Below are positions 1 through 30,298 of a DNA stretch of 30,298 bases, piece after piece. The notes below the pieces were generated by a model that was not told the origin of the DNA, searched no databases, and saw only the letters and a program-made list of their open reading frames with translations. The stretch is taken from IMG/VR virus record IMGVR_UViG_3300032295_000278, positions 1-30,298 of that record; one strand, given 5' to 3'. Each line of letters starts with the position of its first letter. The stretch's first letter is position 1. This DNA comes from a virus. Its lineage: Duplodnaviria > Caudoviricetes. The position numbers and the translations under genes were made by a program.

Positions 1-123
1 GTGCTTAGGTTTGTCCATTTTGCTTTTGCTACCGTACCTGTGATTGCAGTAACCCAACCCACGTTATTGATAGGATTGTAGTAGTAGTTGCCTTGACTTA
101 AAAGCACATCACTTAATGTAGGA
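1..123. repeat. Terminal direct repeat, left copy (circular assembly overlap)
   Basis: Bases 1-123 are identical to 30176-30298, and an ORF reads in frame across the join. Confidence 0.95.
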
Positions 124-494
124 TTGTATCCATCGGTGTAGTAACCGAACCCCTCTAATCCATAACCTGTGATGTCAGAACCAACCTGAGTAAACGTATT
201 AGTTACCCGTCTATATTTACGGATTGTGAAATTACAATATTGAGCAGTTGGTGTAGCTGCTTGAGTAGTCATCTGAGTTTGTAAACTGTTGTGACTGATG
301 AACTCACGAATGTAAGGACTGACATCGTAATAAGCAGCCGGTGCGTTTGAAGCAGGAATGAGCTTACTTAAAATGTACTGAGGAGCAGTCGGCATTGAGC
401 CTGTATTCCAAAGGTAAATCTCTATCTTAGTTTCTACTTGTCCTGTTTCGTTTATCTCTACGATGTAAGGACTTCTTGCAAATATATTAGGCAT
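1..494 (-). CDS. 5' part of a putative minor tail (distal-tail-like) protein that spans the circular join; about 346 aa in total with 29629-30175
   Basis: ATG at 494 (MPNIFARSPYIVEINETGQVETKIEIYLWN...) is open to base 1 and continues in frame into the 29629..30282 ORF. 494+547=1041 nt=347 codons. It overlaps the stop of 487..1005. Function is inferred from position. Confidence 0.75.
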   Translation of the reverse strand, partial: MPNIFARSPYIVEINETGQVETKIEIYLWNTGSMPTAPQYILSKLIPASNAPAAYYDVSPYIREFISHNSLQTQMTTQAATPTAQYCNFTIRKYRRVTNTFTQVGSDITGYGLEGFGYYTDGYNPTLSDVLLSQGNYYYNPINNVGWVTAITGTVAKAKWTNLS

Positions 495-1005
495 TTTGTT
501 TTAGTATTTCGTCTATTTGTTCGTTAAATAATTCTATCGCTTCCAATCCGTATTTTTCTACCAACTCACTTGGTAACTTTTTGTAAGCATCTTCAAATGG
601 CTTAGTGAAAAACAAACTCGGTTTGATTCCGTTTCTAAATACACTTCGAGCAATCAAAAATGCAAGTGATTTTCTACTCGCAAACTTTCCGTTTTTTCTT
701 GGTGCTATTCCTTTTCTAACTAACCATTTGTCAAATACCTTTGCAGGTGGCATCTTAGATTTATAAGAGTAAGGTGTATTGTACTTCTTTTTTGTACCCG
801 AAACTCCTGCATCTTGGAATACTCCGTAGTTTTCCATAGAGAACTCAATCGAAATGGAGTTAGGCATCGCCTTTACATCGCCCTTAATAGACTCATACAA
901 GCGTTTAGACGAGTTCTTTTTAAGCCTCGAAAGGTTTCGCCTTGACTGACTAACAACGTAGTCTCTAAAGCGTTCTAATTCCTTTTGGACTTCCGTCTTT
1001 TCCAT
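487..1005 (-). CDS. Putative tail completion/neck protein (HK97 gp10-like)
   Basis: Basic 172 aa protein with YG.F.D.G and 'AFLIARSVFRNGIKPSLFFTKPF' motifs typical of virion morphogenesis proteins. It lies in the tail block. Confidence 0.55.
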   Translation of the reverse strand: MEKTEVQKELERFRDYVVSQSRRNLSRLKKNSSKRLYESIKGDVKAMPNSISIEFSMENYGVFQDAGVSGTKKKYNTPYSYKSKMPPAKVFDKWLVRKGIAPRKNGKFASRKSLAFLIARSVFRNGIKPSLFFTKPFEDAYKKLPSELVEKYGLEAIELFNEQIDEILKQNA

Positions 1006-1460
1006 TAGCAGATTGTGACCTCGTTAGGGATGAGTACGTCAAATGTCATAGTCCATCCTGCAAGATAGTTCTCGAAACGCTCAGTAAATGGCTCACAGGT
1101 AGGATTACCGTCAACTACTACTTTGCTATCCCACAAATTACCGTGCAACATAAGTGCATAAGCTCGGTTTAATACCTCTAATTGAGTGTTGAGTACGTCT
1201 TGCTCGTTTGAGTTACCTCTGAAGATGTCAGTAGTCGCTTTCTTGCTGATGTCAACAATGTCCATTGCTATCAATGAGATGTTGAATCGCACTACATTAA
1301 CTTCGAATGAGGCATTGTTTACCATTACGTGCACAAGCGGGAAGATAGTCTGCTTGTTTAAGTCCACCTCGAAGATATCCCCCTCAGTAACGGTGTTTAC
1401 TAACACATCATTGTTGAAATGTGTTTGTAGTGCAGTAGTTATATCGTAAAATCCTTTCAT
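1005..1460 (-). CDS. Putative tail terminator protein
   Basis: Acidic, beta-rich 151 aa protein ending 'PFTERFENYLAGWTMTFDV'. Size and position next to the neck protein fit. Confidence 0.5.
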   Translation of the reverse strand: MKGFYDITTALQTHFNNDVLVNTVTEGDIFEVDLNKQTIFPLVHVMVNNASFEVNVVRFNISLIAMDIVDISKKATTDIFRGNSNEQDVLNTQLEVLNRAYALMLHGNLWDSKVVVDGNPTCEPFTERFENYLAGWTMTFDVLIPNEVTIC

Positions 1461-1739
1461 CGTCTTAGTTGTCTTTCAAGTTGTCGGTGTTCAATTTCGT
1501 TTTTTTGCTTTTCGAATGTGAGATAGGTGAGACATTTAGTAAGTCTGTATTTCGTAACTTCGTCAAACTTTGTGATGTCTCCTTTAGCGAGTCCATAAAT
1601 ACTTTGATACCATCCCCATTGTTTTGCAAACTGAGTTGTTTCGCTAAAGTCTTGCTCATATCCTGACTCTTCTGAATCTCCGTCTCCAAATAAGACAGGG
1701 TAGCCTGCAATAATTCGTTTCCTAAACTCCAAAAAAAAA
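1457..1739 (-). CDS. -1 frame extension of the tail assembly chaperone (GT-like frameshift product, about 254 aa from 2220)
   Basis: A T9 slippery run at 1731-1739 leads into a -1 frame (FFLEFRKRII...WGWYQSIY...CLTYLTFEKQK) open to 1457. Its TGA overlaps the ATG of the next gene. Confidence 0.6.
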
Positions 1740-2220
1740 GCGATGCTGAAATGCAAACATCCAACGGAGCGAACTTCATCAGCTCTTGTGTATCTTGGTT
1801 AGGATTGTACTCTTGTATTTCGTACTTGTCTTTGATTCGTGTTTTGATAGGCCTGTAAAGAACTGCCATTGCTTTGTGGTAAGTTTCCCAACTCTTCAAG
1901 TAATTCTCTAAGTCTACATACTCACCGAAAGTAATCTCTTCAAGATTCGGAATAAAACCGAACTCAATATCCCCTATTGTAAATTTATTAGTGAACTTAG
2001 TCTTAGAACCAAACAACTCGGTAAAATGAGTTATAAGTTGATTTAATGACTTCAGCTTAATCTTGGCAACCTCACTTAGATTTATTCCGCAGAATATCTC
2101 CACCATTTTTTGAGCAATAAACTCCTCGTCATTGCTATTACCTTGAACTTTTAAAAAGTCCTGATAATGCTTTAACGGGATTTCATTTAACTCAGTAGGA
2201 ACTTTTATTTGTACTTCCAT
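1465..2220 (-). CDS. Putative tail assembly chaperone (0-frame product)
   Basis: 251 aa with an internal T TTT TTT slippery heptamer and an overlapping open -1 frame, as in lambda G/GT. It is the first gene after a late promoter motif. Confidence 0.55.
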   Translation of the reverse strand: MEVQIKVPTELNEIPLKHYQDFLKVQGNSNDEEFIAQKMVEIFCGINLSEVAKIKLKSLNQLITHFTELFGSKTKFTNKFTIGDIEFGFIPNLEEITFGEYVDLENYLKSWETYHKAMAVLYRPIKTRIKDKYEIQEYNPNQDTQELMKFAPLDVCISASLFFWSLGNELLQATLSYLETEIQKSQDMSKTLAKQLSLQNNGDGIKVFMDSLKETSQSLTKLRNTDLLNVSPISHSKSKKTKLNTDNLKDN

Positions 2221-2252
2221 ATTTATTAGACGTTTGTTTCTTGTTTTTGTAG
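2218..2252 (-). promoter_or_regulatory. Putative late (phage ECF sigma) promoter
   Basis: Minus strand reads CTAC-N16-CGTCT-AATAA-ATATG. It is one of four copies with identical spacing to the start codon. Confidence 0.65.
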
Positions 2253-2408
2253 CACGTAAGCATAAGCATCGGCCAACATCTTGGTGTGCCTCCTTACGTT
2301 GAATATGTCATTAAACACAATACGCACCTTTTTGCCTGTTTGGTCTTGTATGTATTGCTCAACTACTCTAATCATTTTAGGTAGCTCATCGGATTGCGTA
2401 TTGTCCAT
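2226..2408 (-). CDS. Hypothetical protein
   Basis: 60 aa ORF filling the gap between terminase and chaperone on the coding strand. Confidence 0.55.
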   Translation of the reverse strand: MDNTQSDELPKMIRVVEQYIQDQTGKKVRIVFNDIFNVRRHTKMLADAYAYVLQKQETNV

Positions 2409-3546
2409 AGTTTGATTTTAGTCCGAGTGCTTCCATCTCGTGGTATCTTAGTGCATCAATGGCGTGATTAAAGTGGTCAATAGGTTTGTTCATTCTAACT
2501 CCTTGCTTGTCAACATCCCAACAATATGACCTCAGCTCTTTGATTAGGTTTGTACTTGATTTGGTAACTAAGTATTCTTGCCTTTGCATTACGTCAATAC
2601 CGTAGTTGATAGAGTCCTTTCCTTTAGTGACTCCTTTAATCGTCTTTCCGTAGCGTCTAATCTCTTCGATTGATTTAGGCTCTGAACTATCAGCGTAAAT
2701 AACTACCCCTGACGGAAGTATCTTAGCGATGTCTGAGTTAACCATTCCTGTACGGTAAGCAATTTCGTTTACTATTCGTTTTCCGTTATAATTGTAGATT
2801 TCTATTGCAGCAGTCGGGTCATTCGTGTAACCGAAGTCAAGTCCTATGCCTACCAACTTTGCTTCGTCAGGTATGGTGTCTATCTCTTTCCAATTATTAA
2901 ACACCACCCCCTCAAGACTACCTACCTCACCGAGTCCATACACCCTCCACCAATTTGACCAATAAGAGCTCGTAGATGCTTTGTCACGGTTCTTTTCTAT
3001 TTGGCTTACGATTGATTCGTCTAATGCTTCGTTATCCTTGTAGGTTAAGATTATGAAATCCGTGTCAGGTTCGTCTTTTAGTTCCTTGTGTACCCAAAAC
3101 TCATTGGCAGGGTTAAAGTCCAAGAACACCTCACGCTTTGTACGGATGGCAAGTTCGTTGTATGCCTCGAATGTTACGTTGTTACACTCGTTGATGTACA
3201 AGATATCACGTCTTGCACCTCTGAGCTTTGATGCGTCATCTGCTGAAAAGAATTCTATGGATGAGCCATTAGCGAAATCGTATCTGAGTAGCGTCTTATT
3301 GAATCTATCGTCAAAGTAGCGATTAGTCCAACGCATAACTTTAAGGAAGTCTTTGAGTGCTCCTCTTCGCAAGTGAGGAATTGTCTCAGCTACTACTGAA
3401 ACTTCTAAGCCTTTTTCTTTAGTGCATTTATCTATCAAGATAGGGAGTATGCCAAAAGTCTTGCCTGCTGACGTTCCTCCCTGTATTATCTTGATTCGTT
3501 TTTTTAGAGCGAGGATTTTATTTATCGAGGTAGTTCTCTTGAACAT
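2386..3546 (-). CDS. terL: Terminase large subunit (PBSX/Terminase_3-like)
   Basis: Walker A QGGTSAGKT, Walker B ILYINE, FNP coupling motif, and nuclease motifs GLDFGYTNDP and DHFNHAIDALRY. Start is probably 3546 (or 3552). Confidence 0.93.
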   Translation of the reverse strand: MFKRTTSINKILALKKRIKIIQGGTSAGKTFGILPILIDKCTKEKGLEVSVVAETIPHLRRGALKDFLKVMRWTNRYFDDRFNKTLLRYDFANGSSIEFFSADDASKLRGARRDILYINECNNVTFEAYNELAIRTKREVFLDFNPANEFWVHKELKDEPDTDFIILTYKDNEALDESIVSQIEKNRDKASTSSYWSNWWRVYGLGEVGSLEGVVFNNWKEIDTIPDEAKLVGIGLDFGYTNDPTAAIEIYNYNGKRIVNEIAYRTGMVNSDIAKILPSGVVIYADSSEPKSIEEIRRYGKTIKGVTKGKDSINYGIDVMQRQEYLVTKSSTNLIKELRSYCWDVDKQGVRMNKPIDHFNHAIDALRYHEMEALGLKSNYGQYAIR

Positions 3547-3976
3547 CTGCATCTATTGCTTTTGTTTCGTCAGGGAATAATGGCATCTCCATTGTCACGG
3601 TAGTCTCAGTCTTCTCAGTTAGTCCGTTTAAACGTGCAGTTAAGTTAGCATTGTACTGACCTACTAAGCCTCCGTTGATTTGGTCTGAGCGGATTTCTCG
3701 CTTTATGTATGTAGAGACGGAGCAAAATTCTTGGTAAGCATCGTTTGTATTCTTGATGTAATGCTCAATCCAAAGGTCGTGCTTTTCAAATGCCCATACT
3801 TCAAATCCCTCCATTGACAAGGGAACTTCAAGAGGTTCTGCTACCATATCACCTGTACGTTGATTCAAGGTGTACTTATGGCGAGGATTGTCTTTAACCC
3901 ATACCTTATACTTTCTAAATAGTTCTAATAGAGTTTCAGGACTATCTATTTTTCGTGGTCTTCCTACTTTTGCCAT
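3518..3976 (-). CDS. terS: Terminase small subunit (P22 gp3-like)
   Basis: N-terminal 'GRPRKIDSPE' and C-terminal 'GGLVGQYNANLTARLNGL'. It lies directly upstream of and overlaps terL. Confidence 0.75.
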   Translation of the reverse strand: MAKVGRPRKIDSPETLLELFRKYKVWVKDNPRHKYTLNQRTGDMVAEPLEVPLSMEGFEVWAFEKHDLWIEHYIKNTNDAYQEFCSVSTYIKREIRSDQINGGLVGQYNANLTARLNGLTEKTETTVTMEMPLFPDETKAIDADVQENYLDK

Positions 3977-4121
3977 TTTCTAATTCGTGTTTTTGTAGTT
4001 GTTCTCTGCATATTGCGTATCGTTGGTCTTGGTCATACTCTCTGACCATAGTGTCATCCATCATACATCTTTGAATGAACTCTCCTTTTTGCTCTTTAGG
4101 CAATGGTGTCGGAATAGGCAT
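3942..4121 (-). CDS. Small hypothetical protein (59 aa, not in the ORF track)
   Basis: MPIPTPLPKEQKGEFIQRCMMDDTMVREYDQDQRYAICREQ..., translated by hand. It bridges the gap between two genes and overlaps both. Confidence 0.6.
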   Translation of the reverse strand: MPIPTPLPKEQKGEFIQRCMMDDTMVREYDQDQRYAICREQLQKHELENGKSRKTTKNR

Positions 4122-4479
4122 CGTAAACTTTTTTGAGGTTTAATACTATTTCTCTAAAACAAGAAGCACAAGAGCTTGGTTCTAATCTTATCTTCATTAC
4201 TCGTGAGTATATTTCTCTTACTCTTGTTACTTCACTTGGTTTGAATGTTTGTTGCTCAAGGATTCGTGTTTCCGTAAGCCAATTATACTCCTCCTCAGTT
4301 AAGCACTCAGGTTGACGATATGGAAACCACTCGTTAAGTTTCTTTTTACGCTCATTGCATCCGCAGTCCTCTCCTGCTACAAACTCAACTAACTTTTTGA
4401 TGCCTGTGATTTCAGTTATTTGCTCAATGGTATCTCCTAAGCCTTGAGCTTTCTTTCTTGGTGTTCGTGTTTTTGCCAT
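4096..4479 (-). CDS. Hypothetical protein with Cys motifs (possibly Zn-binding)
   Basis: 127 aa with GLGDTIEQIT, DCGC and SCASC motifs. Confidence 0.6.
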   Translation of the reverse strand: MAKTRTPRKKAQGLGDTIEQITEITGIKKLVEFVAGEDCGCNERKKKLNEWFPYRQPECLTEEEYNWLTETRILEQQTFKPSEVTRVREIYSRVMKIRLEPSSCASCFREIVLNLKKVYDAYSDTIA

Positions 4480-4484
4480 TTCTT

Positions 4485-5012
4485 TTAAATTAAGTTATAA
4501 TCTTGGTTGTTGTAATCTTCGTAGTCTTCTCCTACGTTTTCTCTTAGTCTTTCTTTGCAGTTTTTAATCGTGTTAAATATCGAAGTCAAGCTGATGCCTG
4601 TATCCTTAGCTATATCTCTCATCGATGCGTTGCCTTCCTTGTATACTTTGAATAACATTGAATCGTACCAATGCCAACTGCTAATCTCGTTTTCTATCTT
4701 ATCGTAAATGGTAGAATATGATTCGTGTTTTTCTAAGTCCGTCTCCTCGTAGCATTCTTTGACCTCGTCAAGTGAAACTAAGTTCATCGAGTTTGCTCTT
4801 AGATAGTCAACGTGAACTGCTCGGATTGAAAGCCACATATAAAACTTGTTTAGGCTTCCGTCATCTTTTACCACTCCATCGATATAGTTAAGACGTATGA
4901 TTCTCAAGTATGTTTCTTGAACGATGTCCTCAGACAGTTCTCCTATGCCCATTTTCTTGGCCATTAGTAGCCATTCTTTATGGTTTTGTCCGAGTATTTG
5001 TAGTTTTTCCAT
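4485..5012 (-). CDS. RNA polymerase sigma factor, ECF/sigma-70-like
   Basis: Region 2-like 'SEDIVQETYLRI' and region 4 HTH 'SMRDIAKDTGISLTSIFNTIKNCKERLR'. 175 aa is a typical ECF size. Confidence 0.8.
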   Translation of the reverse strand: MEKLQILGQNHKEWLLMAKKMGIGELSEDIVQETYLRIIRLNYIDGVVKDDGSLNKFYMWLSIRAVHVDYLRANSMNLVSLDEVKECYEETDLEKHESYSTIYDKIENEISSWHWYDSMLFKVYKEGNASMRDIAKDTGISLTSIFNTIKNCKERLRENVGEDYEDYNNQDYNLI

Positions 5013-5027
5013 TGGTTAAATTCTAAA

Positions 5028-5057
5028 CAAATATAAAACTAATTTTTAATCAAGCAA
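5028..5057 (-). promoter_or_regulatory. Bacteroidota housekeeping-type promoter for the sigma/terminase operon
   Basis: TTG-N19-TATATTTG matches the Flavobacterium -33/-7 consensus TTG-N19-TAnnTTTG. Confidence 0.75.
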
Positions 5058-5064
5058 GAAAATT

Positions 5065-5089
5065 AAAAAAGCCACCGATTAAAGTGGCT
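5065..5089 (-). terminator. Intrinsic terminator ending the early operon
   Basis: AGCCAC-TTTAATCG-GTGGCT hairpin followed by a T tract. Confidence 0.75.
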
Positions 5090-5300
5090 CTAAATTGTTT
5101 AAGTAAATCTCCCGTGTGACGTATCTATCTATTTTGTGTAAGGTTGATAAGGTAACGTCTTTTCGGTTGAGGAAGTTGTTTAACTGAAACTGATGCATCT
5201 TGTGTCCGTTTGATTTTATCTCTTGGACTATTTGATTCCGTGTTTTTGTAAGCAATATCCTGTTTAGTTGCTTTCTTAAAGCGTCATCGTCAATGTACAT
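5079..5300 (-). CDS. Putative small HTH DNA-binding protein (XRE-like)
   Basis: 'HQFQLNNFLNRKDVTLSTLHKI' resembles an XRE recognition helix and C-terminus. Start is probably 5300 (MYIDD), next to the upstream stop. Confidence 0.45.
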   Translation of the reverse strand: MYIDDDALRKQLNRILLTKTRNQIVQEIKSNGHKMHQFQLNNFLNRKDVTLSTLHKIDRYVTREIYLNNLEPL

Positions 5301-5301
5301 A

Positions 5302-5532
5302 TCAGAAAGGTAGGTCATCGTCAATACTATCTCCGGTTACTGCTCTCTCAGGTGCTACATAAGGCTCACTAAATGAAGCAGAGAAATAACTACCTGCCTT
5401 GCCTTGTTTTACCCATAGAGCTACCTCCATCTCTTTTCCGTTTACGTTCACCTTTCCTTTGTAGTCAGGATGGTTATCAGCTTTCTTGTTCGTGTTTTTG
5501 AAGATTGCTCCCGTGTTTAACTTGTTTTCCAT
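5302..5532 (-). CDS. Putative single-stranded DNA-binding protein (DUF736-like)
   Basis: 'KKADNHPDYKG...VALW' core and the acidic SSB tail DDDLPF. Confidence 0.65.
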   Translation of the reverse strand: MENKLNTGAIFKNTNKKADNHPDYKGKVNVNGKEMEVALWVKQGKAGSYFSASFSEPYVAPERAVTGDSIDDDLPF

Positions 5533-5545
5533 TTTTTATTTGAGT

Positions 5546-5656
5546 TTAAATATTACTAATTATTGCAGCTATTACTGATATGACTATTGCCATTAGGAGT
5601 ATCATTGTTGAGTAGGCTGCTACTCCCTCTCTCCTGTCTTCTTTGTGTAGTTTCAT
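5546..5656 (-). CDS. Small single-pass membrane protein (36 aa, not in the ORF track)
   Basis: MKLHKEDRREGVAAYSTMILLMAIVISVIAAIISNI has a clean hydrophobic helix. It overlaps the low-complexity tail of 5556..5882 in another frame. Confidence 0.45.
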   Translation of the reverse strand: MKLHKEDRREGVAAYSTMILLMAIVISVIAAIISNI

Positions 5657-5882
5657 TTTCTAAAAATTTAAGTGCTTCATCCGTGTTTTTGAAGTCGTGA
5701 ACAATCCAACTGCTATTCTCGAAATCAAATCTAACTGCTTTGAGATTGTCAAGAGTCCACTTACGAGAACACGGATTGCAACTGAATACCCTTCCTTGTC
5801 TTGACTTAATCTGATAATGTCTTCGGTTATTCTGAAACTCGTCAGCAGGTTTCATCTTAAAACATCTGAAGCAGTAAACCAT
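5556..5882 (-). CDS. Putative zinc-finger protein
   Basis: CFRC...CNPC (CxxC-X27-CxxC). Confidence 0.55.
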   Translation of the reverse strand: MVYCFRCFKMKPADEFQNNRRHYQIKSRQGRVFSCNPCSRKWTLDNLKAVRFDFENSSWIVHDFKNTDEALKFLENETTQRRQERGSSSLLNNDTPNGNSHISNSCNN

Positions 5883-5883
5883 A

Positions 5884-6141
5884 TTATTTTGACTTATTTT
5901 TCATTGCCTCTCGGTAGCCATCGCTGAAGCCTTTGACATAATGAAGTTCAATCTCTTTCTTAATTCGGCTCAAGTAAAGCGTTGCATCCATCAATTCCTC
6001 AAGCAAATGAGTTATCCATTGCTCAAGTGTTAGGTCTTCTCGGTCTAATGTTACTCCGTATTTTTTTAGGCCTGTAGCTGAGCGTTCTGCATACTTCGCC
6101 ATCACGGCTAAAACTACTTTGTCGGTTACTTCTTGGTTCAT
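5884..6141 (-). CDS. Hypothetical protein, possibly a helical nucleotide pyrophosphohydrolase-like fold
   Basis: GLKKYGVTLDREDL...W..HL.EELMDA.LY pattern. The function is tentative. Confidence 0.45.
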   Translation of the reverse strand: MNQEVTDKVVLAVMAKYAERSATGLKKYGVTLDREDLTLEQWITHLLEELMDATLYLSRIKKEIELHYVKGFSDGYREAMKNKSK

Positions 6142-6320
6142 AGTTCGTCTTTTTGTATTGGTCGTAAATCATAAGCAATGCAAATCAATCCTAAGAATGT
6201 CATATCTGCGATAACAAATGGCGTTGTATACCTCATTACAATTGCATCAACAATTGGCAACTTAACATCGTGACTTTTTAAATAATCTTCTAAGTTTTTT
6301 CTTGCTTCTTCTTTTGTCAT
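6138..6320 (-). CDS. Hypothetical protein
   Basis: 60 aa, coupled by ATGA overlaps at both ends. Confidence 0.6.
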   Translation of the reverse strand: MTKEEARKNLEDYLKSHDVKLPIVDAIVMRYTTPFVIADMTFLGLICIAYDLRPIQKDEL

Positions 6321-6997
6321 AGCATTTGAATTAGTGCGTTATAATACTCACGAGCAAGTTCAATCTTTTCTTTTATCTGCTCAATTACTTGTTCGTCTTT
6401 TTGTACGTAGAAAACTTTGACTCTGCGGTTCTTGGGAATGTGTGAAAACTGATGCTTACTCTCTACCTCTTCACGCAAATCTAAGTCCTCGTCAATCTTG
6501 TGTAGTTTCCAATGTGCTCTGCGGATTTCGTCTTCTACCATATCAAGTGGAGTATCTACAAGGCAGTAGCAAAGCATCGATTGAGTCTTTCCTGTAAGCC
6601 ACATATATCCTTGAAGTTGATAAAAGTAGTCCTTGTTAGGAATTTCGGTATCAAAAAACGGAAAGGTAGTAGCATCCCAAGAGCTTTTTACGTCAAGCAA
6701 TACATCCTCCGTGTTTACGTCAGGTGTTCCTGTTATCCAATCGTTCTCAAAATACTCCTCATTCTTGTAGATAAATTTGACGTCTAAGACATCATTTACT
6801 AACGATATAGATTCGTCTTCAACTTGGATGCCTTTGTCCGTGTAACGTGAGCTAAACTCCTTACGGATACCGTATTTATGCTCAAGAACTAACTCGTGGA
6901 TGTAAGTTTTAGCAGTCTGAGATAAGAACTCACCTTTAGAGCGAGGTGTAGCCATCATTTTACCGATAGCTGAACACCTAATTTTGAGAGCTTTCAT
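6317..6997 (-). CDS. YqaJ/lambda-exonuclease-like nuclease
   Basis: Motifs RCS, KG...E, GTPD, DVKSSW and YFYQLQGYMWLTG of the PD-(D/E)XK lambda-exo family. It is adjacent to ERF. Confidence 0.8.
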   Translation of the reverse strand: MKALKIRCSAIGKMMATPRSKGEFLSQTAKTYIHELVLEHKYGIRKEFSSRYTDKGIQVEDESISLVNDVLDVKFIYKNEEYFENDWITGTPDVNTEDVLLDVKSSWDATTFPFFDTEIPNKDYFYQLQGYMWLTGKTQSMLCYCLVDTPLDMVEDEIRRAHWKLHKIDEDLDLREEVESKHQFSHIPKNRRVKVFYVQKDEQVIEQIKEKIELAREYYNALIQML

Positions 6998-7509
6998 AGA
7001 GCGTTAAGGATATCAATTTGACCATCAGTTAACGAGAATGATGCTTCGAGCTTCTCACGTGTGTACTGTCCATTTGAAATGGATGTTACTGCTGCTTGAA
7101 ATCTCTTAGCGTCAATTGCAGGAAGTTTCTTTACTTGCTCTCCTGATGCATCCGTGTCTTTGTCCGTTACAAGTCCCAAAGCAGAGCTTAAAGCATATCT
7201 ACGGTAGTAAGTAACTCCTGAACCAAAAGACTGAAAGTCGTTCATACCTTTCAACTGAACGTAAGGAATGGCACATTCTGATTCGATGAACTCTCCACTA
7301 TCGTGAAAGATTGTAGTCTTTAGGCAGTTTTGCCCATCTACTAAAGTTAACTGCTGAGTGAATCCAAGTCCGTGTTTTTTTAAGATTGGATTGATTACAC
7401 TCAAGATTTTAGGTAAGTCAGAGTAAGAATAACCATAACCTTGTGTTGCCTTGTGAATCACAGGCACTTCTTGTTGGAATGAAGCCAACGATTTAAATAA
7501 ATTTTTCAT
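6994..7509 (-). CDS. erf: ERF-family single-strand annealing protein
   Basis: ERF signature 'Q.FGSGVTYYRRYALSSALGL..D.DTD'. The true start is probably 7509 (MKNLFK), because 7533 lies inside the promoter. Confidence 0.85.
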   Translation of the reverse strand: MKNLFKSLASFQQEVPVIHKATQGYGYSYSDLPKILSVINPILKKHGLGFTQQLTLVDGQNCLKTTIFHDSGEFIESECAIPYVQLKGMNDFQSFGSGVTYYRRYALSSALGLVTDKDTDASGEQVKKLPAIDAKRFQAAVTSISNGQYTREKLEASFSLTDGQIDILNAL

Positions 7510-7521
7510 AGCGTAATAATT

Positions 7522-7539
7522 TGTTATATGCAAATATAA
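7522..7539 (-). promoter_or_regulatory. Bacteroidota-type -7 promoter element for the recombination genes
   Basis: TTATATTTGCATATAACA is an 18-mer identical to the promoter at 14088-14105. There is no clear -33 TTG. Confidence 0.65.
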
Positions 7540-7542
7540 GTA

Positions 7543-7911
7543 TTATTTTGAATTGTTGATACTTTTATCTAAAAAATCTTTCGTTGGCAGCAGAATTCCC
7601 TTACTTGTATTGGAATCTCCTCCTAAAACATCTCTTGAACTGCCTAAATATTTTCTGCAAAGTTGCTTTAAAGTGTCAGTTTTGATTAAAATACAATGGT
7701 CATCGCTGAACCAATAGCACCAATACTCAGCTTCGCTCGTACTTATTCCGCTTTTGTGCCCTCTGCTTTCGTATTCAACAAATATATTACCTGTTTCTAA
7801 GCACTTGAAGTCTCGCTTTACTTCTATTTTCTTGCCTAATAACTCGAATAGTTGAGTCTCGTATTGTTGACCTATCTCCAAGTCATACCTAAAATCGCTA
7901 TTGTGCTGCAT
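7543..7911 (-). CDS. Putative PD-(D/E)XK-fold nuclease
   Basis: 'G..YE...KIEVKRD...TGNIFVEY' ExK pattern. Confidence 0.45.
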   Translation of the reverse strand: MQHNSDFRYDLEIGQQYETQLFELLGKKIEVKRDFKCLETGNIFVEYESRGHKSGISTSEAEYWCYWFSDDHCILIKTDTLKQLCRKYLGSSRDVLGGDSNTSKGILLPTKDFLDKSINNSK

Positions 7912-8419
7912 CTTTTATCTTTTGTTTGTAGGTTTTGATTATATCTTGTAACTCATCTGCTGAATATCTCCGTGTTTCGTTAGCACGTTTACTTAATTCA
8001 TTTAATTTATCCTCTCCAATGCGTTTAATTAAACCATCACGGTAGTTAAGTAGGTTTCCGTGTTTGAATTGGTTACAGGTTACGCATTGAGCGTGTACGT
8101 TATCTTCGTCAAATGTGACTGCTTTATGTCCACCCATAGAATATAAATGTCCTGCGTCATACTTAGTGCCGAGTTTTTGTCCACAACTTACGCAAGGTTT
8201 GTGCTTATCACGTAATCGGATGTACTGATTGAATACTTTTTGAGCTTCTTTCATCCAATCTGAAGTGGTTTTAAGCTCGTTTTTCATACGAACCTTAGTC
8301 TGCTTCCACATTTTCTCTTTTGTCTCTGCTACAAAGGCTCTGATACATTCGTCTTTTAGGCAGTATTTATGGTTGAAGCGTATGGGCTCAAACTTATCTT
8401 TGCAGTTTTTACATCTCAT
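7898..8419 (-). CDS. ninG: NinG/Rap recombination endonuclease
   Basis: N-terminal CKNC, 'AQKVFNQYIRLRD', CVSCG, DAGH and NVHAQCVTCN. Confidence 0.88.
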   Translation of the reverse strand: MRCKNCKDKFEPIRFNHKYCLKDECIRAFVAETKEKMWKQTKVRMKNELKTTSDWMKEAQKVFNQYIRLRDKHKPCVSCGQKLGTKYDAGHLYSMGGHKAVTFDEDNVHAQCVTCNQFKHGNLLNYRDGLIKRIGEDKLNELSKRANETRRYSADELQDIIKTYKQKIKDAAQ

Positions 8420-9071
8420 AATCAAAAATTGACGTCTGATTTACATCTGATTTTTTAATTATTCCTAAAGCTGTTTGTAGTATTGTTTTACCAGCTTCAT
8501 AGTCTACCAGATTACGAGCCATTTTTCGTACGCTTTGACTTCCTTTGTATTTAGTAAAATCATAGTCGTGATAATTTGACAAGGCCTCTATTAAATTTTT
8601 CGTCCTTGATAAATCAGGGTTTTTTCTTCCATTTAAATTATTTGGTAATGTAAAATTTGTCCAGTACAAATGCCTATCTCTTTGTTGTCCTTTAATCAAA
8701 GGTTCGTAATAAGGAATAACATTCTCCACACAATACTTACCTTTAAAAAAAGTGTCTAAAAAAATAATTTCCTGGTATAATTTCATGTCAGGATATTGCG
8801 GTCTCCAGCTTTCGCGTGTGTATTGGCTTATCTGTATTCTGCTATGCGTTGGACAAGGTGGTGAACTCCATATAAAATCAAAGTCTTTATAATGGTCTAA
8901 CAAGTATTGGTGTGCGTCCGCAACAATTACTATATCATTTGGAAACCTTTCTTGGTACAATCGTGCAGCTTCAGGGTCAAGTTCTATTGCTGTTATATCT
9001 AAATTGTCAGCAACCTCATCCCATTTGTAACGATTGCCACCTAAACAAGCGTATAAGTTTAAAATCTTCAT
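8409..9071 (-). CDS. C5-cytosine DNA methyltransferase-like protein (compact)
   Basis: Motif I LNLYACLGG, motif IV SPPC, motif VI ENV and motif VIII-like RDRH. It is only 220 aa. Confidence 0.75.
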   Translation of the reverse strand: MKILNLYACLGGNRYKWDEVADNLDITAIELDPEAARLYQERFPNDIVIVADAHQYLLDHYKDFDFIWSSPPCPTHSRIQISQYTRESWRPQYPDMKLYQEIIFLDTFFKGKYCVENVIPYYEPLIKGQQRDRHLYWTNFTLPNNLNGRKNPDLSRTKNLIEALSNYHDYDFTKYKGSQSVRKMARNLVDYEAGKTILQTALGIIKKSDVNQTSIFDYEM

Positions 9072-9082
9072 AGCGTTTTATT

Positions 9083-9337
9083 TTATAGCGTTATTGATTC
9101 CTCTATCCATTGACGAAAAGCAATCTGCAAATCTACTTGCTCTTTCCATACTTGCTCAGCGTGTGCTTCGTCTATTCGTAAAACTGAACGGTCAGTCTTG
9201 TGAATTTCTTGTAGTAGCATATTGGCTTTGTTTTTTAGTCCTTGTCGAAACACGGATTGGTCGTTTAAATCTTCGATGAAGTCTCCTAATACAGGGAGGA
9301 AAGCTGCTAATGCAACGAGTTTTTGTTCTTTAGTCAT
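9083..9337 (-). CDS. Hypothetical protein
   Basis: 84 aa, coupled to the upstream gene. Confidence 0.6.
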   Translation of the reverse strand: MTKEQKLVALAAFLPVLGDFIEDLNDQSVFRQGLKNKANMLLQEIHKTDRSVLRIDEAHAEQVWKEQVDLQIAFRQWIEESITL

Positions 9338-9636
9338 AATTGATTTTCTATTTGGTTATACTTTATTTGGTTTTCTAATTCTAATACTTTTTCTTGGAGC
9401 TTTATGTTTCGTCTTGCTAACTCCGTGTTTTCTCTGCTTATTGCTAATATGTGGTCACTTAGGTCAGTAAATGCCTGATAGGCTTCGAGTAGTTCTAATT
9501 CGCTTTGCTTTGCTCCATCTATGTAAGGCTTTGCGTTTGGTTTGTCTTTTTGTATTTGCTCTCTTGCTAATCTAATTCGTGTTCTGATAGATTCAATGTT
9601 AGCTTTGGTCTTTATGATTAGTAAGTACAAGTCCAT
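9334..9636 (-). CDS. Hypothetical coiled-coil protein
   Basis: 100 aa, helical, coupled to the helicase gene. Confidence 0.6.
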   Translation of the reverse strand: MDLYLLIIKTKANIESIRTRIRLAREQIQKDKPNAKPYIDGAKQSELELLEAYQAFTDLSDHILAISRENTELARRNIKLQEKVLELENQIKYNQIENQL

Positions 9637-10589
9637 TAGAATTGAGTTTGGTTGTTTACAGGTGTCCTATTAGCGTAAATACGGTTGCCTTTGAAGTCGA
9701 GCATATAGTATTGGTATCTATCAACATCCAAATATAACTTATAAATTCCGTTTTTTGATACGCCTTTAGGTTTACTCTTGGCAATCTTTAAATGCACTTC
9801 GTTTGGTTCAGCTCCGATTCCGTTCTCATCTGCTAAATGCTGAGGAGGTCTCCACGGTATTAAGACACTAAGGCCTTTTCTGAACCATACCTGACCACCG
9901 GCAAAGTCTCTTGCACTTGGCATTGGAAAATAACTGATGTCAGTTCCTGCCATTGTCTTGCCATTTACCATAGGTTGGTCTCTTACGTGATTAATGATGC
10001 AGTTATGACGATTCGTTTTTCTTGCGTTTTTACGAGCAAGGCCTAAAATCCTACTCAGGTACTTATCCTCTCGGCCTAAATCGGATGGTATAAACTCCTC
10101 AGTCAATTCATTCCACGGGTCAATAGTAGTAGTATGGATAGTGATTTGTTCTTTGCGTTCAATCTCATCAACTAAATCATAGAACTTAGTAATGGTCAAA
10201 TCCTCGTCAATAGGGTCAATAACTATAAAATGCTGATTTACGAACATTTCAGCTCTTACTTGCTCTCCATTTGTCATTGAGCTTTGTCCTTGTACGTATG
10301 GTTTACCGATATACTTATAGCATAACTCTGCAAATATCTCAGCACTACTTCCTGTTTCAGGTGAAAAAACAACGTGATTCCATCCGTGTAAACAAGATAA
10401 GTTGATTAGAAACTCAAACCATAACTCCGTCTTTCCTGATGCAGGTGCTGCACCTATGTAAGTTGTAGTTCCCTCTTTAATTGTATAAGGAAGCATATTC
10501 CAATCCCAACCTATTGATTTACCTCTGACGTCTTTTTGTTGACGTACCGCAAACATTTCTGCGTTTAAGTCCGTTAGTCTTTTGTACAT
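9636..10589 (-). CDS. DnaB-like (SF4/RecA-fold) replicative helicase
   Basis: Walker A GAAPASGKT, FSPE, Walker B TIDPWN, and arginine-finger region 'IAKSKPK'. It follows the initiator. Confidence 0.8.
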   Translation of the reverse strand: MYKRLTDLNAEMFAVRQQKDVRGKSIGWDWNMLPYTIKEGTTTYIGAAPASGKTELWFEFLINLSCLHGWNHVVFSPETGSSAEIFAELCYKYIGKPYVQGQSSMTNGEQVRAEMFVNQHFIVIDPIDEDLTITKFYDLVDEIERKEQITIHTTTIDPWNELTEEFIPSDLGREDKYLSRILGLARKNARKTNRHNCIINHVRDQPMVNGKTMAGTDISYFPMPSARDFAGGQVWFRKGLSVLIPWRPPQHLADENGIGAEPNEVHLKIAKSKPKGVSKNGIYKLYLDVDRYQYYMLDFKGNRIYANRTPVNNQTQF

Positions 10590-11194
10590 CAGTCAATAAT
10601 TTGGCGTTGAACATTAATTACTATCTCGTTAATATATGGAAGCGTATTTAAGAGAGTTGACTTCCAATTTGTAATCGGTTGCAATTTACCACTTCTATTT
10701 ATACACCAATCATTTTCTTTCCAACTATCGTATTTAAGTCTTAAATCTTGCTGATTAACTTTAGGTTTCTTTTCTAAAGCATAAGCTAAAAACTCAGAAA
10801 ATTCAGGTATAGTTTTATTCTTTATTTCTTTACTTTCTTTAGTTGTTGCCCTTGGCTTGCCCGTTTGTTTGCCATCTTTGTCGAACTCAATTTGCAATTT
10901 GTCCCATTTTACAAGGCTTACAGCTTGCCATTTGTTTGTCGTGTAGCGTGTCACTTCTTTAGACATTTCTAACTTATCCATTGCAGTACGAATTTGCTTG
11001 ACCGAAAGGCCTATTTCTTTAGCCAAGTTTTCCCAACTTGTAACGATTGTACCCGCCTTTATTGTTTGCCCTTTCCAAGTCCTATCTTCATAGTTTACGG
11101 ATAAAAGCAAATGCAATAGCAAGCGAGTTGCGTTGTGGTCATCATACCACTCCCAATCTTTTAGGCTGCGATGTAATTTAATCCAACCGCTCAT
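10589..11194 (-). CDS. Replication initiator (lambda O/replisome-organiser-like)
   Basis: 'GWIKLHRSL..WEWY' N-terminus, winged HTH 'LAKEIGLSVKQIRTAMDKL', a repetitive linker and an 'ITNWKS' C-domain. Confidence 0.78.
   Translation of the reverse strand: MSGWIKLHRSLKDWEWYDDHNATRLLLHLLLSVNYEDRTWKGQTIKAGTIVTSWENLAKEIGLSVKQIRTAMDKLEMSKEVTRYTTNKWQAVSLVKWDKLQIEFDKDGKQTGKPRATTKESKEIKNKTIPEFSEFLAYALEKKPKVNQQDLRLKYDSWKENDWCINRSGKLQPITNWKSTLLNTLPYINEIVINVQRQIID
10811..10882. other. Putative replication origin inside the initiator gene
   Basis: TTGCC at 10846, 10857 and 10869 and TTGTC at 10878, next to an AT-rich tract with TTCTTTA x3. This is the lambdoid ori layout. Confidence 0.45.
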
Positions 11195-11366
11195 TGCAAA
11201 TAACTTGTAGTTGTTTAATTAATTTACGAGCTTGTTTAGTGTCAATACAAACAGTATTTTCTACATCATCTTGGATTATCGTAAAGCAAATAAAAGCTCC
11301 ATTCGTTATGTTTAATGTATCATCATCATTAAACTGACATTCCAAACTTAATAAATCTTTATTCAT
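11178..11366 (-). CDS. Hypothetical protein
   Basis: Likely starts at 11366 (MNKDLL); the annotated start 11417 lies inside the RNA hairpin. Confidence 0.55.
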   Translation of the reverse strand: MNKDLLSLECQFNDDDTLNITNGAFICFTIIQDDVENTVCIDTKQARKLIKQLQVICNERLD

Positions 11367-11386
11367 AATATGAATTTTTAGGTAAC

Positions 11387-11478
11387 AAAAAAGCCTCATA
11401 AATCCATCGGGTCTCACTTCGATTTCATTATAAGGCTTAAATAATTCCTCTTGGTTCTATGGTGTGAGACCGAACCGT
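11387..11478 (-). ncRNA. Structured leader/attenuator: two hairpins with complementary loops, the second an intrinsic terminator
   Basis: A GGTTC/GAACC stem has loop GGTCTCAC. An AAGCCTTATAA/TTATGAGGCTT stem plus T tract has loop GTGAGACC. Confidence 0.65.
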
Positions 11479-11481
11479 GTA

Positions 11482-11489
11482 CAAGTATA
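11482..11489 (-). promoter_or_regulatory. Putative -7 promoter element for the replication operon
   Basis: TATACTTG (one mismatch to TAnnTTTG) lies immediately 5' of the structured leader. Confidence 0.45.
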
Positions 11490-11501
11490 ACGATTATTTC
11501 G

Positions 11502-11903
11502 TCATTTAGTTGCTTTTGTTGAAAACTCTCCGTTTCTTATTCGTTCTTGAAGACTGCATAGCTCGAAGTAGTTTTGGCATTTTAAGACTGCTTCTTCGAT
11601 TTTACTCAGCTTAGAAATAGACGGAGTCAGATACAAGAAGTCTTCAAATTCTACTATGTAAGAAGATACGTAATCTAAGAATACTGCATCTTTCTTGATG
11701 CTATTGTACAAGTTCAATCCGTTTATGATTGTAGCGTGAGTCCTATTAAATAGCTCTCCGGTTTTTGTCAATGAGTATCCGTGTTTTTGCATTAGGTGGT
11801 AAATAAATGCTCTCTGATAAACCATCTGCTGAGCTCTGCATTCTGAGTCAAGCTCGTCTCGTTTTATGACCTCTTTGACTTTCTCTAATAGTTGCTCTCT
11901 CAT
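11502..11903 (-). CDS. DNA-binding protein with a DnaA C-terminal-like HTH
   Basis: 'SLTKTGELFNRTHATIING' resembles the DnaA domain IV signature SL..IG..F.RDH.TV. Confidence 0.6.
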   Translation of the reverse strand: MREQLLEKVKEVIKRDELDSECRAQQMVYQRAFIYHLMQKHGYSLTKTGELFNRTHATIINGLNLYNSIKKDAVFLDYVSSYIVEFEDFLYLTPSISKLSKIEEAVLKCQNYFELCSLQERIRNGEFSTKATK

Positions 11904-12571
11904 AAAAATAAGTTTTGTTGATTAGTATGGTTTTTTATTCTTTGCACCGCCTTTTCATAGTATTCGGAGTCAAGTTCACAAGCCGTTAAGTCAAAGCCAT
12001 AGTCGTGGCAGGCTATTGCAATACTTCCGCTTCCTAAATGTGTGTCAAGTATTTTGTCGCCTTGTTTTGCGTACTTATCAAGAAGCCATTTGTAAAGTTC
12101 TCTTGGTTTTTGTGTCGGGTGTATTTTGCTTTCTGCCTTTGTATTACCTTGAAGTCCTCCATAATATTGAAAATCAAAACAATTTGCTGGTTTGTTAAAT
12201 GAAGTCCAAGCTAACTCGCCTTTACTAAAATTATCAACTGGCTGATGTTTATACCAAAAAACAAAACCCTTACAGCCATTTTCCCATAAATACGGAAAAT
12301 AATTACCTCCCCATACAATTTGGTTTTGAGAAACTCTAAATAGTTCTTTAAAATAATCATCGTTTGGTATTGAATCATCCCAGTCATCTTGCTTGTATTT
12401 ATTTGCCTTATACCTAACTCCATTTGAATCTTTATTGGTTCTATTAAACTCTCCAAAATTTATTCCGTAGGGCGGGTCAACTATTGCAAGTTCAAAATAC
12501 TTGTCAGGATAACGTGCCATTAACTGCATATTGTCCTCGTTTGTAATTGTTATTTTGTCGGTTACTTTCAT
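11900..12571 (-). CDS. N6-adenine/N4-cytosine DNA methyltransferase (beta class)
   Basis: DPPY precedes HPTQKP and the SAM-binding LDTHLGSGS. Confidence 0.9.
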   Translation of the reverse strand: MKVTDKITITNEDNMQLMARYPDKYFELAIVDPPYGINFGEFNRTNKDSNGVRYKANKYKQDDWDDSIPNDDYFKELFRVSQNQIVWGGNYFPYLWENGCKGFVFWYKHQPVDNFSKGELAWTSFNKPANCFDFQYYGGLQGNTKAESKIHPTQKPRELYKWLLDKYAKQGDKILDTHLGSGSIAIACHDYGFDLTACELDSEYYEKAVQRIKNHTNQQNLFL

Positions 12572-12714
12572 ATTTCCGTTAGTTTAAATTTACCGTCATT
12601 GTATCTTCCTGTTTCTATCAAGTCCATCTTTTTCCAATAGCATAGACTCTTTGATGTGAATATCCACTCTTGCACCGTAACAAGTCCTACGTGGTATGTT
12701 AGTTTAAATCTCAT
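12568..12714 (-). CDS. Small hypothetical protein (48 aa, not in the ORF track)
   Basis: MRFKLTYHVGLVTVQEWIFTSKSLCYWKKMDLIETGRYNDGKFKLTEI fills the gap and has an ATGA overlap with the MTase. Confidence 0.6.
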   Translation of the reverse strand: MRFKLTYHVGLVTVQEWIFTSKSLCYWKKMDLIETGRYNDGKFKLTEI

Positions 12715-13267
12715 CTTTAAATAATTTTAATTGCTTGTCATATTCTTCAACAGTCATAAGTTTACTAAATGAAATAAACGAACCTAACAAATGCGCATCA
12801 AATTCGTTTTTTCCTCGTTTACCTAACATTAAATAACCGTCTCTAATAACTACATTTCTAACATCCATTTTAGCCAATGGCAATAACCAAATATGCGCTT
12901 TTTGTTTTAACTTATCAAAGTATTCAATAGAATTTAAAATTTTTAAATATGTCGGAGATGCGTAATAATATGATGCTCTAACAAAATAATAATCTGGATT
13001 CATTGCAAATTGAACATCAAATTGATTTAAAATTAAATCATCCCTTTGTTTACTAATTCTCATTTCTATATACTTATTAGTATCTATTTTTTCTTTAGCC
13101 ATCATATTGTATGCTTCAATATCATAATTTATGTCTTTAATATAAATTTGAATTTGAGCATCGACTCCTCCAATTAGTTTATTTGGTTGTCTATAATCAA
13201 AATAATTATCTTTTAATTTACAAACACGTTTAAACGTTTCGTTATCTTTTTCTAATAGGTATCTCAT
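12704..13267 (-). CDS. Hypothetical AT-rich accessory protein
   Basis: 187 aa, visibly more AT-rich than its neighbours, with no recognised motif. Confidence 0.6.
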   Translation of the reverse strand: MRYLLEKDNETFKRVCKLKDNYFDYRQPNKLIGGVDAQIQIYIKDINYDIEAYNMMAKEKIDTNKYIEMRISKQRDDLILNQFDVQFAMNPDYYFVRASYYYASPTYLKILNSIEYFDKLKQKAHIWLLPLAKMDVRNVVIRDGYLMLGKRGKNEFDAHLLGSFISFSKLMTVEEYDKQLKLFKDEI

Positions 13268-13371
13268 AGCGTGTTGATTTTAATTTCGCAAATTCGGTTA
13301 TAAAGGTCAAAGTCGAAGTTATCCCAATAACGATTCAACTGATAGTTTCTAAACAAACCAAGACTCCTCAT
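13264..13371 (-). CDS. Small hypothetical protein
   Basis: Probably only the last 35 aa (MRSLGLFRNYQLNRYWDNFDFDLY...) of the 87-aa track ORF; the rest overlaps the upstream gene. Confidence 0.4.
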   Translation of the reverse strand: MRSLGLFRNYQLNRYWDNFDFDLYNRICEIKINTL

Positions 13372-13660
13372 CGTCAAAGTGTTCATAGTTGTAGCACTCT
13401 TCGCAGAACTCGTGAAATTGTCCATCTCTTGCTGCGTTAAGAAGTTCTGATATTGCATTTTCTGCTTCGTTGATGGTAAGGTTGCCTGTCCATCTTGTCG
13501 TTTCGATTTTAAATTCATCTCTTTCATTTATTTTATCAAAGTCATAATGTAGCTCTACCATTCCAATATGTGAATCGTCTTCAGTTCTAAAGATGTTCAC
13601 ATCTAATAAGCGATTGTAGCTACTTGTATCGCCCTCTTCAAAGTAAAATTTATTTGCCAT
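13349..13660 (-). CDS. Acidic hypothetical protein
   Basis: Likely start 13660 (MANKFY). Very D/E-rich with a C-terminal CEEC. Confidence 0.6.
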   Translation of the reverse strand: MANKFYFEEGDTSSYNRLLDVNIFRTEDDSHIGMVELHYDFDKINERDEFKIETTRWTGNLTINEAENAISELLNAARDGQFHEFCEECYNYEHFDDEESWFV

Positions 13661-13898
13661 ATTTTCTATTATAAACTCCTTGTGCATATTTAGACCAATC
13701 ACCTTTCAATTCGTAGGTCTGTTTTTCTAATTGTGTATTCTCCGTCTTTACGTCAAGTACAGGAGGTGTGTTTGTAGCACATAGCCAAATAATGATTGAT
13801 GCTATCGGTACAAAAAAGATTGCGAAGTGTCTAAACACGTTCTTATCTTCCTCTTCGAGCTCTTTCCACTCTGCTTTGATTTCGTTAAATGTTATCAT
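13650..13898 (-). CDS. Single-pass membrane protein
   Basis: Hydrophobic segment FAIFFVPIASIIIWLCA. Confidence 0.6.
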   Translation of the reverse strand: MITFNEIKAEWKELEEEDKNVFRHFAIFFVPIASIIIWLCATNTPPVLDVKTENTQLEKQTYELKGDWSKYAQGVYNRKYGK

Positions 13899-14073
13899 TT
13901 TCGTTTAAATTTAGTTCTACAATATATGATAAGTCTGCTGCGGTTACGTATCTTGCACGAGCCATCTTGGTCGCTTCGTGTTCAATTCCAAATACCGTCT
14001 CAGCGTTCTTTAATGCTCCCCAAAGTTTCTCTTGTTCTTGGTTTAGCATCTTAATTAATTCTTGTTTTTTCAT
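13885..14073 (-). CDS. Hypothetical protein, first gene of the early operon
   Basis: 62 aa, just downstream of a consensus promoter. Confidence 0.65.
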   Translation of the reverse strand: MKKQELIKMLNQEQEKLWGALKNAETVFGIEHEATKMARARYVTAADLSYIVELNLNENDNI

Positions 14074-14087
14074 AGCGTTTGTTTAAA

Positions 14088-14126
14088 TGTTATATGCAAA
14101 TATAAACACTTATTCGTAATTATCAA
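14088..14126 (-). promoter_or_regulatory. Early promoter (Bacteroidota housekeeping sigma)
   Basis: TTG(14126-14124)-N19-TATATTTG(14104-14097), with an upstream A-tract. Confidence 0.8.
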
Positions 14127-14168
14127 CAAAAGGTTGCAAATTTTTTTAAATTTTTTTTTGAAGAGCAT

Positions 14169-14193
14169 AAAAAAGCCCCCAATTAAGGAGGCT
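14169..14193 (-). terminator. Intrinsic terminator ending the late operon and candidate sRNA
   Basis: AGCCTCC-TTAATTG-GGGGCT hairpin followed by a T tract. Confidence 0.8.
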
Positions 14194-14220
14194 CTTACGC
14201 TATGTGTAGTGGTTAGGTGT
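14169..14220 (-). ncRNA. Candidate ~50-nt small RNA antisense to early-gene start codons
   Basis: The -7 element TATATTTG is at 14229-14222, followed by ...CCACTACA-CATAGCGTAA-G and the terminator. The seed is the reverse complement of ACGCTATG, found at four gene starts. Confidence 0.5.
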
Positions 14221-14229
14221 ACAAATATA

Positions 14230-15267
14230 CTAAAAAATGTGAGTTAATCTCGCTACTTGGCCAAATTCTTTATGGTGAATGAAGCCCTCAACTGCTTTAG
14301 GAACGTGTGCGTAACCGTTTCTATGATGCCAAGAGTCCGTTCCTGATGGACTTCTAAGCGATTCTACCGTGACTCCGATGTAATCTTTACTTGTTTTATG
14401 GTGTACGTGATGCGTATAAACGTAGCGATGTTTAGTTTCTGACCATTCTAAAGGAAACTCAGTAGCCATTAATAAAGGTAAGTCTTGATGTTTCGCTCCG
14501 TCTCCGTGAGTCGTGCCGATAAGGTTCTTTCCGTATTGGAAACTTTTTCTATGTGCAATAGAACAATCAAAAGTAATGTTCTTGCAGTCTCTAAACCAAG
14601 TCTGAATAACGTCAGCAAGAAAGAAACCGTGTGTATAATCGTGATTAGAGGGATTGAAAGTGAAATGAACATCAGCCAACCCAATAAGTTTTTCAAGAAT
14701 TTCGACATAGAGTTTTTTAGCGATTAAGAAATTAGAGTACCACATACCATCCGTATCTTGTGGAGTTCCTGAAGTTGTAGTCCGTCTTGGAGTATCGATG
14801 TGTAAGATATCGTTTCCGCCTATAAATAGAATCTTGTCTATATGAAACCCACTTGCTTTATCTATAATGCCTTGCACGCCCTCTAAGACTCTTTGTACTG
14901 CTATTTGATTGTTATATACTTCTCCTACCTCAAAAGCATCGCAGAGCTTTCCTATGTGGATGTCAGCAGGGTCTATTACTAATAAGTGTCCGTCTTTTTG
15001 CTCATTTCGTTGCAAATTAGGATACATCGGAACGTGTCTGCTGATTTCATCTAAGATACTCGTGCGAATGTTCTCGTAGTTCTGCTCTTCCTGTTCCTTG
15101 AAGTTTGGATTCTTAAAGAAAAGTGAAGCGTTTTTTGATTTTAGCCATCCGTGTTTTACGTCTTTGTCATCTAAGCCAAGTCCGTTGGATTCAAGTTTGA
15201 TTGCTCGGTAGGAATTTAAAATTTCAATCTCATCGTCTTGCAATCTAAAGCGTGTTTGTTTATTCAT
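14230..15267 (-). CDS. Calcineurin-like metallophosphoesterase
   Basis: Metal-binding motifs DIHIG, GGNDILH, SNHD, HGD and HHVHH appear in order. Confidence 0.8.
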   Translation of the reverse strand: MNKQTRFRLQDDEIEILNSYRAIKLESNGLGLDDKDVKHGWLKSKNASLFFKNPNFKEQEEQNYENIRTSILDEISRHVPMYPNLQRNEQKDGHLLVIDPADIHIGKLCDAFEVGEVYNNQIAVQRVLEGVQGIIDKASGFHIDKILFIGGNDILHIDTPRRTTTSGTPQDTDGMWYSNFLIAKKLYVEILEKLIGLADVHFTFNPSNHDYTHGFFLADVIQTWFRDCKNITFDCSIAHRKSFQYGKNLIGTTHGDGAKHQDLPLLMATEFPLEWSETKHRYVYTHHVHHKTSKDYIGVTVESLRSPSGTDSWHHRNGYAHVPKAVEGFIHHKEFGQVARLTHIF

Positions 15268-15704
15268 AGAGTATATTTAGAGAACTTGAGCAGCCATTTT
15301 GTTAAGAATCCTGCTCCAAATCCTATTACGAATAGCCAAAGGTTAGGATTTTTTTTGGATTTTCGCTCATTTTTATACTTAATTACCTCAACTTTCTCTA
15401 TAAGTCGAAGCGTATCTCTCTTTAGTTTATACTCAATACGTGTCTCAAATCGTGTTTTAGGCACGAAAGAACGCTTGTAACGAATGATTGTATCTTTTTG
15501 AACTATTACCCTTTCCCAAGCGATAGAGTCTCTTAAAACGTACGGAATTGAGTCTATTGTCGATATGGTAATTGTGTCGCTAATTTCGTCACATTGGTAT
15601 CCTTTCTTGATAGCTTTTCTGACGTGGTAATTAGCCGAGCAACTTGTCACAATTATTGCCAAAATTAGTGACAAAATAAGGGTATAACCTGAAAGTTTTT
15701 TCAT
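15264..15704 (-). CDS. Putative unimolecular spanin
   Basis: Lipoprotein signal (...ILAIIVTSC) plus C-terminal TM helix (LWLFVIGFGAGFL), downstream of the endolysin. This is the T1 gp11 architecture. Confidence 0.6.
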   Translation of the reverse strand: MKKLSGYTLILSLILAIIVTSCSANYHVRKAIKKGYQCDEISDTITISTIDSIPYVLRDSIAWERVIVQKDTIIRYKRSFVPKTRFETRIEYKLKRDTLRLIEKVEVIKYKNERKSKKNPNLWLFVIGFGAGFLTKWLLKFSKYTL

Positions 15705-15721
15705 TTTGTAAGGGTATAACT

Positions 15722-16297
15722 TTAAAATTCGTTGATGAGGCAGTAAGTGACGAGCTTCTCTTTTTTAAGTAGGCCAATCATTAGCTTGTAGTTAGGAATG
15801 TTGTTCACTACTTGGCATCCTGCTGACCACCAACCGATGTTTGTACCTGATGGTTTACTCAGGTCATATGTGTTAGGATGGAAGTTAATCCCAAAGTAAC
15901 CTGATTGAAGTTTACCTTGCTCCTCTGATTTATCGTCTTTGTCCGTGTCTCGATATACCGTCACTTTATTACCTAACTGTAAAAGAGCTTCTACTTTACC
16001 GTTGTGTTTTCCGTACTTCCATACGTTATAATACCACTCGTCTGCTTTTAATACTGCAGCTCCGTCTTTATTTACCTTTTCGAATTGGCGTAGTGTAGGA
16101 GTACCTGCGTTTGTAGTCGCTGAAGTTACCAAGACAAACTCCTCTCCTTTGAACAAATAAATCTTATCATCAAAGCGGTTTGGCAAGTCGTCTTGTGAAC
16201 GCACTCCGAGTAGCCAATATCCACTCGGGATTTTAGTAAAAGACGAAAGGCTCTTAACCTTTTCAAGTAGTTGTTTATCCGTGTAAGGTCTTACCAT
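15722..16297 (-). CDS. Putative endolysin with an L,D-transpeptidase (YkuD)-like motif
   Basis: GINFH-X17-SAGC motif, lying between holin and spanin. Confidence 0.6.
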   Translation of the reverse strand: MVRPYTDKQLLEKVKSLSSFTKIPSGYWLLGVRSQDDLPNRFDDKIYLFKGEEFVLVTSATTNAGTPTLRQFEKVNKDGAAVLKADEWYYNVWKYGKHNGKVEALLQLGNKVTVYRDTDKDDKSEEQGKLQSGYFGINFHPNTYDLSKPSGTNIGWWSAGCQVVNNIPNYKLMIGLLKKEKLVTYCLINEF

Positions 16298-16719
16298 TAT
16301 TTTAAATCTTCTAATTGCTCTTTGCCTCGCTTAACAAATCCGATGAACTTATCCCAAACGTTGATTCCTGTAACTGAGAAGTAAGATTCGTTGATGCTTT
16401 TAACCTCCGTAAATACGCAAAACGCAGTAAACGCTTTAGTCATTAGTAAATCAACTGCAATGAAGTAAGCTAATAAATCGGATAAGACGAACTTTTCAAG
16501 CAAATAGATAAACACTATCGCACCTGAGTACAAAAGGCTCTTAGAAATGGTATTAGATAGCCTACGAGAGCGGATAGATGTCCATCCGTTTTTACGTACG
16601 CTTCTCCAAATACCGAAACACATATCAAGAATGATAGTAGCAATAGCCAAAAGAACCATTGGCTTAACGGGTGCTAACACGGATAACATAGAAACAAGTA
16701 TCAGAGATTTAGTTTTCAT
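16297..16719 (-). CDS. Holin
   Basis: Three to four hydrophobic segments, 'I.SRRL..TISK.LLY' and 'E..SI.E'. It lies directly upstream of the endolysin. Confidence 0.75.
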   Translation of the reverse strand: MKTKSLILVSMLSVLAPVKPMVLLAIATIILDMCFGIWRSVRKNGWTSIRSRRLSNTISKSLLYSGAIVFIYLLEKFVLSDLLAYFIAVDLLMTKAFTAFCVFTEVKSINESYFSVTGINVWDKFIGFVKRGKEQLEDLK

Positions 16720-16867
16720 ATCCGTTCATAATGTGCCACGTTAAATAGAAACCCATACAAACTCCAAAAAGTTTATGGTAGAGACTTTCTCCGCTAATCA
16801 TTAAAGCTATCGAAGTAAGATAACCTGTAACAAAGTACATAGTACCTATTGCATCCTTATGACTCAT
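16709..16867 (-). CDS. Small membrane protein (52 aa, not in the ORF track)
   Basis: MSHKDAIGTMYFVTGYLTSIALMISGESLYHKLFGVCMGFYLTWHIMNGYEN has two hydrophobic stretches and overlaps both neighbours. Confidence 0.5.
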   Translation of the reverse strand: MSHKDAIGTMYFVTGYLTSIALMISGESLYHKLFGVCMGFYLTWHIMNGYEN

Positions 16868-17213
16868 CTCCTAAAATTTGCGGTTCGTACGGAAACTCCT
16901 CTTTAATTGAATGACCTGCAAATGCGTGCTTTGGGTTCTTTGGCTCAACCAAGTTACTGCCGAAGTTATACTCGTTCTCGCTCATAACGTCATAGTGGTA
17001 TCCATCAGCGTAAACGGGAGGAGTGACTATCTCCATTCCATCCATTACGGGAGGAGTTACCATAATCAACCCAAGTTCAACTATTGCTTGTACTCCGTTT
17101 CCGTATGCTTCGTGTTTCTCTCCGTCAATGCCGTCAACCTCTACAAGTATGCCTTTGGCTTTAAGGTCTGCGAGTGCTTTGTCCTTGTTTTCGTATGTCA
17201 GTTTATAAATCAT
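16857..17213 (-). CDS. Hypothetical protein, possible fibre chaperone/accessory
   Basis: Start is probably 17213 (MIYKLTY; ATGA overlap with the fibre gene). It has an internal VTPPV duplication and a 'PKNPKHAFAG' C-terminus. Confidence 0.55.
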   Translation of the reverse strand: MIYKLTYENKDKALADLKAKGILVEVDGIDGEKHEAYGNGVQAIVELGLIMVTPPVMDGMEIVTPPVYADGYHYDVMSENEYNFGSNLVEPKNPKHAFAGHSIKEEFPYEPQILGDES

Positions 17214-18436
17214 ATCGTTGTAAGTTGTGCGAGTTGAGTATTTGTAAGGCGGGTTTTCCAAAGGGCGGCTGCGTTAACATAGTTTTTATATATTGTAGCT
17301 GAAGCCAAAGAACCTATATCTATTCTCGAGCAAGTTGGAATTGTTGCACTTGTATCGGTAGCTTTTAAAACTCCGTCAATATAAAATGCAATATCGTTAG
17401 CTTTATAGGCAATAGCCATTCTGTGTCTGCCGATGCTTAATGGACCTGCATTATAGACAAATTGTTGACTTCCTCCGTCCCAAATTACGCCATACATTTC
17501 ACCTAAATACTGCTCGAAATAAACTGCTTCACCATAGTATCCGTCACTAATTGAACACGGATTGTAAATAGAACCTCCGTCATTGTAGAAGTCTACAAAG
17601 ATAGTTCCCTCAGTTTGTCCGATTAATGCAGTCGCACTTGTTTTAGTTACAAGGTCTGCGTTTCGTGTTACACTTGCAGAGGTTGTAGGTATGTATGAAG
17701 TAGCGTAGCTTCCGCTTTCAAATTGTGCTCCCCAAACAAGAACACCATCTGTTCCATTTCCCGAAAAAATAGGGTTTGCATTTCCATTTGTATAAGCTGC
17801 ATTGAAAACTGACATAGTCATAGCAACTCCAGATGAAGTTGAAGTGCTTGTTATTGAGCATCGATACCAACCATTGCCAGCGTCTTCAATATTTGCACTT
17901 GTTACACCAGTTCCTAATGTACTTTCAATAGTGCCAGTAGTTAAATTAAAACCTACAAAATTTGTGTTATATGCATTTAAAATAATCCTATTATATCCAT
18001 CCGCTTTTGCATAAATTGAAAATGTCCAAGGAGCAATAGTATCTGAAATACTTTGAAATGTGTAGTGTATATTACTTGTTGTATTTGGAATTAACTTGTC
18101 CGCATCTTGAATGCCGCTTGGCGAAACTGCTACATTAGCAGAAGTTGTTGTTTGTACTTTAGTCCACGCCGCATTATCAAAAGACGAACTATTTAAAAAG
18201 AGGTTAGTCCTTTGCGGTTCTACAAGTAAACTTGGACAAGTACCGTTTGAGTAGTCAAGACGTGGTACATTGTTACCCATAGACTCAACCAACCCCGCAG
18301 AGTTAACTCTTGTTGCAGTTGTTGCTCTTGTTACGGACATATCGCCCGAACCATCGGATGGAATAACGGAGTAAAGTTTGCCTTCTTTGTATCCGTTTGG
18401 CGTTACTATTAAGGAAGCGGTGTCTAATAGGCTCAT
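17210..18436 (-). CDS. Fibre/spike protein with carbohydrate-binding and LamG/ConA-like domains
   Basis: T/S/G/N-rich. Motifs include 'PRLDY...PSLLVEPQRTNL', 'GNGWYRCS', 'WGAQFE..SYATSYIPT' and a LamG-like end 'FYIDG...LTNTQLAQLT'. Start is probably 18436. Confidence 0.7.
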   Translation of the reverse strand: MSLLDTASLIVTPNGYKEGKLYSVIPSDGSGDMSVTRATTATRVNSAGLVESMGNNVPRLDYSNGTCPSLLVEPQRTNLFLNSSSFDNAAWTKVQTTTSANVAVSPSGIQDADKLIPNTTSNIHYTFQSISDTIAPWTFSIYAKADGYNRIILNAYNTNFVGFNLTTGTIESTLGTGVTSANIEDAGNGWYRCSITSTSTSSGVAMTMSVFNAAYTNGNANPIFSGNGTDGVLVWGAQFESGSYATSYIPTTSASVTRNADLVTKTSATALIGQTEGTIFVDFYNDGGSIYNPCSISDGYYGEAVYFEQYLGEMYGVIWDGGSQQFVYNAGPLSIGRHRMAIAYKANDIAFYIDGVLKATDTSATIPTCSRIDIGSLASATIYKNYVNAAALWKTRLTNTQLAQLTTI

Positions 18437-18636
18437 ATTTGAGATAAATTTAAAAGTGTTAATGACATACAATAAGTGGATTCTAAAACTCCACCATCAG
18501 TTATGATTCTATCTCTCATTTCATACTGATAGTTAAAAGTCGCAGTAGCGTAATCAAAAGTGCTTTGAGCAGTATTGACGGAATCTCCCCACCACGTAGA
18601 TTCGTAGATTTTACCCCAACTTATGTTATTTGCCAT
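18433..18636 (-). CDS. Small structural protein (possible fibre adaptor)
   Basis: 67 aa with WG.IY..TWWG and DGGVLESTYCM motifs, coupled to the fibre gene. Confidence 0.55.
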   Translation of the reverse strand: MANNISWGKIYESTWWGDSVNTAQSTFDYATATFNYQYEMRDRIITDGGVLESTYCMSLTLLNLSQI

Positions 18637-18724
18637 CTTTGTTTAGTTTAGTTAGAAAAACACGGAGCTTCTCGATGTTCTCCTCTTTTGGTTTGTAAGT
18701 TCCTACTTTAGTTCGTGTTCTCAT
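18626..18724 (-). CDS. Small basic hypothetical protein (32 aa, not in the ORF track)
   Basis: MRTRTKVGTYKPKEENIEKLRVFLTKLNKDGK fills the gap exactly. Confidence 0.45.
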   Translation of the reverse strand: MRTRTKVGTYKPKEENIEKLRVFLTKLNKDGK

Positions 18725-18727
18725 AGT

Positions 18728-19228
18728 CTAAATGAACCAACCGGTGTAATTATTTTGTGTATCAGGATACATATCCCCGTTAGTGTTTGTAGTGTACTCA
18801 GGGAAAATATCGTTGTTAAACACTATGTAATTAATGAATCTCTCCGTGTAATGCTGAGCGATTTGACGTTCCTTTTCGATTAAGAAGTCAACTTCGTTTT
18901 TTTCTACGTTCTCAGAGTTCTCAGATGAGTGTTTATAGACTCCTTTGTTTGCGATTGTGTAAGCAGCAAAAGGTAAGTATTCAACCATTGCCCAATGGAT
19001 GAGCATTGGCTTAACGTAGGTCTCTACTAAAGACTCGTAGTTACCCGAAAGCGTACCTGCAACGATGTCAGCTTGTATCTTTTGAAGTAACTTTGTACCT
19101 AAGTAGTTTTGAATGTGAATGTCTTGAGCGATTTTGATAAACTGAATAAACTTATCAGTATCCACGTTCCCATTTACCGCAGTAAATCGAACTAAATCGT
19201 CTCTTGTTATGAGTAGTGCAGTTGCCAT
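18728..19228 (-). CDS. Putative head-tail adaptor
   Basis: Helical 166 aa protein ('IKIAQDIHIQNYLGTKL') immediately after the portal. Confidence 0.55.
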   Translation of the reverse strand: MATALLITRDDLVRFTAVNGNVDTDKFIQFIKIAQDIHIQNYLGTKLLQKIQADIVAGTLSGNYESLVETYVKPMLIHWAMVEYLPFAAYTIANKGVYKHSSENSENVEKNEVDFLIEKERQIAQHYTERFINYIVFNNDIFPEYTTNTNGDMYPDTQNNYTGWFI

Positions 19229-21006
19229 TATTTGCCGTATATAGGATTAGTAGGTAAAAAGCCATTGTAAGGCATATCAACAGGTCTTTGAGATACTAAA
19301 GCATTGTTCTTGATTTTGTATCCGAATTTCTCAGCTTTAGCAGATGCGATTTGCTTAGCCTTAGGAGAGTTTACGTCAATTCCGTAACCCTCAAAGCTCA
19401 CATAAACTTGCTTATTCCAACGGTGATGACAATTACCTCCACCTTTGTACAACCAAACGTCATACGTAGGAGCTCCGTTAGCACCCCAACCTGCGTTAAC
19501 TTGCATAGTGTTCATACGCATAATATCCTCCTTGCGATAAATCTTGTTAGCCTTAGTCATCTTTTGACAAAACTCACGAGATTTAGCAGACGTTTCACCT
19601 GCATAAACATAACGAGTGATGAATTTAAAACCGTCGATGTTTTCATCTTGTGCAGATTTAGCGTTAGGATTAGCAGTTCCCGTACTTACGAAGTTGTAAA
19701 CTTTGCTAAACAAAGACGTTTTAGGCTCTTTTAAGAGCATTTCATTCTCTGAGTCATCATTATCATAGTCCACAGGGAATTCGTCTATTAGAAGCCAATT
19801 TTCGTTAGGCTCTTCTCCTAAGTCAATTAGTGCTTTTGCAATCTCGTTATCTAAGTGTTCGTGTTTGCTTAGTTCAGTACCTGTTTCCTCAGCGACTTGC
19901 TCTTGGTTTTGAGCGTTTTCTAAATCCGTAAATTCAAGCGGTTTAAGCGTCTTAAAAAATAAATTGAGGGATATTCCGTTAAATCCTAAGATAGTGTCTA
20001 AGGCTTCAAGTATTTCATCCTGAAGTGGCTTAATCACCATATTATTAAAGAGAATAAACGAGTTTTGAAGCTCATCAGCGTTAGACGAGAATCCGTTAGC
20101 ACCTGCAATCCCGAAAAGAAGCGGAGATGTAACGTTGTGTCCAAGCATAATCTTACGCATACACTCCTCAGATAAGTAAGTGTAGTGTTCAGGAGCGTCA
20201 TTCAAAGGCAAGTCATCTACCGTAGTTTTGGTTTCCATATTGTCATTGAACGCTACGATTACTTTCTGACCTTTAGAACCTGTTAACTTACCTAATACCT
20301 TATTTGTTATAATAGATTGTTGTTCCTCAGTAGGCACTCCGTTATTGAAGTTGACTACTTTAGTTCCTGAAAAGCCGTTTTGTACTTCGTTGATTAGGTA
20401 ATCAGCAATCTCCTCCTCCAAAAGTGCGTAAGGAACTGCACCTTGATAGTCAGGATAAGCGTAATATTTCATCCCTACTGCGTAAGGCTTAGAGAAAAGT
20501 ATTTCAACCTTGTCTTTAGAGTATCCAAAAGAAGGGATTCTTTTAGGAACGTATTTCTTTACATCAGTCCAATCGTCTGAATAGTAGTAGGCCTCGATTT
20601 CTCCGTATTTATTGCACTTCTCAGCACGTAAAAGATTTACCGGAATATGGTAAGCCTTTAGGATTTTATCGTGTTTGTCGTTGTAGTGTACTTGGATAGC
20701 AAACTGACCAAGCATTTTACGGTCAAGAGCAATCTTACGTAAGCACTCTTTATTGAACATTGCCATCATTTGAGCGTACTCATTAGGCTTACGAGAAGCA
20801 TCAGTTGCACTCAATCCACGACCATATATTAGACGTGAGATGTTATTAATAATTGCGTTGTTTGTAGTGGAGTTCGTGTATCGCTCTAATAAAAAGTGAT
20901 AGTAGTTGTTATCTTCTCCGAAGTCAACCCAAGCATCACGCTTACTCTCCTGAATGACGGGAGTAGTGTATGCAGATAGGTTTAGTACGTGTACGTTGTT
21001 ACTCAT
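19228..21006 (-). CDS. Portal protein with a C-terminal extension
   Basis: Portal-like core of about 360 aa ('IMLGHNVTSPLLFGI', 'N.VIKPLQDEILE'), followed by about 210 aa with FC...GGGNCHHRW. Confidence 0.75.
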   Translation of the reverse strand: MSNNVHVLNLSAYTTPVIQESKRDAWVDFGEDNNYYHFLLERYTNSTTNNAIINNISRLIYGRGLSATDASRKPNEYAQMMAMFNKECLRKIALDRKMLGQFAIQVHYNDKHDKILKAYHIPVNLLRAEKCNKYGEIEAYYYSDDWTDVKKYVPKRIPSFGYSKDKVEILFSKPYAVGMKYYAYPDYQGAVPYALLEEEIADYLINEVQNGFSGTKVVNFNNGVPTEEQQSIITNKVLGKLTGSKGQKVIVAFNDNMETKTTVDDLPLNDAPEHYTYLSEECMRKIMLGHNVTSPLLFGIAGANGFSSNADELQNSFILFNNMVIKPLQDEILEALDTILGFNGISLNLFFKTLKPLEFTDLENAQNQEQVAEETGTELSKHEHLDNEIAKALIDLGEEPNENWLLIDEFPVDYDNDDSENEMLLKEPKTSLFSKVYNFVSTGTANPNAKSAQDENIDGFKFITRYVYAGETSAKSREFCQKMTKANKIYRKEDIMRMNTMQVNAGWGANGAPTYDVWLYKGGGNCHHRWNKQVYVSFEGYGIDVNSPKAKQIASAKAEKFGYKIKNNALVSQRPVDMPYNGFLPTNPIYGK

Positions 21007-21328
21007 AAACTATGAACGTATTTGATGTAGTGTTAGATGTGTATTGTCCGTTGTTTACGGAGAATGTTACGATGTTTTGGTCAGTACAAAAGATTCTATC
21101 CTTGTAAACAATGTTCGTGTTTTTGTAAAGAACCAAATCGTAGAAGTGACCCTCAGTTAAGTCAAAAGTTGCGGTGATTGAATTAACGTAATCTCCACTC
21201 GTTTGTGATGTGATGGCTACGGTTACAGGTGTGTTTGTTTGGTCATCAGTAAGCACCATTGAAGTAGGTGTATCTCTTGAAATGAAAGAGAACGTCTGAG
21301 CTGAATTTGATGTAGTTAGTACAATCAT
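20999..21328 (-). CDS. Putative structural protein
   Basis: 109 aa, Thr-rich beta protein, first gene after a late promoter. Confidence 0.5.
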   Translation of the reverse strand: MIVLTTSNSAQTFSFISRDTPTSMVLTDDQTNTPVTVAITSQTSGDYVNSITATFDLTEGHFYDLVLYKNTNIVYKDRIFCTDQNIVTFSVNNGQYTSNTTSNTFIVYE

Positions 21329-21361
21329 ATTTAAAAGACGTAAACACGGAGGAATTGTTTT
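21326..21361 (-). promoter_or_regulatory. Putative late (phage ECF sigma) promoter
   Basis: AAAC-N16-CGTCT-TTTAA-ATATG, immediately after a terminator. Confidence 0.7.
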
Positions 21362-21367
21362 AAAAGC

Positions 21368-21390
21368 AAAAAGGGAGACCTAAGCCTCCC
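21368..21390 (-). terminator. Intrinsic terminator after the major tail gene
   Basis: GGGAGGC-TTAG-GTCTCCC followed by T5. Confidence 0.85.
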
Positions 21391-21415
21391 TCCTTACACG
21401 CTATAAAGAAATTGA

Positions 21416-21964
21416 TTATGCAGTAACGATAGTAGCATTACCAAAGTCAGAAGCTAAAGCTGCTTCAGTATTGCAATCAATCAAATTAGCAAGCAATTGC
21501 TCTTGACCTACGAAAGTCAAAGTGTATCCGTTCAAGTCACCCATTGCAGTACCGTTAGAAACGTTAGCAGTAGTTAACTCCATACCATACTCTAAACCTG
21601 CTAAGAAAAATTGGTTGTTACGGTTGCGGATTACGATGTGCGGTCTTCCGTAAGCAAGTAACTTAACTGACTTATGAGTAGTAGCATCTTGCTTTTTCAA
21701 AGTCATTGTTAAAGTTTGCTCAACGAATGTAGTTCCGTTCTCACGAGATGAAGTAATTACTTGGTCAAAAGAGTTAGTTCCTTTGAGTTCGTATTTGTAG
21801 AGTGAAGTTACACCCGCTACTGCCTGAATAGTATCAGTACCTGTTACATAAGTAACATCAGTAGGGAAAGTGTAATCTCCGTAGTTAATGAAGTAAACTG
21901 CATCGATACCACCAATAGCATCTTTACATACTTCTAAGCGACCATTTGCTAAATCACAAGACAT
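21416..21964 (-). CDS. Major tail (tube) protein
   Basis: 182 aa beta-rich protein ('SRENGTTFVEQTLT', 'GDLNGYTLTF.G.E') with highly biased codon use, flanked by terminators. Confidence 0.65.
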   Translation of the reverse strand: MSCDLANGRLEVCKDAIGGIDAVYFINYGDYTFPTDVTYVTGTDTIQAVAGVTSLYKYELKGTNSFDQVITSSRENGTTFVEQTLTMTLKKQDATTHKSVKLLAYGRPHIVIRNRNNQFFLAGLEYGMELTTANVSNGTAMGDLNGYTLTFVGQEQLLANLIDCNTEAALASDFGNATIVTA

Positions 21965-21986
21965 ATTTTTAAGTTTTAAATGTTAT

Positions 21987-22014
21987 AAAAAAGGGAGGAG
22001 CGTAAACCCCTCCC
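21987..22014 (-). terminator. Intrinsic terminator after the major capsid gene
   Basis: GGGAGGGG-TTTACG-CTCCTCCC followed by T tract. Confidence 0.85.
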
Positions 22015-22037
22015 CGATTCTTTAAATTGAGCTAAGA

Positions 22038-22988
22038 TTAGTTAGCAGAGTTTGTGATTCCGTAAGTAACAACGTCAGAAGCAAAACCGTATTTAGCGTC
22101 AGCAGTAAATCGCATAACTACACGTACGTTTTGTGAACCATCTATATCACCCATATCCAATACTTTAACTTCGTTCATATCAGAAAGAAGACCTGTAGCA
22201 AAGTAAAGGTTAGATTTTTGGCTCAATAAAGCTGTGTTAGCAGCAAGACCGTTAGCCATAAATACACGAACACCGTCAAAGTAAACATCACCAAGTTGTT
22301 GGTTTGTACCTTTGTTGTCATAACCGTTAGCACCTACACCTGAAGCAGCGAAGCCACCCAAAGCACGTACATAAGCACGGTAGATGTTAGAAGATACATA
22401 AAGAGTCAAGTCTTCTTTTCCGTAAAGAGCAGCAGGACAAGCATCAACGATTTTACCAAGCTCTGTGATTACGTTAGCAGCAGTAACAGTAGTACCTGCA
22501 ACTTCTTGAGCTGATGGCAAAGAAGCATCAGTAGTCAATTGTGTCATAATACCTGCGAACTCACCAGCAGTAGCGTTAACACCTTGCCAAATTGAAGTCT
22601 CCATACCTGCAGCAACTTTCTCAGCAGCGTGTGCGATTAAGAAGTCAGCGAAAGACTTAGGAAGAACGTCAAATGCAGAGTAACCCATTTGGATAGCATC
22701 CCAATCTGAACGGAAGTCAGTTTTACAAAGTTGTAAGTTAACTTGGAAAGATTCAGGTTGAAGAATTTTCTCAGTCAAAGTGATAGTTGACGTAGGGTCA
22801 AAATCACAAGTAGCGTTTTTGATGATACCGTCAGTAGCAACTCTTTTGATAACTTGCTTGTACTTAACGTTAGGCATAATTGTAATACCGCCTTTGTCAA
22901 GAGTTGGAGCAGACAATAAAGCTGCAGCGATGTACTTACCGGCAAATTCACCTGCGTAAGTAGTAGTAATTGAAGTGGTTGTAGCCAT
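22038..22988 (-). CDS. Major capsid protein
   Basis: 316 aa, after the scaffold and before a strong terminator, with highly biased codons and an HK97-like layout. Confidence 0.8.
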   Translation of the reverse strand: MATTTSITTTYAGEFAGKYIAAALLSAPTLDKGGITIMPNVKYKQVIKRVATDGIIKNATCDFDPTSTITLTEKILQPESFQVNLQLCKTDFRSDWDAIQMGYSAFDVLPKSFADFLIAHAAEKVAAGMETSIWQGVNATAGEFAGIMTQLTTDASLPSAQEVAGTTVTAANVITELGKIVDACPAALYGKEDLTLYVSSNIYRAYVRALGGFAASGVGANGYDNKGTNQQLGDVYFDGVRVFMANGLAANTALLSQKSNLYFATGLLSDMNEVKVLDMGDIDGSQNVRVVMRFTADAKYGFASDVVTYGITNSAN

Positions 22989-22998
22989 TTTTAATTAT

Positions 22999-23604
22999 TT
23001 ATTTAATGTTTGAGATTCTTGATAATACCGTGTCCATAGTTGTTGCGTTTCTTTTAGCAGCAAACTTGAATACATCAGTAGGTTGTGCGTTTTCAGGATT
23101 GAAAGAAATAGGCTTAGGCTCTTCGCTCAATTCAACTGGTGCGACTTCTTCTGCAACTTCAGTTTTTGACAAAGCGATTTGTGCTTTCAACTCTTCGTTT
23201 TCTTTTTTAAGAGCTTCGATTTCGCTAAAGAAAGATTCCTTAGTTACTGATTCGATGATTTTTTTAGCTTGCGGTGTAGCAGACTCTTGTGCCATTTCTT
23301 CTTCAGCAGGCATTTCAGTTTCAGGAGCTTCAACTTCTACTTCAACTTCAGGTTCAGCAGCTTCACGAATGTCAGCGATTACACCCTCTTCGATAACTAC
23401 AAGGATACGCATATCCTCAAGCTCATACTCTCCGATTGGAAGTGGGATGCGTTGTTCGTCTTCAGTTAAGATGAATACAGGTTGACCTGCTTCAAAAGCA
23501 TCAGCTTCGAGCATAGATACGCCATCAGATAGACGCATAGTTTCCAACTTCACTTCTAAACCTAAAAGTGTGCGGACTTTGTTTAAGATTGATTTTTCGT
23601 TCAT
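22999..23604 (-). CDS. Capsid scaffolding protein
   Basis: Very acidic with coiled coil and a C-terminal amphipathic helix, directly upstream of the MCP. Confidence 0.65.
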   Translation of the reverse strand: MNEKSILNKVRTLLGLEVKLETMRLSDGVSMLEADAFEAGQPVFILTEDEQRIPLPIGEYELEDMRILVVIEEGVIADIREAAEPEVEVEVEAPETEMPAEEEMAQESATPQAKKIIESVTKESFFSEIEALKKENEELKAQIALSKTEVAEEVAPVELSEEPKPISFNPENAQPTDVFKFAAKRNATTMDTVLSRISNIK

Positions 23605-23613
23605 TTGTTTACT

Positions 23614-23955
23614 TTATTTTAAAAGTTGATATAGCTTTGAATAATCTGCGGCTAATTTTTGAGATTTGTCTTTTTGTTGTTTAAGCTCATTTGCTTTATC
23701 CGTTATACCTAAATCAACTAATTTTTTAATGCTATCATCTAATTGCGCAGGAACATTGCTATCTAAAATTATTAATGCTCTGCTGTACATTTGAGCAAGT
23801 TTAGCTTTTTCTAAATCTGCCTCTTTTAACATTGCAATTCCTTTATCAAGCAATTTTAACGTGTCCTCAACTTTAAATAGTTCTACACTGTGAGAAGATA
23901 GTTCAGTAACTTCCTCTTTGAATAGTTTGTTGTAAACTGATTTTGTAGTGTTCAT
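23614..23955 (-). CDS. Coiled-coil protein with the shared ELSSHSVEL leader (candidate internal head protein)
   Basis: 113 aa helical protein in the head block; the leader is shared with 24214..24597. Confidence 0.55.
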   Translation of the reverse strand: MNTTKSVYNKLFKEEVTELSSHSVELFKVEDTLKLLDKGIAMLKEADLEKAKLAQMYSRALIILDSNVPAQLDDSIKKLVDLGITDKANELKQQKDKSQKLAADYSKLYQLLK

Positions 23956-23986
23956 ATTTCAAAGACGTTTTGATTTATATTTGTTT
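23953..23986 (-). promoter_or_regulatory. Putative late (phage ECF sigma) promoter
   Basis: AAAC-N15-CGTCT-TTGAA-ATATG, upstream of the scaffold/capsid operon. Confidence 0.7.
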
Positions 23987-23991
23987 TATTT

Positions 23992-24201
23992 TTATCCGTT
24001 TTGACGTACGATAGTCCTTACTCCGTTGTTCTCAGTTTGAGTAGGAGCAGGTTCGTTTACCTCAGCAGTTTTACCGATGCCTTGAGCTTGTAAACTGCCA
24101 TCACAACACTTGGTATTGTATGTTTCGTCTTCACATAGGCAGCCTCTTTTGCTACCTGCTCTTGGACTTGCTTTGCTTGGTGTTTTAAATTTGTCTTTCA
24201 T
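23992..24201 (-). CDS. Small Cys-rich protein
   Basis: 69 aa with RGCLC...Y..KCCDG.LQAQGIG. Confidence 0.6.
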   Translation of the reverse strand: MKDKFKTPSKASPRAGSKRGCLCEDETYNTKCCDGSLQAQGIGKTAEVNEPAPTQTENNGVRTIVRQNG

Positions 24202-24213
24202 TTGTTCGTGTTT

Positions 24214-24597
24214 TTAACCAAGAATTTTTTGAACTTGATTTAATTCTTTAACAATTTGCTCTCCTTCTAATTGTGAATACTTGTAAAGATTGTCCATTGC
24301 TTTTTTTAAATCAGCAGGATAAGTAATTCCTAACTCTTTTAATTGTTGTTCAATTTTAACTCCTTGTTGATAAAATTTCTGAGCTTCAAAAAATGCTTTG
24401 TTCCCTATTTTTAATGCTTCGTTAACATTGCTTAATGCAGTCATTGTTTTTTGAAAAACTAAATCATATTGTTTTTTAACTGATTCACTTGCCGTTGTTA
24501 TTTCGTCTAACGTAGCTAATTCTACTTTGTGAGAAGCTAACTGAATCTCATCTGCGTTACGCTCCATCTGAGCAATTTTGTTTAAGATATTGTTCAT
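24214..24597 (-). CDS. Coiled-coil protein with the shared QLASHKVEL leader (candidate internal head protein)
   Basis: 127 aa helical protein, ATGA-coupled to the protease. Confidence 0.55.
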   Translation of the reverse strand: MNNILNKIAQMERNADEIQLASHKVELATLDEITTASESVKKQYDLVFQKTMTALSNVNEALKIGNKAFFEAQKFYQQGVKIEQQLKELGITYPADLKKAMDNLYKYSQLEGEQIVKELNQVQKILG

Positions 24598-25169
24598 TGT
24601 AATAATTCTTTAAGTTTATTTATTGTTTCGTTTTTGCGTTGTTGCTCTAAAGACATTTCTAACTTGTCAGCGAAGTAACCCTCGATTGAGAAGCCTTTGA
24701 CCTTGCCATCTTTGACGTCTTGCCATACCTCATCGTTATCGACTTTCATAGAAATCATCCACGTTCCTTTTGGTAAATTGAAGCCATATAATTGGGATTT
24801 ATCCGATTTACTATCCTCAATCAACCAAGACTCTACTACGGTCATTCCTTTGACTGCGTCTTTGTGTTCGTATGTAGCGTTAGATTGGTTTCCGTTTTTA
24901 AAGAATAGCTCCATCGCCTGACGTACCGTGTCCTCTGAAAAGTAGATGTAATACTCTTCTTTTTTTTGATTTACACGGTATATTTTTTTATTTGGTATGA
25001 GAGCAGCACCCATTAAGATACGCTTCTCAGTATTTACTTCTTTGAGTTCTACTTCGTGTTTTGATAGATGGATGAAATTCTCCTCAATGGCAGGAGATTC
25101 TACCACGGATACTGCGTCAACCCCACTTTGGGCATCCTTTTCGTCAATAATTAATTCGATTACTTGCAT
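24594..25169 (-). CDS. Prohead serine protease (XkdF-like)
   Basis: 'KRILMGAALIP', 'TYEH', 'VVESW', 'PKGTW' and 'VKDGKVKGFSIEG' match the XkdF/S78-like family. Confidence 0.8.
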   Translation of the reverse strand: MQVIELIIDEKDAQSGVDAVSVVESPAIEENFIHLSKHEVELKEVNTEKRILMGAALIPNKKIYRVNQKKEEYYIYFSEDTVRQAMELFFKNGNQSNATYEHKDAVKGMTVVESWLIEDSKSDKSQLYGFNLPKGTWMISMKVDNDEVWQDVKDGKVKGFSIEGYFADKLEMSLEQQRKNETINKLKELLQ

Positions 25170-25200
25170 ATCTTTTAGACGTTAAATTGTTACAATGTTG
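25167..25200 (-). promoter_or_regulatory. Putative late (phage ECF sigma) promoter
   Basis: CAAC-N15-CGTCT-AAAAG-ATATG, upstream of the protease. Confidence 0.7.
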
Positions 25201-27085
25201 CATTTTCTACTCGGTTTCTATCTAATGCTTGAGCAGTTGTTACTGACCCACTCACTACGTATGCTTGTACAGGCGTTTGCTGAAGTTGAGCTAACTGATT
25301 TACACCTGAGTTTCCTACTACGTTGAATGATGGTGCTTGTGTTGGTATTGAACCTCCACCTGCTGATGTGCCACCGCCTCCACCTGATGAGCCTCCTCCC
25401 TCAAATTGTTGCTGAGAGATTTTAGCCACGTTAGCCAAACCTGATGCTACTGCAATACCTGCTGCAATACCACCTCGAATTGGTGAGTCAGGAGTTGGGA
25501 TAGGAGTAAACTGAGAAGCGTAAGCACTTGTAGCGTTTTGGTAAGTTGTAATTAATGCAGTTGCTATATTTGCAGCCTTTTGTACTTGGAAAGCTCTTTT
25601 TGCTGCTTTCTCTGACTTCTTACCGAATAACTCGCTTATTGAAGCTATTGCAGCTAATCCATCAAGAGTTGATTTTACTTTAAATGAGTTAGCTTGTTCC
25701 TCTATTTGTCTTGCTCTTATTGATTTAGCTTCTAATATTTTTATTTCTAAATCTGCTGCTTCTTGCCTTGCTTGTAGTTCAGTATTTAAAGAACCTTGAA
25801 GTGTACCTAAATCTCTTTGAGTAACCTGAAATTTCTGTAAAGATAAAGCATCAATTTTGCCCATTGACTTGTCCAAAGCATTATCTAACTCTTTGGTTTG
25901 TGCTTTTTCTAAATCAGTAGTGTCTTGTTTATACTTTTTAGCAAGTGCTATTTGCTGAGCATATTTTTCTTGGATATCTCTTACTTGCTTTTCGTATTCA
26001 GACTTGAATAAGTCAGTTGCTTCTCTATTGTATTGTTTAAGTTGAGCAAGTTCTTCGTTTCGTTTATCCTTAGATGCTTTAGCTCTATTTATTGCATCCT
26101 GTTTTTGTTGCTCTGCTTGTGCTTTGTTCTCTTCTTGTTGTTCTTTCTGAGCTTGTTTTTGTTGCTGACGCATTTCATATTCGTCATTCTTTAACTTAGC
26201 AAGTTGTTGACGTAATTCTGATACGTGTTTACGTTGTGCTTTTGCAGTTTCTTCATCTCCGTAGAATAAGCGACCTGTAGCATTAAGACCTAATTTGTCA
26301 AATATCTTTACATTCTCTAAATCTTTTTTCTGACTTTGATACAATTTCTGAGCGGCAGCAAGTTCTTGTTGGCTTTTTTGAATTGCTTCTTTAAATCTTT
26401 TCTTTCGTTTTTCAGCAATATCCTCTTCCGTATAACCTAAACGCTTTAATGTTCTTTCGTATTCATCAAAATTACTTAATGCAGCACGGGCAGCCTCAGC
26501 ACTTTCAGCAGTTGATTGAGCAAACTTTTGAGCTTGAGCAGTAGCAGGAGTTAACGCTGCTTTAACGTCATCCCATTTAGCTATAAGTAAACCTAATGCA
26601 GCAACTACTAAACCGATACCTGATGCAAGAAATACTTTAGATGCAGTAGTCATACCGGCAAAAGCATTCTTAACAACAGCACCCAACTGAACAAAGCTAT
26701 CTTTAGCTTCCATTGCTCCTTGAATACCTTGAGACAATGCCATTGCTGACTGAACCTTAAGAAGTGTTTTTTGTAATGCTTCACTCTCAGTACCTACCAA
26801 TCCCATTGCACCCTCAAATGCTTGGAATCCGTTTAATGCTCCACCTATTGATTGAGATAGTGCGTTAAACTTAGCGTCAGGATTAAAGGCATCGGTTAAA
26901 CTCTTAGCATCACCAATTCTATCTTTTAATTCAGCGGCTCGTTTCGCAGCCTCTGCTGCTTGTTGAGATGTTGCACCAAACTTCTCTGATAATGAAGCAA
27001 CCTCAGCTTGTGCTTCTCTTAATTGGCTTTTTAACGAACCAATGTTTGTTTTTACTTCTAAGTCTATTACTTTAGTTTCTGCCAT
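25190..27085 (-). CDS. Tape measure protein
   Basis: 631 aa A/Q/K-rich coiled coil with hydrophobic segments (SGIGLVVAALGLLIA) and a Gly-rich C-terminal linker. Confidence 0.7.
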   Translation of the reverse strand: MAETKVIDLEVKTNIGSLKSQLREAQAEVASLSEKFGATSQQAAEAAKRAAELKDRIGDAKSLTDAFNPDAKFNALSQSIGGALNGFQAFEGAMGLVGTESEALQKTLLKVQSAMALSQGIQGAMEAKDSFVQLGAVVKNAFAGMTTASKVFLASGIGLVVAALGLLIAKWDDVKAALTPATAQAQKFAQSTAESAEAARAALSNFDEYERTLKRLGYTEEDIAEKRKKRFKEAIQKSQQELAAAQKLYQSQKKDLENVKIFDKLGLNATGRLFYGDEETAKAQRKHVSELRQQLAKLKNDEYEMRQQQKQAQKEQQEENKAQAEQQKQDAINRAKASKDKRNEELAQLKQYNREATDLFKSEYEKQVRDIQEKYAQQIALAKKYKQDTTDLEKAQTKELDNALDKSMGKIDALSLQKFQVTQRDLGTLQGSLNTELQARQEAADLEIKILEAKSIRARQIEEQANSFKVKSTLDGLAAIASISELFGKKSEKAAKRAFQVQKAANIATALITTYQNATSAYASQFTPIPTPDSPIRGGIAAGIAVASGLANVAKISQQQFEGGGSSGGGGGTSAGGGSIPTQAPSFNVVGNSGVNQLAQLQQTPVQAYVVSGSVTTAQALDRNRVENATL

Positions 27086-27224
27086 CTCTATTCTTTTTAA
27101 TTTCTTTCCAACTTTGTTTCAAAGTTCCTTTAATTCCTTTTATTTGGTATTTACCTTTTGCGATGTCTATGTGTTCTCCTTCAAATTCACTTATTTGTAA
27201 GAGGTCTAATATTTGTTTTATCAT
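27072..27224 (-). CDS. Small hypothetical protein (50 aa, not in the ORF track)
   Basis: MIKQILDLLQISEFEGEHIDIAKGKYQ... has an ATGA overlap with the upstream gene and overlaps the TMP start. Confidence 0.6.
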   Translation of the reverse strand: MIKQILDLLQISEFEGEHIDIAKGKYQIKGIKGTLKQSWKEIKKNRDGRN

Positions 27225-29629
27225 TGTACTACTATGTAAATTATTTCTTGACTTTTTATTCCATTCGTGTTTACGTAAGATGCCGTAACTGAGAATACCG
27301 TTCTCGCAGCCGCAGCAGGCGTAGTGATGGTTACGTTTGAGCTTGATGTTAAAGTTGTTTCACTTAACACAATTCCCGCATCCGATGTAGTAAGCAACGC
27401 AGTTCCTCCTCCGTTTGGTAAGTTGATTGAAGTAACTACTGAGCCACCACTTGTAGGCACATTGTAAAAAGGTACTTTATTAGTCATTGGTCTGAAATCT
27501 AAATAAAGCGAGAAGTCAACTTCTCCCGTAGTTAGGTTAGATTTCATATCGTTAATGATATAACGCTTGTCTCTGATTATAAGTCTATCGTTGAGCCTTA
27601 AGCCTGTGAGTAAGCTGATAGGTAGCTTCGTCTTTACGTTGATGAGCCTTTGCTTGAGGTTGTAAAGATTGTATAGGTATGAAAAGTAATACTGAGCAAA
27701 TAGCGTCTGCTGAATTGGTGTAAGCAGTAGGCTTGATGTTTCCGGAGCAAAGTTTAAAGTTAAGTCCGTGTTATTGTAATACAAGTCCTGCCCAAATGGA
27801 GTGTAGCTTGTGATGGTAACGTGCGAACCTACTTGTAACTTGAAATCACAAACTTGGTTATCATACTGATACAATAGAATCGGCTTCGGTGTGTATGGAG
27901 CAAACTCATTGTTAAGAGCGTAACCTACTTGTAATTCAGTACCGTCAAATTTCTGCTGAAGTATATTCTCAAAAGGTAAGTCAACCGTGTACTCTCCACC
28001 ATCGTAATCATATTGGTAGGTCATATCTCCGTAGCCTCGTGAGTAAACTTGGCTAAACTGCTTGTTTAAGAAGCACTCTGAATCTTGAAACTTGAATGTA
28101 ATCTTTTTGTAAAGTGGTATGCGAGCAACATCAATAGAATTGACATCCGTATATTTAGTGATGTCAACAATAGCTCCTTGTCCATACCAATCGTCAATAG
28201 GAGCGATTTGATACGTGTTTTCATCCGTACCGATGCAAATCATATTAAAGACCTTGAGGATTCCTGAGAAGAAATCTGCAATCTTCATCTGAGGTGCATT
28301 AGCCGCAAGGTTCTGAACAATAGACATAGATAATGGAGAACAAGTCATTATCACTTGGTCTTGTTGCAATGAAGTTCCTGAAAAATAATTTACCGCATAT
28401 CCTACATTGAGCGTAATGTTGTTCGCTCCGTTAGGTCTGATTTTAAACGAATAAGTTGACTGAAGCCCTATCGTGTTGTTGATTAACTCAGAATGTATGA
28501 GTCCCGTTCCTGATGCTTGTATTGAGTTTATTAAGTTTCCGTTTTGATATACGTCAACATAATAAGTATTTGATGTGGATGCAGTAAGTACAGTTAAGCT
28601 AACTCTTTGCAAAACTACGTTTGGAATATACTCAACATTTATCTCATTTGTGTTAAGGTCAACGTATGGTGTTAAATCATAAGTTGTGAACGTAGGAGTT
28701 ATTCCTGTAAATTCAATGTCATAGCTCCCTCCTGTAAGTTCAAATTCATTCTTGTTTTTGTAGTATAAGAATAATTTAGTAAATCGCTCATCGCTTAAGA
28801 ACGTGCCCTCAAATGTAACTCCGTATTTTTTTTGGATTAATTCAAATATTTTTTGAACTCTGAAAGCAGGGAATAGCTCGTTGTATTTAATCGCACCACT
28901 CGTTGCATAGATGTTGTTATCTGAGATTGAAGTTACGTCTAACCAATTTGGAGTAGTGGCATTTACGTAATTTGATTGGTAGTGCCAAATACGCTTCGAG
29001 CTAATCAAAGGATACTTGACGTCATACTGATTAGTTCCGTCTGAGATTCGGTTTGCTATCTCAGTTCCGTTGTAAGAGTGATTGTATTCCGTGTAATCTA
29101 AGTCTGAAAGTAAATCCTCACCAAAGTAATCTTTGAGCGTTCTACCATCTCCGTAGAATGTTACAGTGTAGCTCTCAGGTCTTCCGTTTTTAAGATTCGC
29201 CTTTTCAATCTGCAACTTTCCTCTACGGAAAAATGAAAGGTCAATCTCAATGAATGAATCTAATCGAAGGTTGTAGTCGATTAGTGAGTTGACATCCGAT
29301 TGATAGAAGTGCTGAATGATTCCGTTGTTATGGTCGTTAGCAGGAATTGTAAAGCTCTGAGAAAAGTCAGTAAACGTCTTAGAGATATCTTGTACGTTTT
29401 GAACTGTGCTTGTTACGTTGATTTGTTCGTCATCAAATAGCTCTAATCTTTCTGAGTTTTTGTAGTTGCCAAATAACCCACCTAACGAGTTAAGATAATC
29501 AACCATACATTGACCACTCTCGCATACTCCTCCTGAATTTGTAACTGACTGAAAGAAGTTATTAACTACCGATGTAGTTATGTTTTGATAGCGTGTCGTA
29601 CTGACGTATAAGTGTACTTTTCTATTCAT
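27221..29629 (-). CDS. Large tail tip/hub protein
   Basis: 802 aa beta-rich protein with 'FSQSFTIPA', 'YPLIS' and 'LNDRLII....YIIN', in the tail block. Confidence 0.6.
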   Translation of the reverse strand: MNRKVHLYVSTTRYQNITTSVVNNFFQSVTNSGGVCESGQCMVDYLNSLGGLFGNYKNSERLELFDDEQINVTSTVQNVQDISKTFTDFSQSFTIPANDHNNGIIQHFYQSDVNSLIDYNLRLDSFIEIDLSFFRRGKLQIEKANLKNGRPESYTVTFYGDGRTLKDYFGEDLLSDLDYTEYNHSYNGTEIANRISDGTNQYDVKYPLISSKRIWHYQSNYVNATTPNWLDVTSISDNNIYATSGAIKYNELFPAFRVQKIFELIQKKYGVTFEGTFLSDERFTKLFLYYKNKNEFELTGGSYDIEFTGITPTFTTYDLTPYVDLNTNEINVEYIPNVVLQRVSLTVLTASTSNTYYVDVYQNGNLINSIQASGTGLIHSELINNTIGLQSTYSFKIRPNGANNITLNVGYAVNYFSGTSLQQDQVIMTCSPLSMSIVQNLAANAPQMKIADFFSGILKVFNMICIGTDENTYQIAPIDDWYGQGAIVDITKYTDVNSIDVARIPLYKKITFKFQDSECFLNKQFSQVYSRGYGDMTYQYDYDGGEYTVDLPFENILQQKFDGTELQVGYALNNEFAPYTPKPILLYQYDNQVCDFKLQVGSHVTITSYTPFGQDLYYNNTDLTLNFAPETSSLLLTPIQQTLFAQYYFSYLYNLYNLKQRLINVKTKLPISLLTGLRLNDRLIIRDKRYIINDMKSNLTTGEVDFSLYLDFRPMTNKVPFYNVPTSGGSVVTSINLPNGGGTALLTTSDAGIVLSETTLTSSSNVTITTPAAAARTVFSVTASYVNTNGIKSQEIIYIVVQ

Positions 29630-30175
29630 TAGATTACGGAGTTAATTACATCGTAAGCGTATTCAAATTCAACCTGATAATTGATGAGGTTATTGTTTAT
29701 GGATTTTTGCAGTTCTATGGACTTCGTGCTTAGTTTAGCAGCAGTCTCATTAACTAATATCTTCTCGCTCAACATAAGCTGCTTAATCACCTCTTTGAAA
29801 TCTTCGTCAACCCAATCAGAGTTTACTCGGATAGATTGCTTTCCGTTTCCGTTATATACTTGTCTTTGTCCTTCAGTTTGTAGGTAGTTAGGGAACTGAG
29901 ATTGCAATAGATTGTATTCCGTGTTTTCGGTGTTTAAGGTATCGTAAGATGCAGTAAAGAACCATTGTCTTTGCCAAGCTCCGAACTTGTTAACGAAGTC
30001 AACTTGCACAGGTGTGTATCTGCACTCTACTTGTGGATAGAAATAAGAAGTCCAAAGAACGGCATTAGACGAATTCAAAAGCTCTAACTTGTTCCCTACT
30101 GATTCCCATCCTGAGTAGACTCGGTTAATGTCTCTTACCGTGTTTAAAGATAGGTTGATTGTTTGGGTTGCATTC
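29629..30175 (-). CDS. 3' part of the join-spanning minor tail protein (starts at 494)
   Basis: In frame with 1..494; contains 'FVNKFGAW' and 'KQLMLSE' and is coupled to the tail-tip gene. Confidence 0.75.
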
Positions 30176-30298
30176 GTGCTTAGGTTTGTCCATTTTGCTT
30201 TTGCTACCGTACCTGTGATTGCAGTAACCCAACCCACGTTATTGATAGGATTGTAGTAGTAGTTGCCTTGACTTAAAAGCACATCACTTAATGTAGGA
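30176..30298. repeat. Terminal direct repeat, right copy
   Basis: Identical to 1-123. Confidence 0.95.

Follow-up and report, generated by a model that had tools for sequence, protein, structure and literature searches.

A predicted small RNA at the late–early border of a Bacteroidota phage has a seed that co-varies with the start regions of the phage's own early genes

A promoter–terminator unit behind the last late gene

The window, by which we mean the whole stretch of DNA that was analysed, spans an entire virus record (Caudoviricetes; IMGVR_UViG_3300032295_000278) of 30,298 bases with a 123-nt terminal repeat, and because of this repeat the genome is probably complete and circular. The minus strand holds all long genes, which run from a structural and lysis block through an early block (methyltransferases, a DnaD-like gene, helicase, NinG, ERF, exonuclease and SSB) to a sigma-like gene and the terminase. 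PHROG recognised no integrase or repressor among the 54 proteins, 24 of which have no PHROG family. A related portal is found, among cultured phages, only in the Nonlabens phages P12024S/L (36% identity). A distant structural module (25–43% identity) sits within a 222-kb host contig of G283, which makes integration possible in the wider lineage; in this copy (G283:C4:165000-195000) the portal match is split and a long gap precedes the terminase, and it is possibly a decayed prophage. Several late starts (25169, 23955, 21328 and 2220) have the word ACGTCT a few bases 5′, a candidate late-promoter element; the recurring word in the late leaders of P12024S is a different one, CGTTA.

The late block ends with a gene whose stop codon is immediately followed by a short unit, and the features here are, in the direction of transcription:

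14230..15267, minus strand: upstream gene, 345 aa, PHROG 'DNA repair exonuclease'; closes the late block and ends with a stop codon that abuts the box
14222..14229, minus strand: −7 promoter box TATATTTG, of the form TAnnTTTG, adjoining the stop codon of the last late gene
14169..14217, minus strand: predicted small RNA of about 49 nt, its start placed from the position of the box
14195..14204, minus strand: seed CAUAGCGUAA, mostly unpaired, abutting the terminator stem
14169..14196, minus strand: intrinsic terminator, with a stem of 14192-14187 paired to 14180-14175 and a U-tract at 14174-14169

The promoter boxes of this genome are of the Bacteroidota TAnnTTTG type, following the consensus given in PMC9723704, and four of them stand on the coding strand between called genes ahead of a gene or unit, namely the unit's own and those of the genes starting at 14073, 7509 and 5012. 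The 5′ end of the predicted RNA follows from the expected location of the box at −12 to −5 relative to the start (PMC9723704). The fold of the unit has a z score of −4.16, with none of 200 shuffles as good, the 8-nt core of the seed has an unpaired probability of about 0.5–0.9, and the same terminator (14169..14196) also ends the late operon. A preliminary description of this DNA had located the box (14229-14222) and the seed (14204-14195) at these same positions, with a terminator behind them; the hairpin core is at 14192-14175 and the U-tract at 14174-14169. At E ≤ 5, the window yields no Rfam match to the unit. A cis-antisense RNA or type I antitoxin was also considered and is rejected, as no gene is overlapped on the opposite strand: the antisense ORF from the unit's ATG has 4 codons in the window, and the corresponding ORFs of relatives have 1–120 codons and are not conserved.

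The unit is widely kept among relatives. Through the upstream gene 80 loci were found and 79 read (L049 was omitted, as its match ends early), and 71 of the 79 have the unit, 69 directly behind the stop codon (two of them cut by the contig end) and 2 behind an inserted gene. In the latter (L004, L047) an ORF separates the last late gene from the unit, which is intact about 700 nt beyond. The other 8 loci have a different backbone and contain neither the unit nor ACGCTATG, the start-codon word to which the seed is complementary. In a second set, anchored on ERF and made up of 63 loci with at least 7 kb upstream each, the unit is present in 62; the strict unit filter missed it in 30 of the 63 and mis-called it in two (L705, L611), and looser scans recovered all except L674, where ERF carries ACGCTATG and the 8.5 kb scanned contain no unit. 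The box reads TAnnTTTG, in a non-coding position, in 81 of the 84 first-set phages. In a group with another upstream gene it is mostly TAnnTTAG, and such variants, for example TAAATTAG, stand in 20 of the 20 units examined; because the box is degenerate there, an independent promoter is uncertain for this group of at least 20 phages. The terminator differs in sequence among relatives with its hairpin kept, and the upstream gene is likewise exchangeable. The predicted RNA measures about 37–60 nt across the family, the seeds fall into about 12 types, and in the shortest units the seed starts at the predicted +1. Six runs with shares of 0.05–0.10 came up as candidate RNA evidence; the four examined consist of contigs of relatives, and no transcript was seen in them. 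We regard the unit as a real and probably functional phage sRNA gene, the RNA itself being predicted.

Two further observations concern the unit and its surroundings. Four loci (L663, L665, L730 and L733) carry, about 3 kb upstream of ERF, a second and longer promoter–terminator unit, G+C-rich and about 85 nt long, which has no anti-AUG match to ERF. The 5′ tail CCUAACC (window 14217-14208, minus strand; loci L042, L043, L055-L058), dispensable and present in many type-A RNAs, complements GGUUAGG of one C-type seed extension and, by resemblance, GGUUAG stretches in several host-type units. GGUUAGG is uncommon on the coding strand of the phages themselves (5 copies in 510 kb), and the complementarity may be due to chance or may reflect an anti-sRNA function.

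Early start regions and their co-variation with the seed

Downstream of the unit, the early promoters and the start regions considered as targets are as follows:

14097..14104, minus strand: early promoter box P1
14071..14078, minus strand: start of the first early gene (gene 13885-14073, 62 aa), proposed primary target, with co-variation
13265..13272, minus strand: start of a 187-aa gene (gene 12704-13267), probable secondary target, exact 8-mer
9069..9076, minus strand: start of the C5 methyltransferase gene (gene 8409-9071), probable secondary target, exact 8-mer
7531..7538, minus strand: early promoter box P2
7507..7516, minus strand: start of the ERF gene (gene 6994-7509), proposed primary target, 10-bp match, with co-variation
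5012..5035, minus strand: third promoter box (5028-5035) and start of the sigma-like gene (gene 4485-5012), unmatched by the RNA

The ERF gene is identified by Pfam PF04404, and the sigma-like gene by a weak match to sigma factors (E 5.8e-4). The first early protein has no PHROG, Pfam, cultured-phage or fold match beyond a generic helical hairpin.

The word ACGCTATG occurs five times in the window, four times on the minus strand, at the ATGs of the genes starting at 14073, 13267, 9071 and 7509, and once on the plus strand, within the unit. These four coding copies and one antisense copy compare with a mean of 0.60 expected by chance, and none of 100 shuffles reaches five. The count by strand bears out the preliminary description, which had the word exactly at four early AUGs, nowhere on the coding strand away from starts and at no late start; its letters are likewise correct at ERF (10-nt match), at 6320 (G:U pair) and at 6997 (2-nt bulge). 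When the window's 54 start regions are ranked by duplex energy, the four ACGCTATG starts take ranks 1–4, a result equalled by 8 of 500 shuffled seeds. The duplexes are only 8–10 bp long, with a net pairing of −12.8 kcal/mol at ERF, −12.1 at the first gene, −9.6 at 13267 and −9.2 at 9071; the values are −8.5 at 6320, −3.1 at 6997 and −1.8 at the sigma-like gene. The sites at 6997 and 6320 had also been proposed as targets, and neither follows the seed type. At 6997, AACGC.CTATG lies within the last codons of ERF and is constant across seeds (p = 0.95), and this site is not supported; the site at 6320 overlaps the last codons of the exonuclease gene and is also unsupported (p = 0.42) despite its net pairing.

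Whether these starts depart from the default initiation context can be judged from a Flavobacterium sample (G001, 400 kb), in which the full word ACGCTATG stands at 0 of 319 starts. The earlier argument from G at position −3 does not carry this point by itself, for G is not rare there (56 of the 319 starts, with A in 156). In class-A phages the word is found at 96 of 629 early versus 2 of 336 late starts, and 98 of its 105 coding-strand copies are located at starts.

Co-variation of seed and start region across related phages had been singled out in the preliminary description as decisive. In 84 distinct phages, the start region of each gene family was scored for pairing with the seed type of its own phage and with those of others, and the types were permuted. 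Of 33 families tested only two pass, the first early gene (−13.2 kcal/mol with own versus −10.6 with other-type seeds) and ERF (−14.9 versus −10.0), each at p = 1e-4, the floor of the test. The next-best families reach p values of 0.012 and 0.036, the corrected threshold being 0.0015. Grouping by upstream neighbour gives borderline values for a handful of other early starts, among them the one behind the DnaD-like gene (p = 0.0014); the start following family 11, which is the case of the C5 methyltransferase, has p = 0.004, above significance after correction. In a first held-out set, ERF again pairs better with its own seeds (−13.8 versus −8.0, p = 2e-4; 27 phages, 7 types) when the mis-called L705 and L611 are excluded, and p is 5e-5 with both included (29 phages); the first early gene gives p = 0.008 (18 phages). 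In a second held-out set, the true assignment for ERF ranks 1 of 720 (20 phages, 6 types).

The ERF proteins themselves fall into deeply split clades with several seed types each, and the leader tracks the seed instead. All 34 phages with the matching seed have the leader ACGCT at ERF, and none of the 25 without it does. Among path-disjoint pairs on the ERF tree, the own seed is better in 8–9 of 9 and worse in none (median sign-test p 0.004), although some of these pairs may reflect swaps of ERF rather than changes of seed; on the tree of the HTH gene, ERF is better in 5 of 6 and worse in none, the first gene stands at 5.1 versus 0.8, and four control genes are mixed. Seed types change 8 times on the HTH tree versus 33 times when shuffled, and 13 times on the ERF tree; because they follow lineages in this way, independent events are few. 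A binary AGCGU/ACGCU test yields 3 pairs on the ERF plus exonuclease tree and 2 on starred branches of the ERF tree, too few for significance, and in a strand-mirror test for G:U pairing the controls behave as the targets do. Compensations within single phages are visible in L054, L147, L158, L580 and L728. The co-variation at the first early gene and ERF, repeated for ERF in two held-out sets, supports the earlier proposal that a (predicted) small RNA acts in trans on early start regions of the phage itself.

Across the family, mean pairing at promoter-proximal starts is −13.3 kcal/mol for the first gene (n = 52), −15.3 for ERF (n = 40) and −5.1 for the sigma-like gene (n = 15), and most accessory genes inserted behind an early promoter pair at −11 to −16. 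The 98 tagged starts of type-A phages divide into 59 at the two core genes, 16 at other promoter-proximal genes and 23 at internal ones. Since promoter-proximal early starts pair strongly and dominate these tags, we take the core of the targets to be the cistrons that open the two early operons, surrounded by a variable fringe. The dispersed early regulon originally envisaged is borne out insofar as early starts are targeted; its co-varying core, however, comprises only the first cistrons behind the two early promoters. Judged from their sequences, the starts at 13267 and 9071 are plausible secondary sites; the family of the 187-aa gene at the former has just 2 members. Pairing at or next to the AUG is the invariant of the motif, whereas the word ACGCTATG, or even CAU, is not. 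The type H seed has no CAU and pairs with the 14–16 nt immediately 5′ of the AUG, a region that matches the one in which adenines at −3, −6 and −11 to −15 aid translation (PMC7366714).

A proposed brake on early genes and the alternatives

We consider it likely, from the sequence comparisons above, that a minimal trans-acting sRNA represses both early operons via the start regions of their first cistrons. The RNA would be made from the host sigma-A-type box, from the 3′ end of the late transcript, or from both. It would pair over or just 5′ of the AUG in the first early gene, ERF and some further early genes, and by analogy with FopS and GibS (see below) this pairing would block ribosome loading. 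With first cistrons as targets, the rest of each operon would presumably be damped as well, and the sigma-like gene, with its own promoter, would be spared. The most likely role is that of a protein-free brake, by which early genes would burst and then shut down as the RNA accumulates. The seed types could also define exclusion groups, each keeping out co-infecting phages with the same seed type; because no integrase was found, an early shut-off timer is somewhat likelier than immunity. The diversity of seed types fits exclusion groups, but drift with compensation would yield it too. More tentatively, Bacteroidota phages might widely use an anti-start-codon RNA instead of a protein repressor, with seed types as RNA-defined exclusion groups, and if so, a resident phage would silence incoming phages of its own type only, with the late activator spared.

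The alternative that survives best keeps the same pairing mechanism with a different source and timing: the seed would belong to the end of the late mRNA, either as its 3′ tail or as a fragment processed from it, and late transcription would turn off early translation directly. The location of the unit directly behind the last late gene's stop, the terminator common to both and the degenerate box in one phage group would be in agreement with this, as would the derivation of one FopS member from a 3′ UTR (PMC11697453). However, a non-coding TAnnTTTG is kept in nearly all first-set phages (81/84), TAnnTT persists even in the variants, and the shortest units have their seed starting exactly at the predicted +1, features that argue for a start at the unit's own box; we therefore hold a purely 3′-tail origin to be unlikely.

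It is less probable still that host mRNAs, such as those of SusC/TonB receptors, are the main targets and the match to phage leaders is secondary. FopS does act on susC leaders and a copy of it is reported in a phage (PMC11697453), and the U/G-rich seed types look like generic Bacteroidota leaders; in a proxy host, 0–15 of 319 starts rival the ERF leader for 10 of 11 seed types, and 69 do so for one. Targets in the host alone would nevertheless give no reason for two phage leaders, separated by 7 kb, to follow the seed across about 12 types.

We give slightly less credence still to the matched words being DNA operators of a phage protein, present in inverted orientation in the unit. The phage does encode a DnaA_C-type HTH protein (11502-11903), candidates might also hide among the 24 of 54 proteins without a PHROG family, and the strand-mirror test for G:U pairing does not separate targets from controls; yet type-A phages share the word across several deeply divergent HTH clades, the matches include bulges and shifted registers, and operators give no account of an ORF-less promoter-to-terminator unit or of the anti-AUG bias in unrelated phages. 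Equally improbable is that the unit is an early leader in inverted form that has no function and has stayed similar through recombination or common descent. Such a reading could draw on the phage's own recombination genes (ERF/exonuclease), on the likeness between the leaders of its two early promoters and on seed types that follow lineages; but the matches are short and imperfect and exclude the promoter flank, control genes of the same lineages do not co-vary, and 62 of 63 loci retain the unit despite exchange of its hairpin and upstream gene.

An sRNA acting on the first cistrons of the early operons would bear on early-gene timing, or on kin exclusion, in Bacteroidota phages that have no recognisable repressor. 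The naturally matched pairs of seed and leader make the mechanism testable by reporters alone, with no need for phage culture, and they would serve as small orthogonal translational switches in a phylum that does not use Shine-Dalgarno control.

Known regulatory RNAs and similar units elsewhere

Few phage-encoded regulatory RNAs have been described so far (10.1101/2024.10.31.621285). The closest likeness is to FopS of Bacteroides (Rfam RF04319), for which blocking at the start codon has been demonstrated; it targets susC leaders, at a first cistron it lowers the downstream genes too, one of its members is derived from a 3′ UTR, and in the cited account its copy in a phage is treated as a vehicle of spread and not as self-targeting (PMC11697453). 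FopS has the same layout of promoter, seed and terminator (PMC11697453), and the earlier statement that no described system is built in this way was too strong: the phage unit also has the sigma-ABfr box TAnnTTTG (81/84, with variants in one group), followed by a single-stranded 5′ seed antisense to a start region and by a terminator. The two differ in that FopS forms multicopy paralogues, whereas the phage unit is the one antisense copy in its genome, is phage-encoded and shorter, has the phage's own early leaders as targets and comes in about 12 co-varying seed types. Furthermore, the RF04319 model finds no match in the window at E ≤ 5 and none in 9 loci of the family at E ≤ 10, with the controls L421 and L444 scoring 81–82 bits. 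Binding by RbpB and silencing of susC-type mRNAs also belong to the traits of FopS.

GibS of B. thetaiotaomicron is trans-encoded and places an unstructured 5′ seed across the start codons of mRNAs without a Shine-Dalgarno sequence (PMC7366714); its promoter is non-canonical (PMC11697453). It is a host metabolic regulator with an extended seed of 30–50 nt (PMC7366714), and in these respects it differs from the phage unit. A trans-acting mode and an unstructured 5′ seed over start codons are what the two share.

Among phage antisense RNAs of immunity, the CI RNA of P4 is grouped with c4, and the heteroimmunity of P1 and P7 operates through matched changes of seed and target. The c4 antisense RNA of P1/P7 occludes ribosome-binding regions of its own mRNA and confers superinfection immunity, its specificity coming from short variable loops of an RNA of about 77 nt with three stems that is cut by RNase P (PMC5320573). 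As in c4, a short seed and a target of the phage itself change together in our unit. In contrast to the three stems and about 77 nt of c4, which belongs to temperate enterobacterial phages, the unit has one hairpin, 49 nt and no Rfam match.

Further regulatory RNAs encoded by phages are known. Lambda PreS/LPR1 is Hfq-associated and mainly host-directed, OOP is cis-antisense, and VpdS of a Vibrio phage acts on host and phage mRNAs (10.1101/2024.10.31.621285); STnc6030 of BTP1 is cis-antisense and excludes the self phage (PMC7067206). In the accounts cited, none of these four is described as a start-codon seed that co-varies with early leaders. Our search of the literature, whose coverage of subscription journals is thin, found no Bacteroidota phage sRNA directed against its own early starts. 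As proposed, the unit works like FopS and GibS, co-varies like c4 and belongs to neither family; what is new here is the co-variation test over many seed types with held-out sets, together with the first-cistron pattern.

A scan of viral contigs for box plus terminator, in which CAT was not required, gave at least 113 distinct matches, some of them mutually related. Among the matches listed (113), the hairpin is strong in 45, and 44 have a single-stranded stretch of 10 nt or more. These 44 units among the matches listed contain CAT in 26 cases versus 11.2 expected (0/500 shuffles) and CATAG in 9 versus 0.7, and ATG is depleted (8 versus 19.8); such an anti-AUG bias in units not selected for it points to a class that is common but unannotated. 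When 21 units from 20 unrelated phage groups were compared with their own starts, 4 matched at p ≤ 0.001 (initially 5 of 22, before the self-match L205 was dropped), the loci being at most 20 kb long and some of the units FopS-like host-type RNAs. The same pattern in bacterial genomes gave 120 matches, of which 64 bear a hairpin, 57 of these in Bacteroidota, and it recovered FopS from host genomes (2 of 6 tested loci). By the strict filter the unit was undetected in three G073 phage contigs and in the G283 module. P12024S has a promoter–terminator unit near its late–early border, which lacks CAU and matches no better than shuffles (209/300).

Comparable arrangements are also seen outside the family. 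Another phage family (L160, L164, L167, L176, L186-L188) has two different anti-AUG promoter–terminator units, which lie in opposite orientation and are separated by a few hundred bases; neither matches the phage's own starts significantly in the 14 kb tested. Loci of Chitinophagaceae type (L416, L425, L433, L435, L445, L447, L449, L465, L468) share a conserved FopS-like unit with a different seed extension, which in L416 stays below every Rfam gathering score. In an unrelated phage group (L335, L285, L338), the unit is very short, with a single-stranded part of 16 nt, and its complement ACGATTATG stands at 2–4 starts per locus.
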